A DNA stretch of 64,000 nt from Bdellovibrionales bacterium (lineage in GTDB: Bacteria > Bdellovibrionota > Bdellovibrionia > Bdellovibrionales > JAUICD01): assembly GCA_965203275.1 (NCBI GenBank), contig OZ241865.1, positions 1,600,001 through 1,664,000 on the forward strand. The letters run 5' to 3'. The notes below the pieces were generated by a model, which made no database searches, was not told the DNA's origin, and saw only the letters and a list, made by a program, of their open reading frames with translations. The position numbers and the translations under genes were made by a program. Shown one piece after another: positions 1 through 64,000 of the stretch. Within the stretch, counting starts at the first letter, position 1. Each line of letters begins with the position of its first letter.

Positions 1-228
1 GTGATGATATGGTTTTGTTCTTGGTCTTTGTATCGACAGCTATCTAATCATTTACCTACACAGATCACAGAGATTAAGGACGATATGAAAGAATTGAAAG
101 AAGATATGAAAGATGGGTTTACAGAAGTTAATAGAGATATAAGAGAAGTTAATAGAGATATGAAAGATGGGTTTACAGAAGTTAATAGAGATATTAAACG
201 TCTTCTTGAAAAGTCTAATCAAGAATGA
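1..228 (+). CDS. Small membrane-anchored coiled-coil protein, NH[I/L]PTQ family (5' end possibly outside window)
   Basis: Hydrophobic start, SNHLPTQI motif, repeated MKDGFTEVNRD; paralogs at 36762, 38062, 44501. Confidence 0.7.
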   Translation: MMIWFCSWSLYRQLSNHLPTQITEIKDDMKELKEDMKDGFTEVNRDIREVNRDMKDGFTEVNRDIKRLLEKSNQE

Positions 229-401
229 TATACTATAATTAATTTCTACTGTTGTAGATAAACTTTACTGTTAATCCTAGTATATTGTATTTAAAGCTAT
301 AGGAGTTAAACTACCAACAAAGCCCTATAGCAAAAATGTCAATTTATATAAAAGAGTTTCTTTATTGCACAAACCGCTTGCTCCTAAGGTAATAAAAACA
401 C

Positions 402-881
402 TTTTTCCTTAACATGCTACAGAGGAATGAAGAGATCCTCCCTACTCAAAGTGAACAGGCTTTCTAGGCGATGACCATTTTATCGACGTGAAGTAAACAT
501 CTTGTTTCCTTAACATGGTGTTAAGAAAAGAGGAGATCCTCCTTACTAAAAATAAACGGATTTTTGAGGCAATCAGCCTTTGATCGACGGCGATAAGCCG
601 TCGGGCTAACTGCCATTAGAAGGATATTTTCCTTAACATGGTGTTAAGAAACGAAGATATCCTCCCCTACTCAAAATGCATAATTTTTTGAGGCAATGAC
701 CATTTTGCCAATGGTGAAAGCCATTGCGGTCATTGCCCAAAAACATGCCAGAGGCATGATGCATTTTGAGTGAAAAAGACAGCTAGTTCAATTTTAGGGA
801 AACAGAGGCTGGTTTATTTTTAGTGAGACAAACGTGGTCATCGCCAGAAAGTGACCAGAGGTCAGTTCACTTTGAGTGAAA
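402..881 (+). mobile_element. Nested cluster of three family-A structured elements plus one orphan right end
   Basis: Three TTTCCTTAACATG heads; stem pairs 444-456/865-877, 545-557/812-824, 669-681/759-771. Confidence 0.8.
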
Positions 882-993
882 CAACATAGATTGTCCAAAA
901 TTCTGCCACAAAACAAAAAACCTAGTGGCACAAAATCTCTTTCGACTCATAACCTACTGCTCAACTTTATTTTTGCAGGCTATCAAACTCAGG

Positions 994-1857
994 TTAATAT
1001 CTTGGAGTGAAAAGCGTCAAAGGCTCTCCTAGTGGCTTAAATAAAACTTCATCACCAGAGAGAAAAAATGGACCTTCATCTTTTTCTATACGGCTTTGTA
1101 TGGATTTGAGATTGTCTTCATCTTTAGGATGTAATAAAAATTGTGTTTTTTGATAACGTAAGTCAAAAGATTCGTTGTGTTCTTGTTTATCAAAGAATCT
1201 CCTCCATGCCACGTGATCAATTAAGCATTTGTAAGTGACAGAATGAGAGTGATCATGTGAAGCATTATATGTAGCAATTAATTCAAAATCTCCAAAATTA
1301 GTATGAAGTTTAAGGGCGTTAGAATGCCATTGAGTAACTCCATAAAGTGATTGAATATTAGCATACCATAAACCAAAAGCCTTACTTAAAAATCCAAGAC
1401 CTTTAAAACGTTTATCCGAAGGTAAAAGACCATTGAGTGAGCAAAGATTATGGGCAACCCATTGCCCTGTATCCATAGATGGAATGACAATAAAAAGAGA
1501 TAAAGGAACCCATTTTTCATGGGAGTGTTCATTTTTATAGAGATTGTGGATTTCTTTAGGCAATTTGTCTCTTTTCATTACAAATCCAGTGATTATTCCT
1601 GGCATAATTCCACAATCATAAAAAGCCCATCGAGGCGTAGAAAGCCTTCCAAACATAATAGAATCTACTTTCATTTGCAACTCTATAAAACCTGCATTTT
1701 TTAAAAGCAAAGGATTGATCACCTTAGGCTTGCGATGAAACCAATCAAAACTTTGCTGTGAAAAATTGCCTTCAATGCTTTTATGGTTTTCCGGTCGGAT
1801 GCAAATATAAGGTAAAATATCAGGATGATCTAGCCAATCAGGCTTTAGTGTATTCAT
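994..1857 (-). CDS. Hypothetical protein
   Basis: 287-aa ORF with AAGGAG RBS; no recognised motif. Confidence 0.7.
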   Translation of the reverse strand: MNTLKPDWLDHPDILPYICIRPENHKSIEGNFSQQSFDWFHRKPKVINPLLLKNAGFIELQMKVDSIMFGRLSTPRWAFYDCGIMPGIITGFVMKRDKLPKEIHNLYKNEHSHEKWVPLSLFIVIPSMDTGQWVAHNLCSLNGLLPSDKRFKGLGFLSKAFGLWYANIQSLYGVTQWHSNALKLHTNFGDFELIATYNASHDHSHSVTYKCLIDHVAWRRFFDKQEHNESFDLRYQKTQFLLHPKDEDNLKSIQSRIEKDEGPFFLSGDEVLFKPLGEPLTLFTPRY

Positions 1858-1970
1858 TAAGCTCCTTTTCTATTTAATTATAACAAAATTGTTTTTGAAA
1901 TAAAACGTTTTTCTCTTGAATAAATCATGCTGGTTTTAAAAGACCTATTGAGAGTAGAACAAATATAGAC

Positions 1971-2864
1971 TTAAAGAGTTTTTTGGACAGAAAACAAAAC
2001 GGCAGGGGCATTGCTTAAACCAATATAATACCTAGGCTCTATATTCAGAATTAGAGAGTTAAAATGTATTCCAAAGTGAAAAGACACAATAGCACCAAAA
2101 CCTATTTTAGATAATGGTTGAGAGCCGTCCTCCTTTGATAACCTTAAGTAATTCACAGTAGGCCCTAGGCCAATAAATAGAAAGCCGTTATTTTTCATCA
2201 GAGCATCTAAAAAGATCAAAAGTTGAGGTTCTACAAAAACAGCAATGTTGTTTTGGTACCCGTTAGGAGCTGTAAGAGTAAAGTGGGTTGTAACATCCCA
2301 TATCTGACGCTTTAAAAACATTTGAGAAGAAAAATTAAACTTCAAACCATAGGTCAAAAAACCACCTGTAATACTGTTAGAATCTTCAAAGCTTATTTCT
2401 TTGCGATTTTTAATATAGTTTTGATTGAAAACATAGCTTGCCATAATGCCAGCTCTCGATCTGCTCGCTAGACTTTTGTCGACAGAAGGCCTCTCGCCTT
2501 TTTTAGGTGGCTTTTTTTGATCTTCTTGTGTGTTTTCTTTCTCTTGGCCATTATTGCTAGATAAAGACCTATTAAGCGGTGAAGAAGGATTTGCTCCTTG
2601 AACTTTTACATCTATATCGGAGATATATCCGATACGTTTTTGAAAAATCACACGATAAAAAGGCCCAATGGTTTTATCAGAAATTCTTATCTTTTGTCCA
2701 CTTCTGAAATAACCTAAAACACGGCTATCAAAGTTAGCACTGCTATAGACGATAGCCCCATCTGTCGCTACAGTTGCATCTTGTGCAGCTTTGGATTCTG
2801 TCCAAAGTCCTAAGACACAAAAAAACATTAAATTTGCCCATAATGTAAAATACCTGTTGAACAT
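1971..2864 (-). CDS. Secreted SH3-like domain protein with probable C-terminal beta-barrel
   Basis: Signal peptide; AIVYSSANFDSRVLG...GYISDIDV SH3b-like segment; alternating beta-strand C-terminus. Confidence 0.6.
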   Translation of the reverse strand: MFNRYFTLWANLMFFCVLGLWTESKAAQDATVATDGAIVYSSANFDSRVLGYFRSGQKIRISDKTIGPFYRVIFQKRIGYISDIDVKVQGANPSSPLNRSLSSNNGQEKENTQEDQKKPPKKGERPSVDKSLASRSRAGIMASYVFNQNYIKNRKEISFEDSNSITGGFLTYGLKFNFSSQMFLKRQIWDVTTHFTLTAPNGYQNNIAVFVEPQLLIFLDALMKNNGFLFIGLGPTVNYLRLSKEDGSQPLSKIGFGAIVSFHFGIHFNSLILNIEPRYYIGLSNAPAVLFSVQKTL

Positions 2865-3120
2865 AAAATAACCCTGCTGTCTTTGGAGCTAAAAATATAG
2901 ATGGAGCTATTGTGTAAAAACAAAAATCCATCTATTCGCACTGTGTATATATGTATAACTATGTCGCCTAAAAGAAAGCCTTCACACTATTATAACTTAA
3001 AATTTACTTAATGGTTAGACAGTTTGAGAATCCTCTACTTACGTTATTGACTCAAATAAAGACCTCTTAGGGTAAAAGAATCTTGCTATAGGCATTTAAT
3101 TGGTATATTTAGTTAAAATA

Positions 3121-4332
3121 ATGCAAAACATTAGTTTAAAACAGCTTAAAAAAGCTCACATTAAGATCAATATTTCTCATTTGATTCATAATGCCAGACT
3201 ACTGAAAAAACGGCTTGGCAATGTGTTTTTTTGTCCTGTTGTTAAGGTTAATGCTTATGGACATGGACTTTCTCTTATTGTACAAGCACTTCAAAATGAA
3301 AACATAGATGCTTTTTGTGTCGCCTCTGTGGATGAAGCTGTACAATGCAGGTCTTTTCTCACAAAACCTATCCCCATCATTATTTTTACTGCTGACTACA
3401 CCTCTTATGAGATACAAGCTTGCTTAGATTACAATCTCACCCCGGTGATTGGTCAAATGACTGATTTGATTAGATTTCAATCTGCCTCTTTTAAATTAAA
3501 TATCCACTTAAAGTTTGATACAGGCTTGCATTGTCATGGTTTTTCCATTGATGAAATGAGTACAATAAAAGAACAACTTGCTCAAAGCCCTTACCTTAAT
3601 TTAACAGGTGTGGCCACTCATTTAGCAAAGGCATACGATGCAGGACTTAAGGATGGATATAGCTTTATACAGCAAAAACAATTTATCCAAATACAAAAAT
3701 TATTTGGACCTCAAAATTATCATTATCAGAACAGTGCATGTATTTTACTTCAAAAAGATATTACTTGTGGAGGGCGACCTGGCATTGCCCTTTATGGAGT
3801 TTTGCCTTATACTCACAAACCTGTTTCTGTAGACTTAAGACCTGTGATGAGTTTTCAAACGCATTTGATCAATATCAGAAAGATTAAAAAAGGAGTTGCT
3901 GTTTCTTATGAACACCAATGGACAGCTAAGAGAGATTCTGTGATTGGCTTGATTCCCATAGGTTATGCAGATGGCTTAAGAAGAAACTTAACCAAAGAGA
4001 AAATTTATTTTTTGATAGAAGGTCAAAAGGTTCCTCAAATTGGAGTCATTCGCATGAACTGTTGTCTTGTGGATTTAACAGATATGCAAAGAGAAGTGAG
4101 CGTAGGGACAAGGGTAGTGATTTTTGGTGAAAGTTATGGAAAACATCTCACAGTTGAACAATTAGCTCGCAGGTCAAAATTAGCCCCTTATGAAATTTTA
4201 ACAGGACTTCGGTCAGATATAGAAAGAATTCCTATTTATGAGAAAGCAAAGCATATACACACAGTGAATCATTCACATTTAACAAAACAATCGTGCTTAC
4301 ATGACAAAACATATCCATCAGCTCTTTTATAG
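3121..4332 (+). CDS. alr: Alanine racemase
   Basis: PVVKVNAYGHG PLP-lysine motif, HLKFDTG, RPGIALYG, VSY, IGYADG; ATG 3121 preferred over TTG 3100. Confidence 0.9.
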   Translation: MQNISLKQLKKAHIKINISHLIHNARLLKKRLGNVFFCPVVKVNAYGHGLSLIVQALQNENIDAFCVASVDEAVQCRSFLTKPIPIIIFTADYTSYEIQACLDYNLTPVIGQMTDLIRFQSASFKLNIHLKFDTGLHCHGFSIDEMSTIKEQLAQSPYLNLTGVATHLAKAYDAGLKDGYSFIQQKQFIQIQKLFGPQNYHYQNSACILLQKDITCGGRPGIALYGVLPYTHKPVSVDLRPVMSFQTHLINIRKIKKGVAVSYEHQWTAKRDSVIGLIPIGYADGLRRNLTKEKIYFLIEGQKVPQIGVIRMNCCLVDLTDMQREVSVGTRVVIFGESYGKHLTVEQLARRSKLAPYEILTGLRSDIERIPIYEKAKHIHTVNHSHLTKQSCLHDKTYPSALL

Positions 4333-4340
4333 GATTTTAA

Positions 4341-5075
4341 ATGAGTCATCCACAAAAGCAAATTTTAAATGATATTTTAGATAAGGTGAAAAACCCTCAT
4401 CAGAATTCACAACCTTTGGCTATTTTTGATTTAGATGGCACTTTGATAGATGTACAAAATCGCATGTTAGAAATCTTTAAAGACTTTGCTCGCTTGCCTA
4501 GTGTGGCAAAGCAATTTCCTCAAGTTCCTTCAGTGATTTTAAATACATCTGTTTTGCCGTCTCGTAAATATTATATCGAAGATTACTTTGAAGACTTAAA
4601 ACTAGGGCATTTAGATGAAAGTTTTCATGCTAGTTTATTAAAGTTTTGGAAGAAATGCTTTTTTAGCAATGACTACTTAAAATATGACGTGCCTTTTCCT
4701 GGAGCCTTAGATTTTTTAGCAAAGCTCAAAAGTTATCATGTTAAGATTGTGTATTTAACAGGACGCGATGAAAAAAGAATGGGAGAAGGAACACGCAAGT
4801 ATCTTTTAGATAAGGGCTTCATGGATGGGAAACAAATCCAGTTAATTTTAAAACCTCATAAAGCTATGGACGATGCCCTTTTTAAAAAGAATGTCATTTT
4901 AAACTTTGATAAATATTATCACCCTATTTGGTTTTTTGATAACGAACCTTTTATTATTAACCCTGTGATCAAAGAGACCCCTCATATCAATGTGATTTTT
5001 TTTGAGAGTAGCCATTCTCGTAGAGATGCTCCTCCTGGACAGAAAGTACATCGCATCCAATCCTTTGAACACTAA
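4341..5075 (+). CDS. HAD-family hydrolase
   Basis: FDLDGTL motif I, YLTGR motif II. Confidence 0.85.
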   Translation: MSHPQKQILNDILDKVKNPHQNSQPLAIFDLDGTLIDVQNRMLEIFKDFARLPSVAKQFPQVPSVILNTSVLPSRKYYIEDYFEDLKLGHLDESFHASLLKFWKKCFFSNDYLKYDVPFPGALDFLAKLKSYHVKIVYLTGRDEKRMGEGTRKYLLDKGFMDGKQIQLILKPHKAMDDALFKKNVILNFDKYYHPIWFFDNEPFIINPVIKETPHINVIFFESSHSRRDAPPGQKVHRIQSFEH

Positions 5076-5280
5076 TAGAGATTATTAGTGGCCTTAAAAT
5101 AGAAAGAGCCATCACAAACTTTGCTAAATTTCTAAGCTATCTATTATTAAGTTAGGGCATATTTTGAAAAAACCAACTGGGAAAACAGAAAATGAAATAT
5201 CCATACGCTAAATAAGAAATACAAATAAAATAATTGACTTGATAGACATACAAAATTTAGAGTAAAAGAATAGAGAGGAC

Positions 5281-7020
5281 ATGACCATTATGAATGAAAA
5301 CAAAATATATACAATCTTAGCCTGTAGCCCCTGTAGCACTTATAGCCATAAAGAAGTTATACTGACCTTACTTAAAACAAAATCACTCTATTATAAAATC
5401 TCTCGGTTATTTTCTGTTCTAAATATCTATCAACAACAAAATCAAAAGATTTATTTATTAATGCCATTAACATTTTTAATGCTTGTATTTTTAGGGGGTA
5501 GTCTTAAAAATCATGCCATTGCATTTATTACTCCACAAGTGCAGGAACATCAAATATCAGTCGACCAAGAAACAATAACGAGTGACACACATCGAGATAT
5601 TGTTATGCATATTGCTGCTGATAGAGGTGATATTGATCAAGTAAGGCAACTGCTTGCCCAAGGCTTTAATCCAAATGATTTAAATATTAAAAATCAAACC
5701 CCTTTACATATAGCTGCTTATAGAGGGCATACTCATATTTTAGAAATTCTTTTAGATGCTGGAGCGGATATTAACCTTTCTGAGATCAGAGGCAATACAG
5801 CCCTTCATTATGTTGCTGGAAATTGCTACCCGACAGCTGTTGCAAAGCTTATTCAATCTCATGCTGATTTGAATCAAACAGATCATGTAGGTAGTACACC
5901 TTTTCATGTGGCTGCTGCTAGAGGTTGTACTGCGGTGGTTAAGATGTTCATAGATGCGGGTGTTGATGTTGATATAATCAATGATCAGCAATTTTATCGT
6001 ACGGCCTTGCATTATGCTGCTTATGGTTGTCATGTAGATACAGTTAAGACACTTATAGAATATGATGCAGATATTTATAAAACAGATCTTGTGGTTAATA
6101 ATCGAAATGTTGGCACAGCTTTGCATGTAGCCGCTGGCAGAAATTGTGTTGATGTTGTTAATATATTGATAGAGGCAGGTCTTCATCTGGATACACTCAA
6201 TAACTCTAGAAGTCGTGTTACCCCCTTACATCTTGCCGCTCAAAGTTGTCATATCAATACTTTTGAAGCACTGATCCGTGCTGGTGCAGATATGTATGCA
6301 AAAGACTTTCTTGGAAACACAGTTCTTTTCTTTGCTGTTGATAGAGGTTGCGGTAATATTGTCAATATGCTTATAGACAAAGGCTTTGATATCAATGCAC
6401 CTAATAATAATAACAATGTACCACTCCACTATGTTGCTACTAACTGTCAGGTTGACGTTGCTAAAATATTAATAGCATCAGGTGCAGATATGTATGTACC
6501 GGATAATATGGGCAATATAGCTATTCATCATACAGCAATAAATGATTGTGTTGAGTTGACAAAACTTTTTATTGAGAATGGCGTTGATCCTAATTATGTC
6601 AACAATCACAGGGAGACTCTTTTGATACATACAGCTACTGAGAATGCTGTAAAAATTGCAAGTTATTTAATAAATATAAAAACATCATTAGATATACAAA
6701 ATGTGAATGATAATACAGCTTTGCATATAGCTACTTATCATGGTCACTCTTTAATCGTCCGTTTATTATTGAGTGTATCTGCTAATTTTATGCTGAGAAA
6801 CAGAGATGGAAATACTCCCTTACATCTTGCTGCCTCTGGTGGCTACAAGGCTTCCTTAGGAGATCAAGACTTGATCAATTACCAGGATATTATTTATGAT
6901 CTATTAAACGCTGGTGCTGTAATGCAGTGGAACAATAGAGGAATAACACCTATTGACATGTTACACATTCAATTACGTGGTACTCAATTGGCACATGAGT
7001 TAGCAGTGGCTTGGTTTTAA
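5281..7020 (+). CDS. Ankyrin repeat protein (about 13 repeats, Cys-rich)
   Basis: Repeated TPLH/TALH.AA motifs; hydrophobic segment near residue 60; start uncertain. Confidence 0.9.
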   Translation: MTIMNENKIYTILACSPCSTYSHKEVILTLLKTKSLYYKISRLFSVLNIYQQQNQKIYLLMPLTFLMLVFLGGSLKNHAIAFITPQVQEHQISVDQETITSDTHRDIVMHIAADRGDIDQVRQLLAQGFNPNDLNIKNQTPLHIAAYRGHTHILEILLDAGADINLSEIRGNTALHYVAGNCYPTAVAKLIQSHADLNQTDHVGSTPFHVAAARGCTAVVKMFIDAGVDVDIINDQQFYRTALHYAAYGCHVDTVKTLIEYDADIYKTDLVVNNRNVGTALHVAAGRNCVDVVNILIEAGLHLDTLNNSRSRVTPLHLAAQSCHINTFEALIRAGADMYAKDFLGNTVLFFAVDRGCGNIVNMLIDKGFDINAPNNNNNVPLHYVATNCQVDVAKILIASGADMYVPDNMGNIAIHHTAINDCVELTKLFIENGVDPNYVNNHRETLLIHTATENAVKIASYLINIKTSLDIQNVNDNTALHIATYHGHSLIVRLLLSVSANFMLRNRDGNTPLHLAASGGYKASLGDQDLINYQDIIYDLLNAGAVMQWNNRGITPIDMLHIQLRGTQLAHELAVAWF

Positions 7021-7100
7021 TGAATCTTATAAACTTTTTAAAAGGGTAGTGTAATAAAAAAACAAATATAAAGAAAAGCAAAAGCACAAAAGGACCCACC

Positions 7101-8078
7101 TTGTATCATATTTTAAGTGCTAGTCAATTTGATCTTCCTACTTTGAAATACATTTATAGACTGACAAATCATATTCGTCGATTTGATAAATGTAAAGAAG
7201 GCTTAATGTATTTGAGAGGATTATTGAGAGAAAAGCGTGCTATGTTATATTTTACGCAGGTGTCTACACGTACATTTTTGTCTTTTCAGTCGGCATGTCA
7301 CGTGTTAGGTATACAAACTTTAGAGATTAGAGACCCTACGACAAGCTCTGAAATGAAAGGTGAGAGTACATTAGACTCTTTGAGGACCTTTTCAAGTTAT
7401 GCAGACCTTATGATCATTCGATCTGTTATCCCTAAATTGAGCGAAGATATTGCTAAACATCTTGATCAAACTCCTAGACGTGTCCCTATCATCAATGCAG
7501 GCAGTGGTCCTGATGAACATCCAACACAAGCTGTTTTAGATGTTTACACTTTGATGAGAAGTTTTAAAGGTAGCAACAACATCAATGGCAAGAGCATTTG
7601 TTTTGTAGGAGATCTCAAAAGAAGCCGAACAGTTCGTTCTTTGGTTCAGATGTTATGTTTATTTAAAGATGTAAAATTTATTTTCGTATCACCTCAAGCC
7701 TATCAAATTCAAGATGATATGTGTCAGTTATTAACTTCGAAAGGATTAGAGTTTACTCAAACTCAATGTTTTGAAGATGCTGTTTCCCAAGCAGATGCTA
7801 TTTACATAACACGCATTCAGTCAGAATATGGAGAGGATGAAAAGTGTGATCCGCCTATTGAAAAATTCTTCTTTAAGGCAGAACATCTCAAGTTAATCAG
7901 TGATGAATGTGTGATTATGCATCCCTTGCCACGTTGTCAAGAGTTAGATACAGCTGTGGATAGTGATCCTCGTGCTATGTATTGGCGACAAGAAAGAAAC
8001 GGCTTATGGACAAGAGCAGCTCTTATGACTATGATCTTAGGTGTGGATAACAAAATTGTTCTACCAGAACTTCAATAG
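7101..8078 (+). CDS. pyrB: Aspartate carbamoyltransferase catalytic subunit
   Basis: STRT, KGES, HPTQ, GDL, TRIQ, MHPLP motifs. Confidence 0.9.
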   Translation: MYHILSASQFDLPTLKYIYRLTNHIRRFDKCKEGLMYLRGLLREKRAMLYFTQVSTRTFLSFQSACHVLGIQTLEIRDPTTSSEMKGESTLDSLRTFSSYADLMIIRSVIPKLSEDIAKHLDQTPRRVPIINAGSGPDEHPTQAVLDVYTLMRSFKGSNNINGKSICFVGDLKRSRTVRSLVQMLCLFKDVKFIFVSPQAYQIQDDMCQLLTSKGLEFTQTQCFEDAVSQADAIYITRIQSEYGEDEKCDPPIEKFFFKAEHLKLISDECVIMHPLPRCQELDTAVDSDPRAMYWRQERNGLWTRAALMTMILGVDNKIVLPELQ

Positions 8079-8122
8079 TTAAAAAAAGAGAGGTCCATAC
8101 GAATAAACAAAGATCAACAAAG

Positions 8123-8770
8123 TTGGATAATGGTCATATTATTCTAGCTAAAGACTTTTACTATCAATCCACTGAAGAAGTAGCTCGTCAGTTACTTGGC
8201 AAAACCTTAGTTTACCAAAATATAGCAAAACAAGTCTTCTCTGGCATTATTGTAGAGACAGAAGCTTATTTAGGGCTTAAGGATCCTGCTTGTCACTCAT
8301 TTAGAGGTAAAATCACCTCAAGAAATAAATATTTATATCAAGAGGGAGGATACACTTATGTTTATTTTATCTACGGCATGTATTACTGCATGAACTTTGT
8401 GACTAAAAGTAACAAAGAACCTGAAGCTGTTCTCATAAGGGCTATTGAACCTCAAAAGGGACTTGCTTATATGAGGCAAAACCGGAAACATTCTTTTAAG
8501 AAATCTCCAAAGAACAAAAAGCCTGAGACTTACTTGACATCAGGTCCAGGCAAGCTTTGTCAAGCATTTGGCTTTGATCTTACACATAATAAATTAAAAT
8601 TAACTCAAAACAAACCATATCCTGCTATTTATGTGCTAGATGCATCGACACTTTCCCTTCGACAAATAAGCAAAGTTCCTCGTATTGGTATTCAAAGCTA
8701 TGGAGAAGTAGCTTTATGGCCCTTAAGGTTTTACATTAAGGACAATCCTTTTGTATCGGCTCTTAAATAA
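8123..8770 (+). CDS. mpg: DNA-3-methyladenine glycosylase (MPG/AAG family)
   Basis: IVETEAY, YVYFIYGMY, AVLIRA, SGPGKLC, PRIGI. Confidence 0.9.
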   Translation: MDNGHIILAKDFYYQSTEEVARQLLGKTLVYQNIAKQVFSGIIVETEAYLGLKDPACHSFRGKITSRNKYLYQEGGYTYVYFIYGMYYCMNFVTKSNKEPEAVLIRAIEPQKGLAYMRQNRKHSFKKSPKNKKPETYLTSGPGKLCQAFGFDLTHNKLKLTQNKPYPAIYVLDASTLSLRQISKVPRIGIQSYGEVALWPLRFYIKDNPFVSALK

Positions 8771-9025
8771 TTGGGCTTTTTATTGACTTGGAAGTAAGTG
8801 AGCTATTGTAAATATTTGGATAACTTTTTATGCTGAAGTTTTGTTTTAATTTTTAGACCTTGAAAAATGCAAATAAAGTATTGCTTTACATGTAAAGTTA
8901 AGGTTAAATCATTAAAGTTTATTTTTATTATATATAAAGTCAGAATTTAAAAAGCAAACATTCTGACAATGAAGCCAATAAAATCATTGAGTAAATAACA
9001 GAAAAACAATAACTCTCAACAAAGA

Positions 9026-9055
9026 GTGACCAGAGGTCAGTCACTTTGAGTGAAA
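9026..9055 (+). repeat. Orphan right end of family-A element upstream of hppA
   Basis: GTGACCAGAGGTCAGTCACTTTGAGTGAAA matches 851-881 with a 1-nt deletion. Confidence 0.75.
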
Positions 9056-9074
9056 AAACTACAGGAGATACATT

Positions 9075-11138
9075 ATGGAACAAGCAGGTATTTTTGGAGT
9101 GGGTGTTTTAGCACCTTTAGCTGGAATTATTGGACTTTTAGTTGCTGGTATACTGTATCAGATGATTATAAAAGCCTCACCTGGAACAGATAAAATGAAG
9201 GCTATAGGGGATGAAATTCATGCTGGAGCTATGGCCTTTTTGAAAGCAGAATATACTATTTTAGCTTTTTTTGTTCTTTTAGTGGCAATTCTTTTAGGTT
9301 TTAATTTTAACTTATCAACATCTTTAGCTTTTATTTCTGGGGCTGTGGCTTCTGGCCTAGCTGGTTGGCTAGGCATGAAGGCTGCGACTCAAGCAAATGT
9401 ACGTACGGCCAATGCTGCAAAAGAGCAAGGGCAGGCAGCAAGTCTTAATATGGCATTTCAAGGAGGAGGAGTCATGGGGCTTTCTGTTGCTAGCTTAGGA
9501 CTTCTAGGACTTGGCATTTTGTTTTATTTTTTTGGTAGGGACCCTGCTACGGCTAATGTTATCTCTGGCTTTTCTATTGGAGCATCTTCTATTGCTTTGT
9601 TTTCTCGTGTAGGGGGAGGCATTTTTACCAAAGCTGCTGATGTAGGCTCTGACCTTGTTGGTAAGGTTGAAGCAGGCATTCCTGAAGACGATCCCCGTAA
9701 CCCTGGTGTTATTGCTGACAATGTAGGGGATAATGTAGGAGATGTAGCTGGTATGGGAGCTGATATTTTTGAATCTTATGTGGGTGCTATGGTGGCATCT
9801 ATTGCCATTGCAGCAACAATGAGTGTAGACAAGATTCATCATTTGGTGTCTATTTCAGACAGCACAGTAGCTCAAGGTCTTTTGCTTTCATTTCCTTTAA
9901 TTTTAGCTATTATAGGACTGTTTGCTTCTTTGTTTGGCATTTTTGGGATGAAAGTTTTTAAATTCCTTCAACCTCAGATGGCATTGACTCTTTCTTCAGT
10001 GGTAGCAGGAGTAGTGTTTTTAGTCCTTACTTGGCTTTATGTGCAAACATCAGGCCTGAGTTCTTATATTTATTTAGCTATTATGACAGGGACTGTTGCA
10101 GGTATTTTGATTGGCAAGGTGACAGAATATTATACAGCTTCTCGCCCTGTTTATAGAATTATGGAAGCTTCCAGAACAGGACCTGCTACAAATATTATTA
10201 CAGGAATGGCTGTGGGTTTAGAGTCGTGTGCTTTGCCATTAGCCTTGATCTCTGGTTCTATTTTAATCTCTTATAACCTTGCAGGATTGTACGGCATTGC
10301 TATGTCGGCTGTGGGGATGTTAGCTACTGTAGGTGTGACAATGACAGTGGATGCTTATGGACCTATTGCTGATAATGCAGGAGGCATTTCAGAAATGTCA
10401 GGGCTAGGCCCTGAGGTGAGAAAGATCACAGATGGATTGGATGCCTTGGGTAATACAACAGCGGCAATTGGTAAGGGCTTTGCGATAGGGTCTGCTGCTT
10501 TGACAGCCCTAGCTCTCTTTGTGGCTTATGCTCAGTCAGTTAATGTTTCTCTTGCAGAGCAAGGCTTGAGTGCTTTATCTATGGATATTTCTGATCCTAA
10601 AGTAGTTGTAGGATTATTTTTAGGAGCTATTGTACCCTTATTAGCAGGAGCTATGACAATGACCTCTGTAGGAAAAGCAGCTTCTCAAATGGTTGCTGAA
10701 ATACGCAGGCAGTTTAAAGAGATTCCAGGGCTTTTAAAGGGCGATGCTAAGCCTGATACTAAAAGATGTGTAGATATTTCTACCAAAGCAGCCCTTAAAG
10801 AAATGATAGCACCAGGGCTGGTGGCTGTGATAGCCCCTGTAGCTGTTGGTTTTGGATTAGGTCCTGATGCTTTAGGTGGCATGTTAGCAGGTGCTTTGTT
10901 GGTGGGTGTGGTGATTGCTCTTTTAATGTCCAATGCAGGGGGTGCTTGGGACAATGCTAAAAAATATATTGAAAAAGGCAGTTTAAAGGGGGAAGCTAAG
11001 GGCGGAGATGCTCATAAAGCAGCTGTAACTGGTGATACAGTTGGTGATCCCTTTAAGGATACCACAGGCCCTGCCATGAATATTTTAATTAAGTTAATGT
11101 CTATTGTCGCTTTGATCATTGCTCCTTTAATTATTTAA
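9075..11138 (+). CDS. hppA: Membrane-bound pyrophosphatase, K+-dependent, probably Na+-translocating
   Basis: [28 protein letters not shown] (Ala/Gly K+-dependent signature), DIFESYVGA. Confidence 0.92.
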
Positions 11139-11233
11139 TTAAATATTTCTTGAAATATTTCTTGTCTAGGGACTTAAAAGTTTGTTAAGTTTCTGTAGGG
11201 ATGATTTTAGTTTATACTAACTTAAGTCAATAA

Positions 11234-12325
<1,092 letters not shown>

Positions 12326-12576
12326 TCTGTACTCTTTGAATAAATCAAAAAAATTGTTGATTGATAGTGCATAATAGGTCACACTTTAAAGATACTTCAA
12401 GAAATCTATAAATGCAGTGAGTTTGTTTAAAGAAGTAGTTACAATGGCAAGCTCATTTAAAATGATAACATTAAATGTGTTAGAGTAGAGGTATCCGAAG
12501 TGATAGCGATCAAAAAAGAAAACTCAAAAAACAATTACATAACAATGTAACACAGGGTGAAGCAAATTAAACATAA

Positions 12577-13275
12577 ATGGTACATTTCAATTGGTTACAA
12601 TTCATTGTAGATCATCATTACCTGCACATAGCTTCAGTGTTATTGGTATCTATTGTCATGCTTGTCACAGCATGGTTTGCTAAAAGGCAAATGATACAAG
12701 CATCCACAGACAATACTGCTTACAAAGCTCCTTGTTCTCATTTTTCTCTTCTTGGATTTTATGAGGTCATTTTAGAGTTTATTTGCCGTCAATTTGATGC
12801 TATTGTAGGTAAGTCCCATCGTAAATTTGTACCATTTTTCACTTTTTTATTTTTATTTATCTTTTTTAATAATTTTTTAGGGTTGCTTCCAGGGTTTACA
12901 CCTGCTACAGATAACTTAAATACCACTTTTGCTATAGGGCTTGTTTCTTTTGCCATCTATAATGTAGTGGGCGTTAAGCAACAAGGGATTATTGAATATA
13001 TAAAGCACTTTATGGGTCCTATCTGGTGGATTGCTCCTTTGTTATTTGCTATTGAGGTGATTTCGCATTTATTCCGTCCATTTACATTAGGGTTACGTCT
13101 GATGGGTAATATGACGGGGGATCACACTGTACTAGGAGCATTTTTAGAGCTTGTACCTGTTGGGGTACCAGTTATTTTCTATGGATTAGGGCTTTTTGTG
13201 TGTGCTGTTCAAGCATTAGTTTTTACGCTACTATCTATGGTGTATGTGGCTATGGCAGTAGCTCATGATCATTAA
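12577..13275 (+). CDS. atpB: F0F1 ATP synthase subunit a
   Basis: RPFTLGLRLMGNM, VQALVFTLL. Confidence 0.93.
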   Translation: MVHFNWLQFIVDHHYLHIASVLLVSIVMLVTAWFAKRQMIQASTDNTAYKAPCSHFSLLGFYEVILEFICRQFDAIVGKSHRKFVPFFTFLFLFIFFNNFLGLLPGFTPATDNLNTTFAIGLVSFAIYNVVGVKQQGIIEYIKHFMGPIWWIAPLLFAIEVISHLFRPFTLGLRLMGNMTGDHTVLGAFLELVPVGVPVIFYGLGLFVCAVQALVFTLLSMVYVAMAVAHDH

Positions 13276-13307
13276 AATTAACAATCATTTAATGAAAGGA
13301 GATATAA

Positions 13308-13637
13308 ATGAAAAAAGCAAAAACAATCTTTTTAAATAGAGGATATATCTTAATAGGTTCTTTTATTGTGTTTTTATCAAGCACATTGGCTTTAGCTCAA
13401 GATATGGAATATACCATGGATGCTACTGGGCCAGACTGGAAAGGGGCAGCTATGGCTATTGCCCTTGGGCTAGCTGCCATTGGAGGAGCTTTAGGTCAAG
13501 GCAAAGCTATTAGTGCAGCTCTTGAGGGGATTGCTCGAAATCCTTCAGCACAGGATAAGATTTTTACACCTATGATTTTAGGGTTAGCCTTTATTGAATC
13601 TTTGGTCATCTTTACTCTTGTATATAAATTCTTTTAA
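13308..13637 (+). CDS. atpE: F0F1 ATP synthase subunit c with N-terminal extension
   Basis: GIARNP loop, FIESL ion-binding Glu. Confidence 0.93.
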   Translation: MKKAKTIFLNRGYILIGSFIVFLSSTLALAQDMEYTMDATGPDWKGAAMAIALGLAAIGGALGQGKAISAALEGIARNPSAQDKIFTPMILGLAFIESLVIFTLVYKFF

Positions 13638-13674
13638 AAGAGGCTCTCTTTTTTGAGTAGTTTAGGAGGTCAAC

Positions 13675-14067
13675 TTGAATTCATGTCCTGGCTGTGGGAA
13701 GAAACCAATTTCTTTATTTAAATGGATTTATCTTTGGAAAGAATCATTGCGTCGACGGTGTCGTCTTTTAAAAGAATCGTTGCAGGCAGAGGACAATTAC
13801 ATAAATTGCAATCATTGTCGTATTCGCTTAAAACGCAATATTTATCATCCTAAAATACTAGCTTACAGTTTGCTAGTTTGTCTTTTAGGTATTGTGCTTG
13901 GTATGAATATAGGCACTATAGTCAATTTATATGATGATCCATTACTTGGTATACTTAGTAGTATAATAATGACAATCTTTTTTATACTTTTCTTAATAAT
14001 TCCCTGTTCAATACTTTCTTACTTTGTGGAAGTTTATGAGAAAGACAATAAAAAGAATCATAATTAG
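13675..14067 (+). CDS. Hypothetical membrane protein with two CxxC motifs
   Basis: CPGC, CNHC, two TM segments; GGAGG RBS before TTG. Confidence 0.6.
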   Translation: MNSCPGCGKKPISLFKWIYLWKESLRRRCRLLKESLQAEDNYINCNHCRIRLKRNIYHPKILAYSLLVCLLGIVLGMNIGTIVNLYDDPLLGILSSIIMTIFFILFLIIPCSILSYFVEVYEKDNKKNHN

Positions 14068-14093
14068 TTAAGTTGTAAGGATGGGGGTGAAAA

Positions 14094-14709
14094 CTGATTG
14101 CTTTTTTACAAGGGCAACTTATTCATATTGGCAAAGAATCTATCACTCTTTTAACACAAGGTGTTGGTTATGAGGTTTTTTTACCTCAACAGTCTCTTTA
14201 CTTAAAGTCGATCAACCCTACACGAGCTAAAATTAGAGGTTTCTGTTAGCTTTTGGACTCACACTATTGTAAGAGAAGATGCTTTGGCTTTGTATGGTTT
14301 TTCAACAAAGCAACAAAGGCATTTTTTTGTCTCTTTACTTAAAGTCGATCGCATTGGGCCTAAGATGGCTCTAGGCATTTTGTCATCAAATTTTTCGACA
14401 GATCAGATCATTGCTATGATTCAGTCAAAAGATATAAGAGGTTTAAGTGTTTTGCCCAAAGTAGGCAAAAAAATGGCCGAACAAATCGTCTTTAAATTAA
14501 AAGATCAACTTGTTATGTCTGAAGGGCTACAAACTGAAATAACCTCTCAGAATCAAATGATTGTTTCAACACTATTGAATTTAGGATTTAGAATTCAAGA
14601 CATAGAGAAAGCTCTTTTGCAAATGACTCAAGCAGGTTCTTTGCAAGATAAAATCAAGGCATCTCTAGCCATTTTATCAGGAAATAAAACATCCTCAGGT
14701 GGGCTTTGA
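14094..14709 (+). pseudogene. ruvA: Holliday junction branch migration protein RuvA, frameshifted
   Basis: (M)IAFLQG...GVGYEV from CTG 14094 in one frame; THTIVREDALALYGF, KVDRIGPK, PKVGKKMAEQI in another. Confidence 0.85.
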
Positions 14710-14798
14710 CCTCAGAGTTTTTAATTTCAGGCTTTTATTGGTACAAAACGGCGTTCATAATAGATTTGCTTTATAGAACACATCACATCAAGGTTCGA

Positions 14799-15610
14799 TT
14801 ATTTTCCGGCGATTCGAATAGTATGACCTGGTGAAAATCGATTTTGAGAATCATAACTCCATAATGTCAACTGAAAGACACAACCTGAGTTGACATTATA
14901 AGAGCAAGCTAATGTTGTTCCATCAAAAGTTCCGCATCCAAAGACTTGACTGGAATCTGATAAAATGACATTGCCACTGTTGTCTATGTTGACTTTGTAT
15001 AATCCACCATTTTCATCAATAGAGTTTTTTCTTTCAGACCCGCAAACAAGGGAATAGAAGCTCACTAAACGGACATCTATTTCTGTATCTTCATCTACGT
15101 TTTCTTCTTTTGGATTTTCTTCATCATCCACATCATCATTTTCAATAACTTCTATTGTGGCTTCGTTGACTGCAAGATTAATGGTGTTAAGGGTTTCATC
15201 AACGGCAAAATGGCCGAACAAATGCTAATGCGGGTATCAGCATTGTTTGTTCCAAATGAACATCCATGTAAGGATAAGTTAGCCAATGCATTATTACACT
15301 GCAAATCACTTGGACTATTGCCTTGTGCTTGAATTTGTAAGCTGCTTCCTAATGTAGAACAAAAAGGAAGATCACAACCAGTAATTTCAATACATACAGA
15401 TGGGTCTCTAAAATCTAAAGTAGCCGTACATGTCCCCCGTTGTTGTGAGAGAGTACTTTGAAAGTTATTAACAATATCACTTCCACTTTTCCCACAATTT
15501 TGAAAGGCAACAATCAATACTGAAGAAAAAACAAAAGCTAAGATTAAAACAGGTTTTTCTGATAATCTTTTGATCGTAATATACATATATATTCCTCCAT
15601 CTATCTTCAT
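14799..15610 (-). pseudogene. Cys-rich FQNC-type lipoprotein, apparently split by a frameshift (ORFs 15152-15610 and 14799-15221)
   Basis: IVAFQNCG lipobox-like motif; 70-nt ORF overlap; second ORF starts at TTG with no obvious RBS. Confidence 0.55.
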
Positions 15611-16112
15611 AAAATGTATCGGTATGAAATACTTTTTACTTAAGGATATTTTAAAAAAAATGTTTCAAAATGATAATTGTAAGACACTTAGACATAAGGG
15701 CATATAGATAACACACTGTTATTATTAAGAAAATAAACCGCACCCCATTTTTAGACACAAGGCAGTCAAAAAAGCCAAAAAAGTCAAAAAATAAACATTA
15801 TGACTGACTAATGTCGAAAAGTATTAGGTTAGATAGCCTGATTATAAGGTCATGTTGCCTTTATGCTACTTTAAAGTGACTGGAATTAAACTATCAATAC
15901 AAGTAAAGTCTACATAATCATTAGTAAAACAGCTTTAAAAGGACCATTTTTGTCTAAGAAGATGACCATTTTTGGCATATTATTGAATTTTTGTGTTTAA
16001 AAACCTTATTTTTATTGGTTTTGAGGCTGTAATTTACTGGCATGCCTTTTGCTACTATATAAGTAATAGATATTTTTATAAACAAAAACCTGTATAGAAG
16101 GAATAAATAGAA

Positions 16113-16601
16113 ATGAAGAAATTTAATTTAGTTTTATCCTTATTAATTGTAATGATTGTTATTTCAACTTATTGTTTAGATAGCCTATTTGCTATCCCTA
16201 GACGGCGTTTACCTCGACAAAATGTTACACCTCAAAAACTTTTAAAAGAGTTAGATTTCCCTAATGATGAAAAGAAGTTCTCTGTTCAAAAAATTCAACG
16301 CAGACGTCACGAAAACCTTGCCCTTCTTTATTCTGTTCAGTTTGTTGATAAAGAAGGAGATCGTTATTATATACAAGATGACTATGCTGAGCGTAACTTT
16401 GTATGCCAATCTTTTGGTTTTGGAAAGTCTTTTAACGATATAAGTAATATAAGACATTTGTCTATTCCTGTGGTAGCTTTTGGACAAGCTAATCAAGTAG
16501 TGAAGCTTGTAAGAGGTAATAGGCTTGTTCCTTATAATCAAAATGATCATCGTAGAATCGGTTATATGGACATCTTGCCCTGTCAAATTCATTCTATTTA
16601 A
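16113..16601 (+). CDS. Hypothetical secreted protein
   Basis: MKK plus hydrophobic signal peptide. Confidence 0.65.
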   Translation: MKKFNLVLSLLIVMIVISTYCLDSLFAIPRRRLPRQNVTPQKLLKELDFPNDEKKFSVQKIQRRRHENLALLYSVQFVDKEGDRYYIQDDYAERNFVCQSFGFGKSFNDISNIRHLSIPVVAFGQANQVVKLVRGNRLVPYNQNDHRRIGYMDILPCQIHSI

Positions 16602-16707
16602 GAGACAGCAAGAACAACCATTGACTTTCTTAATAAATTCAATATCTTATAACAAAACCTAAAAATCCTAGACTTTAAAGAAAATTTGGACTATAGAAAA
16701 CTTCATT

Positions 16708-19700
16708 ATGAGGTTTTCTAGTTCTAGCTGTAATATAAAGAAATCACTTTTTGTATTTTTATGTTATGGGAGTTTCATTTTGACTCTTAATGGCACGCCT
16801 GTTTATGCTCAAATGCAAAACAAAAATATATCTGATCACAATCATGTCACAAAGGCTTTTTTAGATGAAACAATCAATATAACAAGCCGTGCAGTATCTG
16901 TAAATAATACAGCCAGAGATGTTGAAAATATAACATATATTTCAAATAGGCCATCTCTTCTCTCGTTGCATGCCCTTTTGTCCCTGCTTGTACACTATCA
17001 AATGAATGCAATTATAACTCAAGATCAACCAGGACAATCACAGTTTCAAACACAAGAACTTGATAAATTTATTCCTAGGCTTTTTTTAGCTATTATAAGG
17101 ATGACCACACCTCAGGAGGCATTTTGGGTAAAAAAAGAGCTACAACATGCTTTTGTAAACTTTAAAAATCATTTAAGCCTTGACAGTCAAAGCAGGATTG
17201 AAGCCTATATAAACGATCCTCGCTACATGCAAAAGACTGATGCTCTTCCTTTTTTCTATAGCGAAGATGTTGCAATACAAAAAGGGTTTATTTTTCCTTT
17301 TGAGTCAGACTTTATATTGGGCAATACTTTTCATTACCTTATACAATCTTTTTTCAATATCATAATGCTGACTCAAAAAAATGAAACAAGGCATATAGAG
17401 AACTTGCAGCCTACTCGTACGTCTCTTCTTGTTTTATTTTTACAAATTTATGTAGAAATTAAAATATCTTCTCCTAATGAGTCCTTTTCTCCAGAATCTC
17501 ATCAAATTATTTCTACAAGTCTCTATACTATAAAAAAAATGGCCACAAGATTTGAAATACCTTATCTCTTAAATCTTTTATCTCTTATAACTCCAGAAAG
17601 TCATGTTTATACTCAGACCATAATGTCTGCTGTAAAAAAATTAAATACTCAAAAAATAGCCTGGGGAAGTCCACTACCCCAAATGACTATTTCTAACTCT
17701 CCATTATTAGAACATGTAGTTAGACAACCGTTGCAAGAAAATCAACAAATAATCCTAGCACATACTGCAAATGATGATTTTTTAATAGATAGTTTGCCTT
17801 TAGAAGAGTCTCTTTATCATCTTTTTAACTTACAGAAAAAATTAGATCTAATGGGAATAGAAAAGATAAATATATCTGAGTTACCTGTTTTAGAAGCAGC
17901 TTTGTTTTTATCTATGGAATTAGAAACCCAACCTTTACAGAAAATAAATATTCATCGAGTGAAAGAGATTTTAGAAACCATTGAGTTAAAAGCCACTCCT
18001 GATGATCTGAAAAAGATAGCCTTTTATCTTATACAAGTGGATAAAAAATTAAATATTAACCCACTATCTTTTAGTCCACTTGATAGACGACCACTTAAAT
18101 ATGCTCATTTTTTAATATTTCAAATGATCGGTCGCTTAAGCACCGAACAACAAGACAATATTCAGGTTCAACAAAGCATAATATCCTATTTCACTTCGTT
18201 GAGGGATAAGTGGGAAAAGACGAACCCAAAATCCCCCGTAAATATCTATTTAGATTCTTTGGAACAAAGAACAAATCAAAAATCTACAGTATCTCCCTCT
18301 ATAGAAAACGACTCAGGTGATAGAATACAAACTGTTGAAAAACATCTTAAGGATCATCTTAAAGGACAACCTGAAGTTATTCAAAGAATCCTACAAATTG
18401 AAACTCAAAGATCTATTTTTGGTCACTTAGGTTCTCAAGGGCTTACTTTAAAGTTTATGGGACTTCCAGGTGTGGGTAAGGACACAGCAGCAAAGGCATG
18501 GATTGATGGGATTCATAATAAGAAGGGAGCTTGGCAAGAACAACAACATTTATTAAGTGTACCTCCTATCAGAAATTCAATGGATATGAGAGAGTATATT
18601 GGTTCTAGTCCAGGTTATATAGATTCCAATGACTTGCCTATTTTGATTAACTTTTTGGTACAACATTCAGGTGGAAAGTATTTAATTGTAAGTAGCAAGG
18701 ATCTTTCTGTTGATAGAACAGCTTCACATAATTCATCATCCTCTACTGAAAAACCATGGTATGTCATCCTCAATCCTGAATGGCAAGGTCAAAATTTACC
18801 AGGTCATTACACTCCAGATCAAGGAATTGTGTTTCTTAATGATGTACATGACTGGAGCAAAAATGGACGTAACTTTATAAAAACTTTTTTAGAAGAAGGC
18901 CGTATTCGCATAGCCAATTCAGGGACTCTGCCAGGTGCTGGCTATAAAAATCTCCCTGCTATTTTTGTCAATGAAATTATAGTTCCTATTATAAGAATTG
19001 AAGCCAGCAATGAGCTATCCTATCTTATTGCTAGCAATCGACGAGTAGATGGCACTTATACTGGAAGTCCTTTATCAGAAAAAGCTCTTATGGATAACTG
19101 GCAAAGGGTTCACAAAGATTATACACTACTGAGAAAATCCTTATTAGATGAAGGTGTTGCCCGTTCTTCTGTAGGTGCAGGTGAGCATCTTGCTTTTGGT
19201 GTATCTCAAGAATATCTTGATCGTTTCAATGATGCAGACTTGCTTTTGTTCCGTCCACTTACATCTAAAACTGTCAGGGAGATACTCTTACAAGAAATAC
19301 ACTTTTTAGTTGATGAACTCAAAGCCAGCAAAACAAAATTTGCTAATATTGAGTGGCAATTTTCAGAAGACCTCATCACTTTTATACAAAATTGGCAACA
19401 AGAAGCTGATAAAAGTGCAAGATTTTTGAAAGCAAAAAAAGAGAGCTTTCTTCGGGCGAGTATAGTAGAAGCTGTAAGTCAAGGCCATCTAGTAGCAAAA
19501 GAAGAACCTATTACAATTTCTCTTGATATAAAAGAAAATAAAGATGGTACATCTAGTTTAAGTTTTTTACAATCTAACGGATTATCTTATGAAGTTTTTA
19601 TAAAAGAAACTCAAATCAATAAACACAAAGAGATTCTCTCCACGCAAAAAATGCAACATTTGTATAGCTTAGGTCATAGACTCTCTCAACATGTTTTTGG

Positions 19701-21702
19701 GGTGGAAGCCATTGCTCAAAGATTAGGAGGGCTTGTGGCGTCAGAACTTCCTAATAGAAATAAAAATGTCACTGCTCGCACTGCTAGAAGGAATGCTCAA
19801 ACGTATGTTTTTTTAGGGCTTTCTTCTATAGGCAAGACAGAGCTTGCAAAAACTTTAGCAAAAGAGGTTTATGGAGACGAAACCCAGTTACTTGTTATAC
19901 CTTTTGGAGATATTAAAACAACATCTGCATTGGAAGAATGGCTTTTAGGAGGCATTTACAATGGCAAAGTAAAAAGATCTAAGTTGATGGAAATTTGGGA
20001 TCGCACCAATGGACAATTTATTTTAGTTTTAGATGAGATCACAAACGCTCCTGAGGCAATACAAGAAAGCCTTTATGATCTTTTCAGAGAAAATATTTAC
20101 TCTAACTTTGTAGATAGAGAGCCTCGCCCTACAGAAAACCTAATCATTATCGTGTCTGATAATGCGACACAAGAATGGTATGCTCAAATGCAACGTGATG
20201 TTTCTATGGTGGAACAACAAGCAGCTTTTTACAGCATTTACAAAGAAGCTATGGAAGATACAGGATTTTTGAGACATTCTCTGGAAAAGCATTTTAAAAA
20301 TGCTTTGATTAATAGGGTGGGATTGAAGAATATATTTTTCTTTCCACCTTTAAGTTATCAAAGCATACGTCATATTGTGCATAGACATATTTTAAAAGGG
20401 ATTGCTCGCCTGGCACCTCAAAGCCGTGATTATCCTATAGGTTGGCATATAGAGTTTTTAAGCCAACAAGATTTTAAAAATATTGTCAAGGTTGTGGAGG
20501 TAGAGGGTTTTGAACTTTTTGAACAAGGAGCTTCTTTAATTCACTTTATTGAAGATGATATTTTTAGACCCTTAAATATTTTACTTGGACAAAATGGAGT
20601 TGCTATTGCTTCTACTGTTGTTCTCTATTTAAAAAATATTTCAGAAAAGCAAGTTACTCTAGGCGTTTTAACAAATGATGGTAGGGATTTAAGTTTTAAT
20701 ATACAGAGAAGAAAAGACTTCAAAGATATACAACAAATACAAACCTCCCCTACAGAAACTTTTTTAACAGCACTTCATGAAGCTGGTCATAGCCTTATGA
20801 GTCAGATATTATTTAGAGATATTTATCAACCGGATGAGTTAGGTATCATTGCAGGTGTTGCTAAGGTAGATAATAAATGGAAGAGAATATTAGGAGTGAG
20901 TAAGGCCACAAAGATACGTAACTTTGCCCCTACAAAAGAGGCTTTTATTGCAAGAATGGCTGTTCTATCTGGTGGTTATGTAGCAGAGGAGCTGACCACT
21001 AAAGGTCGTCGGAGTGCAGCAGGAAAGGGCAATGATATACAAAGAATTACTCATTTAGCTTATGAAGGCATTTTGTGTGTAGGTTTGTCTTCTCTATTTG
21101 GTAATATGTCTTGTCCTGAAGATACGAGTTTTGTAGATTGGATGAAAACTTTTCCAGAGGAGAAAAGGCAAAGGGTCATTGATGAAGTTAATCAATGGAT
21201 CAATCAAGCTTATACTTTAGCTCAACAAGCCTTGATATCTCACTTTGATATATTGTTAGCTTTAGGTGAGAGGCTGGCTACAAAAGGTAAGTTAAATGCT
21301 ACTCAGATCAAAAATTTTTATAAAGGAGTAAAATTAAAAGAACCTCCTTATAAGAATGTATCACTTGAAAAAATTCCAAAAAAAGATAGTGGATTTTTAG
21401 TTAGAGATATGCAGTTAAGAGATGATATACAAAAACCTAAAGTGATTATGGATCATCTAAAGTATCTCATGCGAGAGAAATCCAAAGAGTTAGCTTTAAT
21501 AAATATCCCTAAGGAGATTCCATTTGTTGCAAATCCTGATCATTTGCTTAGTATGATAGAGAGAAAAACAGATGTATCTTTGCCCAAAATATATCGATAT
21601 GATATTCACCATCAAAAGCTTCAAAAGAGAAAAAATAAGGTTCACCGAGTCCAAACAGGTGCAGATAAGAATGTCTCTGGCTGTTATAGAGTTCTTCTTT
21701 AA
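16708..21702 (+). CDS. Large protein: signal peptide, two Clp-D2-like AAA+ modules, C-terminal FtsH-like M41 peptidase
   Basis: GLPGVGKD and GLSSIGKT Walker A, LVLDEI Walker B, IGSSPGY pore loop, TALHEAGH, GGYVAEE, GNDIQRIT. Confidence 0.8.
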   Translation: MRFSSSSCNIKKSLFVFLCYGSFILTLNGTPVYAQMQNKNISDHNHVTKAFLDETINITSRAVSVNNTARDVENITYISNRPSLLSLHALLSLLVHYQMNAIITQDQPGQSQFQTQELDKFIPRLFLAIIRMTTPQEAFWVKKELQHAFVNFKNHLSLDSQSRIEAYINDPRYMQKTDALPFFYSEDVAIQKGFIFPFESDFILGNTFHYLIQSFFNIIMLTQKNETRHIENLQPTRTSLLVLFLQIYVEIKISSPNESFSPESHQIISTSLYTIKKMATRFEIPYLLNLLSLITPESHVYTQTIMSAVKKLNTQKIAWGSPLPQMTISNSPLLEHVVRQPLQENQQIILAHTANDDFLIDSLPLEESLYHLFNLQKKLDLMGIEKINISELPVLEAALFLSMELETQPLQKINIHRVKEILETIELKATPDDLKKIAFYLIQVDKKLNINPLSFSPLDRRPLKYAHFLIFQMIGRLSTEQQDNIQVQQSIISYFTSLRDKWEKTNPKSPVNIYLDSLEQRTNQKSTVSPSIENDSGDRIQTVEKHLKDHLKGQPEVIQRILQIETQRSIFGHLGSQGLTLKFMGLPGVGKDTAAKAWIDGIHNKKGAWQEQQHLLSVPPIRNSMDMREYIGSSPGYIDSNDLPILINFLVQHSGGKYLIVSSKDLSVDRTASHNSSSSTEKPWYVILNPEWQGQNLPGHYTPDQGIVFLNDVHDWSKNGRNFIKTFLEEGRIRIANSGTLPGAGYKNLPAIFVNEIIVPIIRIEASNELSYLIASNRRVDGTYTGSPLSEKALMDNWQRVHKDYTLLRKSLLDEGVARSSVGAGEHLAFGVSQEYLDRFNDADLLLFRPLTSKTVREILLQEIHFLVDELKASKTKFANIEWQFSEDLITFIQNWQQEADKSARFLKAKKESFLRASIVEAVSQGHLVAKEEPITISLDIKENKDGTSSLSFLQSNGLSYEVFIKETQINKHKEILSTQKMQHLYSLGHRLSQHVFGVEAIAQRLGGLVASELPNRNKNVTARTARRNAQTYVFLGLSSIGKTELAKTLAKEVYGDETQLLVIPFGDIKTTSALEEWLLGGIYNGKVKRSKLMEIWDRTNGQFILVLDEITNAPEAIQESLYDLFRENIYSNFVDREPRPTENLIIIVSDNATQEWYAQMQRDVSMVEQQAAFYSIYKEAMEDTGFLRHSLEKHFKNALINRVGLKNIFFFPPLSYQSIRHIVHRHILKGIARLAPQSRDYPIGWHIEFLSQQDFKNIVKVVEVEGFELFEQGASLIHFIEDDIFRPLNILLGQNGVAIASTVVLYLKNISEKQVTLGVLTNDGRDLSFNIQRRKDFKDIQQIQTSPTETFLTALHEAGHSLMSQILFRDIYQPDELGIIAGVAKVDNKWKRILGVSKATKIRNFAPTKEAFIARMAVLSGGYVAEELTTKGRRSAAGKGNDIQRITHLAYEGILCVGLSSLFGNMSCPEDTSFVDWMKTFPEEKRQRVIDEVNQWINQAYTLAQQALISHFDILLALGERLATKGKLNATQIKNFYKGVKLKEPPYKNVSLEKIPKKDSGFLVRDMQLRDDIQKPKVIMDHLKYLMREKSKELALINIPKEIPFVANPDHLLSMIERKTDVSLPKIYRYDIHHQKLQKRKNKVHRVQTGADKNVSGCYRVLL

Positions 21703-21745
21703 AAGTGGAATGGTGTCCCTTATGGATTAAAAAACTATCAGAAAC

Positions 21746-22531
21746 TTGACCTTATTCTATGTTACTTGTATATATTTATTTATGATTAAGCTAGCAAATG
21801 TATCTCTTTCTTTGAATGAAGCTCAAATTATTTGTGATTTTTCTTTAGAGCTGGAATCTCAAAGAACACATGCCCTTTTAGGGCCAAGTGGATGTGGTAA
21901 GTCCACTCTTCTTAAGATCATTTTGGGTCTTTATTCTCCCACAACAGGAAAGGTTTTTATAAATGGCGTACATCTAACCAATAAAAATCAAAGGCAAATT
22001 GTTCAAAAGATGGGTTATTGTGTTCAAGATGGAGGTTTGTTTCCTTCTTTGACAGCAAGAGAGAACATTCTTTTAACTGCTCACTTGAGACGTAAAGACC
22101 CATCAGAAACAAAAAAAAGACTTGCTTGGCTTTGTCAGCTTGTGCAAGTGGAAGAAAAAACTTTAGATCTTTATCCGTCTTTGTTGAGTGGAGGGGAAAA
22201 GCAAAGGGTTTCTTTGATGCGTGCTTTGATCTGTGATCCAGATATTTTGTTAATGGATGAACCATTAGCTTCATTAGACCCTATTAAGCGTCACGACTTA
22301 CAAGAGCATCTAAGGTATATTTTTAATACCTTGAAAAAAACAGTCATTTTTGTAACCCATGATATATTTGAAGCTTCTTATTTAAGTCAAAATGTGATTC
22401 TTATGTCAAAGGGTTCTATTGTTCAGGATGGCCCTTTTAAGAAATTAATGAATTACCCTAAGAATCAATTTGTTTCTCGTTTTATTCAAGTTCAGAGGAA
22501 AGCTACAACCATAGGTGATCTGCATGTTTAA
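21746..22531 (+). CDS. Osmoprotectant ABC transporter ATP-binding protein
   Basis: GPSGCGKS, LSGGEKQRV, LLMDEP, VTHD; start may be ATG 21782. Confidence 0.9.
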   Translation: MTLFYVTCIYLFMIKLANVSLSLNEAQIICDFSLELESQRTHALLGPSGCGKSTLLKIILGLYSPTTGKVFINGVHLTNKNQRQIVQKMGYCVQDGGLFPSLTARENILLTAHLRRKDPSETKKRLAWLCQLVQVEEKTLDLYPSLLSGGEKQRVSLMRALICDPDILLMDEPLASLDPIKRHDLQEHLRYIFNTLKKTVIFVTHDIFEASYLSQNVILMSKGSIVQDGPFKKLMNYPKNQFVSRFIQVQRKATTIGDLHV

Positions 22532-24017
22532 GTCAAATCTTTCGTTATTTTTTATAACTATTTTTGTGATGTTGGCTATTTCTCAAGCTCAAACTCCACC
22601 AAAGGATAAAAAAATTATTATTGGTTCTAAAGCTTTTACAGAAGGTTATCTTTTAGCGGAGCTTCTTGCTCAGAAGTTAGAGCAAAAAGGCTTTCTTGTG
22701 GAGAGGCGTTTTGGTTTAGGAGGCACAGGTATTTTATTTGAAGCACTGTCTTCTGGGATGGTTGACATTTATCCTGAGTACACGGGTACAATTGTTCAAT
22801 CTTTGTTAGATACACCTGAAGTGATCAAAGACCATGATGCTCTTTATCGAAGAGTATCTTCTATGGGTTATGAGATCAGTCGAAGTTTTGGTTTTAATAA
22901 TACGTATGCTTTAGCTATGAGAGAACATGTAGCAGAAAAATTACAAATTAGCAGAGTATCTGATTTGCAGAATCACAAAGAACTAAAAGTAGCTTTTAGC
23001 CATGAATTTCTCAACAGGCCTGATGGTTACCCTGGTTTACAACGATCTTATCAATTGAGCTTTTTAAATGTCAGAGGTGTTCAACATGCGTTAGCTTATG
23101 AAGCTCTTGAAACAGATCAAATTGATCTTACAGATATTTATTCTACTGATGCGAAGGTAAAATCTTTAGGCTTAAGGGTATTAGAGGATGATAGGTCTTT
23201 TTTTACAGAGTATTTGCCGGTGGCATTTGTGAAAAAGAGCTTTAAGGAGAAGTTTCCAGGAGCATGGGCCGTCATTGAAAATCTTGAAGGGCAAATAGAT
23301 GAATCAAGTATGATTGAGATGAATTCACAAGTAGATATTGCTCAAGTTTCTTATAAAAAAGTTATTTCTGACTTTGTCACTCCGCTTGTGGCTTTTCAAG
23401 GTGACCCTCTGACGACTCGTATTATGCATAGAACAAAAGAACATATTTTACTTGTGATTGTCACTTTATTAATTTCTTTATTGATAGGGTTTCCATTAGG
23501 GATCCTTGCAACAGAAAACTCTATTTTAGAACGTATTATATTGAATATTACAGGTCTTGTGCAGACGATTCCTTCCTTAGCTCTTTTGTGTTTTTTAATT
23601 CCTTTTTTTGGTATTGGGGAGGTGTCTGCTTTAATTGCTTTGATTCTCTATGGTTTATTACCTATTGTGATCAATACATGTACTGGCATTACAAGTATAG
23701 ACAAAAAATACAATGAAGTTTGTTGTGCATTAGGATTGTCTTGGTGGGAGGCTCTTGTTCATATTAAAGTGCCTATTGCTTCTCCAACAATTTTAGCAGG
23801 CATAAAAACTTCTGTAATTATCAGTATTGGGACAGCCACTTTATCAGCTTTAATTGGAGCTGGTGGTTATGGTGTTCCTATTATGACAGGATTAGCTTTG
23901 AGTGATACGTCCATTATTTTAGAAGGAGCTTTGCCTGCTGCTCTCTTGGCACTTTTGGCTAATTTTATTTTAGATAAAGCGAATAAAATATGTATACCCA
24001 TAGGTCTGCAATCATAA
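22515..24017 (+). CDS. Glycine betaine/choline ABC transporter, fused binding protein and permease
   Basis: IGSKAFTEG, YPEYTGT, FNNTYALA, QTIPSLAL, IGAGGYG. Confidence 0.9.
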   Translation: MICMFKSNLSLFFITIFVMLAISQAQTPPKDKKIIIGSKAFTEGYLLAELLAQKLEQKGFLVERRFGLGGTGILFEALSSGMVDIYPEYTGTIVQSLLDTPEVIKDHDALYRRVSSMGYEISRSFGFNNTYALAMREHVAEKLQISRVSDLQNHKELKVAFSHEFLNRPDGYPGLQRSYQLSFLNVRGVQHALAYEALETDQIDLTDIYSTDAKVKSLGLRVLEDDRSFFTEYLPVAFVKKSFKEKFPGAWAVIENLEGQIDESSMIEMNSQVDIAQVSYKKVISDFVTPLVAFQGDPLTTRIMHRTKEHILLVIVTLLISLLIGFPLGILATENSILERIILNITGLVQTIPSLALLCFLIPFFGIGEVSALIALILYGLLPIVINTCTGITSIDKKYNEVCCALGLSWWEALVHIKVPIASPTILAGIKTSVIISIGTATLSALIGAGGYGVPIMTGLALSDTSIILEGALPAALLALLANFILDKANKICIPIGLQS

Positions 24018-24020
24018 TGA

Positions 24021-24076
24021 AGAGATGCAATATGGAGAGATGCAATATGGAGAGATGCAATATGGAGAGATGCAAT
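24021..24076 (+). repeat. 15-bp tandem repeat (AGAGATGCAATATGG) x3.7 over the fabZ RBS/start
   Basis: Exact copies at 24021, 24036, 24051 and partial at 24066. Confidence 0.95.
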
Positions 24077-24551
24077 GAAAACACAAATGAATATCCATGA
24101 TGTTATTTCTATTTTACCTCATCGCTATCCTTTTTTATTGATAGATCGGGTTTTAGATCGTCAAAGACCTGATGATTTAGAAAACGGCAATTGGAAGGGT
24201 GCTAAATTATTAGCTATTAAAAACGTGACTATCAATGAACCTTTTTTTGTAGGGCATTTTCCAAATAATCCTATCATGCCTGGGGTGATGATTTTAGAGG
24301 CTATGGCTCAAGCAGCAGCTTTATTGTTAGAGCGTCCGCATCCAGAAGGGGGAAAATGGAACTTTTTCTTAGGTGGAGTGCAAAAGGCTAGATTTTATAA
24401 ACCTGTGCTTCCTGGAGATACACTGCATCTTCATGTAGAATTACTCAAAGCTAAGCAGAACAACACAGTTTATCTTTTTAAGTGTTGTGTTGTTGTTGAT
24501 GATATTAAGAAGGCAGAAGCAACCATGACAGCCCAGATTTTGTTTCACTAA
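24075..24551 (+). CDS. fabZ: 3-hydroxyacyl-ACP dehydratase
   Basis: [31 protein letters not shown]. Confidence 0.95.
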
Positions 24552-24622
24552 AAGAGGCCAGTTTATCTTGAGTGAACCAGAGGCTAGTTCAATTTTAGGG
24601 AAATAGGCCACTTTTAGTGAAA
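24543..24622. repeat. Stack of family-A right ends overlapping the fabZ stop codon
   Basis: AGAGGCCAGTTTATCTTGAGTGAA, CCAGAGGCTAGTTCAATTTTAGGGAAA, GGCCACTTTTAGTGAAA. Confidence 0.75.
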
Positions 24623-24669
24623 AAAAAGAAGCTTAGCTGTTTGTAAAAAAGCTTTACTATGCCGGTACT

Positions 24670-26751
24670 CTATCTAGCACCTCCGGTAGCAGGCCGAGGA
24701 CTTCCTCCACTTCCTCTACCTCTGGCAGAGGCAGAAGTAGCTGTAGAACAATGTTCGACTAGTCCTGTTGTCCAATCACTTTCTGCCTCACCTGTTGTTG
24801 TTGAATTCGGCCTACTGTCACATCCAATTCCATTAGAGCTAGGGGCATTTCCATTACCACACAAATAATCTGTGATAGTTAGACGTTTAAGACATAAAGG
24901 ATCATTTCTTTCATCACATTTCTCAAGATTAAATATTGGCATTAGTTTAGAACTTATATTTTCATTTCCTTGACGAATGGATAATTTGTTAAAATATATG
25001 TTAGAGTAATACTTACTTTGGCTTAGCCATGAAGAGAGAGGTACTACATCTGTACTTGTTTGACGACGAGGCATTACATCAAGAGAAATATTGCTCCCAC
25101 ATGCTTTGTTAAAGAGAAGTCCTGCTTCATGAAGAGCGACACGATGTGTTTCTATACATTTATCCTTATTGTCTCCTTGATTTTTTATCCTATTATAATC
25201 TCGCAATGCTGTCTGATAAATTCCATTAGATCTGCCATCATCTGCTATTCCTGGGAAAAAAAGCTCAGTTCGATCATTTTCTAAATGTCTAAGATCTTCA
25301 TTTAATCCATCGAATAAACAACGATTACTTACACCATGTTCTTTTTTTATTTCAATTGTTTGACCTTGATGGGTAAAAACTGCCTTGTGACTATCTCCTT
25401 TATAGAAGCATGCTACACTACCAGCTAAATAAACAAAATTATTAAAATTATCTAGGGTCACTGTTGGACCCTTGTAGGTTACTTTTTCAGTATCGAAATT
25501 AGAACTTAAACAATAGTCTCCGTCTGAACGATCACTTTGATAAACAACAGCTTTTAATACTTTTCCTCCATGATATTGATTACCTTCAACTTCTTCCAGT
25601 CGTACAACAAGATATTGATCATCCCCAGTTTTGACTTGACAGAAATGTTTCCCAGGTAATTGATGAAATTTAACACAATCATTTGCTACTTCAGATACAT
25701 CTGCACCCACATCTGCTACAGGTACATTGTTTAATGCCTCTAAGTCATGTCGAAATACATCACAGTGTTTCTTTTCAATGGAGTTGCTTACATCACTACA
25801 CGTTGCATTCACATCTTGAAGCTTCTCTAAAATATTACCATCCGTCGCATCTAAAAGAGCTACATTGTATCGAGTTACTGCATCATCTGCTCCGTCTAAA
25901 GCTTCCTCGATGAGTTTATCTCTTTTTTTAATCCATTCTTCAGAAACATCTGAGTTCCATAAAGTAGTCTCTCTAATTTGATTTTTAACGACTCTTCTTT
26001 TCTGATGTAAAGTGATATTATCAAGAGAGGAATTAGAATCTCTTAATTGCTCTGCTATCAATTGAGCATCAGCATAAGCACAAGCTTGAGTGGTGCTATA
26101 GTTTCTTCCTGCATCATAAATTCCTACACGATAAACACAAGGGGCTGTAGGGAATATTTCACGATTACATTGAATACCATCACCAACACCATTTAAATTA
26201 CATCTCTTACGATTATCATCCCTTGTTGCTTCCTGCCATTTACAACTACTTAAAACATGCCCTCCAAAAAAGCACGTCCCGCGTGCCTGAGCATAAGCTT
26301 GTGCTATAAATAATTGCCAAAATAGATAAAGGGAGGATGTTTTGGTAGAACGTTGACGACGAGATAACTCTAAGACGGCCATAGTCCTCACCATAGAATG
26401 ATATAATTTGATTTTTTGTTTGACAGGCAATCGCTTCCAGCGAGCCTCAAGAGATAATTTTGTGTTTTGTCTTCTTGCTCTGTTTTCTTTTCTTGCTCTA
26501 GAAGAAGTGCGTTTTTTAACTCTAGCATTTGAAGCTCTTGAACGTTGAACCCTTGATCTACTAGATCTGGAATTACTAACTCTGGTATTTGTAACTTTAG
26601 ATGGTTTTACACGAGAGGTATCAGACCTGGCAAAGACATCCACAGGCTCTAAAAACACCTGCAAACAAGACAGAATGAAAGCTATTAATATATTTTGACG
26701 CACTGCCCCCCCCCTCATTTTTTGGCGAAACGCTGAGTTGACAGTGTACAT
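24670..26751 (-). CDS. Hypothetical secreted Cys-rich protein with Arg/Ser-rich N-terminus
   Basis: 693-aa ORF, signal-like segment, many Cys. Confidence 0.7.
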   Translation of the reverse strand: MYTVNSAFRQKMRGGAVRQNILIAFILSCLQVFLEPVDVFARSDTSRVKPSKVTNTRVSNSRSSRSRVQRSRASNARVKKRTSSRARKENRARRQNTKLSLEARWKRLPVKQKIKLYHSMVRTMAVLELSRRQRSTKTSSLYLFWQLFIAQAYAQARGTCFFGGHVLSSCKWQEATRDDNRKRCNLNGVGDGIQCNREIFPTAPCVYRVGIYDAGRNYSTTQACAYADAQLIAEQLRDSNSSLDNITLHQKRRVVKNQIRETTLWNSDVSEEWIKKRDKLIEEALDGADDAVTRYNVALLDATDGNILEKLQDVNATCSDVSNSIEKKHCDVFRHDLEALNNVPVADVGADVSEVANDCVKFHQLPGKHFCQVKTGDDQYLVVRLEEVEGNQYHGGKVLKAVVYQSDRSDGDYCLSSNFDTEKVTYKGPTVTLDNFNNFVYLAGSVACFYKGDSHKAVFTHQGQTIEIKKEHGVSNRCLFDGLNEDLRHLENDRTELFFPGIADDGRSNGIYQTALRDYNRIKNQGDNKDKCIETHRVALHEAGLLFNKACGSNISLDVMPRRQTSTDVVPLSSWLSQSKYYSNIYFNKLSIRQGNENISSKLMPIFNLEKCDERNDPLCLKRLTITDYLCGNGNAPSSNGIGCDSRPNSTTTGEAESDWTTGLVEHCSTATSASARGRGSGGSPRPATGGAR

Positions 26752-27097
26752 TATGACTTCCTTCTTGTTTAAAATATTGATTATTTTTTATAAATTCTAT
26801 TTACTAAGTGATTTAAACCTATAACCTATAATTGTTATCGTCAGAAATTTTAAAATAATAAAATTTTTTATCTAAAAATCAGATAAAAAATCTTTTTGTG
26901 ATCCATTTTGTGATCCATAATGAGACACTTTCTCTTTTGACTCTGGACTTTCATCTATAAGAGGCCAACAAGAAGCTCACAACAAAAACAAACCCACACA
27001 TCGTAATCGCATAGCAACATAATAACTAAGCATCATAAATGCTTCTTGTATAAAACGAAAATAAAGAAAATAAAAAAATAAAGAAAATAGCGAAAAT

Positions 27098-27126
27098 AAA
27101 ATGAGGACTGAAAAAGCCCTCATTTT
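27098..27126 (-). terminator. Probable intrinsic terminator of hup
   Basis: AAAATGAGG...CCTCATTTT inverted repeat about 30 nt after the stop. Confidence 0.6.
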
Positions 27127-27157
27127 TAAAATTCAAAAATAATAAATCAATTGGGTT

Positions 27158-27430
27158 TTAGTTCAACAAATTTTTAAACTCACTTCCAGGACGGAACTTA
27201 GGATACCAAGATGCTGGTATCTTAATAGCTTGACCTGTTTGTGGGTTACGGCCTGTACGAGCCTTACGCTTAGACTTAGCAAAAGTGCCAAATCCAATAA
27301 GCTTAACTTCATTGCCTCGCTTTACAGACTTTCTAACGACTCCTAAAGTTGTGTCAAGCACTCGCTCAACATGAGCTTTAGGTGTATCACATTCTTTAGC
27401 AACTTTTTCAACTAATTCTGCTTTATTCAT
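27158..27430 (-). CDS. hup: HU family DNA-binding protein
   Basis: MNKAELV, GFGTF, RTGRNPQTG; GGAGG RBS supports start at 27430. Confidence 0.93.
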   Translation of the reverse strand: MNKAELVEKVAKECDTPKAHVERVLDTTLGVVRKSVKRGNEVKLIGFGTFAKSKRKARTGRNPQTGQAIKIPASWYPKFRPGSEFKNLLN

Positions 27431-27876
27431 AAAATAATCCTCCATAGTTAGAATAGTTAGAATTTTTTAAACGTTTAAAAAATTAAGCTGACTGTTTAGT
27501 GATGTATTCAAACACCGTTCTATTAATTAAGTTTTACTTCAAAATGATCATATACCTTTCGTCAAATAAAAAATACAAAAAACATGCATTTTAAAGCTTT
27601 TTATAATAATTTTATAATAATTTATAAAGTTGACCTAATGAAATAGCCCTTGAACTCCCCGTTTCCGATCCAACAAACATCTTCACAGGCTATCCCTATT
27701 ATGCTATAATAAGCTATAGAAACTAAAAAACAAGCTAAATTTACAAAAATATTAAAAAATAAAAATAAATGAAAATCAATCCCTTTTTGTGTTATAAAGT
27801 TATTATGTGTTGTCTTGCCTACCAAGCAAAGATAACACAAGAACGCTTATAATCCCTTAAAATAAAGGAAATAACA

Positions 27877-28458
27877 ATGAATATCCACTCAGACCTTGCC
27901 ATTGAGGTTCACAATACCCCCAATCCTCAAACTAAAAAATTTGTTTTCAATGCACAGTTAGTGACAAGCCCCATAGAGTTTACAGACAGCCTAAGTGCAG
28001 AAAAATCCCCCCTTGCCTCTAAAATATTTGGTTTTCCTTGGGCAAGCTCTGTTTACATTGGTATTGACTTTGTATCTGTCACAAAGCAAGAATGGGTCGA
28101 TTGGGAGCTTCTACAAGAACCTCTCTGTCAAATTCTTTTAGACCATATCCAATCAAAAGAACCCATCTTGTTACAGAATGGTACAAATATATCTCAAAAT
28201 CCAAATCCACAGGATATTTTAGATACAGATACAGAAGAAGTCAAAAAAATCAAAACTGTTATCAATAGAGATATTCGACCTTTTGTGGCTATGGATGGAG
28301 GGGATATTGTGTTTAATAAATATGAAAATGGTATGGTATACGTTGATATGAGGGGAGCTTGCAGTGGATGTCCAAGCTCTCAAGCCACTTTGAAAGATGG
28401 TGTAGAAAGATTACTTAAGCAAGCCCTTCCTGAAATTCAAGGCATCATAGCTAATTGA
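27877..28458 (+). CDS. NifU/Nfu-type Fe-S cluster carrier
   Basis: TPNP Nfu N-domain, DGGD, GACSGCPSS. Confidence 0.92.
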   Translation: MNIHSDLAIEVHNTPNPQTKKFVFNAQLVTSPIEFTDSLSAEKSPLASKIFGFPWASSVYIGIDFVSVTKQEWVDWELLQEPLCQILLDHIQSKEPILLQNGTNISQNPNPQDILDTDTEEVKKIKTVINRDIRPFVAMDGGDIVFNKYENGMVYVDMRGACSGCPSSQATLKDGVERLLKQALPEIQGIIAN

Positions 28459-28463
28459 ACATT

Positions 28464-28844
28464 TTACAAATACTTTTTTATAAGTTGATCCAAAGAATAC
28501 TTACCACCATCTAAAAAGAATAAAGCCAAAAACACAACAAAAAATAACAAAGCTTTTTCTTTTTGTGACCAGGGATCACTTGCATGGAATATAAAAGCTG
28601 CCACACCCATTGTGGTCATAAGAGGGACAACGGCCCATCTTGTACATAGACCCAAAATCACAGCACAAGCACAAAAAAACTCTGCAAAAATAGCAAAAGC
28701 AAGGGTTGCCATTGATCCAATACCAATAGGGTCAGGAAATGTATCCATCCTATCTGTAAAAGACACTAACTTCCCCCACCCATGTAAAAACAACATAAGG
28801 CTTCCGCTTCCTACCCTTAATATCAATAATCCAATGTCTTTCAT
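28464..28844 (-). CDS. DoxX family membrane protein
   Basis: LLILRV, HGWGKL, GGKYSLD. Confidence 0.88.
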   Translation of the reverse strand: MKDIGLLILRVGSGSLMLFLHGWGKLVSFTDRMDTFPDPIGIGSMATLAFAIFAEFFCACAVILGLCTRWAVVPLMTTMGVAAFIFHASDPWSQKEKALLFFVVFLALFFLDGGKYSLDQLIKKYL

Positions 28845-28906
28845 AAAGCTCCTTAATAGATTACATTTTTTTAAATTTTATGTTTTTTTCAAAATCAATT
28901 CACAAA

Positions 28907-29659
28907 TCAATTAATAGAATGAAAAAGGCGAGACCAGCGAATAGTTCCTGGATGACATAAAAACTCTAACAAAGGCAACATCTCATCACAGCTCAACCAC
29001 ACAAACATTGCTCTTCCTATAATATTTTCATAAGGTACAAATCCCCAATGTCGTCCATCATTTGAATTGTCTCTATTATCCCCCATCACAAAAAAGTGAT
29101 TTTCTGGTACAACAGTTGGTCCCCAGTTCTGTCTAAAAGAAGTTTTGTACAACAAAATAGGATGCCCTGTTTGAGATATTAAATGTTCATTAAATAAATC
29201 ATAATCATTTTTTACCCCAGGCAAATCAGAATTTCTCACCCATTCAAAGTCTTTTGAATTGGTAAGAGGGTTTCTCTCAATTTGATTGCTATTGATATAA
29301 AGATGACCACCTCGATAAGATATTTCATCTCCAGGAAGACCTATCACCCTTTTAATAAAAAAAGTTTTTTTATTAGTCATATTAGCACTTAGCGGAGCAA
29401 GAAAAACAACTACTTCATTACGTTTAAGCTGTGAAAAATGCACAAGCCATTTTTTACTCCAAGGCACTCGCACCCCATATACAATTTTATTGACAAAAAT
29501 ATGATCGTGGATCAAAAGAGAAGGCAACATACTGCCTGTTGGAATAACATAAGCTTCTAACAACAACCACCGGACTGTTAATGCAGCCACTATAGCTATA
29601 AGTATAGAAGATATACCACTTAAAAAATTTCCTTTTGATTTACCTTTTGATTTAGTCAT
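28907..29659 (-). CDS. lepB: Signal peptidase I
   Basis: IPTGSMLPSL, FIKRVIGLPGD, MGDNRDNSNDGR. Confidence 0.95.
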   Translation of the reverse strand: MTKSKGKSKGNFLSGISSILIAIVAALTVRWLLLEAYVIPTGSMLPSLLIHDHIFVNKIVYGVRVPWSKKWLVHFSQLKRNEVVVFLAPLSANMTNKKTFFIKRVIGLPGDEISYRGGHLYINSNQIERNPLTNSKDFEWVRNSDLPGVKNDYDLFNEHLISQTGHPILLYKTSFRQNWGPTVVPENHFFVMGDNRDNSNDGRHWGFVPYENIIGRAMFVWLSCDEMLPLLEFLCHPGTIRWSRLFHSIN

Positions 29660-29723
29660 AAGACTTTTAACCTATAACGTAACCTTTGTTTCAGTCAATA
29701 CCTTCTATAAAATACAACACACT

Positions 29724-30383
29724 TTAGCCACAAGCTTTTTTCTCAGGATCATTTTGTTCTAATTCTGAAGATACAGAATCTTTAGAAGACTCTGAGGTGT
29801 TTTTTTGTGTAAGAGTCTCTTTTTTCTTTTGGATAATTTTTCTCAAAATTGCTGGAGTAGGGGCTAGCATCACAAACATTTGACGGCCTTCCATTTTAGG
29901 TAGATGCTCCACAACACTTACATCTGCTAAAGTTTGAATGACTTTTTGAATTTGTTGTTGGCCTATATTTTGATGGGCCATTTCACGACCTCTAAAACGC
30001 ATAGTAATTTTAGTCTTATCACCATTTTCTAAAAACCGCCTGGCATGGTTTAATTTAATAGCTAAATCATGTGAATCTGTACGTGGACGAATTTGAATTT
30101 CTTTGATGGAAACAATAGTTTGCTTTTTTTTGGATTCTTGAGCCTTTTTCTTCTGCTCATACTTGTACTTCCCATAATCCATAATCTTACATGTTGGTGG
30201 ATTTGCATTCGGTGCAATTTCTATAAGATCAAGTCCTTGATCAAATGCAATTTCTAAAGCCTGAGAAGACTTCATAATGCCTAACATTTTGCCTGTACTA
30301 TCCACAACCCGTATTTGTGGAGCTTTGATCTGCTCATTCATACGGAAACGATCTTTATTTGTTTTATCTTTTTTATGTCTAAT
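29724..30383 (-). CDS. infC: Translation initiation factor IF-3 with ATT start
   Basis: CKIMDYGKYKY, FRGRE; in-frame ATT at 30383 five nt after AAGGAGG. Confidence 0.93.
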   Translation of the reverse strand: MRHKKDKTNKDRFRMNEQIKAPQIRVVDSTGKMLGIMKSSQALEIAFDQGLDLIEIAPNANPPTCKIMDYGKYKYEQKKKAQESKKKQTIVSIKEIQIRPRTDSHDLAIKLNHARRFLENGDKTKITMRFRGREMAHQNIGQQQIQKVIQTLADVSVVEHLPKMEGRQMFVMLAPTPAILRKIIQKKKETLTQKNTSESSKDSVSSELEQNDPEKKACG

Positions 30384-30520
30384 AAATGCCTCCTTTGTCT
30401 TTTTGTTTTGATCTAAATTTATCTAAAATAGTTATTCAAAATAACCTCAATACATAGTTAATTTCTGGTATTGAAGGCAAAAACTCATTTATACATGAAA
30501 CATAAACTTTTTGTTATAAC

Positions 30521-30627
30521 TTTTTTATTTCATCTTATTTTTTTATTTCATCTTACTTTTTATTTCATCTTACTTTTTTATTTCATCTTACTTTTTTATT
30601 TCATCTTACTTTTTTATTTCATCTTAC
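30521..30627. repeat. 18-bp tandem repeat (TTTTTTATTTCATCTTAC) x6 containing the thrS stop
   Basis: Six consecutive units, one of 17 bp. Confidence 0.95.
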
Positions 30628-32593
30628 TTTTTTCTAAAAGAAAAGGATTTAATGACTTACTCCGAATATCATCTACCACTTTGCTTAAAAAATCATCTTT
30701 ATTTATAGCATTTTTTTGAATTCCTCCATAAGAGCGTATAGAAACCTGAGTATTTTCCATTTCTTTCTGTCCTATAATAACAATATAAGGGATTTTATTC
30801 AAGTGAGCATCCCGCATTTTATATCCTAATTTTTCACTTCTACTATCATACTCGACTCTCACCCCAGCCTCTTTAAATTCTGTTACCAATCTTTGGCAAT
30901 AACCATCCTGTTGGTCAGTGATGTTTAAAATACGAACTTGACAAGGAGCTAGCCAGGGAGGCATTTGCCCTGCTAAATGTTCTAAATAAACCCCTATAAA
31001 ACGTTCAAAAGTTCCTAAAATGGCTCTGTGAAGCATGACAGGAGTATGAGGATGGTTATCTGGTCCTGTATATTTTAATCCAAAACGTTCAGGCATTACG
31101 TAGTCTAACTGAATAGTACCTAATTGCCAAGACCTATCAAGGGCATCTGTAATATGAAATTCTACCTTAGGGCCATAAAAAGCTCCCTCTCCAATTGCTT
31201 TTTCATAAGATAAATTCATATCTTTTAAAGCACCTTCTAAGTCTATTTCACTTCTATCCCATAACATATCCGAACCAGCACGTTCTGTAGGGCGAGTAGC
31301 TAATCTGACGATCATTTTTTGGTTGAGTCCTAATACTTTGTAAACTTCATTTAAAAAGTGAATAAATAAAGTGACTTCTGATTTAATTTGATCTTCTGTG
31401 CAGAAGATATGAGCGTCATCTTGACACATTGTACGTACTCTTAAAAGACCATTTAAAACACCACTGCGTTCCCATCGGTGAAGCCTTCCAAAATCTGCAA
31501 TCCTCAAAGGTAGGTCTCTATAAGAATGCTGTTGCATTTGAAATAAAAGACAATGACCTGGGCAATTCATAGGTTTGACAGCATGATTTAAAATGTCTTC
31601 TTTTGTTTTATTTTTTGCAAAAAACATATTTTCTAAAAAATGCTCATAATGACCAGATGTTTTGTAAAGCTCTATATTAAAAATCTCAGGAGTAATGACC
31701 TCTTGGTAATCGTATTTTTTATAAAGCTGTTGGATATATTCCACAAGTTGTTTATAAATAACACACCCTTTAGGAGTAAAAAAAGGACTCCCAGGAGCCA
31801 GTGGGTGAAAATAAAATAATCCTATCTGCTTGCCAAGCTTTCTGTGATCTCGTTTTTGAGCATCCTCCCTTTTTTGAAGATAGTTTTTGAGTTGCTGGGC
31901 TGTTGGCCAAGCTGTACCATAAATTCTCTGTAGAGGTTGCCTTTTTTCATCTCCTCTAAAATAAGCTGCTGCAACAGAAAGCAACTTAAATGCCTTTAAT
32001 TGACCAGTCCGTTGTATATGAGGACCTCTACAAAGATCTAGCCAATCCCCCTGCCGGTAAATGCTCACTTCTTTAATGCCCTCTTGAGCTTCTAGGTCTT
32101 GAATGATTTCTACTTTAAAGTCTTCTCCTATGCCTTTGAAAAAAGCAATAGCCTCTTGAATAGACATGATCTCTTTTGTGATCAAAAGATCTTTTTGAAT
32201 AATATCATGCATTTTCTTTTCAATTTTTGGAAGATCATCTGTTGTGAATGGCTTAGGAGTATAAAAGTCATAATAAAAACCATCCTTAATGACTGGACCA
32301 ATAGTGATTTGCACATCAGGGAAAAGCTCTTGTGTTGCCTGTGCTAAAATATGTGCAGCAGAATGTAAATAAATGGCAGATGACCTGGTATGTTTGTCAG
32401 TAAGAATTGTTAAGTGATCTCCGTCAGATAGTAAGTCCCTTAAATCTAAGAGCTTTTCCTCATCCTGCTGAGATACAAGCCCTCCTAAAGTGTCTTTAGC
32501 AAGACGAGGGCCTAAGGCTTGAGCCACATCTAAGACAGTCGGCCTTGATGTAAATGTTTTAATGGATTGGTCCGGAAGAATAATTTTAATCAT
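30614..32593 (-). CDS. thrS: Threonine--tRNA ligase
   Basis: DLCRGPH, RDHRKLG, KPMNCPGH, HRAILG; upstream of infC. Confidence 0.97.
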   Translation of the reverse strand: MIKIILPDQSIKTFTSRPTVLDVAQALGPRLAKDTLGGLVSQQDEEKLLDLRDLLSDGDHLTILTDKHTRSSAIYLHSAAHILAQATQELFPDVQITIGPVIKDGFYYDFYTPKPFTTDDLPKIEKKMHDIIQKDLLITKEIMSIQEAIAFFKGIGEDFKVEIIQDLEAQEGIKEVSIYRQGDWLDLCRGPHIQRTGQLKAFKLLSVAAAYFRGDEKRQPLQRIYGTAWPTAQQLKNYLQKREDAQKRDHRKLGKQIGLFYFHPLAPGSPFFTPKGCVIYKQLVEYIQQLYKKYDYQEVITPEIFNIELYKTSGHYEHFLENMFFAKNKTKEDILNHAVKPMNCPGHCLLFQMQQHSYRDLPLRIADFGRLHRWERSGVLNGLLRVRTMCQDDAHIFCTEDQIKSEVTLFIHFLNEVYKVLGLNQKMIVRLATRPTERAGSDMLWDRSEIDLEGALKDMNLSYEKAIGEGAFYGPKVEFHITDALDRSWQLGTIQLDYVMPERFGLKYTGPDNHPHTPVMLHRAILGTFERFIGVYLEHLAGQMPPWLAPCQVRILNITDQQDGYCQRLVTEFKEAGVRVEYDSRSEKLGYKMRDAHLNKIPYIVIIGQKEMENTQVSIRSYGGIQKNAINKDDFLSKVVDDIRSKSLNPFLLEKSKMK

Positions 32594-32714
32594 TTAGAAA
32601 ATACAAAGTTAGGTTAAAAGTCAAATAAATATTCTTATTTCACACATTTACTTAAAACCATGCTATAATAAAAACAAACATAAGTCTATAAGAGAATATA
32701 AAAAGGTCAGAATA

Positions 32715-34583
32715 ATGAAAAAGATTGTTAAATCCAAAGCACAACTTAAAAACTTAAAGATTGAAAAACCATCTAATAATCTTATTATCTTTAAACCTAA
32801 GATCGATTCAAGTTTACAAAAAATACCTGGAAAAGAAACACTAACTCCTGCGGAACAAGATGCTCATTTAATGGATGCTGTTACATCTAAGTCTTTACTT
32901 TCTCAAACCCAATTAGCAAAAGCCAAAGAATATCAGAGAACTCATAATACTTCCTTTTCTGATGCTCTTGTGGAGTTGGGATATTTAACAAATCAACAAT
33001 TTCATAGTTTAATAAATAAAGAACAAGGTGTTGAATTTGCTGATCTTTCTACCTTTAATATCCCCAATGAAGTTCTGAATATTTTATCTCAAGAAATGTG
33101 TTCAAGGTATTGCGTAATTCCTATTTCAAAAGTAGGTCATACTGTTGTATTGGCTATTTATGATTTTCATAATATGAGTATTAAAGATAACTTGAGCCGA
33201 ATTATCAAATACAGAATTAAATTTGTAAAATCTTCCAGGCATGACATTGAAGATGCTATTCAAAGACACTTTCACAAAGATAAAAAAGAAGAGTTTTCAT
33301 ATATAGATATTTTAACAGAAATTGAAAATCAATTTTTCACTCAAAAAGACAAAAAAGTTGTTAAAGAAGAAAAGATACAGCTATTAGATCAAGTCTCTGA
33401 AGAGAACAACACACCTGTTATTCGCCTTTTGAATATGTTGATCTTGAAGGCTATTAAAAATAGGGTTTCTGATATTCATATCGAACCTTATGAGAAAAAA
33501 CTACGTGTAAGATTTCGTATAGATGGTACTTTACATGAAGAATTAACCCTTCCTAATTTTGTTGTTAATCAATTTGTTAGCCGTGTAAAGGTTTTGTGTC
33601 AAATGGATATTTCTGAAAAACGTAAGCCACAGGATGGAAGATTTAAAGTAGCTACAAGAGATATAGAAAAGCTTGACTTCCGTGTTAGCGTTCTGCCCAC
33701 AATGTTTGGAGAAAAATGTGTTCTAAGGCTTTTGGATAATTCTAACTTACAAGTAGATATGACCAAGCTGGGTTTTGAACCAGGAGAATTGGAAATTTTT
33801 CAAGAAAATATTAAAAAACCTTATGGAATGCTTTTAGTGACAGGTCCTACTGGTAGTGGGAAAACCACTACATTGTACTCAGCACTTTCTGAGTTGAATA
33901 AACCTCATATTAATTTATCTACAGTGGAAGACCCTGTGGAGTTTAATCTTTTTGGTATCAATCAAGTACAAGTCAACCCTGCTTATAATGTGAATTTTGC
34001 TTCTGTTTTAAGGAGCTTTTTAAGACAAGACCCAGATGTTATTATGGTAGGGGAGATTCGAGACTGTGAAACTCTTGAAATTGCTATCAAGGCTTCCCTG
34101 ACAGGCCATCTTGTCTTAAGTACACTGCACACAAATGATGCTCCTTCCACGCTCAATCGTATGATTGATATGGGAGCAAAGCCTTTTATGATTGCAGCTT
34201 CTATTAATATGATTGTAGCACAGAGATTGGTAAGAAAGGTCTGTTATCATTGCTCTCGATTTATTAAAGTGGAAAAGAAAATTCTTGACAACTTAGGGTT
34301 TACAGAAAAAGAACTTGAGGAAAATATAAAAATTGTTAAAGGGGATGGTTGTGATAAATGCAATCATATTGGCTATAAAGGGCGTATTGCTATTTTTGAA
34401 GTTTTAAATGTGAACGATGACATCAAACATGGTTGTATACAAGAACTTTCTAGTGAGGAGTTAAAGAAACTTGCTATCAAATCGGGTATGCAGTCCCTAA
34501 GACGTTCAGCTCTCAACAAGCTCAAAGAAGGACTCACAACAATAGAAGAAGTTATAAATGTCACAAAAAAAGACGACTCTTGA
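32715..34583 (+). CDS. pilB: Type IV pilus assembly ATPase (PilB/GspE family)
   Basis: SDIHIEP, GPTGSGKTT, LRQDPDVIMVGEIRD, tetracysteine motif. Confidence 0.88.
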   Translation: MKKIVKSKAQLKNLKIEKPSNNLIIFKPKIDSSLQKIPGKETLTPAEQDAHLMDAVTSKSLLSQTQLAKAKEYQRTHNTSFSDALVELGYLTNQQFHSLINKEQGVEFADLSTFNIPNEVLNILSQEMCSRYCVIPISKVGHTVVLAIYDFHNMSIKDNLSRIIKYRIKFVKSSRHDIEDAIQRHFHKDKKEEFSYIDILTEIENQFFTQKDKKVVKEEKIQLLDQVSEENNTPVIRLLNMLILKAIKNRVSDIHIEPYEKKLRVRFRIDGTLHEELTLPNFVVNQFVSRVKVLCQMDISEKRKPQDGRFKVATRDIEKLDFRVSVLPTMFGEKCVLRLLDNSNLQVDMTKLGFEPGELEIFQENIKKPYGMLLVTGPTGSGKTTTLYSALSELNKPHINLSTVEDPVEFNLFGINQVQVNPAYNVNFASVLRSFLRQDPDVIMVGEIRDCETLEIAIKASLTGHLVLSTLHTNDAPSTLNRMIDMGAKPFMIAASINMIVAQRLVRKVCYHCSRFIKVEKKILDNLGFTEKELEENIKIVKGDGCDKCNHIGYKGRIAIFEVLNVNDDIKHGCIQELSSEELKKLAIKSGMQSLRRSALNKLKEGLTTIEEVINVTKKDDS

Positions 34584-34616
34584 CTTTGTTAAAATAATTT
34601 GACATTATAAGGCATT

Positions 34617-36020
34617 ATGAGAGTTTTAGTGACAGGTGCAACAGGTCTTATAGGTCGTCGTCTTTGTGAAGCCCTTCTTTACGCTGGACATCAAGTTACT
34701 GTTGTCACTCGTTCTAAAGATAAATACACCACACAGGTTGGCTTACCTGCTTTTATTATAGAACATGATCTGACAAAAGCACCTCTTCCATCTTCATCTA
34801 TTTTAGAATCCATAGAAGTGATTGTCCATTTAGCAGGAGAAAATATCAATCAGGCTAGATGGTCCACAAAGTTCAAACAAAAGCTCTACGAATCCAGAAT
34901 AAACACTGCCAATAATCTTTTAGATTCTTTTACTTGCCTTAAAAAACACAATATTTCACTGATCATCAGTGCATCAGGTATTAACATTTATAAACCTGCG
35001 GATAAAAAATGTGATGAACAAATGCCTATAGATCAAGGCACTTCTTTTTTATCTCGCCTTTGTCATGCATGGGAAAAATCTATCCAAGAAAAAGGCCATC
35101 ACCTCACTCCTAGAATTATTCATGCACGCATAGGACCTGTGCTAGCTAGGGATGGTGGCATGCTTGATCAAATTGAACATATTGCAAGAGCTGGTCTCTT
35201 AGGCAACATGCCAGAAGATTTTTATTTAAGCTGGATAGATATAGAAGATATTATCAGAGGTTTTTTATTTTGCATTGACAATTCTAAAATACAAGGTGCG
35301 GTCAACTTCACATCACCTATGCCTTGCCTTTATTCTCATTTTATCGAAGTACTTAATCAAACATTTCAGAAGAAAACTTTTATAGCTCCTCCAAAGTTGC
35401 TTTTATCTCTCTTACGTGGAGAGGTTATGGATGAGCTGACAAAAAGTTATCAAATTTTACCTCAGAAACTTCTAGACCAAAATTTTGAATTTCATTTCCC
35501 TAAAATAGAAGATTCTATTCACAACCTTTATAAGAATTTTTTATTGCCTTTGCGGTTCGAATGCTCACAATGGATATCTAAAGATAAAAAGTCTGTTTTT
35601 GATTTTTTTTCTTCAGTAGAAAATTTGAAAAAAATCACACCTCCTCATTTTAAATTCCATTTTATAGATCCGCTCCCTCAAAGCATAAAAGAAAACACAG
35701 AAATAAACTATCGGGTTTATATTTATGGTATGAATGTTCAATCTCAAACCAAAATCACTTCTTATCATCCTCCTGATTCCTTTACAGATGAACAGAGCAA
35801 AGGCTTCTTTCACAAATGGCAACATACACATCAATTTATATCGCTTGCTGGTGGAACTTGGATTAAAGATCAAGTCAACTATCAGCTTCCCTACAGGTTA
35901 GATTTAATAGGTGGTCGTTTGGTTGCATCTGAAATCAAAAAATTATTTGATTATCGGAAAAAAGCAATTTCTCAACTCCTTCATAGCAATCACTCCGCAG
36001 TCACTTCAGAAAAGAGTTAG
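34617..36020 (+). CDS. TIGR01777-like NAD-dependent epimerase fused to C-terminal SRPBCC domain
   Basis: VTGATGLIG, HLAGENI; VFDFFS...NLKKITPP...WQHTHQF. Confidence 0.85.
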   Translation: MRVLVTGATGLIGRRLCEALLYAGHQVTVVTRSKDKYTTQVGLPAFIIEHDLTKAPLPSSSILESIEVIVHLAGENINQARWSTKFKQKLYESRINTANNLLDSFTCLKKHNISLIISASGINIYKPADKKCDEQMPIDQGTSFLSRLCHAWEKSIQEKGHHLTPRIIHARIGPVLARDGGMLDQIEHIARAGLLGNMPEDFYLSWIDIEDIIRGFLFCIDNSKIQGAVNFTSPMPCLYSHFIEVLNQTFQKKTFIAPPKLLLSLLRGEVMDELTKSYQILPQKLLDQNFEFHFPKIEDSIHNLYKNFLLPLRFECSQWISKDKKSVFDFFSSVENLKKITPPHFKFHFIDPLPQSIKENTEINYRVYIYGMNVQSQTKITSYHPPDSFTDEQSKGFFHKWQHTHQFISLAGGTWIKDQVNYQLPYRLDLIGGRLVASEIKKLFDYRKKAISQLLHSNHSAVTSEKS

Positions 36021-36074
36021 GTTTGTATATATGTTAAACATAAGAAGGTTGCTGATCTTAGAAATATTTTGTTT

Positions 36075-36632
36075 TTAGAAACATTCTGTTTCTTTATTCC
36101 ATAAGTTATAATCTTTTTCATTGGGCCATTTTTCATTATCTTCTTTAAGTGCTTCAATAATTTCACTTAATTGAGGTTTTTCTTCTTTTAAGTTGGCTAG
36201 AATATGATTTTTCTGATTTTCAGGATCTTTCTTATTTTTATGCTCTTTCTTATTTTCAAGATCTGTTTTATTTTCAGGGTATTTGTAAGATAATACATTT
36301 TCTAGAGCTTTAAAAACAAGATATGCATTTTCAGATTCAAAAGAAAAATGCCGTATTGTATTATTTGCTATCCTTATCAATTCTTCTTCGACTTTGTATG
36401 GGTTTTCATCTGGATGGGATGAAGGTTTTAAATCTTCTAAATCTTTTTTATAATGTTTGTAAATATTAAAATACCGATCACTCAATCTCTGACATTTTAT
36501 ACGATCGTTTTGTTCTTTTATTATCCCATTTTGTTCTTTTATTATCATACACTGATAACACATAAAAACAGCTATAATAGCTTGTATAACAACCAACAAC
36601 CAATTTTTAATATTTAAACCCTCAATATTCAT
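36075..36632 (-). CDS. Hypothetical membrane-anchored protein
   Basis: N-terminal TM, duplicated IIKEQN; downstream of the 36762 gene. Confidence 0.6.
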   Translation of the reverse strand: MNIEGLNIKNWLLVVIQAIIAVFMCYQCMIIKEQNGIIKEQNDRIKCQRLSDRYFNIYKHYKKDLEDLKPSSHPDENPYKVEEELIRIANNTIRHFSFESENAYLVFKALENVLSYKYPENKTDLENKKEHKNKKDPENQKNHILANLKEEKPQLSEIIEALKEDNEKWPNEKDYNLWNKETECF

Positions 36633-36761
36633 TTTTATTCTCTTTATTTTTCTTCTTTAAATATTTCATTCATTATAGTCTCCTTTTTTATGGGATCTCC
36701 CTCACGACCTGAGTTTGACAGTTATAAAAGAGCTATTTCTAGCATAAGATCAGCTGGTGCT

Positions 36762-37142
36762 TTACTTAGATATGAGCCTAATTAGCTCTTTGAAGTTTTG
36801 ATCAATCTTCTGGTTTTGTTCTTTTATATCATTTTTTATTTCTTTTTGATTTTCTTTTAATTCTTCGATCTGTATGTTCTGCCTTTCTTCCAATTCTTTG
36901 ATCTGTTTAGGGATTTGTTCTTTTATATCATTTATATTATTTCTTATTTCCTTTTGATTTTCTTTTAACTCTTTGATCTGAATGTTCTGCTTTTCTTCCA
37001 ATTTTCTGATCTGTGTAGGGATATGATTACATAACTGATCCTTAAAGTTACCAGCCAAATAAGCAATATAAATGGCAATTAAAAGAGTGCCTTCATCTGA
37101 AACATTAGATAATACGCTAAAAAAATCTGATAAAAAATTCAT
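36762..37142 (-). CDS. Small membrane-anchored coiled-coil protein, NH[I/L]PTQ family
   Basis: TM segment, CNHIPTQI, internal duplication LEE.QNIQI.ELKENQKEI.N. Confidence 0.8.
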   Translation of the reverse strand: MNFLSDFFSVLSNVSDEGTLLIAIYIAYLAGNFKDQLCNHIPTQIRKLEEKQNIQIKELKENQKEIRNNINDIKEQIPKQIKELEERQNIQIEELKENQKEIKNDIKEQNQKIDQNFKELIRLISK

Positions 37143-37162
37143 ATATTAATACCTCACTTATA

Positions 37163-37191
37163 ATCGTATTTCAAATATGAGATATTGTCAA
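37163..37191 (-). promoter_or_regulatory. Sigma70-type promoter of the 36762 gene
   Basis: TTGACA-17 nt-TACGAT, then GAGG RBS. Confidence 0.6.
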
Positions 37192-37225
37192 ATTTCACTA
37201 ATTATTTGTGACGACATGCATCGTT

Positions 37226-37535
37226 TGTCTCACTAAAAGTGGTCTGACCTCTGGTCACTTTCTGGTTGCCAGCCGAAGGCTATCGCCTTCTTATCTTTTT
37301 CACTAAAAATAAACCAGCCTCTGGCTGTTTTTGGGCATTGCTCTGACAGCTTACGCTGTCTAAAAAGAGCAATGCCTCAAAAATCCGTTTATTTTTAGTA
37401 GGGAGGATCCCTTCGTTTCTTAACACCATGTTAAGGAAAAAGTTCCTTCATCACTTGCTGGCAACCTAGAAAGCTTGACCACTTTTAGTAGGGAGGATCT
37501 CCTCGTCTCTTGACTACATGTTAAGGAAAAAGTTC
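37226..37535 (-). mobile_element. Family-A element nested inside a second family-A element
   Basis: Outer stem 37232-37244/37477-37489; inner stem 37302-37314/37387-37399; two heads ending GTTAAGGAAAAAGTTC. Confidence 0.85.
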
Positions 37536-37627
37536 GTATTTTTGTTTTTTTATTTTTTTAGATTCTGCGTAATTCTCAAAAAAAATATAAATATTATGAG
37601 TGGGAGGCGGAGGCAGGCTGGAGGAGT

Positions 37628-37965
37628 TGTCTCACTAAAAGTAAACTGGCCTCTGGCCACTTTTGAGCTGGATCTTCAATTTATTTCTTAAATTTCAAAA
37701 TCATTGCCCTGAGACCAGACTCTTTCCCATTCATATCATTAGCTTTTAAAAAACTTCATCTTATTGGGCTTTGAATTTCTGTACTTACAAATAAAAAATC
37801 TGGATGCGAATGGTAATGGACAATGACCGCAAAGGCTTTCGCCGTCGATCAAAGGCTAACTGTCCAAAAGCAACCAGAGGTTGGTTTACTTTTAGTGAAA
37901 CAGAGGTGTGGCTCATTTTGAGTGAAAATGATGGCTAGTTCAATTTTAGGGAAACAGAGGCTGGG
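37628..37965. repeat. Family-A fragments and stacked right ends
   Basis: CACTAAAAGTAAACTGGCCTCTGGCCA near 37633; CAACCAGAGGTTGGTTTACTTTTAGTGAAA and further ends from about 37870. Confidence 0.7.
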
Positions 37966-37977
37966 AAATGATGGCGT

Positions 37978-38006
37978 TTGACTTTCATAAAAATGCAAGG
38001 TATCAT
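37978..38006 (+). promoter_or_regulatory. Sigma70-type promoter of the 38062 gene
   Basis: TTGACT-17 nt-TATCAT; GGAGGT RBS at 38051. Confidence 0.6.
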
Positions 38007-38061
38007 ATTAATTAAAAGTCATGTAATATCTTAAAAAACTTATAATTTATGGAGGTATTTT

Positions 38062-38502
38062 ATGGAAATTGCCGTTATAACAATCTTTTTTACTGTGACA
38101 GCTTGGTATTTAAATAGATCTTTTGCTTATATGGACAAAAGATTCGATCTTTTAAGAGATGATTCTAATAAAAAGTTTGATGAGTTTAGGAATGCATCGG
38201 ATAAAAAGTTTGATGAGTTTAGAAACGCATCGGATAAAAAACTTGATGAGTTTAGAAACGCATCGGATAAAAAACTTGATGAGTTTAGAAACGCATCGGA
38301 TAAAAAGTTTGATGATTTTAAATATTTTTTTAAGGAATTATTAGAGTCAAAAATTTCTCCTATTAATGAAAAATTAAATAATCATATCACTGATACTGAT
38401 AAAAAAATTGATGATCTTAAAGCTGATGTAAAGGCACTTAATTCCAAGATGGATGAAGGATTTAAAGAAATCAAAGCTTTAATTCAACAATTACAAAGAT
38501 AA
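38062..38502 (+). CDS. Small membrane-anchored coiled-coil protein with 11-aa tandem repeats (divergent NH[I/L]PTQ family member)
   Basis: TM, (DKK[F/L]DEFRNAS)x4, PINEKLNNHITD, MDEGFKEIKALI. Confidence 0.8.
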   Translation: MEIAVITIFFTVTAWYLNRSFAYMDKRFDLLRDDSNKKFDEFRNASDKKFDEFRNASDKKLDEFRNASDKKLDEFRNASDKKFDDFKYFFKELLESKISPINEKLNNHITDTDKKIDDLKADVKALNSKMDEGFKEIKALIQQLQR

Positions 38503-38513
38503 TGCTTACAATA

Positions 38514-38558
38514 GCCGGGATCCAAGATCCCGGCAGACGGGCAACCCGGCATCAAAAG
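38514..38558 (+). repeat. Family-B GC-rich repeat; hairpin may act as terminator
   Basis: GCCGGGATC-CAA-GATCCCGGC, then GGCAACCCGGCATCAAAA shared with 44987 and 52161. Confidence 0.7.
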
Positions 38559-38569
38559 GGCTGGGATTG

Positions 38570-39463
38570 TTACCACTCTCCTAAATATTTTACTTCTGTT
38601 TTTAGCTGTACACCCATCTTGTCATAGACTATTTTCTGCACACCATTGATCACATAATGAATATCTATGGCCTTAGCCCCTCCAAGATTTACAATAAAAT
38701 TAGCATGTTTTTCAGAAACTTGAGCTTGACCTATTTGAAAACCTTTCATCTCACTTTTTTCAATCCACTGTCCTGCTGTCAAATTGGTATCTTGAGGATT
38801 CACAAATGTAGAACCACAGCTATGATCTTTTAAGGGTTGCTTTGCAATACGTTGTTGTCTAGCTTTTTGAACTCTTTGAGATAAATTTCTAACTTGGGGT
38901 TTAAGCGGCCACCGAAAACCTACTCGAGCAATGATACCAGGACCCCACCTTTCAGAGTTTCTATAAGACCATTTTATTTGAGAAGCCTTTTTTCTCAGTA
39001 GCTTTTGATTGTGAACAACTTCAACCCAATCGACAATTTCAGAAAAATTACGTGGGGATATTTTTTCACTGATACCAGCATTCATCACAACCCCTCCTGA
39101 GACAGTCCCAGGAATACCTGATAAAAAAATAGCAGGTGCTAGTTTGTGCTTTAAAAATTCCTTCATTAAAAGTAGCTTAGACGTCCCCGCAAGACATTCA
39201 ATCTTCAAAAAACCATCTTCTTTAAAAGAAGAAAGCTTTGTAAACTTTCTGAGAGAAATAACAAGCCCTCTCACCCCTCTATCTGAAATCAAGCAATTTG
39301 TTCCACCTGCCAATATGGTTATTGGCCATTTATGGTCTTTGGCCTTGTTTTCTATATGTTTAAGTTCTTCTATATTGCGAGGTTGAGCAAAAAAATCAGC
39401 ACAACCTCCCACACGCCACGTAGAATAAATCGATAAATTGATGTTTTTTTGAATAATTGTCAT
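38570..39463 (-). CDS. murB: UDP-N-acetylenolpyruvoylglucosamine reductase
   Basis: GIPGTVSGGVVMNAG, SCGSTFVNP, SEKHANFIVN. Confidence 0.95.
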   Translation of the reverse strand: MTIIQKNINLSIYSTWRVGGCADFFAQPRNIEELKHIENKAKDHKWPITILAGGTNCLISDRGVRGLVISLRKFTKLSSFKEDGFLKIECLAGTSKLLLMKEFLKHKLAPAIFLSGIPGTVSGGVVMNAGISEKISPRNFSEIVDWVEVVHNQKLLRKKASQIKWSYRNSERWGPGIIARVGFRWPLKPQVRNLSQRVQKARQQRIAKQPLKDHSCGSTFVNPQDTNLTAGQWIEKSEMKGFQIGQAQVSEKHANFIVNLGGAKAIDIHYVINGVQKIVYDKMGVQLKTEVKYLGEW

Positions 39464-39540
39464 TTTAAAGCTCTTTTATGTAAGAATATTTTGCTTGTTC
39501 TTTTAAATTTTATATCCTAACCTTAAGTCAATGTGTCAAT

Positions 39541-39831
39541 ATGTTAAGAAATGAGGATATTCTCTCTACTAAAAATAAACGGATTTTTGAGGCAGTTAGC
39601 CTTTGATCGACGGCGGTAGCCGTCGGGCTAACTGACCAAAAGTAGCCAGAGGTCAGTTCACTTTGAGTGAACCAAAAGGAAATCTTTTTCCTTAACATGG
39701 TGTTAAGAGACGAGGAGATCCTCCTTACTCAAAGTGAACAGGCTTTTGAGACAATGACCATTTTGCCAATGGCGAAAGCCATTGCGGTCATTGTCCAAAA
39801 GTGACCAGAGGTCAGTTCACTTTGAGTGAAA
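39541..39831 (+). mobile_element. Two tandem family-A elements (first chimeric, second complete)
   Basis: Second: stem 39727-39739/39815-39827; first: ACTAAAAATAAAC left arm with GTTCACTTTGAGT right arm. Confidence 0.85.
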
Positions 39832-39890
39832 TAAACCTACTTTAAAAAAAAGATTTTGTAAAATAAATAATATAAAAAAGGAGGCAAAAT

Positions 39891-40508
39891 ATGAAAATCA
39901 TCCCATCAGATGTAGCCCACAAAACTTTTAATAAGAAAGTCTTTGGCTATGATACCAAAGAGGTCTTGGACTTTTTGCAAGCAGTTGCACATGAAATGGA
40001 ATATCTCATCAAAGAAAATAACAATTTCAAAGCCTCTTTAAGAGATAAAGAAATGCAAATTTTAAAACACAAAGAAAGAGACAAAGCCCTCAAGGACACA
40101 ATAGAAACAGCTCAAAAAATGAGCCAAAAGATCAGAGAAGAATCTGACAGAGAAGGCAAACTGATTATCAACGATGCCCAACAGAAAGCAGGTTTTATTA
40201 TTCGTGATGCTAAAGAATCTCTTAAACGCATCTACCATGAAATTAGCGAGCTTAAAAGAACAAAGGTTCAAATTGAAGCTAACTTAAGAGCCCTTCTGCA
40301 AGCTCATTTGCAATTACTTAATGAACAAATTACAGCCCTACCAGAGGTCGCAACTCATGTAGACAGCATGCCACAAACTTTTATTGGTGATGAAACATCT
40401 GAATTTAATGAATCAAATAACAGACCTATAGGACAACCTTCTAAAGGACAACTTCAAAGATTAGAAAAGCCAGATCATAAAACAGCTATTTCCCCGGTAA
40501 GTAGCTGA
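39891..40508 (+). CDS. divIVA: DivIVA domain protein
   Basis: KTFNKKVFGYDTKEVLDFL plus coiled coil. Confidence 0.88.
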   Translation: MKIIPSDVAHKTFNKKVFGYDTKEVLDFLQAVAHEMEYLIKENNNFKASLRDKEMQILKHKERDKALKDTIETAQKMSQKIREESDREGKLIINDAQQKAGFIIRDAKESLKRIYHEISELKRTKVQIEANLRALLQAHLQLLNEQITALPEVATHVDSMPQTFIGDETSEFNESNNRPIGQPSKGQLQRLEKPDHKTAISPVSS

Positions 40509-40738
40509 TTGCTAGCCGAAGGCTTTCGCCTTCTTATCTTTTTCACTAAAAGTAAACTGACCTCTGGTCACTTTTGGATAGCCAGCCCGACGGCTACCGC
40601 CGTCGATCAAAGGCTGGCTATCTCAAAAGTCCGTTTACTTTTAGTAAGGAGGATCTCTTCGTCTCTTTACACGATGTTAAGGAAAAAATTCTTTCATCAA
40701 TGCTGGCAACCTAGAAAGCTTGACCACTTTTAGTGAAA
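40509..40738 (-). mobile_element. Complete family-A element nested in a partial outer element
   Basis: Inner stem 40545-40557/40633-40645; outer flanks nearly identical to those at 37265-37489. Confidence 0.85.
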
Positions 40739-40744
40739 GTCAAA

Positions 40745-40793
40745 TACGTACGGGTAGATGAAAATAAACGAAATTAGATAATAAAAGGCCCGA
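40745..40793 (+). repeat. Family-C bipartite repeat, copy 1
   Basis: TACGTACGGGTAGA-N9-ACGAAATTAGATAATAAAAGGCCCGA. Confidence 0.8.
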
Positions 40794-40991
40794 GAAGAAA
40801 GGATTGAAAATAATACATACAACAAAAAGTATATATATAGGATATTATGTAATGGGCTTCTGACCGATCTCCTCAAAATTGACCTTTCAACTCTCTGAAA
40901 AGTTCTTGATTTGGTGAATGTACGAGATTAGAGAAGAAAATTCAAGGAGGGGAAATTTTGAGGGGGACAATGCACGTATCTCTGAAAAAAG

Positions 40992-41040
40992 TACGTACGG
41001 GTAGACGGACATCGACGAAATTAGATAATAAAAGGCCCGA
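40992..41040 (+). repeat. Family-C bipartite repeat, copy 2
   Basis: Same two boxes with a different 9-nt spacer. Confidence 0.8.
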
Positions 41041-41046
41041 AAATAG

Positions 41047-41075
41047 TTGACAATAGATTCCAGTGGTGTTATCCT
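41047..41075 (+). promoter_or_regulatory. Sigma70-type promoter of the EEP hydrolase gene
   Basis: TTGACA-17 nt-TATCCT with extended TG; AAGGAGG RBS near 41130. Confidence 0.6.
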
Positions 41076-41141
41076 TCGCAAAGGATAATGATTTATATAT
41101 TTATTAATATTTAAAAACCAACAAACAAAAGGAGGTTTGTT

Positions 41142-42322
41142 ATGAAAATTTTACGTAATTTTATTATTTGTAATGCAGTTTTAGCTTTTAACTTCTTAAC
41201 TCCGGGCTTTGCTGTGGTTGCCCCCCCCCCCCCCCCCCATCTAACGCAGTGAGTCAACCATCCCATGAATTGAAAGTCGTTACATTCAATACATGGCTTT
41301 TAGAGCTTTTTGGTCTCGATGCTGCCTCTGATATATCCCCTAGAAGGCAGATTATGGTTAACGCATTCAATGAGATGGAGGCTGATGTTTTAGCACTTCG
41401 AGAAGTGTGGCCTCACAAGCACCGTCAATTTTTAGTCGATAATCTTTCAGAAAAATATCCTTATTGTACTTATGATTCAATGCCTGCTGAACACTCTAGG
41501 CGTAATCCTCTAGCTACAGTGGCTTCCAATAGTACTGCTTCTGCTGGTATTATTAGTGGTCTTATGATTTTTTCTAAATATCCTATAGAGAATGCCTCTC
41601 AAGAGAAAGATGAGCTAGGTTGCATTACCCCTGCTCATACATTAAAGTTTTCTCAAAATACACCTCGATGGGATGAACAAGCTGTCCATAAAGGTGCTAT
41701 TCATATTGTGATACATCATCCTACTTTAGGTTCTATAGATGTATACAATTCTCATTTTGATGCTTTAGATTTTGATGAGGAGGTTGTTGATTATAAAGAA
41801 GACAGTAAGACTGTAAGTCGTCTTCAGGCAAATGAGTTCATTGACTTTGTATTGTATACACAGTCTCATGCCCATCAGGTTATAGCTATAGATATCAATC
41901 AACATTTTAGAACATGGAATCGTAACAGAGAAGAATCTGCAGTAAGTCAGCACTATCAACATATTGTCTCTAACCTCAATGTAATAGATACTTTTATGTT
42001 GGCTAATAATTACAATCCAGAAACACTGACAGGTGTTTACACTGTTGATACGTTGAATAATGTTTATACTGGTGCTGAGGAAAATCTAGGTACTCGTTCT
42101 TTTGCAAATATTCAAGATTCGTTTACTGAAGGTATTGTATCTCGACCTTCTACTCTGTTGGATTATATTTGGTATATTGGTGATGGATTGGAATCTGCTG
42201 AATCTAATCTCATTTTTACAAGAGAAGTACAGCTTTACGCAGATGAATTTGATCTTGATGACAGAAGACATTTATCAGATCATTATGGGGTGATGAGTGT
42301 TTTAACTCTTACAAATGAATAG
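41142..42322 (+). CDS. Secreted endonuclease/exonuclease/phosphatase (sphingomyelinase-like) hydrolase, out of frame at a C18 tract
   Basis: RBS plus signal peptide from 41142; VTFNTW, ADVLALREVW, SGLMIFSKYPI, LDYIW, LSDHYGV. Confidence 0.8.
41221..41238 (+). repeat. Poly-C homopolymer (C18)
   Basis: 18 consecutive C in an AT-rich sequence. Confidence 0.95.
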
Positions 42323-42328
42323 ACTTAT

Positions 42329-42360
42329 AAGGCTTGTTGTGACTCACAACAAGCCTTTTT
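42329..42360 (+). terminator. Intrinsic terminator
   Basis: AAGGCTTGTTGTGA-C-TCACAACAAGCCTT followed by T run. Confidence 0.85.
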
Positions 42361-42388
42361 GCTTAGTTACTTATTAGGTTTTAGTTAA

Positions 42389-44023
42389 ATGAAAAAATAT
42401 ATTTTTATTCTATTTATAATCTTGCTTGTTTCTAGTGATTCTCTATGGGCTTGTGCTGAAAGCCTTATGCCACCAACTCCAAAGCAAAATCAAAAAGTTA
42501 TTAGGAAGTCTTTAAATCTTAAATTAACAAAGCTAGTTAATAAAGATACAGGTTTAAGATTTATTAGCAGTGTTCTATGGTGGATGTCCCTGGGACTTGC
42601 TGGACTTATAGATCCAATAGATCCAAATGAAGAGTCTTTTAGAAGAGAGGAAAAAAGAAAGGATGAATTATGGAGACTCAATAATGACTTAATGAAGTTT
42701 GTTCGTGTCGGAGGCCCTACCGAGACTGTAAAGAAATTTCTAGAGGCCGGAGCTGACGTCAATTATGAAGGCCTAAAGGACAATACTATTTTATCAGAAG
42801 CTATTTATGGAGGCCATGTTGAGATTGTAAAGCTATTGCTAGAAAACGGAGCTGAAGTTAATTATCAAAGCTACCACAATGGCAATACGCCTTTAATATT
42901 AGCTAGTCATGAAGGTAAGACCGAGATTGTAAAGTTATTGCTAGAGTTTGGAGCTTTCGTCAATCTTCAAAACAAAAAAGGCGAGACGGCTTTAATAAAT
43001 GCTAGTCGTGGTAAGACCAAGCTTATTGTAAAGCTTTTGCTAGCGGCCGGAGCTAACGTCGATCATCAAAACAAAGATAGCGAGACAGCTTTAATAATAG
43101 CAAGTCGTGAAGGTAAGACCAAGATTGTAAAGCTTTTGCTAGCGGCCAGAGCTAACGTCAATCATCAAAAAAAAGATGGCGAGACAGCTTTAATAATAGC
43201 AAGTCGTAAAGGTAAGATAGAGGTTGTAAAGCTATTGCTAGAAAAGGGTGCTAAAGTCAATCATCCAAACAAAAAAGGCGAGACGGCTTTATCAGAAGCT
43301 AGTTATGGAGGCCATGCTGAGATTGTAAAAACATTGCTAGATGCCGGAGCTGACGTCAATTATCCAGACAAATATGGCAATACAGCTTTAACAATAGCAA
43401 GTCGTAAAGATTATATTGAAATTGTAAAGCTATTGCTAGATGCCGGAGCTAACGTCGATCATCAAACTAAAAAAGGCGAGACGGCTTTAATTAAAGCAAT
43501 TAGGGAACGTTCTACAACAGGTTATATTGAGACTGTAAAGCTATTGCTAGCAGCCGGAGCTGACGTCGATCTTCGAAAGAAAGGTGGCTACCAGGATGGC
43601 TGGACGCCTTTAATGCTAGCTGTTACAGGTGCTGGTAGAGGCTTCATTGAAAATAGTGAGATGGCAAAGACATTGCTAGAGAACAAAGCTGACGTCAGTC
43701 TTTCAGTCAATGGCTATACTGCTTTAATGAGTGCTAGCTATAACGGGTTTGTTAATATTGTAAAGTTATTGCTAGATGCCGGAGCTAACGTCAATGATCA
43801 AGACAAATATGGCCGGACGGCTTTAATAATGCTGGCATCTAATTCACGTAATTATGATTATATTGTAAGGATTGCAAAGATATTGCTAGATGCCGGAGCT
43901 GACGTCAATCATCGAAACAACGAAGGGTATACGGTTTTACGGTATCTTATGGAGAAGGAATATTTCTATGAAGATAGCCCTGCTGTATTGTTCTTGCGAA
44001 AGAACGGAGCTCAATATTTTTAG
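42389..44023 (+). CDS. Secreted ankyrin repeat protein with highly similar 99-bp units
   Basis: Signal peptide; repeated G.TAL..AS..G...IVKLLL.AGA.V. Confidence 0.92.
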   Translation: MKKYIFILFIILLVSSDSLWACAESLMPPTPKQNQKVIRKSLNLKLTKLVNKDTGLRFISSVLWWMSLGLAGLIDPIDPNEESFRREEKRKDELWRLNNDLMKFVRVGGPTETVKKFLEAGADVNYEGLKDNTILSEAIYGGHVEIVKLLLENGAEVNYQSYHNGNTPLILASHEGKTEIVKLLLEFGAFVNLQNKKGETALINASRGKTKLIVKLLLAAGANVDHQNKDSETALIIASREGKTKIVKLLLAARANVNHQKKDGETALIIASRKGKIEVVKLLLEKGAKVNHPNKKGETALSEASYGGHAEIVKTLLDAGADVNYPDKYGNTALTIASRKDYIEIVKLLLDAGANVDHQTKKGETALIKAIRERSTTGYIETVKLLLAAGADVDLRKKGGYQDGWTPLMLAVTGAGRGFIENSEMAKTLLENKADVSLSVNGYTALMSASYNGFVNIVKLLLDAGANVNDQDKYGRTALIMLASNSRNYDYIVRIAKILLDAGADVNHRNNEGYTVLRYLMEKEYFYEDSPAVLFLRKNGAQYF

Positions 44024-44219
44024 ACCAATTCTATATTTGTCTTAATTTTTGTTTTTTTGTAAGATGGCAGTATGAAAAATCCATATAACCATCCACTAAA
44101 AGTAGCCAATCTTAATCACATTATGATAAATTCTGACAGCATAGCACAGCACGAAGATCAAAAAACTTATACCATGCAAAATACTTGACTTTAATGTTGT
44201 TTCATAGTAAGATAATTAC

Positions 44220-44342
44220 GTAGCCGGCCTTATCAATATTGATGATTGATATTCAAGGTTCAAAACTGTTTAAATAAGAGTCAGTGAGGAAGGACATACA
44301 GAGATTTTAAAGCTATTGCTAAAGAACGGAGTTACAGAATAA
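44220..44342 (+). pseudogene. Ankyrin repeat remnant
   Basis: Translates to IRVSEEGHTEILKLLLKNGVTE* with in-frame stops upstream. Confidence 0.6.
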
Positions 44343-44420
44343 AACTAACTCCGAAATAAAATTTTGATTAAAGTCAGACTAAGCCCTGACGATACATAGT
44401 ATGTTCCTGATATTTTTTGC

Positions 44421-44449
44421 TAGACAAGCTTTAGATAATAATGTATGAT
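44421..44449 (+). promoter_or_regulatory. Sigma70-type promoter of the 44501 gene
   Basis: TAGACA-17 nt-TATGAT. Confidence 0.5.
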
Positions 44450-44500
44450 TATTTATTTTTTTATTATATATGTTAAGATACAACAAATAGGGGGTCTTTT

Positions 44501-44848
44501 ATGGGATGGCAAGTTTTTATTTTAGAGATACTGAAAACGACAGACCTAATGACAATTATGGGTATGTCTATTATTGGCTTTATTTTTTATGACAGAGCAA
44601 CTAGAGGTTTTAGGGAACAGATCAACAAATCAGAAAATAACTTAAAGCAATATATAGATGTTACAATTAAGCCTATCAGAGAGCAAGTATACAATCATAT
44701 ACCTACACAGATGAGAGCCATGGAAGATAAATTTGACCGAAAGTTCGATAATTTTGACCGAAAATTCGATGAATTATATGGACTTTTAATCAATAAAGGC
44801 AAAGACGTGAAAAAAGAACATGCTAAAGATAAAGAAAAGCCTGTATGA
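44501..44848 (+). CDS. Small membrane-anchored coiled-coil protein, NH[I/L]PTQ family
   Basis: TM, PIREQVYNHIPTQM, duplicated FDRKFD. Confidence 0.8.
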   Translation: MGWQVFILEILKTTDLMTIMGMSIIGFIFYDRATRGFREQINKSENNLKQYIDVTIKPIREQVYNHIPTQMRAMEDKFDRKFDNFDRKFDELYGLLINKGKDVKKEHAKDKEKPV

Positions 44849-44883
44849 TCACACATTAGAAGTCTTTAAGGAAAGCCATATAA

Positions 44884-44971
44884 AGGGAGGATCCTTTTAT
44901 TCCTTTACAGCATATTAGGGAAAAATTCTTTTATTACCTCAAGAGCAAACAAGCTTACAAATGAAACTCTT
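44884..44971 (-). repeat. Family-A head variant with extended leader, homologous to 352-443
   Basis: Reverse complement AAGAGTTTC...TTGCTCTTGAGGTAATAAAA...TTTTTCCCTAATATGCT...GATCCTCCCT. Confidence 0.7.
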
Positions 44972-44986
44972 TTTTCCTTAACATCA

Positions 44987-45043
44987 TGTTTATCCGGGAT
45001 CTGGGATCCGGGATCTGGCAGTCAGGCAAACCGGCATCTAAAG
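44987..45043 (+). repeat. Family-B GC-rich repeat
   Basis: TGTTTATCC-(GGGATC[C/T])x3...GGCAAACCGGCATCTAAA. Confidence 0.75.
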
Positions 45044-45197
45044 GAACTTTTTCCTTAACATGTAGTCAAAAAACGAAGGGATCCTCCCCTACTCAAAATG
45101 CATAATTTTTTGAGGCAATGACCATTTTGCCAATGGCGAAAGCCATTGCGGTCATTGCCCAAAAACATGCCAGAGGCATGATGCATTTTGAGTGAGA
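45044..45197 (+). mobile_element. Complete stand-alone family-A element (reference copy)
   Basis: GAAC head; stem 45091-45103/45181-45193; CAATGGC-GAAA-GCCATTG; CATGCC-AGA-GGCATG. Confidence 0.88.
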
Positions 45198-45260
45198 CAA
45201 AAGGTCTATAATTCGTCAAAGTGGTTCGTCTTTGTTTGTTTCTAAGTTAAAATTTCTTAT

Positions 45261-46868
45261 GTGTTGAATATTTGGAGTCTTCTACTAATGAACAAGACTT
45301 TTGTTGTAAGACAAGCTTGCCTTTTTTGTAAAAAATATATATGCATTTTAGGCATTGTTCACAGCCTGAGTAGCACAGCTTATGGATCCCCGCAAGATAG
45401 AGATGACTTTCTCAAACAAATAGATCAGATGAATTATGTTTCTCTTATTTTTGTAGGACAAGATTTAAGCTCACCTGTTTCGTCTTTTGGTCATATTCTT
45501 TTAGCCTTTCATCGTGAAGTACTCATTGAGCCGGAAGCTCTCACTGTGGAATATCATGGCGATTTTCAAGCTCCTTTTTTCTTGATAAGATCACTGTTTT
45601 GGTCAGTGCCAGGTGTTTTTCGTATGCGTTCATGGAACAAACGTTTTTGGGAATATGAAAAAGAAGATAGAGATATATGGGTGATCCCCTTAAGATTAGA
45701 ATATAAAGAAAAACAACAGCTCATCATGGAGATCAAAGCTTCTCTTGATCATGTAAGGCCTTATAATTTTTTCTTACATAATTGTGCTTCTTACCTTCTT
45801 AAAATACTCAGGAAATCTGTCAATGCAACATGCCCCGGAAAGCTCTACACTTCCCCTATGGGAGTGTTGCAATCTCTTTATAAATGCCAAAGAATAAATG
45901 GCACTATCTATATGCCATCAGGAATGACACGCTTAATGGAATCTGTCAAAAACTTAAATGCCCAAGATAAAATTTTGTTTAAAAAACTTATCTCACAGAA
46001 AAAATCCACCCACTACAATTATCTCAAATCTCTCTCTCAAGAAGCCTCTATTTCACTTAAAACATCTATCACAGAATGGATTGATTATAAAATCCCTCGA
46101 ACAAATCAAACACAAGATAAAGATCAACTCATCCAACTTAAAAAACACTATCATCATCCATTGCCAAGCCAACATAAAGATTTAACAGAGATATATTCTC
46201 CTCGTAGCTCTCGTTTAACTTTGCAATATTGGCAAAGGTATAGAACACTTCTGTTGACTTTTTCGCCTACTCAAATGAGGTTTTTAAGTGCATTAAATAA
46301 TTCCCTTTGGGCAGATCAATTTGAGGTTTTAACTTTTGGACTGGGTTTTAATTTCTCTTCTAAAAAGTTATTTCTCTCTCATATAAAACTTTTGGATATC
46401 AGTACAAATACAACCGCACATATAATGAAAATCCCATTTGCAAAGGATGTTTATTTAGGTTATCAAAAATATTCTATAGGTACAAAAGGCTCTGTGAATT
46501 TTTGGGAGCATTTTCAAGCCCGGTTAGGAGGAGGGCTTGCTTATGCCTTAACAGATTATTGGAAGTTTGTGTTTTTAGCTTTTGGACAAACAGGTATTGT
46601 AGGAGATAAAGAAAGAAAATATTTTTCTATAGGTGGAGGCGTAACAGGAAGAATGTTTTTGCGTTTTTCAAGTTGGATGCGTTTAAAAACTCAATTTCAT
46701 CAAGTGCTAATAGGTTACAACACATTAATCCCTCAAATAGGGCAAGCACAGTTTGTTTTTTATGATTATAAGTCATTTGTAGCTAGTCTTGACTATGAAA
46801 TCTTTCATGTTAAAAAAGAAGATCAATGGCATCATTCTCTTGGAGCTTCTTTGAGTTATCTTTTTTGA
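45261..46868 (+). CDS. DUF4105/Lnb-like domain protein
   Basis: SSFGHILL, YEKEDRDIW, YNFFLHNCA; C-terminal Phe. Confidence 0.75.
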   Translation: MLNIWSLLLMNKTFVVRQACLFCKKYICILGIVHSLSSTAYGSPQDRDDFLKQIDQMNYVSLIFVGQDLSSPVSSFGHILLAFHREVLIEPEALTVEYHGDFQAPFFLIRSLFWSVPGVFRMRSWNKRFWEYEKEDRDIWVIPLRLEYKEKQQLIMEIKASLDHVRPYNFFLHNCASYLLKILRKSVNATCPGKLYTSPMGVLQSLYKCQRINGTIYMPSGMTRLMESVKNLNAQDKILFKKLISQKKSTHYNYLKSLSQEASISLKTSITEWIDYKIPRTNQTQDKDQLIQLKKHYHHPLPSQHKDLTEIYSPRSSRLTLQYWQRYRTLLLTFSPTQMRFLSALNNSLWADQFEVLTFGLGFNFSSKKLFLSHIKLLDISTNTTAHIMKIPFAKDVYLGYQKYSIGTKGSVNFWEHFQARLGGGLAYALTDYWKFVFLAFGQTGIVGDKERKYFSIGGGVTGRMFLRFSSWMRLKTQFHQVLIGYNTLIPQIGQAQFVFYDYKSFVASLDYEIFHVKKEDQWHHSLGASLSYLF

Positions 46869-46921
46869 TTTTTACTTAGATAAAAGACATCTTTTTATTT
46901 TTCCACTGTTAAGCTGAAGGT

Positions 46922-47452
46922 TTAAAGAGAGACAATGAGTTTTTGATGGACGCATTGAAGGATACGTTTAAAGTCTTTTCTAATCCAAATATCATCGGCA
47001 ATTTTGCCAACTAATCCAAAGCCAAAAGTATATTCTATATGATTGGCCATAAGTGTATTTTGTTGGCCATGCTTTTGCAAACGGCATTCGTGTCTCCAAT
47101 TTGAAAAAACATGAGATGTTTCATATTCTGCAAAATATTCATTTTTTTTATAATCATCTATTTTGATGAGCCAAGGACGAGATATTCCAAATCGTTTCAT
47201 TTGAAAGTTGTATTCGGATCCACATTTCATCTTTTCAGCAGGCGTATCCAAAGTCAGAGAAAGATCACCTGGCAATAGAGTAATATACTTGTTCATATCT
47301 GTAATGTAATTAAAAATCACAGAAGGCTTTTGAGGAATGACTGATGAAAACTGTACATAAGACATTTTTACCTCGCAATAAAACATACTTAATGAGTTGA
47401 TTTTCAAACTTAAAAAATAAAATCCACAATTAAAATCTAAGTTTAAAGTCAT
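46922..47452 (-). CDS. SRPBCC family protein
   Basis: FSNWRHEC, FGLVGKIAD; start probably ATG 47365. Confidence 0.75.
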   Translation of the reverse strand: MTLNLDFNCGFYFLSLKINSLSMFYCEVKMSYVQFSSVIPQKPSVIFNYITDMNKYITLLPGDLSLTLDTPAEKMKCGSEYNFQMKRFGISRPWLIKIDDYKKNEYFAEYETSHVFSNWRHECRLQKHGQQNTLMANHIEYTFGFGLVGKIADDIWIRKDFKRILQCVHQKLIVSL

Positions 47453-49233
47453 TTATTTAAGGCCATACGACAACCGTTGCGAATCATCTTAGCATGTTGT
47501 TCATTGGTTTGTATAAGTTCTTTTAGTTTCATTTTCAAATCTTCTTGCCAAGAACAAGAAACTTCTGGCAAATCTTTGCGATAAGAAGCTTCTAAAATTT
47601 CAAGCCTTAATAACCACTCATCCGGGAAATCCTCTAAAGCATCTAACACATTCTTAAATAAATGAAGCTTTGTTGGATTTTCTTGTCTTAAATGTCTGAC
47701 CTTTGCATAAAGATTTTCTAATGTTTTTGCTTTGCTATGATCAACAGCTTGTATAAAAGAAGGCTTTTTAGAGCTAACAAAACTGTCTATGGGACCATAA
47801 GCTTTTCTATCAGAAGGCCCAGAAAATACAGACACAATGCTATCACCTACAGCCATATCAAATTCCCCCCAATCTAGATGAAACAGCACTTCCTCTTTGT
47901 AACTTACCTGACAATCTTTAAAAGTTATAATCAAAGGAGTATAATCCTTGCAATGCATAGAAATAGCACGGCCCTTGACTTCAACCCCTGATTGAAAACT
48001 TAAATGAACTCGATGGCCTGTTAGGTATTTGATCTGTAACCCTTGTAATAATGGACCCTCGTCTTTAACTTTAAAACCAAGCCTTTCAAGCTCTGTTTGA
48101 CTGGCTTGTGATAAGCATTTATTAAAATTTTTAACTTGACCTATAGGTGAACCAAATCCCTGAGGATGTCGCTTTTTGTCGTGTCCAGGGATCACCTTTC
48201 CTTGATAACAAAGCTGTACTGGCCCTTGAAGGTTAATATAGATAGGTTGAGCTTTTTGTTCTTTGTAATCAGATAATATACCTGCTACTTGTAACCCAGA
48301 ATTGTATTCCAAAGTATTCACAGTTTGTGATCTTTTAGCAAGTTTAAGTCCATAAGTCCCTCCTTGATAAAAAGCCATTGTCTTTTCCATATCCTTTAAT
48401 GCTTGAGAGAGAGATGGAAAAGACTCCACCACAAAGAGCTGTTGTTGAGGTTTGGTGATATCATAAGAGTAGTTAAGACATTCAAGACTAAAAGATATTT
48501 TCTTTACTTGAGGTGTCAAAGCATGTTGGCTTTCAAAAAGAGAAGACAATAACCCCGCTCCGTAAATTTTTGGTGATTTTAAATCACCAATCAAACCATA
48601 CTCAGCAGTCCACCAATTCATGCGAGCTAAAAGAGCTGCCTCTGATGGTTGTTTCATTTGGTCAGTTGCTTGTTTGAGATTTTTTTCTGCTTGGTTGATG
48701 TTTTTTGGAGAAGAAGTAGCAGATTCTTTAAGATCAGAGAGAATGCGAATGGCTTGATAGAGCTTTATATCTTCCTTATTGATAATAGCTTTGCTGGCAA
48801 CTTGAGCATAGTTTTGAAGGTATTCGCTAAAGTGAGGGTCAATGAGAATAGGAGCATGACCTGCAGCTTCATGTATAATATCAGGAGCGGGAGTGTAAGT
48901 GATTTGATCAAGGCTTCGTATCTCAGAAGCAATAGGGAGAAAGCCCAATGCTTGCAGTTCCATAAAAGCAGCAGGTGGAATAAAGCCACTCACCGGCACT
49001 GCTTGCCAGCCATAATTTTTGAGATGCTCACTTATATCTGAAATACGAGGGATGCAATCTGTGGAAATGCCTGTTTTTTCAAGTCCACTAGCATAACAAG
49101 AGTGAGCATTTTGAAATAAAAAGGATTTGAGTTGTCTGAGAGTGCATCGCCAGACAGCATGGTCTCTATATGTATATTTGTTGTAGTTTTGATCTACAAT
49201 ATATTGCTTGAGATGAGGTGGTAAATTTTGCAT
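47449..49233 (-). CDS. phhA: Aromatic amino acid (phenylalanine) hydroxylase, long form
   Basis: YTPAPDIIHEAAGHAP, WWTAEYGLIG, IYGAGLLSS, YDITKPQ. Confidence 0.9.
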   Translation of the reverse strand: MQNLPPHLKQYIVDQNYNKYTYRDHAVWRCTLRQLKSFLFQNAHSCYASGLEKTGISTDCIPRISDISEHLKNYGWQAVPVSGFIPPAAFMELQALGFLPIASEIRSLDQITYTPAPDIIHEAAGHAPILIDPHFSEYLQNYAQVASKAIINKEDIKLYQAIRILSDLKESATSSPKNINQAEKNLKQATDQMKQPSEAALLARMNWWTAEYGLIGDLKSPKIYGAGLLSSLFESQHALTPQVKKISFSLECLNYSYDITKPQQQLFVVESFPSLSQALKDMEKTMAFYQGGTYGLKLAKRSQTVNTLEYNSGLQVAGILSDYKEQKAQPIYINLQGPVQLCYQGKVIPGHDKKRHPQGFGSPIGQVKNFNKCLSQASQTELERLGFKVKDEGPLLQGLQIKYLTGHRVHLSFQSGVEVKGRAISMHCKDYTPLIITFKDCQVSYKEEVLFHLDWGEFDMAVGDSIVSVFSGPSDRKAYGPIDSFVSSKKPSFIQAVDHSKAKTLENLYAKVRHLRQENPTKLHLFKNVLDALEDFPDEWLLRLEILEASYRKDLPEVSCSWQEDLKMKLKELIQTNEQHAKMIRNGCRMALNK

Positions 49234-49341
49234 TGCACACCTCAGTTTGTGTTTTTGGTGTTTTTAAAAGCTTTCTGCAATGTTTATAAAGATAATATAA
49301 CTTAAATCAAATACGAAAACAAAATAAATCCTACAAAAATT

Positions 49342-50838
49342 TTACAAAGCAATCAAAGGGAGATTATCTCCCATTTCATTAGCTTGATCCCCACGATGAT
49401 CTGTAGCTCCTAAATCTAAGCCTAACTGTCCAGTAGCATTGCTTCCCCAACATTTGACTTGACCCTTGCCCTGTGCAACATGTTCTAAAGTGACACAAGT
49501 GTGTTCTTCCCCTATAGCTATGGATCGTGTGATGAAACCTGCTCCTAAATCAATAGCTGACAAAGCTACTACACTTTCATCACTTTGATCTCCCCAATAA
49601 TTTGTATGACCTAGTCCAAGTTGACCTTGATTGTTTTTACCCCAACACTTTAAAATATGATTATCTAAAGCAACGCAGGCATGGTAAGGCCCTGCTGCTA
49701 ATTTTTTTACACTTCTTCCCTCACCTAATGGAATGGCTAAAAGATGTTCTCCCATCTCATAAGGATCATCCCCATGATAAATTAAATTGGACTCACTTAA
49801 TAAATGATTGATACCCCAGCATTTCACTTGATCATTATCCAAAGTAGCACAAGTATAGCCGTCCCCTGCTACAACACTCTTCACTGTCCGACCCTCTCCT
49901 AAGTTCACAGCTAAAAGATGATCCCCCATTTCATCAGGACTATCTCCATAAGACCTTTTGTTGCCTAATCCTAATTGACCTAAATTGTTAATGCCCCAAC
50001 ATTTAAGATGATCATTATCTAAGATAGCACAGGTATGATTCTTACCTGCTGTAATGGCTTTAGCTAAACGATTCTGACCTAAATCAACATAAGGAAGTTG
50101 GTCCCCCATTTCATAAGGATCGTCTCCTCTTGTGTTAATATCTCCTAAACCAAGTTGACCATAATAATTATCACCCCAGCATTTGATACCACCATCATCT
50201 AAAAGAACACACGTATAATTATAGCTTGCAACAATGGCCCTAGCTATCCGTCCCTCCCCTAAATCTACAGTTGAGAGATGATCTCCCATTTCCTCTTCGA
50301 TTTCATCATCAGTACTTAGGTCATCGCTCTCATCCCCTCGATGCTCCACGTCTCCTAAACCTAATTGACCAAAATCATTACCTCCCCAACATTTCACATT
50401 ATATGTATCTAAAATAGCACAGGTATGCTTTTGCCCTGCTGCAATAGCTCTAGCAGTGCGGCCTAAGCCTAAATCTACAAATTCTAAAGGTGGGTCATTA
50501 CGAGGTTCTATATCCCCTAAGCCTAACTGACCAAAATCATTATCTCCCCAACACTTTACCTGACCATTGCCTAAAATAACACAGGTATGATTTAAGCCTA
50601 CAGCTATCATCCTTGCAGCATCAGGATTGCTTACATCAATGCCTTCATCTTGTTGCGGTTGCAGGAAGGTTTTTGCAGTAGAAGTGCTATGAATCCTTTG
50701 CTTTTTTACCTTTCCATCATCAATTGTATGTACTAAGTCAGGTCGCTTTGTTTCACAGTTTTGAAAACCAACGATTAAAAAAATCACACTAACAGATAAA
50801 ACAATAATTCTTTTTCTTTGATCTTGGTTTGATTTCAT
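49342..50838 (-). CDS. RCC1-repeat lipoprotein
   Basis: IVGFQNCE; repeated HTC.IL....VKCWG.N..GQLGLG. Confidence 0.9.
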   Translation of the reverse strand: MKSNQDQRKRIIVLSVSVIFLIVGFQNCETKRPDLVHTIDDGKVKKQRIHSTSTAKTFLQPQQDEGIDVSNPDAARMIAVGLNHTCVILGNGQVKCWGDNDFGQLGLGDIEPRNDPPLEFVDLGLGRTARAIAAGQKHTCAILDTYNVKCWGGNDFGQLGLGDVEHRGDESDDLSTDDEIEEEMGDHLSTVDLGEGRIARAIVASYNYTCVLLDDGGIKCWGDNYYGQLGLGDINTRGDDPYEMGDQLPYVDLGQNRLAKAITAGKNHTCAILDNDHLKCWGINNLGQLGLGNKRSYGDSPDEMGDHLLAVNLGEGRTVKSVVAGDGYTCATLDNDQVKCWGINHLLSESNLIYHGDDPYEMGEHLLAIPLGEGRSVKKLAAGPYHACVALDNHILKCWGKNNQGQLGLGHTNYWGDQSDESVVALSAIDLGAGFITRSIAIGEEHTCVTLEHVAQGKGQVKCWGSNATGQLGLDLGATDHRGDQANEMGDNLPLIAL

Positions 50839-51001
50839 TATATCCTCTCATTTAGAATAAAAACTTGGTTTTTCTTGGTTTTTACTGATATATCTTTCTC
50901 GGCAAAAGTCTTAGAATACTTTAATTTATTTTTCATATAGCTATTTAGTGGTCTAGTGGTCATTTTTAAAAGCTATAAAATAATATGAAAAAGGATTTTA
51001 A

Positions 51002-51277
51002 ATGAATATTTTAGATAAAACCCTGACAGAAGAACAAAAAACTATGGCATGTAAAGTTTTAGATGTTTTAAAATTAGACAATCTCAAGGTCATAGTTAAA
51101 AATCAAGAAATGTATTTTATTCAAGATCGTAGAGTGGTGCATATCCCTTTATCACTTATTGTAAATGAAAACTGGACAGATATTCGCTTTTTATTCCGAT
51201 CGATCCTTGAATCACAACCATCTATATGGAACCATGAAGCTTCTTATGTTCCTTATGAATCCTATAAAGATAAGTAA
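51002..51277 (+). CDS. Hypothetical protein
   Basis: 91-aa ORF with AAGGA RBS. Confidence 0.6.
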   Translation: MNILDKTLTEEQKTMACKVLDVLKLDNLKVIVKNQEMYFIQDRRVVHIPLSLIVNENWTDIRFLFRSILESQPSIWNHEASYVPYESYKDK

Positions 51278-51471
51278 TTTTTTAATAAAATCAAATATTT
51301 AAAGTTTTCTGTCACCATTTATATAATTAAAATTTATGCATAACTTAAGAAAATATGCTGTAAAAACCTTAACTCTTATTATTTTTTATCCGATAAAAAG
51401 ATAGTATGGTAATAGTTATAGATAGGAATATTATATAAGTATAAGAAATTATTAAGACAGAAAGGTGATTT

Positions 51472-51801
51472 ATGAATTATGTTTGTTATGTAAGGGGTCA
51501 GAAACAGAAATTAAAAATTTTAAAGTTTATTGAAAGTCATCTTGCCAGAATTCAGACCATAGAAAGGAGAAAATGCCAACCAATTATCAACATCCGTTTT
51601 GAAAACAAATCATATTATGTACAGATTCATTTAAAAGGGTTGCGTGTTAATTGCTTAGCACAATCTCATCACAAGAATGTTTATCAAGCTATAAAGCAAG
51701 CCATCAACAAAATATGTAAGCAGATTGCAAAAAAGCGAGGTATGGCAGTATATTATGCTCGCCGTCAGTCTTATTCTAGGGCAAGACAGAAGATTTCGTA
51801 G
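51472..51801 (+). CDS. HPF/RaiA-like ribosome-associated protein (divergent)
   Basis: AQSHHKNVYQAIKQAINKICKQIAK resembles S30EA C-terminal helix. Confidence 0.55.
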   Translation: MNYVCYVRGQKQKLKILKFIESHLARIQTIERRKCQPIINIRFENKSYYVQIHLKGLRVNCLAQSHHKNVYQAIKQAINKICKQIAKKRGMAVYYARRQSYSRARQKIS

Positions 51802-51804
51802 TAT

Positions 51805-51851
51805 GGACCTATTATTGTCTAATTTCGTTGCTTTGCATCTACCCGTACGTA
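51805..51851 (-). repeat. Family-C bipartite repeat, copy 3
   Basis: Reverse complement TACGTACGGGTAGA-TGCAAAGCA-ACGAAATTAGACAATAATAGGTCC. Confidence 0.75.
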
Positions 51852-51860
51852 CTTTATTTG

Positions 51861-52160
51861 CACTAAAAGTGAACTGTTTCCCTCAATCTATTTCACTCAA
51901 AATGGTCAAGCTTTTGAGGCGGTTAGCCTTTGATCGACGGCGGTAGCCGTCGGGCTAACTATTAGAAGGATGTTTTCCTTAACATGTAGTCAAAAAACGA
52001 AGATATCCTCTTTACTAAAAGTAAACGGACTTTTGAGGCATTGCTCTTTTTAGACAGCGTATAGCTGTCAGAGCAATGCCCAAAAGTAGCCAGAGGCTAG
52101 TTTACTTTTAGTGAAACAGAGGCATGATGCATTTTGAGTGAAATGTTAAGGAAAAAGTTC
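51861..52160 (+). mobile_element. Family-A cluster: complete inner element between outer halves, plus an inverted head
   Basis: Inner stem 52014-52026/52100-52112; extra right end starting CAGAGG at 52117. Confidence 0.85.
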
Positions 52161-52213
52161 TTTTTGATGCCGGGTTGCCAGATCCCAGATCCCAGATCCC
52201 ACCCGGATAAACA
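52161..52213 (-). repeat. Family-B GC-rich repeat
   Basis: Reverse complement TGTTTATCCGGGT-(GGGATCT)x3-GGCAACCCGGCATCAAAAA. Confidence 0.75.
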
Positions 52214-52222
52214 ATATTATTT

Positions 52223-52744
52223 TTAATTTTTAAAGACGACTAGTGTTTCCCCTGCTTCTACACTTTGACTTTTTTTAATTTTAACGGATTTAATGGTTGC
52301 ATTGATGTGAGAGCGTATTTCATTTTCCATTTTCATAGCCTCCATAATAAGAATAGGTTGACCGACTTTCACTTGATCCTTAGGTTTAACTAAAACCTTT
52401 ACAATCTTGCCAGGCATGCTTGCAGTCAGCTTTTGACTTTCTTCAGAAGAATTACCGCCTTTGATTCTTTTTTGTAAAAGCATTTCTTCATTGTAAATAA
52501 CAACATCTTTATGAATACCTTGTGTACTAACAGAAAAATGAGTGGTATTCTTCTTTAAATGCATTATATGAGATTTATTTTTAAAAAGAAGATGAATCAT
52601 GTTGTTTATCTTTTGATAATCTTGCTTTATGATGCAATGTTTTTCTATTTGTGAACCTTTTGAAATAGAAATATCCCATGAGTCTTCTGACTCCTTAATA
52701 TAAACTTTAAAAATACTATTATCTAACTTGGCTTTAAAAAACAT
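52223..52744 (-). CDS. Biotin carboxyl carrier protein of an acyl-CoA carboxylase
   Basis: ASMPGKIV, MEAMKMENEI. Confidence 0.92.
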   Translation of the reverse strand: MFFKAKLDNSIFKVYIKESEDSWDISISKGSQIEKHCIIKQDYQKINNMIHLLFKNKSHIMHLKKNTTHFSVSTQGIHKDVVIYNEEMLLQKRIKGGNSSEESQKLTASMPGKIVKVLVKPKDQVKVGQPILIMEAMKMENEIRSHINATIKSVKIKKSQSVEAGETLVVFKN

Positions 52745-54233
52745 GATGTTCCCACCTAAAGGATTCTAACCGACCTTTAAACTTCCATTGACTGTCTTCT
52801 GGTTTTTTAAGATATTTGTGTTTTGCATTTTGATAAGCTTCAATGGCTGCTGTGATTAAAACAACCCGATCATCTATCGATTCAATAGTTTCTGTATTTA
52901 CATTTTGATTTAAAAGTTGAGTGGTATAAGATCCATCTTCAAATGATTTTGTTTTTAAAATGGAACTTAAAAACTGCACATTGGTTTTGATACCAGCAAT
53001 ATGCACTTCTGCTAAAGCCCTTTGCAGACGAGCTATAGCCTCTCTACGATTTCTCCCCCAAGCAATGAGTTTGGCAATTAAAGGATCGTAATCAATAGGA
53101 AGTGTATAATCAGAATCAATATAAGAATCTACCCTAATAAAAGGCCCCTGTGGCAAATGACAAGCCTTAATATGCCCAGGACTTGGTAAACAAGTTTGAG
53201 AATCTTCTCCGCATATCCGCACTTCAATAGCATGGCCTTTCATTTGCACATCTTTTTGTTGAAAACTCAATGGGTGACCCTCTGCAACTGAAATTTGTTC
53301 TTTAACAAGATCAAAGCCTGTGACCATTTCTGTCACAGGATGTTCTACTTGCAATCTAGTATTCATTTCCATAAAGAAAAATTCTTTTGTCTTATTATCA
53401 AATATAAATTCAAATGTACCTACTCCTAAGTATTTTATAGATTGTGTGGTTTGGGTGACAATTTGTCTCATTTTTTCACGAACTTCTTGAGGTAAAGCTA
53501 TACTAGGAGCTTCTTCTATAAGTTTTTGATGGCGACGCTGTACAGAACACTCTCTTTCATAAAGGCAAATAACATTTTGATGTTTATCTGCAATAACTTG
53601 TATTTCAATGTGTTTGGGATTTTGTATAAACTTCTCTACATAGAGAGTCTCATCAGCAAAATAGTTAGTGGCTTCTGATTTAGCCGATTGATAGCTTAAC
53701 TCTAGGTCATTAGGGTGATGCACAACTCGCATCCCTTTTCCTCCACCTCCTAAAGCTGCTTTTAACATAATAGGAAGCCCTATATCCTTGCACACAGCTT
53801 TAAGATGTTTTAAGTCTTTGATAGGAGCATTACTCCCAGGGACAGTAGGGACTCCATTTTTTTCCATGATCTGTTTGGCTTTGATCTTGTCACCCATGAC
53901 TTCAATAGAATGAGCAGAAGGACCAATAAGAGTCACTCTATTTTTTTCAAGGGCTTTTGCCAATTCTACATTTTCACTTAAAAAACCATAGCCAGGGTGG
54001 AGAGCATCTGCTTTTGAATCTTTTAAAGCTTGGAGAATAGCAGATATGTTTAAATAGGAGTCTCGACTAGGAGCTTCCCCTATAAAATAAGCTTCATCAG
54101 CTAACAAAACAGGTAAGCTTTTTCTGTCGGCTGTGCTATACACAACAGCAGAAGTTATACCGATTTCACGGCAAGCTCTGATCACCCTAAGGGCAATTTC
54201 TCCTCGATTAGCAATAAGAATTTTTTTAAACAT
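52734..54233 (-). CDS. accC: Biotin carboxylase subunit
   Basis: MFKKILIANRGEIA, HPGYGFLSEN, GGGGKGMR, EMNTRLQVEHPVTE. Confidence 0.92.
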   Translation of the reverse strand: MFKKILIANRGEIALRVIRACREIGITSAVVYSTADRKSLPVLLADEAYFIGEAPSRDSYLNISAILQALKDSKADALHPGYGFLSENVELAKALEKNRVTLIGPSAHSIEVMGDKIKAKQIMEKNGVPTVPGSNAPIKDLKHLKAVCKDIGLPIMLKAALGGGGKGMRVVHHPNDLELSYQSAKSEATNYFADETLYVEKFIQNPKHIEIQVIADKHQNVICLYERECSVQRRHQKLIEEAPSIALPQEVREKMRQIVTQTTQSIKYLGVGTFEFIFDNKTKEFFFMEMNTRLQVEHPVTEMVTGFDLVKEQISVAEGHPLSFQQKDVQMKGHAIEVRICGEDSQTCLPSPGHIKACHLPQGPFIRVDSYIDSDYTLPIDYDPLIAKLIAWGRNRREAIARLQRALAEVHIAGIKTNVQFLSSILKTKSFEDGSYTTQLLNQNVNTETIESIDDRVVLITAAIEAYQNAKHKYLKKPEDSQWKFKGRLESFRWEHHVF

Positions 54234-54396
54234 TATTCCTTCCATTGTTTTTAAAAACGTTATTCTCTTAAATAAGATTTTAGACAAAATGTGTCAAGAA
54301 AAATCTGCATGTTCTTTAAAGATTTATTTATAACCTATTGAAAATAAATGAAAAAATTAATTATTTTCAATAATTGTTTCATAATTCCATCAAGGC

Positions 54397-54822
54397 ATGA
54401 ATGAGGTTTTTACACCTTTGATGTTAGCAGTTATTGGAAATCATATAAATGTTGTAGATACTTTAATCCAGTCAGGAGTAGATATACATGTTGGATACAG
54501 AAGCACTACTGATCGTCGTATCCCAAGAACACACGAATATAATACGACATTAGCTATTAGTGCATTTATGGCCCGATGGGGGCTTTATAAATACAAATAT
54601 AATACAGCGTTAACTCTCGCAAGAGAGATGGGGCGAGCTCCTATTTATCGTTTATTAAGGAATGCAGGTGCAGAAGATACTCCTGGAGATCCTTGCGGTT
54701 TTATTAGCTTTGATATGGGATGTAATGATTCATTAGACATGTTAGGAGAGGACAATATAAGAAGTGCTATAAATCATCTAAAATTATATTTATATGCAAA
54801 AAATTTATATGCAAGAGGTTAA
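54397..54822 (+). CDS. Short ankyrin repeat protein
   Basis: TPLMLAV, NTALTLA, LLRNAGA. Confidence 0.7.
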   Translation: MNEVFTPLMLAVIGNHINVVDTLIQSGVDIHVGYRSTTDRRIPRTHEYNTTLAISAFMARWGLYKYKYNTALTLAREMGRAPIYRLLRNAGAEDTPGDPCGFISFDMGCNDSLDMLGEDNIRSAINHLKLYLYAKNLYARG

Positions 54823-55982
54823 TTAACTTGAAAGATTATATCGTTGCTATCTATTTGAGGGTTTGTTAAATGCAAAGTATTAAATTGCATTTGAGAAATT
54901 TCTTTTATAAGTCGTTTTTGTTCCATGTCGGTTTCTACTTCAAACACAATTTGATTTTTTTTAAATAAACGCTCCCTTAAATTTCTAATAGAAGGCATTT
55001 TTGTTTGAATGGTTTGTTTAAAAGCATTTAATTGCTGGAAAGTTAAACTTCCTAAAAGAATTAATCGTTTAACATCTAAGCGGAATCGACCTATTTGCCA
55101 GGCCTTTAAAGTTTGTGCAGATACATTGCCTATCATTTCATCATAGGCATTAAGTGTTTTAGGGATATGATGGACCACTTCCTGTTGACTAGATTCGCTA
55201 ATAATTTTACCGCTTGCTGAATGCAAAGCAGACAACTTAATATCTAATATATTTTGTGAAGTGTTCAATTTGTTTTGCTTTGATGAAGGTTTAAAACGAA
55301 TGTGACCTATAAGCAATATTTGAGCTCCTACATGAGCAGCTAAAAGCATTAACTCGTCTTTTTTATAATGCACCTTTTGAAGTGCCTGAGGAATCCATTT
55401 AATAGATTGTTTTTGAATAGGATCAATAAATAAAAAGCTATTTTTTGAAAAACTTTTTTGAAGGGCTTTTATTAATTCTAAGGATCTTGCTTTAATGGGT
55501 TGCACTTCTTTTGATGGAGCATGAGATGAAGGCAACCACCACCTATAGGCTATACCTTGAACTTCATCTAAAGCAACAAATAAAGGCAAAACAGTCACAG
55601 GCTCTGTTTGAAATTTCAAAAATCCTTCACTCAGTAATATGGCTTTAAGATCAGATAATGAGAGTCTAAGCGTAACAGACATGGAGGTCACGCCATTTTT
55701 CACTGTTAAATTTGAGTTTTTTGAAAATAAAATAAAACGATCTTTTTTAGGCATAATATTTTTTTTAATTTGTTTTAGATTTTCTTCAAATGGGGTGTGT
55801 CCTAAGATACTTTCAATAGCGTTCAAAGCTGTTGTCTCTATGGCTTGTTGATGAATTTCTTTTCTGGCTTGTGTTATATCAGGAAGCTGACTTTTCCCAT
55901 GGATCACAATAATATCTTCATTTGCCTTAACCCAAAAAGGTAGAACACATAAAACTATTATGATAGTGAAAAAACATCTCAT
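54819..55982 (-). CDS. Hypothetical secreted protein
   Basis: Signal peptide, 387 aa. Confidence 0.7.
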   Translation of the reverse strand: MRCFFTIIIVLCVLPFWVKANEDIIVIHGKSQLPDITQARKEIHQQAIETTALNAIESILGHTPFEENLKQIKKNIMPKKDRFILFSKNSNLTVKNGVTSMSVTLRLSLSDLKAILLSEGFLKFQTEPVTVLPLFVALDEVQGIAYRWWLPSSHAPSKEVQPIKARSLELIKALQKSFSKNSFLFIDPIQKQSIKWIPQALQKVHYKKDELMLLAAHVGAQILLIGHIRFKPSSKQNKLNTSQNILDIKLSALHSASGKIISESSQQEVVHHIPKTLNAYDEMIGNVSAQTLKAWQIGRFRLDVKRLILLGSLTFQQLNAFKQTIQTKMPSIRNLRERLFKKNQIVFEVETDMEQKRLIKEISQMQFNTLHLTNPQIDSNDIIFQVN

Positions 55983-56061
55983 AACTTGCCACCCTTATAA
56001 TTTATGGACTTCTTTAGGTTAATATATTTTGAGTTGTAAAACAAACAATCTACTTATTTTG

Positions 56062-56730
56062 TTATAATTTTTTTTTCAAAGGTTTAATAACCTGCCTTGC
56101 TCTGGCAATAGCTAAAGATTTTGAAGGGATGTTTTCTGTAATAGTAGAGCCACTTCCTACTATAGACTTTTGACCTATTTTAATAGGAGCTATGAGTTGT
56201 ACATCACTACCTATAAATACATGATCTTCTATATATGTTTTGTATTTCTTGCCGTCCTCTCTGTAATTACAAGTAATGACTCCACAACCTATATTCACAT
56301 TTGAACCTATTTGAGCGTCCCCTAAATAAGTTAAATGGGCAGCCTTGACATGATTTGCAATAGTAGATTTTTTAATCTCAACAAAATTACCTATCTTGCA
56401 ATGATCTCCTATTTGAGTTTGTAAACGTAGCCGTGCATAAGGTCCAATAGATGTGTGATGGCCAATAGTAGAATCTTCTAAGTAACTACCAGATTTAATG
56501 AGAGTTTGTTGGCCTATCACACAGCTACGAATGATACAATAGGGTTCTATTTCACATCCTTGGGATATTTTAGAACCCCCTGTAATATGGTTGTGAGGAT
56601 GAATGATCACTGAAGGTTGAATTTCTACGTCCTCCTCAATGTAGGTATTTTGAGGGTCCTGAATGATCACACCCTTAGCCATAAGCTCTTTGTTTTTTCT
56701 ATGAAATATATTAGGAGAAGATATTTTCAT
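56062..56730 (-). CDS. glmU: GlmU C-terminal acetyltransferase (left-handed beta-helix) domain only
   Basis: IGPYARLR, IGNFVEIKKS, HLTYLGDA, NIGCGVITCNY, LAIARARQ; no N-terminal uridyltransferase. Confidence 0.85.
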   Translation of the reverse strand: MKISSPNIFHRKNKELMAKGVIIQDPQNTYIEEDVEIQPSVIIHPHNHITGGSKISQGCEIEPYCIIRSCVIGQQTLIKSGSYLEDSTIGHHTSIGPYARLRLQTQIGDHCKIGNFVEIKKSTIANHVKAAHLTYLGDAQIGSNVNIGCGVITCNYREDGKKYKTYIEDHVFIGSDVQLIAPIKIGQKSIVGSGSTITENIPSKSLAIARARQVIKPLKKKL

Positions 56731-56975
56731 AATATGTTCTTCCTTTTTTTAATGAGCAGACTCTTAACTAGTGGTAAAATTAACCCTGTTGTGTAAAAAA
56801 GTTTTCTTAGTATATATTTTTTTTAAGATATGTGTATTGTTTCTTTGACAAAAAATCTAGTCATGTTTATATTTTTATAGTATTTTTTGATTCTATCTTA
56901 AACTTATTGAACGTTTGTTTTTTAGAAATACAACATAATTAATGTTTAAAATACCAAGAATATTCCAAAATACCA

Positions 56976-58382
56976 ATGAAAAAAATATTTCTATTTTGTG
57001 CTTCTCTTAAATTAGCTGTAGTGATTCTCACTTCATTGATTGTTCTGAGTGTATGGGGGACTCTTGTAGAGTCAAGATACAATGCTCAAACAGCACAAGA
57101 GTTTGTCTACCATTCCCCTTGGATGTATTTTGTTTTAGCTTTACTCGTGATAAATTTGCTTTTTGCTATGATCAAAAAGTTCCCTTGGCAGAAAAAGCAT
57201 ATACCCTTTTTACTAGCACACATAGGAATTCTTGTTGTGATTTTAGGTTCTTATGTTACTCAAAAATGGGGCATAGATGGCTCTATGGCTTTTATGACAG
57301 GCCAGAAACGTAATTGGATGTCCACTTCAGATACTTTTATTTATGTATACATGTCACAAGATAATAATATTTTTTTACCTCAGAGAATTTTAAGCCAACA
57401 AGTGCATTTTTTACGTAATCCTCCTCAAAACTTAAAGTTTGAGGTTCGAGATCAGCTTTTGTTCATAGACGATTTTTATCCTTATGCTCTTGCAGAAAGC
57501 AAAGTACAAGTTTCTCAAAAGCCTTTTGCAAAGACGGCCATTCGGTTTGTCATTCAAAATGCCTTTGCTGTACTCTCTGATTGGTTGATATTAGAGCAAA
57601 GCCCTACAGTGCATAAAGACTTTGGTCCTTTAAGGGTTATTCTTTCTTCTCAAAGAGAAATGCCTCCAACTCAAGGTCATACTGTTTGGTTTTATCCTAC
57701 TCAAAATTCAAAAGAACTCAACTATGCTTTGATTGCTCAAAAACAAATTATTCAAGAAGGGATTATAAACTCTGGTAGAGTGATTGATACACCTTGGATG
57801 AAGCAAAATATAAATCCAGCACACACAAATTTAAAAAACAACACCACAGATAGCGTTAAAATACGTCTTTTAAAGCATTTACCAAAAGCCTTGAAGGTCA
57901 CAAAATACACATCCCAAGAATATCCAACAGATTTGAGTACGTCAGCTATTCACGCTCGTTTTGCAGGGCAAGAAGCTTGGATTGGATTGAATTCTTTTGA
58001 AAGATTTATTGTGGGAGATAAAACATATATAGTCTCTTATGCAGAAAATAAATTAGGTATTGGCTTTGATATGGAGCTGTTAGAGTTTAAAATACAGCAT
58101 TATCCAGGCAGTCTTCAGGCTGCTTCTTATGAGAGTGATATTTTAGTGGATGGACAAAAACATACTATTTCTATGAATAATCCTTTTAAGAAAAATGGTT
58201 TTACTTTTTATCAGGCAAGCTTTCAAGAGGACGAAAGTGGTCAGCCTTTTTTATCTATTTTATCTGTGAATAAAGATCCTGGAAGGTTTTTAAAGTATTT
58301 TGGTTCTGCCATTTTGGTGTTAGGTGTTATTTTATTGTTTGTGAGACGCAATCGCAAACTTGCTATCAAAAAAAATAACTAA
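56976..58382 (+). CDS. Cytochrome c biogenesis protein, ResB-like
   Basis: ASLKLAVV, LAHIG, ISMNNPF, FYQASF, SVNKDPG. Confidence 0.8.
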   Translation: MKKIFLFCASLKLAVVILTSLIVLSVWGTLVESRYNAQTAQEFVYHSPWMYFVLALLVINLLFAMIKKFPWQKKHIPFLLAHIGILVVILGSYVTQKWGIDGSMAFMTGQKRNWMSTSDTFIYVYMSQDNNIFLPQRILSQQVHFLRNPPQNLKFEVRDQLLFIDDFYPYALAESKVQVSQKPFAKTAIRFVIQNAFAVLSDWLILEQSPTVHKDFGPLRVILSSQREMPPTQGHTVWFYPTQNSKELNYALIAQKQIIQEGIINSGRVIDTPWMKQNINPAHTNLKNNTTDSVKIRLLKHLPKALKVTKYTSQEYPTDLSTSAIHARFAGQEAWIGLNSFERFIVGDKTYIVSYAENKLGIGFDMELLEFKIQHYPGSLQAASYESDILVDGQKHTISMNNPFKKNGFTFYQASFQEDESGQPFLSILSVNKDPGRFLKYFGSAILVLGVILLFVRRNRKLAIKKNN

Positions 58383-58438
58383 GAAATCATCACTAGTTTG
58401 TGAGGTTGAGAACTTATACAAAAAAAATACTCTTTCAA

Positions 58439-60466
58439 TTATTTATACTCTACTATATTTTTTTGTATTTCACCTTCAATAGACCTTAAAAGCCCTTTAA
58501 CTGCATCTAATAAATCTCGGTTAGAAATAGTACCTCCTTGCAATGTGATGGCAAGGCCTCCTAGGTAGCTTTTATCCTGAATAAATTGTCTGATAGATCT
58601 GAGATGAGGAAAATATTTTTTGAGAGAAGAAAATTGAAAAAACACATTATGAGAGATTGCATTATAGACAATGTGCAAAGGTATATCTTTGACTTCCTGC
58701 TTGCTTTTTTCTTTTGTATTTTGCATAGAGTTTTTTTGATTGCTCATCACTTGAGAGATAGAACCTTCACCAGTCACAATGTTGTGTTGATAATTCTTAG
58801 CAGACACTCCCATATCAGATAGAGATTGGACATAACGATATTTATTTCTCACTCTTTTATTTATGTAGATTAAACCATGTTTGTAAAAACTTGTTTTTTT
58901 AAAACTATCTTTTAATTGAAGTTGAACAGGCTTTCTTGACTGCGGAATAATACCTGACTCTCTAAGTGCATCTTGAATCTCTTTAATATATGAAGCTTCG
59001 TTAATACTATGATAATGTAGTTGTTCTAAAACCCTTAGATCACATTGTTGGTCGTCGTCAAATTTTCTCATATAGAGATTGTCTATTGGAGTTATAGAAA
59101 AAGGGAAATACCTAGCCCCTCGACCAATCAGCTGGGCTTCTCTCATGGTGGTTTTATTCATTTTTTTTATGCTTTCATAGCAACGTACAATATCAAATAA
59201 ATTAAGAACATCCCATCCCTCGTTGAGTTTTTCCACTGCAAAAATAGCTCTTATGACATTATTTTTATCTTCTAATGTATTAAGCAATATTTGTAGATGT
59301 TCTTTTTCTAAATCTTTATTAACAGATAAACAGTGTTTTTCTTGAAACTCTTTACGTAATCTTTTTGCTAATTGATAGTGATTGATTTGATAATTCTTGA
59401 AAAAATCAAAAGCTTTTTGAATCAAATGAATTTTGGACTTTCTTTGGATCCTTTCTATATCTTTCGGTTCTAATTCATCTATCATTTTATGAAAGTTCAT
59501 TTTATTTTCTTTAGATTGGGCGATAGTTTTTTCTGCTTTAAAGAGAATCACTGGTTTAAGATGGATGCGGTGTTCTTGAGCTATATTTTGCTTGTATTGA
59601 CTTAAAATAATAGCTTGCAGTATGCGGTCCTTTTGTTCTAAGTCTGTTTGTACAATACACACATCTTTAGAGTAGCCATCTTCATAAAAATTTTTGAGAT
59701 CATATCTATATAAAATTTTATTGCGATATTTATTGATAATATTTTCATCATTATAATTTAACGTGGCCGTAAACTCTAATAATAAATTTTCTGCATTTTG
59801 GTTGAAAATTTTTTCTATAGTGTTTTCCCATGAAGGTTTTCTCTGATCTTCAAGGTCCATTTGAGACGGGGTATGAGTGGTTTTAGTGCTGAAGTGATGG
59901 GCTTCATCAGCTAAAAGCACTATCTTTTTATTTTTAAAGTCTTGAAAGGTCAGGGCATTTTCTTTTTCTTCTTTGAGGTCAGTGTGTAACTTTTGAATAG
60001 TGGTAAAACAAATATTGATATTTTTGTCATTGACTCCCTCAAAGTTATTTACCAATGAGGTGTGAATTCTCTGATCACCTATAGAGATATCTTCTTTAAA
60101 AAGGTACTTAGAAGATGATGGATTCAAAAAGTTGCTTTTTGTTTTTTCTAAAATAGTGGTGGAGTCTACAAAAAATAAAAAATTCCTATAGCCGTTTTTA
60201 TAGAGCTTAAGAATAAGTCCAGCCATTATAAGTGTTTTTCCGCTACCTGTGGCCATATTAAAAAGCAAATGTAATGATTTGTTTTTTTGATGGCTTTCTA
60301 AATGATGGATAAAATAAGCAAAAGCTTCTTCTTGATAAGGACGTAAAGGGAAGCGAGGGTTTAGGTTATTTTTTATATAAGATGGAACGTTTATATTTAG
60401 ATGTTTGTGTTTCTTAAGTGTATCAAGTTCTTCATATAAAAACTGTTCATTCATTATTATCTCCAT
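58439..60466 (-). CDS. res: Type III restriction enzyme Res subunit, probably C-terminally truncated
   Basis: MATGSGKT, LADEAHH, EFTAT, LNEGWDV, QLIGRGAR; no nuclease motif recognised. Confidence 0.85.
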   Translation of the reverse strand: MEIIMNEQFLYEELDTLKKHKHLNINVPSYIKNNLNPRFPLRPYQEEAFAYFIHHLESHQKNKSLHLLFNMATGSGKTLIMAGLILKLYKNGYRNFLFFVDSTTILEKTKSNFLNPSSSKYLFKEDISIGDQRIHTSLVNNFEGVNDKNINICFTTIQKLHTDLKEEKENALTFQDFKNKKIVLLADEAHHFSTKTTHTPSQMDLEDQRKPSWENTIEKIFNQNAENLLLEFTATLNYNDENIINKYRNKILYRYDLKNFYEDGYSKDVCIVQTDLEQKDRILQAIILSQYKQNIAQEHRIHLKPVILFKAEKTIAQSKENKMNFHKMIDELEPKDIERIQRKSKIHLIQKAFDFFKNYQINHYQLAKRLRKEFQEKHCLSVNKDLEKEHLQILLNTLEDKNNVIRAIFAVEKLNEGWDVLNLFDIVRCYESIKKMNKTTMREAQLIGRGARYFPFSITPIDNLYMRKFDDDQQCDLRVLEQLHYHSINEASYIKEIQDALRESGIIPQSRKPVQLQLKDSFKKTSFYKHGLIYINKRVRNKYRYVQSLSDMGVSAKNYQHNIVTGEGSISQVMSNQKNSMQNTKEKSKQEVKDIPLHIVYNAISHNVFFQFSSLKKYFPHLRSIRQFIQDKSYLGGLAITLQGGTISNRDLLDAVKGLLRSIEGEIQKNIVEYK

Positions 60467-60531
60467 TTGATTTTTGTTTAATATGCTTAAGTGTGTTTGA
60501 TATCTATTGTGATTTTAACTTGAAATAATCT

Positions 60532-62523
60532 TTAGTTTTCATTATTTTCGTCATCATCGTCTTCTGTGTCATCTTGTATTTGAAAGAAGCTTTTGTTAAG
60601 TGTTTTATCTTCTTCACTGACTTGAAAGTCCTCATCTTCTATTTCTGAAAGATGAACATAAAGTTGATTTTTGTTAAGCAGTTCCATTAATAACTTTTTT
60701 TGTTCTTTTATGCCTTGCCCCTTCCCTACTTGAATAAAATCCTTTATAGCTTCTTCTGGCCTTTTATGATTGACATACCAGTTTAAAAAAGAGTTTTTAG
60801 AGATGTCTTTCCATAAACCTAAAAGTTCATCAGTAGACTTTGCGTCTTGAATTTTATCGATATAAGTTGCGTTGTACTTCATCAACTGGCAAGAAATAAA
60901 ATCACCTTTTTGGCTTTTTTTAATTGTGTGTAATACTCGTGGAATAGTGACAGTGTTGATGTAATCCATTTGTTCACAAAGAATAAACTTTCTATCCCCT
61001 TGATCTTCTAAATTAAGTTCTAAAACAGCTTCTGCTGTTGTACCAGAACCTGCAAAAAAATCCAAAATTATATCATTATGAGTTGTTGTGATTCGAATAA
61101 TATCTTTTATTAAATGTTTTGATTTTGGATAGCTGAAAATATTATTTTTATTAAATATTTCTTTTAAAATCTTTGTTCCATGAGATGAAGCATCGTAACG
61201 TGAATCCATCCAGATTGTCTTGGGCCTCTGACCTTCTTTTATTCTATCTTTTAATTGAACAATAAAATTATGAGATTTGTTTTTTTTAATTTTGATTTCA
61301 TTGTTTTTAACAGCTTCTTTAAACCTTTCCTGTGATTGTCGCCAGACCCTTTTATTTCCATCTGAATCTAATGGAATAATTTCTGTTGCTCCTTTGCTTT
61401 TTTTCAAACTAATATCACCTGTATTTTCATTATAAAAAATAGAATAAAATAAATTCGGTCGATCATCAGGTGTGGAATTTGAGCCACCCCTTCTAAAGGG
61501 AGACCACCTATAACTAGAAACTTCGTCTTTTTCCTTAAAAGAGTTTTTTTGATCTTCTGTTAAAGGTAAGGAATGTATGGAAGCTAGTTCTTTTTCTTTA
61601 GCATATACAAGAAAAAACTCAGAAGATGTAGCAAAAAACTTTGAATCACTCCTCCCACCCGGATTGGTTTGTACAGAAATAATACCAATTCTATTTTCTC
61701 TTGAAAAAATTTCATCTGCAAGGACACCAAGATATAAGAGTTCTTCATGATCTATTGCAATGACTATAATCCCATTATCAGAGAGCAGTTCCTTTGCAAT
61801 ATCTAATCTGTTTTTCATAAAAGTTAGCCAGTGGGAATGATTAAATTCATTATTATATAAAAATGTGTTAGCATCTCCTTTTGTATTAAAAGGTGGATCG
61901 ATATAAATAAGTTTTATCTTGTTGTGAAACTGACTTTTAAGTGTATGAAGTGTAGAAAGATTATTACCTTTGATTATCAAGTTTTCTGTGATGATCTCAT
62001 TGTCATCTCTTTGTATTTCTTTTACTTTTTTAGTAGCGGAAGGTGTATGTCTTTTCCAATAAGTTAAAACCTTAGGATCAAAAAATCTATTGATCTCGTC
62101 TTCTGCTAAAGTTTCATTAAAAAATATTTCTCTTTGATTTTTTGTGTCTTCTTTGGTCTGCCCTCCTTCTAAAACACAGTCTTTATAGGGCCAGACAAGT
62201 GATATATCTTTTGTTGCTTTAAAAGGTCTATCACCTAATTTGAGTCCGATTTTGTTTCTAAATCGAGTATAAGAGTTAGATAAAAAGTTTTTATCAGACA
62301 TATAATCAATAAAAGCATTGGTATTAAAAACCAAGCTATCAGATACTTTGTTGAAGAACTTAGACTTAACTTGATGATCTTGCAGTAAAAGTGCAATAAG
62401 TTGATGGTCCATTTTCCAAGCTTTATCTATAATAGCTTTTTGAAGTAAATGGTTATTTTTGTCTAATAAACGAGAATCTCTTTTGAGTAAACCTACAAGC
62501 CTATTGTGAAAATTTTGCTCCAT
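60532..62523 (-). CDS. mod: Type III RM adenine methyltransferase Mod subunit
   Basis: IYIDPPF followed by DFFAGSGTT (beta class); adjacent to res. Confidence 0.92.
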   Translation of the reverse strand: MEQNFHNRLVGLLKRDSRLLDKNNHLLQKAIIDKAWKMDHQLIALLLQDHQVKSKFFNKVSDSLVFNTNAFIDYMSDKNFLSNSYTRFRNKIGLKLGDRPFKATKDISLVWPYKDCVLEGGQTKEDTKNQREIFFNETLAEDEINRFFDPKVLTYWKRHTPSATKKVKEIQRDDNEIITENLIIKGNNLSTLHTLKSQFHNKIKLIYIDPPFNTKGDANTFLYNNEFNHSHWLTFMKNRLDIAKELLSDNGIIVIAIDHEELLYLGVLADEIFSRENRIGIISVQTNPGGRSDSKFFATSSEFFLVYAKEKELASIHSLPLTEDQKNSFKEKDEVSSYRWSPFRRGGSNSTPDDRPNLFYSIFYNENTGDISLKKSKGATEIIPLDSDGNKRVWRQSQERFKEAVKNNEIKIKKNKSHNFIVQLKDRIKEGQRPKTIWMDSRYDASSHGTKILKEIFNKNNIFSYPKSKHLIKDIIRITTTHNDIILDFFAGSGTTAEAVLELNLEDQGDRKFILCEQMDYINTVTIPRVLHTIKKSQKGDFISCQLMKYNATYIDKIQDAKSTDELLGLWKDISKNSFLNWYVNHKRPEEAIKDFIQVGKGQGIKEQKKLLMELLNKNQLYVHLSEIEDEDFQVSEEDKTLNKSFFQIQDDTEDDDDENNEN

Positions 62524-62611
62524 TAGGATACCTTATTTTATTCTTTTTAAAATTTCCACTTCTTAAATCTTTTTTAAGATAACTTTGTATATCCACCAGG
62601 TCAAACTTTTG

Positions 62612-63026
62612 GTTCACTAAAAGTGGTCTAGCCTCTGTTTCACTCAAAATAAATCATGCCTCTGGCATGTTTTCTGGCAGTTAGCCTTTGATCGACGGCG
62701 TGAGCCAAAAGGTGTAAGAAAGAACTTTTTCCTTAACATGGTGTTAAATGAGAAATGGATCCTCATTACTAAAAGTGGTCAGGCTTTCTAGGCAATGACC
62801 ATTTTATCGACGGCGAGAGCCGTCGTGGGCATCGCTCAGGGTGTAAGAAGGAACTTTTTCCTTAACATGTGGTCAAGAGACGAGGAGATCCTTCTTCCTA
62901 AAATTGAACAAGCTTTTGAGGTAGCTAGCCTTTGATCGACGACGAAAGTCGTCGGGCTGGCTACCCAAAAGTAGCCAGAGGCTAGTTCAATTTTAGGGAA
63001 ACCGAGGCTAGACCACTTTTAGTGAG
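62612..63026 (+). mobile_element. Family-A cluster: inverted right ends followed by a nested pair
   Basis: Outer stem 62768-62780/63011-63023; inner stem 62897-62909/62985-62997; heads at 62722 and 62851. Confidence 0.85.
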
Positions 63027-64000
63027 TTAGTGTAAAAGGTCTTCTGGTGTGGTTTTCAAAGACCGTGCTGTGCGTATTAAAGTGCTATATTTAATAAATG
63101 GACTCTGATATTGGCGATTAAAGCTTTTTTCAATATAAATAGGCAAAGGGTTACCATAAGCTTTTTGCATTTTTCTCTTAATGCGACGTCTCAGTCGATT
63201 TAAAAACTTCTTAATGCTGTCAGGATGTACCTTCTCTCTTTTTATTTGAAGAGGATTTATGAGAGATGTGATATCTTCATTGCCAACTATTTGTGAAATA
63301 GGTACTCCCACAATAACAGATAATTTAAAAAGGGTCACAAGGAAAATATCCGGTGTATTTTGCCAGCCAATTATCTTTTTTACAAATTTGCTGTGCAATT
63401 GTGCTGTATTTAGAATTTGAGGTATACGATTTTTAGTGAGGGCTTCTACTTTGTTTTTTAATAAAGTTTCTTTTTCTATAGTAGACTCTTTAACATTTTC
63501 AAAAATATCAAAATTAATTTTCTCAAATTGTTCTATGTCATTTTCTAAATTCTTTAAGAGGCTAGATACATCTACGTGTAACGCCTTAGTTAGTTTGAAA
63601 AAAAGATAATAGGAATTTATTGTGCCTGTCTCAAGCAGGTCTTTTAATTCAGCATGTCTGATACCAATGGCCCTAGATAATTGTTTCACAGATAAATCAG
63701 ATGAAATCATTTGTTGTTTCAAATAATAAACAAAAAGTCTTTTAGCTTTTTCTATATAGTCATTTGATAATTGCTTTGTTTTAAAACGATTGGCATGAAC
63801 TAAGCTTTCGATATCACTTTGACCAATAAGTTGCCACAATTTTATATCTAAAGCGTGTGCAATTTTTAGAAGTACTGTCAATGAAACATTTAAACTCAAA
63901 CCATGATTGGCACGATAAGATGGAATGACTTTGCGTATGGATTTTCTAATAGAAAACCCTTGATTTTGAAGTGATTCAAAGATATCATGTATGCGAGTTC
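63027..64000 (-). CDS. Protein with several XRE-like HTH repeats (5' end outside window)
   Basis: Repeated LLKIAHALDI / FKLTKALHV / LFKLSVIVGV / LIRTARSLKT; frame is open to the window edge. Confidence 0.65.
   Translation of the reverse strand, partial: TRIHDIFESLQNQGFSIRKSIRKVIPSYRANHGLSLNVSLTVLLKIAHALDIKLWQLIGQSDIESLVHANRFKTKQLSNDYIEKAKRLFVYYLKQQMISSDLSVKQLSRAIGIRHAELKDLLETGTINSYYLFFKLTKALHVDVSSLLKNLENDIEQFEKINFDIFENVKESTIEKETLLKNKVEALTKNRIPQILNTAQLHSKFVKKIIGWQNTPDIFLVTLFKLSVIVGVPISQIVGNEDITSLINPLQIKREKVHPDSIKKFLNRLRRRIKRKMQKAYGNPLPIYIEKSFNRQYQSPFIKYSTLIRTARSLKTTPEDLLH

What the first reader, a model, noticed from the sequence alone, without database searches (positions are those of the whole stretch)
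402..881. Matryoshka nesting: elements sit inside one another in last-in-first-out order
Seen: left arms occur in order 1 (444-456), 2 (545-557), 3 (669-681) and the exactly complementary right arms in order 3 (759-771), 2 (812-824), 1 (865-877); middle stem GGCGATGACC (467-476) also finds GGTCATCGCC at 836-845. The same bracket pattern occurs at 37226-37535 and 62722-63026. Inference: new copies insert preferentially into resident copies, building compound arrays in harmless intergenic sites.
Basis: partly seen in the sequence, partly recalled or inferred. Interest (0 to 1): 0.85.

Follow-up and report, generated by a model that had tools for sequence, protein, structure and literature searches.

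The report
Nested hairpin repeats spread as mosaics
Copies of a small, very abundant hairpin-forming DNA repeat in an uncultured bacterium really do sit inside one another, but most nests are re-copied and reshuffled versions of a few founding joints, not a clean record of new copies landing one after another, and the enzyme that moves them is unknown.

Summary
The arms are exact and the nest is real: three ~150-nt hairpin units (c, e, i), plus an unmentioned orphan right arm at 786-798. Genome-wide (1,247 heads), matched arm pairs are nested 41 times and crossed once. But only 24 of 92 multi-arm clusters close perfectly, and this locus is one of 2 of 11 three-deep clusters closed on all levels. 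Insertions remove a few target bases and leave no duplication. All seven joints of this nest recur elsewhere; 232 left joints fall into 19 families. Interrupted residents have mismatched inner arms in 27 of 82 cases against 4 of 555 intact ones, so many joints were imported. One right-hand hot spot looks repeatedly hit. Best reading: a non-autonomous single-stranded-DNA element, joined at its right tail and resolved on the left by homology, so nests spread by homing. No RAYT/Y1, IS110 or reverse transcriptase was found. A four-helix-bundle gene co-occurs in 5 of 5 family genomes. The scan had already noted this family in other windows of this genome.

The parts
385..403 (+). Leader of outer unit 1; this left joint recurs at 12 places (2 mismatches allowed)
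404..488 (+). Unit 1 (allele c), left part: invariant head 404-415, left arm 444-456, inner arm 467-476; interrupted after 488
489..504 (+). Leader of unit 2; joint c|e recurs at 21 places (2 mismatches)
505..614 (+). Unit 2 (allele e), left part: head 505-516, left arm 545-557, inner arm 568-578, apical hairpin, and a right inner arm (603-614) of another allele
615..627 (+). Leader of unit 3; joint e|i recurs at 22 places (2 mismatches)
628..780 (+). Unit 3 (allele i), complete: head 628-639, arms 669-681 and 759-771, tail 772-780
781..803 (+).
804..832 (+). Unit 2 right part, resuming at the side-hairpin loop (hot-spot joint, 40 places at 2 mismatches): arm 812-824, tail 825-832
833..885 (+). 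Unit 1 right part: inner arm 836-845, side hairpin, arm 865-877, tail; 11 bases of the apical hairpin are missing at the joint
886..992 (+). Remnant of the right end of the genome's IS1634-like element (family label recalled), joined to the tail; the same joint occurs at 5 places
37226..37535 (-). Two-level nest, b around e
37634..37950 (.). Minus-strand right end followed upstream by a ~160-nt passenger found in about 25 near-full copies; then a plus-strand stack of three orphan right arms (37884-37950)
62616..63026 (.). Two reversed right ends, then a two-level plus-strand nest, b around f (62728-63023)
39540..39834 (+). Head-to-tail pair: a recombinant unit (left e, right c) and a complete c unit
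40541..40735 (-). Complete unit (allele a) with a neighbouring orphan arm
44973..45200 (+). Head, heptamer array, second head and complete unit (allele i)
51860..52155 (+). Headless resident, unit a, stacked right arm i, reversed head and heptamer array
24540..24630 (+). Stack of right-end fragments without head

Best explanation
The unit is a non-autonomous ~150-nt mobile repeat that acts as folded single-stranded DNA (top strand: head hairpin with an invariant 12-mer, then a three-way-junction hairpin, then a short A-rich tail). SHOWN: anatomy, copy number, nesting above chance, short target loss without duplication, recurrent joints, imported joints, carriage of passengers. INFERRED: what moves is any stretch from a head (with a variable leader) to a downstream tail. 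The tail end is joined first at a nick in the target, often in the side-hairpin loop of a resident copy. The donor is then copied towards its head, and the left joint is closed by whatever homology is at hand: a few bases near the nick (new site, small deletion), the shared head (replacement, leaving orphan right arms), or resident sequence that the donor carried along (an old joint homes into a new resident). Nests therefore start from a few founder insertions plus one true hot spot, and spread and reshuffle by copying and ectopic conversion among >1,000 copies. The nicking factor is unidentified; a trans-acting single-strand nickase of REP/RAYT-like logic is assumed.
For: 1,247 heads against 16 in the reversed genome; 535 of 581 complete units have exactly complementary outer arms across 9 common alleles. 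Apical loops are cGNNAg in 489 of the units scored, 178 of them with a pyrimidine at loop position 3; this is the extra-stable DNA mini-hairpin GCGNNAGC, whereas RNA favours GNRA (PMC13037366, abstract start and passages). Net loss of resident bases in 74 of 80 nested cases and in 21 of 23 clusters with a paralogous empty site, with no flanking duplication seen by eye. 232 left joints in 19 families, 11 of which hold 224. Foreign inner arm in 27 of 82 interrupted residents against 4 of 555 intact units. Excess of right arms (1,246) over left arms (979). Passengers between heads and tails: heptamer arrays, four-helix-bundle gene, 160-nt piece, IS end. 46 of 88 tandem duplications contain element parts. 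The same side-loop joint occurs in a related genome with other alleles.
Against: No enzyme found: no Y1/RAYT, IS110 or reverse transcriptase in G000, no convincing HUH motif among 2,053 ORFs. The order 'tail first, head last' is inferred; units from head to tail are equally compatible with the opposite polarity. No empty and filled alleles of one locus were seen. Collapsing joints cannot tell inheritance from repeat hits on the right side. G-T versus A-C asymmetry favouring the top strand is weak (16:7 and 13:8). Deletion sizes from exact-match ends are over-estimates.
Confidence: 0.5

Rival explanations
1. No dedicated enzyme: the hairpins break or stall replication, and host repair (ectopic gap repair, template switching) patches the gap from any of >1,000 copies; inverted-repeat correction keeps the arms symmetrical. 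Nests home passively.
For: No mobilising enzyme in G000; G004 has the element but no RT, Y1 or tyrosine recombinase; deletions and short shared bases at joints; imported joints; solitary copies are few (64 of 570) and many land in other hairpin repeats.
Against: The invariant head, fixed bulges, cGNNAg loops and a defined tail are kept in three genomes whose stems differ, which needs selection by some recogniser; free allele mixing across a joint with only ~10 shared bases is hard for homology-driven repair.
Confidence: 0.2
2. One reading: each nest is built in place by serial insertion of new copies into residents, so bracket order records time.
For: 41 nested against 1 crossed pair; 32 of 92 closed against 11.0 expected; hot spot with independent allele mixing; the largest leader family (53 joints) meets residents at several different break points; a second perfect three-level nest at G000 530,577.
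Against: 60 of 92 multi-arm clusters do not close; the same leader and break point recur at dozens of loci; 27 of 82 joints carry a foreign inner arm, including unit 2 here; collapsed right joints are not enriched for element targets.
Confidence: 0.13
3. RNA intermediate: the unit is transcribed, and a reverse transcriptase copies it from the tail using a target nick as primer (SINE-like), with the four-helix-bundle protein as an Avd-like helper (Avd link recalled).
For: Fixed 3' end with short A-rich, sometimes repeated tail; variable 5' leader; target deletions; slight excess of units co-oriented with both neighbours (134 against 96-103); four-helix-bundle gene co-occurs in 5 of 5 family genomes.
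Against: No RVT_1 in G000 or G004; the three RT loci of G001 have 0, 1 and 0 heads nearby; 178 GNYA loops fit DNA better than RNA; no Rfam match.
Confidence: 0.09
4. A classical MITE moved by a DDE transposase, using weak ~11-bp terminal inverted repeats (head start and right-arm end plus tail).
For: The head's start and the tail can be read as an imperfect inverted repeat ending in CA (inspection); IS256-like and IS1634-like genes are present (labels recalled).
Against: No target duplication, net target loss; the two IS ends do not resemble the unit's ends; head and tail variants do not covary; leaders travel with the unit.
Confidence: 0.05
5. The clusters are assembly artefacts of a repeat-rich genome.
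For: No contig of four other runs spans the 402-881 cluster.
Against: Joints recur in defined families with allele logic; the same joint type exists in an independently assembled relative; repeat depth is about 100 times unique depth in run X4; the genome is one contig.
Confidence: 0.03

Closest known systems
REP / BIME / REPIN with RAYT (TnpA-REP, Y1 HUH); PMC3116915 and PMC3333891 (passages read), PMC3733652 (abstract and outline)
   Same: [quoted passage not shown]
   Different: 150 nt with a head hairpin and three-way junction instead of 20-40-nt palindromes; no 5' GTAG or CGTC tag; polar, not a doublet; no RAYT in the genome; nesting is common and allele-traceable; insertion removes target bases.
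IS200/IS605 and IS91/ISCR/Helitron single-strand and rolling-circle elements (described in PMC3333891 passages; IS91 end rules recalled)
   Same: No target duplication, strand-specific hairpins, one better-defined end, capture of neighbouring DNA.
   Different: Those insert without target loss and encode or need an HUH transposase; none was found.
Cyanobacterial small dispersed repeats and heptamer repeats
   Same: Tiny mobile repeats without known enzyme, reported to nest and to associate with heptamer arrays (recalled).
   Different: Those are about 20-30 nt and insert precisely (recalled); this unit is five times longer, with allelic stems and deletions.
Mini-hairpin DNA of phage G4 / ssiA priming signals (PMC13037366, passages)
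   Same: The apical GCGNNAGC loop on single-stranded DNA.
   Different: Only the loop motif is shared; no priming activity was tested.
Four-helix-bundle / 23S rRNA IVP genes (PF05635, TIGR02436; weak match to PDB 2gsc)
   Same: 14 copies here, 9 intact, flanked by heptamer arrays and usually by heads.
   Different: In G004 and in other families these genes occur without an adjacent three-arm unit, so they may be passengers.

Membership tests
REP/BIME/REPIN | Short (20-40 bp) palindrome with a 5' GTAG or CGTC tag | tested here: not met
   Unit is ~150 nt; no such tag 5' of the hairpin in the consensus (definition from PMC3733652 abstract)
REP/BIME/REPIN | RAYT (Y1) transposase in the genome, flanked by the repeats | tested here: not met
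   PF01797: none in G000 (90% complete) or G004; the one in G001 has no head within its 2.5-kb locus
REP/BIME/REPIN | High-copy extragenic hairpins in mosaic and tandem arrays | tested here: met
   1,247 heads, 7.3% of genome, 21 of 626 clusters in long ORFs, 46 tandem duplications
MITE (DDE) | Target-site duplication | tested here: not met
   Net loss in 74 of 80 nested and 21 of 23 paralog cases; none with a duplication by eye
MITE (DDE) | Terminal inverted repeats shared with an autonomous IS | tested here: not met
   Only a weak imperfect repeat; ends of the two multi-copy IS differ
IS200/IS605 derivatives | Precise insertion next to a fixed tetranucleotide, no target loss; Y1 enzyme | tested here: not met
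   Variable leaders and deletions; no Y1
IS91/ISCR rolling-circle | Y2 HUH transposase | tested here: inconclusive
   PF04986 found in 0 of 5 genomes, but the control rang nowhere
IS91/ISCR rolling-circle | One defined end, leaky other end, flank capture | tested here: met
   Tail conserved over ~8 nt, leader variable, passengers carried
IS110/IS1111 | DEDD recombinase gene | tested here: not met
   PF02371 none in G000; control rang in 6 of 14
Integron attC cassettes | Tyrosine recombinase available; precise recombination | tested here: not met
   G004 carries the unit and has no PF00589 match; joints are imprecise
Retro-elements (SINE-like, group II, DGR, retron) | Reverse transcriptase | tested here: not met
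   PF00078 none in G000 or G004
Ssn-associated repeats (PMC11893778, search listing only) | Small stand-alone GIY-YIG nuclease | tested here: not met
   One GIY-YIG match, in a 653-aa frame
Known structured RNA | Rfam match | tested here: not met
   None at gathering score in the window; two chance hits at E>=3
Single-stranded DNA element (any) | Nicking or strand transfer on the folded strand | not testable with these tools
   Needs biochemistry

The most novel reading that the evidence does not exclude
The unit is the substrate of an undescribed, transposase-free copy-and-paste route: a folded single strand is joined at its tail, copied by host polymerase and resolved by homology, so that compound copies home into simple ones; the small four-helix-bundle (IVP) protein, found in 14-19 copies in all three carrier genomes and in neither non-carrier of the family, is the dedicated factor. 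This would give a function to a widespread family of unknown role and explain enzyme-less repeat blooms.
Probability: 0.12. Interest if true: 0.88.

Novelty: new variant of a known kind. Interest (0 to 1): 0.5.

Why it matters
How REP-like repeats spread is still argued mostly from in vitro work. Here nine arm alleles, several inner-stem alleles and heritable leaders act as barcodes, so the history of each joint can be read from one genome. They show that nested arrays propagate by import of old joints as well as by fresh insertion, with target loss and no duplication, in genomes lacking the usual enzymes. That makes the mechanism testable by strain comparison and narrows the enzyme hunt. It also warns that bracket order in nested repeats is not a simple clock. 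The family itself was already noted by this scan elsewhere in the genome, so the added value is the junction analysis.

Tried and rejected
Enzyme searches without result: PF01797, PF02371, PF00078 in G000; PF01541 one long-frame hit (29); PF04986 uninformative control (47); PF00589 two hits in G000, none in G004 (46); HUH-motif scan of ORFs under 520 aa gave 7 hits, none resembling a transposase by eye (44); multi-copy ORF clustering showed no other linked gene (28). Head-tail covariation: none (56). Leading/lagging bias: none, 297 against 284, but GC skew is weak (44). DNA search of 41 relatives: 3 carriers, all in the family (15). Laying four runs on 17 kb (34): all are contigs, none spans the cluster; the listed joint 14489-14834 is the intact form of the unit and may come from any paralog, so it is not an empty allele. 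No RNA holder listed (27). First tokeniser missed some right arms, including the orphan here; one search replaced it; the 34 of 79 outer-match count uses the first tokeniser. Paper searches for REPIN nesting, four-helix-bundle with heptamers or mobility, bacterial self-nesting MITEs, SDR/STRR, and insertion with target deletion listed nothing describing this system; the library lacks most subscription papers and I read no supplements. dif/Xer, attC and terminal-repeat readings of the head were considered from recall and dropped.

Full report
Observation. The three outer arm pairs and the inner stem are present and exactly complementary, and the top strand of 395-890 folds into one long branched hairpin at z = -12.8. 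Parsing the cluster base by base gives: unit 1 (allele c) 404-488, leader, unit 2 (allele e) 505-614, leader, complete unit 3 (allele i) 628-780, an orphan right end of allele f (arm 786-798), the rest of unit 2 (804-832) and the rest of unit 1 (833-885). Unit 1 lacks 11 bases of its apical hairpin at the joint. Unit 2's two inner arms belong to different alleles. The other two cited loci are two-level nests.

The family. The window is G000:1,600,001-1,664,000 of a 2.57-Mb single-contig genome, 90% complete. A relative carrying the same pattern is titled Bdellovibrionales. The unit is a purine-rich variable leader, an invariant 12-nt head in the 5' arm of a weak hairpin, a ~100-nt three-way-junction hairpin and a short tail. 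There are 1,247 heads against 16 in the reversed genome and 581 complete units, 535 with exact outer arms, in nine common alleles. Element DNA is 7.3% of the genome and 26.5% of non-coding DNA. Apical loops are cGNNAg in 489 units, 311 GNRA and 178 GNYA. PMC13037366 (abstract start and passages) describes GCGNNAGC as an extra-stable DNA mini-hairpin, much less stable as RNA, with GNRA the RNA motif. This points to the top strand acting as single-stranded DNA (inference). No Rfam family matches. A strict head pattern has 476, 114, 4, 0 and 0 matches in the five genomes of the family.

Is the order last-in-first-out? Among alleles present once on each side of a cluster, 41 pairs are nested and 1 crossed. 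In 92 clusters with at least two left and two right arms, 24 close perfectly and 32 close if orphan right arms are allowed, against 11.0 expected from shuffled outer arms (maximum 26 of 5,000). So nesting is real, but 60 of 92 do not close. Of 11 clusters three deep on both sides only two close on all levels: this one and one at 530,577. Right arms outnumber left arms, 1,246 to 979.

What the joints look like. In 80 complete units with resident pieces on both sides, 74 show net loss of resident bases and 6 an overlap (sizes are inflated by exact matching). In 23 clusters with a paralogous empty site, 21 show net loss by script; by eye one of these is a clean insertion; the two negative values lie in repeat arrays; none shows a flanking duplication. 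The multi-copy four-helix-bundle gene gives the clearest cases, with losses of about 4, 29 and 50 bases, and with one left joint followed by different units in different copies.

Fresh insertion or inheritance? Raw counts favour self-targeting: 675 of 1,246 right ends run into element sequence against 23% background. But all seven joints of this cluster recur, at 5 to 40 places with two mismatches allowed. The 232 left joints fall into 19 families, 11 of which hold 224. After collapsing, 61 of 432 right types and 101 of 280 left types are element-derived, near or below background; collapsing also hides true repeat hits, so this is a lower bound. The sharpest test: intact units have matching inner arms in 551 of 555 cases, but interrupted residents that keep their right inner arm are mismatched in 27 of 82. 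Those joints came from another locus together with a piece of the old resident. On the right side the picture differs: 209 of 347 right-to-right stacks sit 26-27 nt apart at the side-hairpin loop, and at the commonest joint inner and outer alleles mix as if independent (40 combinations in 142 cases, 39.6 expected) across only ~10 shared bases. That argues for repeated events at a real hot spot, and the same joint occurs in loci L010-L041 with other alleles. The largest leader family also meets residents at several break points.

Passengers. Stretches between a head and a later tail carry heptamer arrays, reversed units (113 heads are followed directly by a reversed right end), a ~160-nt piece, an IS end and the 101-aa four-helix-bundle gene (14 matches, 9 intact; TIGR02436; weak match to PDB 2gsc). 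The intact copies show 44 synonymous against 13 amino-acid variants. The gene has 14, 19 and 19 matches in the three carrier genomes and none in the two non-carriers, but it is also multi-copy in other families where the element search found nothing, and in G004 the copies viewed are not beside the unit. Five related genomes are not independent evidence. 46 of 88 tandem duplications in G000 contain element parts.

Mechanism. Shown: anatomy, nesting, target loss, inherited and imported joints, a hot spot, passengers. Inferred: a head-to-tail stretch is joined at its tail to a nick, copied towards the head, and closed on the left by micro-homology, by the shared head (which deletes the resident's body and leaves orphan right arms such as 786-798) or by carried resident sequence (homing of old joints). 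I put this at 0.5, host repair alone at 0.2, in-place serial insertion as the main route at 0.13, an RNA route at 0.09, a DDE MITE at 0.05 and mis-assembly at 0.03. No candidate enzyme was found; G004 has the unit but no RT, Y1 or tyrosine recombinase match. Absence in a 90% complete genome, or loss of an enzyme after the bloom, cannot be excluded. Contigs of four other runs cover the flanks and show ~100-fold depth over the repeats in X4 but do not span the cluster.

Comparison. [quoted passage not shown] It fails membership on size, tag (PMC3733652 abstract) and RAYT. It fails MITE, IS200/IS605, IS110, attC and retro-element tests as listed. Seven paper searches listed no description of this system; subscription papers and supplements were not seen.

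Verdict. Real, partly as described; a new variant of enzyme-dependent or enzyme-less hairpin repeats. Interest 0.5.

Noticed in passing
window 241-259: A 19-nt sequence matching the Cas12a-type repeat handle (motif recalled) lies just after a small membrane/coiled-coil gene ending at 228; earlier notes e1-7797194 and e1-7797181 describe such solitary handles in this genome.
   Followed up: no
window 886-992: Right-end remnant of an IS1634-like element; about 65 BLAST hits genome-wide against few transposase genes, so probably its own MITE family.
   Followed up: partly
window 37656-37815: A ~160-nt passenger inserted in the unit before the side hairpin; about 25 near-full copies, including a tandem of 8 at G000 467,088-468,310; origin not found.
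   Followed up: partly
window 40725-41040 and 51805-51871: Another dispersed repeat family (93 BLAST hits) with a right end resembling the unit's tail; it is a frequent target of the unit.
   Followed up: partly
window 44990-45045 and 52160-52200; G000 genome-wide: Heptamer arrays that start at the same head as the hairpin unit (85 heads by strict pattern) and flank four-helix-bundle genes here and in other families.
   Followed up: partly
L063-L066: In other families four-helix-bundle genes stand as divergent pairs around a perfect hairpin.
   Followed up: no
L002:950-1330; L033; L035: Tandem copies in relatives include 35-50 nt of the unit's own left host flank, joined at the tail.
   Followed up: partly
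G003, G004: No tyrosine recombinase (not even Xer) detected in two 1.6-Mb genomes of the family.
   Followed up: no
window 42389-44023 and 49342-50838: A 99-nt-period repeat gene (ankyrin-like by period, label inferred) and an RCC1-repeat gene, typical of host-associated bacteria.
   Followed up: no
window 58439-62523: Type III restriction-modification mod and res genes beside an element cluster.
   Followed up: no
window 994-1857: 287-aa ORF without Pfam match, convergent on the cluster.
   Followed up: no

Follow-up and report, generated by a model that had tools for sequence, protein, structure and literature searches.

A dispersed repeat with a conserved three-way-junction fold is associated with four-helix-bundle gene cassettes in two species of Bdellovibrionales

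The locus described here raises the question of what kind of element a dispersed and strongly folded repeat, hereafter family A, is and by what route its copies are made. The stretch of DNA analysed (the window) is 64,000 nucleotides long and sits on one 2.568-Mb contig of a 2.57-Mb Bdellovibrionales genome, referred to as G000, with G001 standing for the genome of a sister species and G004 for a mixed bin.

Organization of the focal copy and its neighbours

The focal repeat is a full copy of family A on the + strand (45044-45200) and consists of a head, a three-way-junction core and a short A-rich 3' tail. The head (45048-45090, +) is the near-invariant TTTCCYTAACAT, an imperfect inverted repeat about a 3-5-nt centre with a purine-rich stretch and a small GATC hairpin; its sequence is kept across species, and head alleles are almost unlinked to the core. 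The core (45091-45193, +) comprises, all on the + strand, the outer stem P1 (45091-45103/45181-45193), the linker J1/2 (45104-45106), P2 (45107-45123/45150-45165, with a bulged A at 45113), a T-rich bulge starting at 45124, P3 with a GAAA loop forming the GCGNNAGC mini-hairpin (45131-45148), and P4 with an AGA loop (45166-45180). The possibility that the head is a dif-like site was set aside, as its spacing does not appear to fit the dif consensus.

Abutting the focal head is a heptamer arm (44991-45047, +) made of GGGATCY units decaying to GGCA-type ones and followed by a 9-nt purine-rich leader. The array is of the same type as the arms of the four-helix-bundle gene cassettes found elsewhere in G000, while no four-helix-bundle gene was found within the 64-kb window, where the focal copy is accompanied by the heptamer arm only. 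An orphan head, belonging to an older A copy, is cut at the start of the arm (44970-44990, +), and orphan-head/heptamer-arm joints of this kind show one and the same distance in 84 of 102 cases. An inverted orphan head (- strand) together with one arm of a second repeat, family B, occupies positions 44889-44958.

Seven complete copies had been listed in the initial annotation, and all of them were confirmed in place and strand, with a column identity of 71% when aligned. A nested cluster at 399-883 (+) holds two 3'-cut copies, the full copy 620-781 and stacked 3' ends, and another one at 37222-37906 contains the full copy 37293-37448 (-) within an older copy, a family B arm and pieces. A 5'-cut copy and the full copy 39682-39836 form a head-to-tail pair upstream of a divIVA-like gene (39542-39836, +), and the full copy at 40536-40694 (-) interrupts an older copy at its T-rich bulge. 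The cluster at 51891-52200 includes a partial copy, the full copy 51966-52123 (+), a stacked 3' end and an inverted orphan head with a heptamer arm (52180-52200, -), and the one at 62632-63020 consists of pieces, a 3'-cut copy (62719-62837), the full copy 62848-63007 (+) and a stacked 3' end.

Family B is a long-hairpin repeat of about 110 nt carrying an A-rich linker at one side and, opposite it, a G-quadruplex-like block. It is present in G000, G001 and the contaminant contigs of G004 and is often a target of A; in the window it is found at 44889-44958 and 37540-37670. Two copies of another dispersed module (family E) lie at 40700-41100 of the window, in the gap that separates the A copy at 40536 from the following gene, and about 17 consecutive C residues are found near 41225. 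At 58439-63899, an A cluster is flanked by a type III restriction-modification pair and by a repeat HTH protein.

Abundance and taxonomic range

Using a profile made from the seven copies, 1,367 matches were obtained in G000, 765 of them near-full, so that family A makes up 6.3% of the genome; 21 of the matches fall within the window. Of the near-full copies, 691 were parsed and 74 were left out owing to a missing landmark; the full-copy set forms 361 clusters. Only 162 private substitutions were counted across 613 distinct G000 copies, and the family is on this basis young or undergoing homogenisation.

In a covariance-model survey with about 20 candidates scored per genome, three of the 141 genomes from the order yielded family A, as did one of 150 from the phylum, the 149 others of the phylum yielding none. 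Its presence in a second genus, represented by G004, was rejected: the copies lie on three small contigs, the rplN of which is 97% identical to that of G001 and 81% identical to a second rplN, located on a main G004 contig. Two rplN genes in the bin mean that it is mixed and that the small contigs come from a foreign, G001-like organism; a perfect family-level co-occurrence of A with PF05635 falls with this record. Among the genomes searched, family A is thus limited to one genus. In a pattern scan of genomes, 33 of 34 stretches among the matches listed came from one sister genome, and a single head-like match belonged to an unrelated genome having no profile match to A. Phage and plasmid collections and viral and metagenome pattern scans gave no match, and no description of the repeat was found in the published literature searched.

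The copies in G001 possess their own allele set and a 14-nt repeat expansion of the P4 loop; in many of them (e.g. L022:8635-8817, L034, L043) the loop is enlarged by one to seven tandem 14-nt units, the unit itself resembling a fold-back duplication of the loop. A long variant in G000 carries an additional hairpin in the J1/2 linker in 17 near-identical copies (e.g. C1:78850-79026), and a different additional hairpin is found at the same J1/2 place in the G004 contaminant contigs (L085, L086). Contigs C1, C4 and C11 of G004 are those of the different G001-like organism and bear three A copies and one B copy between rpsQ and rplN. Contigs from a run labelled as a sponge metagenome match unique genes of L084 (G000 C1:813001-833000) with 96-100% identity at low depth, which may serve as a habitat hint only.

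Conservation of the fold

The three-way junction proposed for the focal copy is well supported by folding, with z-scores of -8.6 (DNA) and -7.5 (RNA) and none of 200 shuffles being equally stable. Perfectly paired arms in G000 were found in 557 of 691 copies for P1, 646 of 691 for P2a, 511 of 691 for P2b (10 nt), 653 of 669 for P3 and 660 of 691 for P4, meaning that the perfect pairing earlier ascribed to the outer stem is common genome-wide but not universal. The six outer-stem types that had been described do exist in the window, although the seven listed copies bear five of them and the sixth is located in partial copies; the same applies to the TGG side stem, which exists in the window but in partial copies outside the seven.

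When 40 diverse copies taken from G000, G001 and the G004 bin were aligned, pairing was seen in 95.7% of cells versus 77.3% when shuffled and 34-46% in slid registers, and both sides are changed in 30 of 40 pairs versus 23.0 in shuffles, the relatedness of the copies remaining in all these figures. A control on covariation free of relatedness is provided by linkage, as it tracks the fold and not distance: normalised mutual information between paired arms is 0.66 for P1 left and right, which lie 100 nt apart, 0.80 for P2a, 0.92 for P3 and 0.88 for P4, whereas P1-left gives only 0.15 with the adjoining head segment and 0.29 with P3. The P1 arms are matched in 550 of 628 copies versus 92 expected, 40 of 72 P1 × P3 allele combinations were observed, and the outer arms are matched in 254 of 297 copies bearing a minority inner allele. 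Copies of A recombine freely, with matched-arm copies prevailing; arm-to-arm templated correction without selection could also give arm matching.

The + strand is the folded strand. Stems with a single mismatch, read on this strand, contain G·T/T·G in 155 copies (46 types) versus A·C/C·A in 35 copies (20 types; p=0.002 on types), and this wobble bias exists despite strand-symmetric private substitutions (C>T 42, G>A 38, A>G 18, T>C 12), so it arises in what is propagated. Pairing, linkage along the fold and the + strand wobble bias together bear out the earlier statement that structure rather than sequence is conserved.

The tip GCGNNAGC is present in 555 of the 691 G000 copies. In G000, 64% of the tetraloops are GNRA and a third break this pattern, the apical loops GGTA, GATA and GACA (GNYA, non-GNRA) occurring in 223 copies; in G001 the GC-GNNA-GC form accounts for only about 13 of 48 apical loops, and T·A-closed loops are common. 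A mini-hairpin of the GCGNNAGC type is described in an excerpt of PMC13037366 as far stabler in DNA than in RNA. Single-stranded DNA is somewhat favoured over RNA as the folded form of A.

Insertion sites and joints

None of the 691 full copies lies within an ORF (retained ORFs of at least 100 aa; ORFs with more than 25% repeat excluded), and the orientation in co-directional gaps is near even (198 sense, 161 antisense), which fits a fold serving the element's own copying. The suggestion of a functional ssDNA or RNA fold holds as regards the conserved fold, but a function for the host is unsupported. The 3' ends of A face genes more often than the 5' ends do, and at closer range.

Almost every 5' end abuts another repeat, namely older A pieces, heptamer arrays or arms of the second hairpin family, through a variable, purine-rich joint. 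The 3' end is fixed 3-9 nt past the strong stem, while the 5' ends are ragged. In 94 distinct G001 tails the successive 3' positions are G in 94, A in 92, A in 70, A in 79, C in 61, A in 75 and G in 54, becoming random thereafter, and these counts fit an end at GTGAA(A) ahead of a pyrimidine-purine (YR) step. Family A nests in older copies, mostly replacing 25 bases or fewer with no fixed target duplication; when up to 25 nt were allowed in the search, target loss was seen in 169 of 251 filled/empty pairs, with no modal duplication and with positive overlaps scattered over 1-117 nt. One identical joint was found on a number of different host alleles, so conversion contributes to the spread of joints, and the independent events are fewer than the counts.

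The idea that insertion removes the 3' arm of the target hairpin was found to be unsupported (31 vs 37 of 75 joint classes). When contigs of four runs were compared with a 20-kb stretch for empty sites or excision footprints, there were repeat-to-repeat joints only and no usable empty site, and no insertion intermediate, empty site or transcript of A was seen.

Association with four-helix-bundle gene cassettes

The heptamer arrays beside A heads, which we took to be a mark of the four-helix-bundle family, brought this family under suspicion, and the assumption was then tested. PF05635 has 14 matches in G000 and 19 in G001. The 101-aa four-helix-bundle protein scores above the TIGR02436 cut-off, is similar to XCC0516 both by sequence and by predicted fold, and has a predicted fold matching 2gsc and 2rld; it is basic (19 K/R vs 8 D/E) and contains no known catalytic motif, although Q, R, S, N, E and G residues are conserved. 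In the nine intact ORFs, 34 variable codons are synonymous-only versus 11 amino-acid-changing. The cassette is 440 bp long and includes a heptamer arm, a hairpin over the ribosome-binding site, the ORF and a second heptamer arm. PMC4990558 describes 2gsc as a homopentameric ring, reports a 23S intervening sequence in which heptamers lie ahead of an ORF of this kind, and cites a hypothesis that the ORF serves mobility; in an excerpt of PMC10053308, PF05635 is linked to Avd.

Family A is tied physically to these cassettes in two species, which is new, and in the literature searched no gene-less structured passenger of four-helix-bundle cassettes was found. In G000 an A head in the same orientation lies within about 90 nt of the stop codon in nine of nine intact cassettes, and A lies no more than 150 bp from 38 of 39 cassette loci versus 437 of 1825 genes (24%). 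By the same limit it is close to 200 of the 221 heptamer arrays, with an array present in 170 of 423 A clusters. As for G001, A is located inside or within about 200 nt of 11 of 19 cassettes versus 7 of 53 background genes from four regions chosen irrespective of A (p=3e-4), and the same comparison gives 2 of 16 regions for Rpn nuclease genes (p=0.012) and 5 of 20 for pilins (p=0.054). There are at least three insertion sites inside the cassette, one of them at the same codon of the gene in both species, and the five insertions sharing a single codon in G001 may all go back to one old event; since the cassette copies are related, all these counts overstate independent events. Only 2 of 72 G001 heads have an upstream heptamer arm, and the orientation of A relative to the cassette is variable. 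Derivation of the A head from the cassette leader was rejected, with only two G001 leader variants beating the background and the motif being explained by gene-start pairing.

PF05635 is widespread, with 56 of the 141 order genomes containing it, and expansion in the absence of A was seen in at least five genomes, G004 (main contigs), G021, G113, G025 and G095; in the sampled regions of such genomes the cassette itself is the main dispersed repeat. No A was detected with an RNA model beside 80 metagenomic relatives. Cassettes with 6-7-mer arms are multicopy and dispersed in several Bdellovibrionales (e.g. G000 L084:6120-6422; also G004, G021, G025, G095 and G113), and in G021, G025, G031, G035, G095 and G113 they are often arranged as head-to-head gene pairs with one hairpin over both ribosome-binding sites.

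Other candidate partners

A neighbouring HUH, integrase or RT gene, proposed earlier as something to look for, was searched for and not found, the consistent neighbour of A being the four-helix-bundle gene cassette. Family models, phmmer, tblastn and our own profiles detected no RT, IS110 or Y1 in G000; a Y2 search gave no match in any control genome. The two tyrosine recombinases of G000 (307 and 187 aa) do not adjoin the A clusters examined. G001 has one IS200-type TnpA, not flanked by A, with the nearest piece about 1.8 kb away, and three RT matches, none flanked by A as a unit. Matches to the TnpB domain in G000 turned out to be Cas12-type ORFs of 1,340-1,370 aa. Among the resident insertion sequences of G000, presumably IS256-like and IS1634-like, A lies within 150 bp of 3 of 11 and 2 of 9, respectively, which is the background rate. 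RecA, MutS and RNase III are present in G000, and SbcD was not found there. By sequence appearance, Cas12a-type proteins are encoded at C1:235349-244554 of G000 in split or paired ORFs of 982 and 1,325 aa, accompanied by cas1- and cas2-like genes and by about 30 copies of a Cas12a-type repeat handle.

Other multicopy families of G000 are equally rich in A: it is found near 17 of 17 YhgA-type and 14 of 14 PDDEXK_2-type Rpn genes and near 7 of 7 members of an 829-aa family, so co-location may reflect tolerated sites and co-duplication. PF04754 has 16 matches in G000, 18 in G001 and one on a genus-like G004 contig, with none in 57 other genomes except G003, and PF12784 has 14 in G000 and 5 in G001. 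The Rpn catalytic motifs, D..EHKS and D..EVQT, are intact. Rpn genes are expanded only in G000, G001 and G003, the last of which possesses 16 of them and no A. Among the genomes examined, Rpn and PF05635 are both expanded only in the two A-bearing species; as it concerns two lineages, this coincidence is a hint and does not amount to a test.

The approximately 30 Rpn-type genes of G000 belong to two families (e.g. C1:1039298-1040491, C1:105337-106374) and have variable C-terminal tetrapeptide repeats; several are split by A at recurring codons, and the ends of duplicated copies seem to lie no farther than about 10 nt from the stop codon. An 800-aa-type family (e.g. C1:1233001-1235490) has a signal peptide, a ClpA-N-like region and long tandem 60-aa helix-turn-helix-like repeats, and one query found no member of it in G001-G004. 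According to PMC5350276, RpnA is a non-specific endonuclease lacking sequence or structure specificity; the 3'-OH ends it leaves prime polymerase, and it promotes RecA-independent replacement, for which a template-switch model is given. Rpn proteins are treated as anti-phage toxins in an excerpt of PMC10400941.

Comparison with known repeats

Family A is not an Rfam family: there was no Rfam match at gathering score and none at E<=5 for 44900-45300. Correia, RUP and ERIC are MITE-type repeats of about 150 bp with hundreds of intergenic copies and strong secondary structure. Family A is similar to them in size, intergenic copies and structure, but it has no terminal inverted repeats and no fixed target-site duplication, and its paired stem is subterminal with the 45-nt head outside, in line with the earlier view that it is not a MITE. 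Nor is it a CRISPR array, as had also been held. Compared to an integron attC array, it shows no gene-linked orientation, and neither of the only two tyrosine recombinases lies beside the A clusters examined.

A close likeness is to REP, BIME and REPIN sequences, which, according to PMC3116915 and PMC3333891, are, like A, high-copy, intergenic, hairpin-forming, non-autonomous and clustered in mosaics, with selection acting on the folded unit and not on a host gene. Family A is repetitive, extragenic and palindromic, as REPs are. In the same sources, a REPIN is an inverted doublet of 20-40-bp REPs associated with a single-copy transposase, the RAYT (TnpA-REP, a Y1 HUH enzyme), whereas A joins a single branched core of 100 nt to a separate head conserved in sequence, is associated with multicopy four-helix-bundle cassettes, and shows nested insertion with target loss and no RAYT found. 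The REP tag is of the GTAG/CGTC type in an excerpt of PMC3733652, and no such tag is present in the invariant columns of the A alignment. Family A acts like a REPIN, yet shows no RAYT, no doublet, no terminal repeats and no fixed target duplication, and represents a novel form within the known kind of non-autonomous selfish palindromic repeats.

On the side of the protein, the ORF-bearing 23S rRNA intervening sequences (S23p/IVP, PF05635, TIGR02436), as presented in PMC4990558, encode the same protein family as the partner cassette and resemble it in the heptamers upstream of the ORF and in the hairpin that covers the ribosome-binding site. The cassettes of G000 and G001, in contrast, number 14-19 and are scattered among protein genes, and A itself has no ORF. 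In diversity-generating retroelements, which combine Avd, an RT and a structured RNA, Avd, according to PMC10053308, has a structural relationship to PF05635 and acts together with a structured nucleic acid to replace DNA in a template-directed manner; unlike these systems, G000 has no RT, no adenine mutagenesis and no template/variable repeat pair.

Discussion

It is very probable that family A is a selfish element under selection on its fold. With much less assurance, we suggest tentatively that it is a non-autonomous selfish element whose + strand folds and which is inserted with the help of the four-helix-bundle protein. Under this proposal the + strand would fold, probably as single-stranded DNA, into the three-way junction, and the basic, putatively ring-forming protein would bind the folded A and/or the heptamer arms and hold the former at a nick or stalled fork within another hairpin repeat. 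The nicks may possibly come from the many Rpn nucleases of the host. The host polymerase would then switch to A at the 3' tail through 1-4 nt of microhomology, copy through the head and return to the target a few bases on. Joints once established would spread between copies by RecA-type gene conversion, and only matched-arm recombinants would keep copying, giving the mix-and-match stems.

Two other routes are considered unlikely. One is that A is propagated by Rpn (YhgA/PD-(D/E)XK) nucleases together with gene conversion and template switching by the host polymerase, the four-helix-bundle protein playing no part and A lying beside the cassettes merely since those are dispensable, hairpin-rich sites. 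The Rpn expansion in both species, the intact catalytic motifs and the proximity of all 17 and all 14 genes to A in G000 agree with it, and the nicking, 3'-OH priming and template switch described for RpnA in PMC5350276 are the activity that the A joints would need. Against this stand the 16 Rpn genes of G003 with no A and the mere 2 of 16 Rpn regions with A within 200 bp in G001; moreover, as RpnA is non-specific in that source, selection on the three-way junction and the invariant head would be left unexplained. The other route, to which we give a similarly low weight, is that A is a REPIN-like or IS200/IS91-like ssDNA element whose HUH enzyme has been lost, is missing in the assembly or is too divergent. 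The strand-specific fold, the DNA mini-hairpin loop, the fixed 3' end before YR, the lack of target duplication and the BIME-like clusters would suit such an element, and G000 is scored 90% complete and G001 does have one IS200-type TnpA. Y1 was absent from G000, though, by family models, phmmer, our own HMM and tblastn, the G001 TnpA is without flanking A, and, the copies being young (162 private substitutions in 613 distinct ones), the enzyme should still be near. Y1 strand transfer is precise, and the ragged 5' joints and target loss are unlike it.

Propagation through an RNA copy, with read-through transcripts trimmed to the junction and reverse-transcribed at breaks in trans with an Avd-like chaperone, seems quite improbable. 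It would account for the fixed 3' end with ragged 5' ends, for wobble of the G·U type and for the GNRA share of 64%, and T·A-closed loops and three RT matches are found in G001, with PF05635 resembling Avd in the excerpt of PMC10053308; but RT is absent from G000, a third of the tetraloops break GNRA, private substitutions are strand-symmetric with no adenine excess, and the head is kept in most copies, whereas a promoter-borne RNA would shed upstream sequence. A host-functional RNA or DNA site (an mRNA stabiliser, a processing signal, a nucleoid or recombination site) is very unlikely: strong fold conservation in two species with different allele sets and 3' ends facing genes more often and more closely speak for it, but orientation is near even (198:161), nesting destroys older copies, genes are interrupted, and A is absent from the rest of the family and from the order and phylum samples.

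To return to insertion aided by the four-helix-bundle protein, a broader reading, which we regard as a doubtful though conceivable one, is that a class of bacterial mobile DNA lacking transposases owes its mobility to IVP/Avd-like proteins, which recognise folded single strands, both those of their own heptamer-armed cassette and those of A as a gene-less parasite, and deliver them to breaks or stalled forks for template switching by polymerase. A mobility role of the IVP ORF is only proposed in PMC4990558.

Family A fills 6% of a small genome, is apparently young and has the usual transposases and RTs out of reach, all of which points to an undescribed copying route. Structures of the four-helix-bundle/IVP family were solved years ago, and to our knowledge no function has been assigned to it. 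If the broader reading is true, family A would give this four-helix-bundle mobile class its first recognised non-autonomous passenger and a ready-made substrate; being natural and allele-rich, with compensatory variants, this substrate makes IVP function testable. Even if the protein is a bystander, family A is a clean case of selection for shape, in DNA or RNA, acting through recombination between copies.

Follow-up and report, generated by a model that had tools for sequence, protein, structure and literature searches.

The 3' ends of hairpin-repeat copies most often join other copies at a three-base loop in a Bdellovibrionales genome

When the 3' end of a copy of an abundant hairpin repeat is joined to another copy, the joint lies most often at the CC-AGA-GG loop of the element's side hairpin. 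We examined this repeat in a window of 64,000 nucleotides (the whole stretch of DNA analysed), in the genome to which the window belongs (G000: 2.57 Mb, a single contig, 35% G+C, 90% complete), in a sister genome of the same genus (G001) and in further relatives (G002–G004). The loop joint is not a reciprocal crossover: few left remnants end at the loop. Its right junction is fixed and its left junction is variable, and in addition to this hot spot the junctions display nesting, a short tail, two registers and spread between paralogues. Since the joint is one-sided and imprecise, it is likely to result from copying primed at a break in the loop and not from a clean site-specific crossover. We estimate the probability of the reading that we prefer, target-primed copy-in at accessible loops followed by homology-guided spread, at about 0.5.

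Results

The hairpin repeat and its distribution

The ~143-nt repeat makes up 6.6% of G000, where nhmmer returned 1,428 matches, 756 of which are full length. A 143-column consensus was built from 672 full copies (hereafter cores), and the element folds as a three-way junction with z of about -8 to -11 for intact copies. Compensatory change was found in 24 of the 42 base pairs, and all three tested stems were matched in 541 of 611 parsed copies despite many arm types, the inner stem being mismatched in 14 of the 611. The repeat is thus a multicopy intergenic palindrome with a one-strand fold, a feature of REP/REPIN-RAYT systems. Its stem-tip loops are GNNA rather than GNRA (197 of 547 four-base loops violate GNRA), which fits DNA better than RNA, and single stem mismatches comprise 114 G-T versus 16 A-C; these counts, like the 90-case arm comparison and the 308-end tail logo below, derive from a set of 1,245 ends found with an initial pattern that missed one subtype, the corrected set holding 1,349.

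No match to Rfam 15 at gathering score was found within the 64-kb window, and repeat orientation in G000 shows no bias relative to neighbouring genes; none was seen relative to replication either, in a genome whose weak GC skew limits that comparison. Among 40 relatives, the repeat is present in G001 and in small contigs of G004, and an exact scan of the contig collection for the junction pattern returned one other record only, a Bdellovibrionales MAG. The repeat-bearing small contigs (G004:C11 and C4) were probably misbinned from the window's genus, because they carry a second rplN and have about 90% nucleotide identity to G001. In one locus of G001 (L005, 1986-2265) the 5' part of the element occurs as five tandem 56-nt copies. 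We found no description in the literature of the hairpin repeat, nor of mobility of the four-helix-bundle cassette considered below. The window also holds ankyrin-repeat and RCC1-repeat genes of a kind typical of host-associated bacteria (42389-44023, 5281-7020 and 49342-50838) and a type III restriction-modification pair (58439-62523).

A hot spot of joints at the loop

Within the window, CAGAGG starts directly behind an element end of the form G[T/G]GAA[A/C] at positions 803, 24578, 37901, 37955 and 52117, a CGAGG start lies likewise behind such an end at 63003, and an inverted case occupies 62632-62637 (Table 1). All of these junctions had been listed in the original prediction and were confirmed from the sequence. 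Across the genome, 1-2 bases followed by AGAGG stand behind 171 of 1,349 element 3' ends, compared with 29 of 11,715 non-element G[GT]GA[AG] words used as a control, and an element fragment of some kind follows 690 of the 1,349 ends.

Table 1. Parts of the repeat at the locus around position 52117 and elsewhere in the window
Feature	Position in window	Strand	Remark
Full element copy, columns 1-143	51977..52116	+	Fixed 3' end GTGAAA
Outer stem of full copy	52014-52026 / 52100-52112	+	Covariation
Side hairpin TAGCC-AGA-GGCTA of full copy	52087-52099	+	Loop AGA at 52092-52094
Right remnant of another copy, columns 118-143, loop-joined	52117..52143	+	Arm type unlike that of full copy
Left remnant of older copy, to about column 104	51895..51960	+	Ends about 13 columns before loop
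16-nt 5' leader of inserted copy	51961..51976	+	Recurs elsewhere with same left breakpoint
Second hot spot: 3' end joined to bottom-strand loop of another copy's 5' hairpin	52144..52157	-	
Heptamer (GGGATCY-type) arm, leader of inverted copy	52166..52210	-	Kind that flanks four-helix-bundle genes
Two inverted right-end remnants, outer edge of cluster	51861..51908	-	
Nested cluster: full copy with two left and three right remnants	407..881	+	
Stack of right remnants, loop joint at 24578	24553..24622	+	
Stack, loop joints in both registers	37874..37961	+	CAGAGG at 37901 and 37955
Chimeric side hairpin TAGCC-AGA-GGTCA	39643..39655	+	Outer stem of that copy mismatched too
Inverted loop-start remnant	62612..62637	-	
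Loop-start remnant, one substitution (CCGAGG)	63003..63027	+	Complements left remnant at 62768
Second element E2, 153 nt, precise at CA in columns 107-108	37664..37818	-	CA on both sides

It had been proposed that a genome-wide map of fragment boundaries should be searched for a sharp peak, and such a peak was obtained. Columns 116-122, at the CC-AGA-GG loop, take 232 of 481 internal sense-strand fragment starts (26 expected if uniform), 137 of them at column 118 alone, in a 12-mer mapping that is blind to starts beyond about column 132 and with a fragment parser that splits copies at indel columns. When identical junctions were collapsed, 142 of 333 starts were at the loop. Further peaks are formed by 105 starts at the 5' hairpin's loop on the bottom strand and 88 at column 1, with minor peaks of 9-24 each at columns 32, 59-62, 67, 75, 95-96, 101, 125 and 129; the two largest peaks are both three-base hairpin loops. 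The predicted invariance of the CC-AGA-GG loop holds in G000 (98-100%) but not in G001, where the loop is variable.

CA[AG]A words also occur in the stems, at column 108 (451 of 672 cores), column 42 (267) and column 107 (216), and carry no clean joints, whereas 150 clean joints were found at loop column 118 and 11 at column 125. Sequence alone therefore does not pick the loop, and position counts. The loop is used in G001 as well, 9 of 80 element ends being loop joints in a sample of 400 kb of 2.94 Mb chosen around known matches. In the same biased sample, a 14-nt fold-back insertion is present at AGAGG in 19 of 61 loops, as one to three tandem units (L135, L140, L145 and others); this unit is absent from G000.

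Joint sequences and insertions outside the loop

The sequence between element end and GG in the 232 loop joints is ACAGA (130), AATGAC (22), CCAGA (20), CCAAAC (11), ACAAA (8), ACAAAC (6) or one of several rarer forms, and the logo of 308 element ends with unique flanks reads A-C-A-A-A. A loop joint carries 2-6 nt of the donor's ACAAAC-like tail and occurs in two registers, one between CC and AGA with the tail AC, the other between AGA and GG with a 6-nt tail, as in the window, where a 6-nt tail and then GG occupy 37927-37934. Together, the joint forms and the unique-flank logo indicate a donor end of G(AAAC)1-2 that joins in either register.

Insertions into genes with known empty sequence allowed both junctions to be placed. 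The four-helix-bundle gene, an independent target, has four positions of right joints and two of left joints, and one pair of its right joints has the same 3-nt register offset as the loop. In paralogous genes we identified 24 distinct insertion sites in 49 copies, 17 sense and 7 antisense, of which 4 are clean CA joints, 4 have other short sequences and 16 have longer tails, although paralogue divergence inflates some of those tails and one row is an artefact. With clean CA at 4 of 24 gene sites and two registers at the loop, no fixed cleavage dinucleotide was found. Relative to the empty alleles in paralogous genes, the insertions are accompanied by target deletions of 1, 4, 29-30 and 49 nt or by target duplications of 67-103 nt, and duplications overall are about 70-120 nt. 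A search for target duplications around all cores gave 107 versus 51 in shuffles, a difference swamped by repeat-to-repeat matches, and contigs of the sequencing run break at the repeats and carry no empty-allele information.

An insertion into tRNA-Pro has the same right junction in two settings, G001, where 19 nt are deleted, and G004:C11, where approximately 120 nt are duplicated. We considered whether the element is a tRNA-Pro intron and rejected this, because the tRNA is either duplicated intact or short of 19 nt. Other insertions that delete or duplicate the 3' part of a tRNA gene were noted at L146:13900-14100, L102:19300-19880 and L133:8600-9230. An element end abuts the terminal CRISPR repeat in three of the four arrays of G000, and none of the 42 spacers matches the element. 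A dispersed repeat with the motif TACGTACGGGTAG is also a landing site, and occurs in the window at 40746-40795 and 40995-41040 on the forward strand and at 51839-51852 on the reverse strand.

One-sidedness and nesting

Left breakpoints are nearly absent from the loop: 4 of 267 lie in columns 114-123, and their peaks are at columns 103, 83, 74-75, 106, 92 and 63. Inspection by eye of 935 side-arm contexts found three in which the consensus breaks off at CC and a new 5' end follows. Each of the 85 head-to-tail joints has an element end in front of it, and none has a split loop there. A crossover, or a clean nick and religation, predicts left remnants that end at CC, and their near-absence leaves both without support. 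Reciprocal joints at the loop are nearly absent, and insertions come with loss or gain of target sequence.

The contrast is provided within the same genome by the second element, E2, which is present in more than 12 repeat copies of differing types, flanked by CA on each side and with precise ends. Its joints are reciprocal and its targets neither lose nor gain sequence, as in conservative site-specific recombination. E2 also forms a tandem array of nine units (G000:C1:467085-468466) and lies at other CA sites in G001. It bears the signature of two-sided site-specific insertion, and the loop joints lack such a signature. In its shared CA core, its precise ends on both sides and its tandem array, E2 resembles IS110-type or other site-specific elements with a 2-nt core. 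No IS110 transposase was found in G000 or, with PF02371, in G001. The IS110-type description fits E2 and not the loop junction.

The fragments that start at the loop are often the right part of an older copy that holds a newer insertion. The arm behind the loop joint is of the upstream copy's type in 4 of 90 cases (shuffle mean 8), a result that excludes slipped-strand origin of the stacked arms. Of 59 distinct simple left-full-right triplets, 20 have a left remnant that is fully complementary to the loop arm (shuffle mean 7.3, maximum 18 in 5,000), and 3 show such complementarity between loop arm and inserted copy; an example of the former, read from the sequence, is the remnant at 803-828, which begins at the loop and complements the second left remnant of its cluster. 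The other 39 triplets, among them the locus at 52117, do not match their left remnant, and for 64 of 130 cores bearing a loop arm the nearest 130 nt hold no left remnant. Many arms must therefore have travelled with the donor or been shuffled later.

Enzymes and other mobile units

Profile searches of G000 gave no match to Y1_Tnp (PF01797), Y2_Tnp (with a control below cut-off), Rep_1 (with a silent control), Rep_trans or Relaxase, and across these profiles no HUH nuclease was found in this 90% complete genome. A single Y1 match in G001 looks like an ordinary IS200 TnpA, and no element motif was seen by eye in 1.6 kb around its gene. RVT_1 had no match in G000, and tblastn and phmmer searches with the reverse transcriptases (RTs) of three relatives also returned nothing, not even a remnant. 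In G001, two RTs were identified, one of a group II intron and one of a retron. Neither SbcD nor an AEP primase-polymerase (DNA_primase_S) was found in G000. Integron attC sites have an invariant AAC/GTT core and are accompanied by an integron integrase. The outer-stem triplets of the present element vary, and the highest scores of the two tyrosine recombinases are with Xer models, though below cut-off; the repeat does not qualify as an attC site.

A PF07282 match common to G000 and G001 was set aside, as in G000 its motifs, neighbours and array identify it as a Cas12-like CRISPR effector. This protein of 1,325 aa is encoded with cas1/cas2-like genes and a type V-A-like array (G000:C1:238802-245700, L158), and its C-terminal 615 aa have no NCBIfam match; three further CRISPR arrays are present in G000. 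An apparent A-to-N excess was gone at event level (A 2.4, C 5.5, G 4.0 and T 1.2 per 1,000), so that the adenine-specific mutagenesis of diversity-generating retroelements (DGRs) is not seen. The remaining candidates, all weak, are the four-helix-bundle cassette, the Rpn nucleases and the group II intron RT of G001.

The four-helix-bundle gene (TIGR02436, presumably an Avd-like family) is a multicopy 101-aa gene, with an intact copy at G000:C1:1094149-1094454 and eight more. A hairpin covers its ribosome-binding site, heptamers form its arms, and all nine intact copies stand 49-103 nt upstream of the end of a sense element, the 5' end being next. Heptamer words were found upstream of 163 of 672 cores versus downstream of 65. 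The co-occurrence of repeat and gene at first appeared perfect and then weakened, as the main contigs of G004 have many of these genes and no repeat. In other families of the order (L018, L021 and L023), four-helix-bundle genes are arranged as divergent inverted pairs, each with a palindrome at its centre and arrays of hexamers or heptamers on its outer sides.

Other mobile units of G000 include an element that we take to be IS1634-like (G000:C1:696589-697970 and 1855612-1857582), one copy of which lies in a repeat with a target duplication of about 55 nt, IS256-like copies, and multicopy units with a small serine recombinase, several of them broken (seven frames, for example 1034771-1035511).

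Discussion

Our analyses suggest that incoming repeat copies land with their 3' end mainly at the loop. Under target-primed copy-in, a break near the unpaired loop, with the nick presumably on the bottom strand, would leave a 3' end that could form a few base pairs with the ACAAAC-like tail of the donor and be extended through the element. The second junction would then form by template switch at variable distance, giving a deletion or a duplication, and a donor with a CAGAGG 3' flank would home to roughly 1,000 homologous loops and so inflate the peak. A fixed 3' junction with a tail and a variable 5' junction are the features of target-primed retroelements. Sections of one account of R2 elements describe an asymmetry of first and second strand that parallels the loop-joint pattern, and R2 and its kin share with the repeat the fixed 3' and variable 5' junctions, the target deletion or duplication and the use of an upstream flank for the second junction (PMC6895275). 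R2 and SINEs differ in being eukaryotic, R2 is protein-coding, and G000 yielded no RT.

Several results count against copy-in. Neither an RT nor a remnant of one is present in G000 although the repeat copies are young, and the genome has no AEP primase-polymerase or SbcD match. The unmatched triplets and the loop-arm cores with no nearby left remnant weigh in the same direction, and the 150 clean CA joints among the 232 would also be expected from one-ended HUH transfer. The GNNA loops lean towards a DNA template, and no adenine-specific mutagenesis was seen.

A founder effect is an unlikely explanation, though one to be taken seriously. It holds that one or a few loop junctions arose by accident and were spread by gene conversion or by template switching at short homologies, the loop itself not being specially nicked. 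Identical junctions have indeed spread, as one junction with its 60-nt leader is common to four Rpn paralogues, one of which is only about 75% like the reference and has a different inner module. Leaders are tied to left breakpoints, and both leaders and tails are site-specific. Similarly, a foreign 36-nt hairpin insert that replaces 5 nt at columns 53/59, at the junction of the repeat, recurs in 18 copies of G000 with several inner-stem types. The identical junctions in diverged paralogues and the ties between leader and breakpoint indicate spread by homology, so that copies are not independent events, and the height of the peak exaggerates how many nicking events took place at the loop. The Rpn nucleases, of which G000 has 57 matches, could be a source of non-specific nicks, and RpnA is described as making 3' ends proposed to prime template switches (PMC5350276); G003, however, has 20 Rpn matches and no repeat. 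The founder effect is further opposed by the variety of arms, 90 cases containing 42 combinations of donor and target arm although homology on the right side of the joint is only 7-9 nt, by loop arms that belong to the target above chance, and by a loop that has been struck in two ways in G001.

We regard a one-ended HUH-like enzyme as unlikely too. Such an enzyme would nick folded single-stranded DNA between C and A at the loop and at the element's 3' end and join the two, and host repair would make the other junction. The 150 clean GAA[AC]CAGAGG joints are what it would produce, and the GNNA loops and the excess of G-T over A-C mismatches point to one folded strand. In addition, work on TnpA-REP indicates that a dinucleotide is all this protein requires and that it can recombine different sites in vitro (PMC3333891). 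Against this stand the absence of Y1, Y2, Rep_trans and relaxase matches from G000, the IS200-like nature of the Y1 protein in G001, the 20 of 24 gene sites that are not clean CA joints, and duplications of about 100 nt, which require copying. The original prediction, that the loop is the strand-transfer point of a site-specific enzyme, is at odds with the scarcity of left joints there, the two registers, the few clean CA joints in genes and the lack of an HUH protein.

A more specific proposal is that the repeat is a bacterial SINE-like element, a 143-nt structured template that would be copied by target-primed synthesis into nicked hairpin loops by a nicking and copying machine tied to the Avd-like cassette and the heptamer arms, which would serve several transposase-less mini-elements of the genus. 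We consider this quite unlikely. DGRs combine Avd with an RT, and the multicopy TIGR02436 gene near element ends resembles them, but G000 differs in having no RT and no A-to-N signature.

Conservative site-specific recombination, a plain homologous crossover within the 7-mer, or duplication of the final 26 nt by strand slippage is very improbable and as a group largely refuted for the stacks, since reciprocal joints are nearly absent, the upstream arm type is rarely matched, a 7-mer crossover cannot place a loop-start arm behind a complete 3' end, and E2 demonstrates what real two-sided CA-core insertion looks like in G000. It may explain the chimeric hairpins, a rare class of which the predicted example in the window was confirmed: side arms are mismatched in 17 of 611 copies, 11 of which have a mismatched outer stem too. 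Recombination within the shared 7-mer, which had been offered as the alternative to an enzyme, thus largely fails for the stacks and may hold for these hairpins. They could reflect exchange within the 7-mer or, presumably, a stack that collapsed between its two CAGAGG words, which lie 26 nt apart; they are no evidence of an enzyme.

Among known systems, REP, BIME and REPIN-RAYT sequences resemble the repeat as abundant, clustered, intergenic, non-coding hairpins with a strand-specific fold and variable junctions, whose mover may be missing from the genome (PMC3333891, PMC3116915). The repeat differs in its 143-nt three-way junction with covarying stems and no Y1 gene, and in its one-sided joints with an A/C tail, its target deletions and long duplications, and its nesting into its own loop. 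No RAYT or Y1 gene flanked by the repeat was found in G000. The repeat works like a self-nesting repeat of the REP or SDR type with a retro-like asymmetry of its junctions, and falls outside REP-RAYT membership. Cyanobacterial SDRs, reportedly described by Elhai and colleagues in 2008, combine compensatory structure, self-nested insertion and association with heptamer arrays with an unknown mover. SDRs are about 20 bp (PMC2884548), whereas the G000 element has a branched fold and six to seven times that length.

Outside REP-RAYT, little is established about the way in which small bacterial repeats multiply when they lack a transposase. The repeat described here offers over a thousand junctions, many of which can be compared with known empty sites, and these argue against a clean recombinase. 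They also define the substrate for an enzyme hunt, namely the folded element, the ACAAAC tail and the CC-AGA-GG loop. Target-primed copying, if true, would be a bacterial counterpart of SINE insertion, and homology-guided spread, if true, would warn against reading every junction peak in a repeat family as the cut site of an enzyme.
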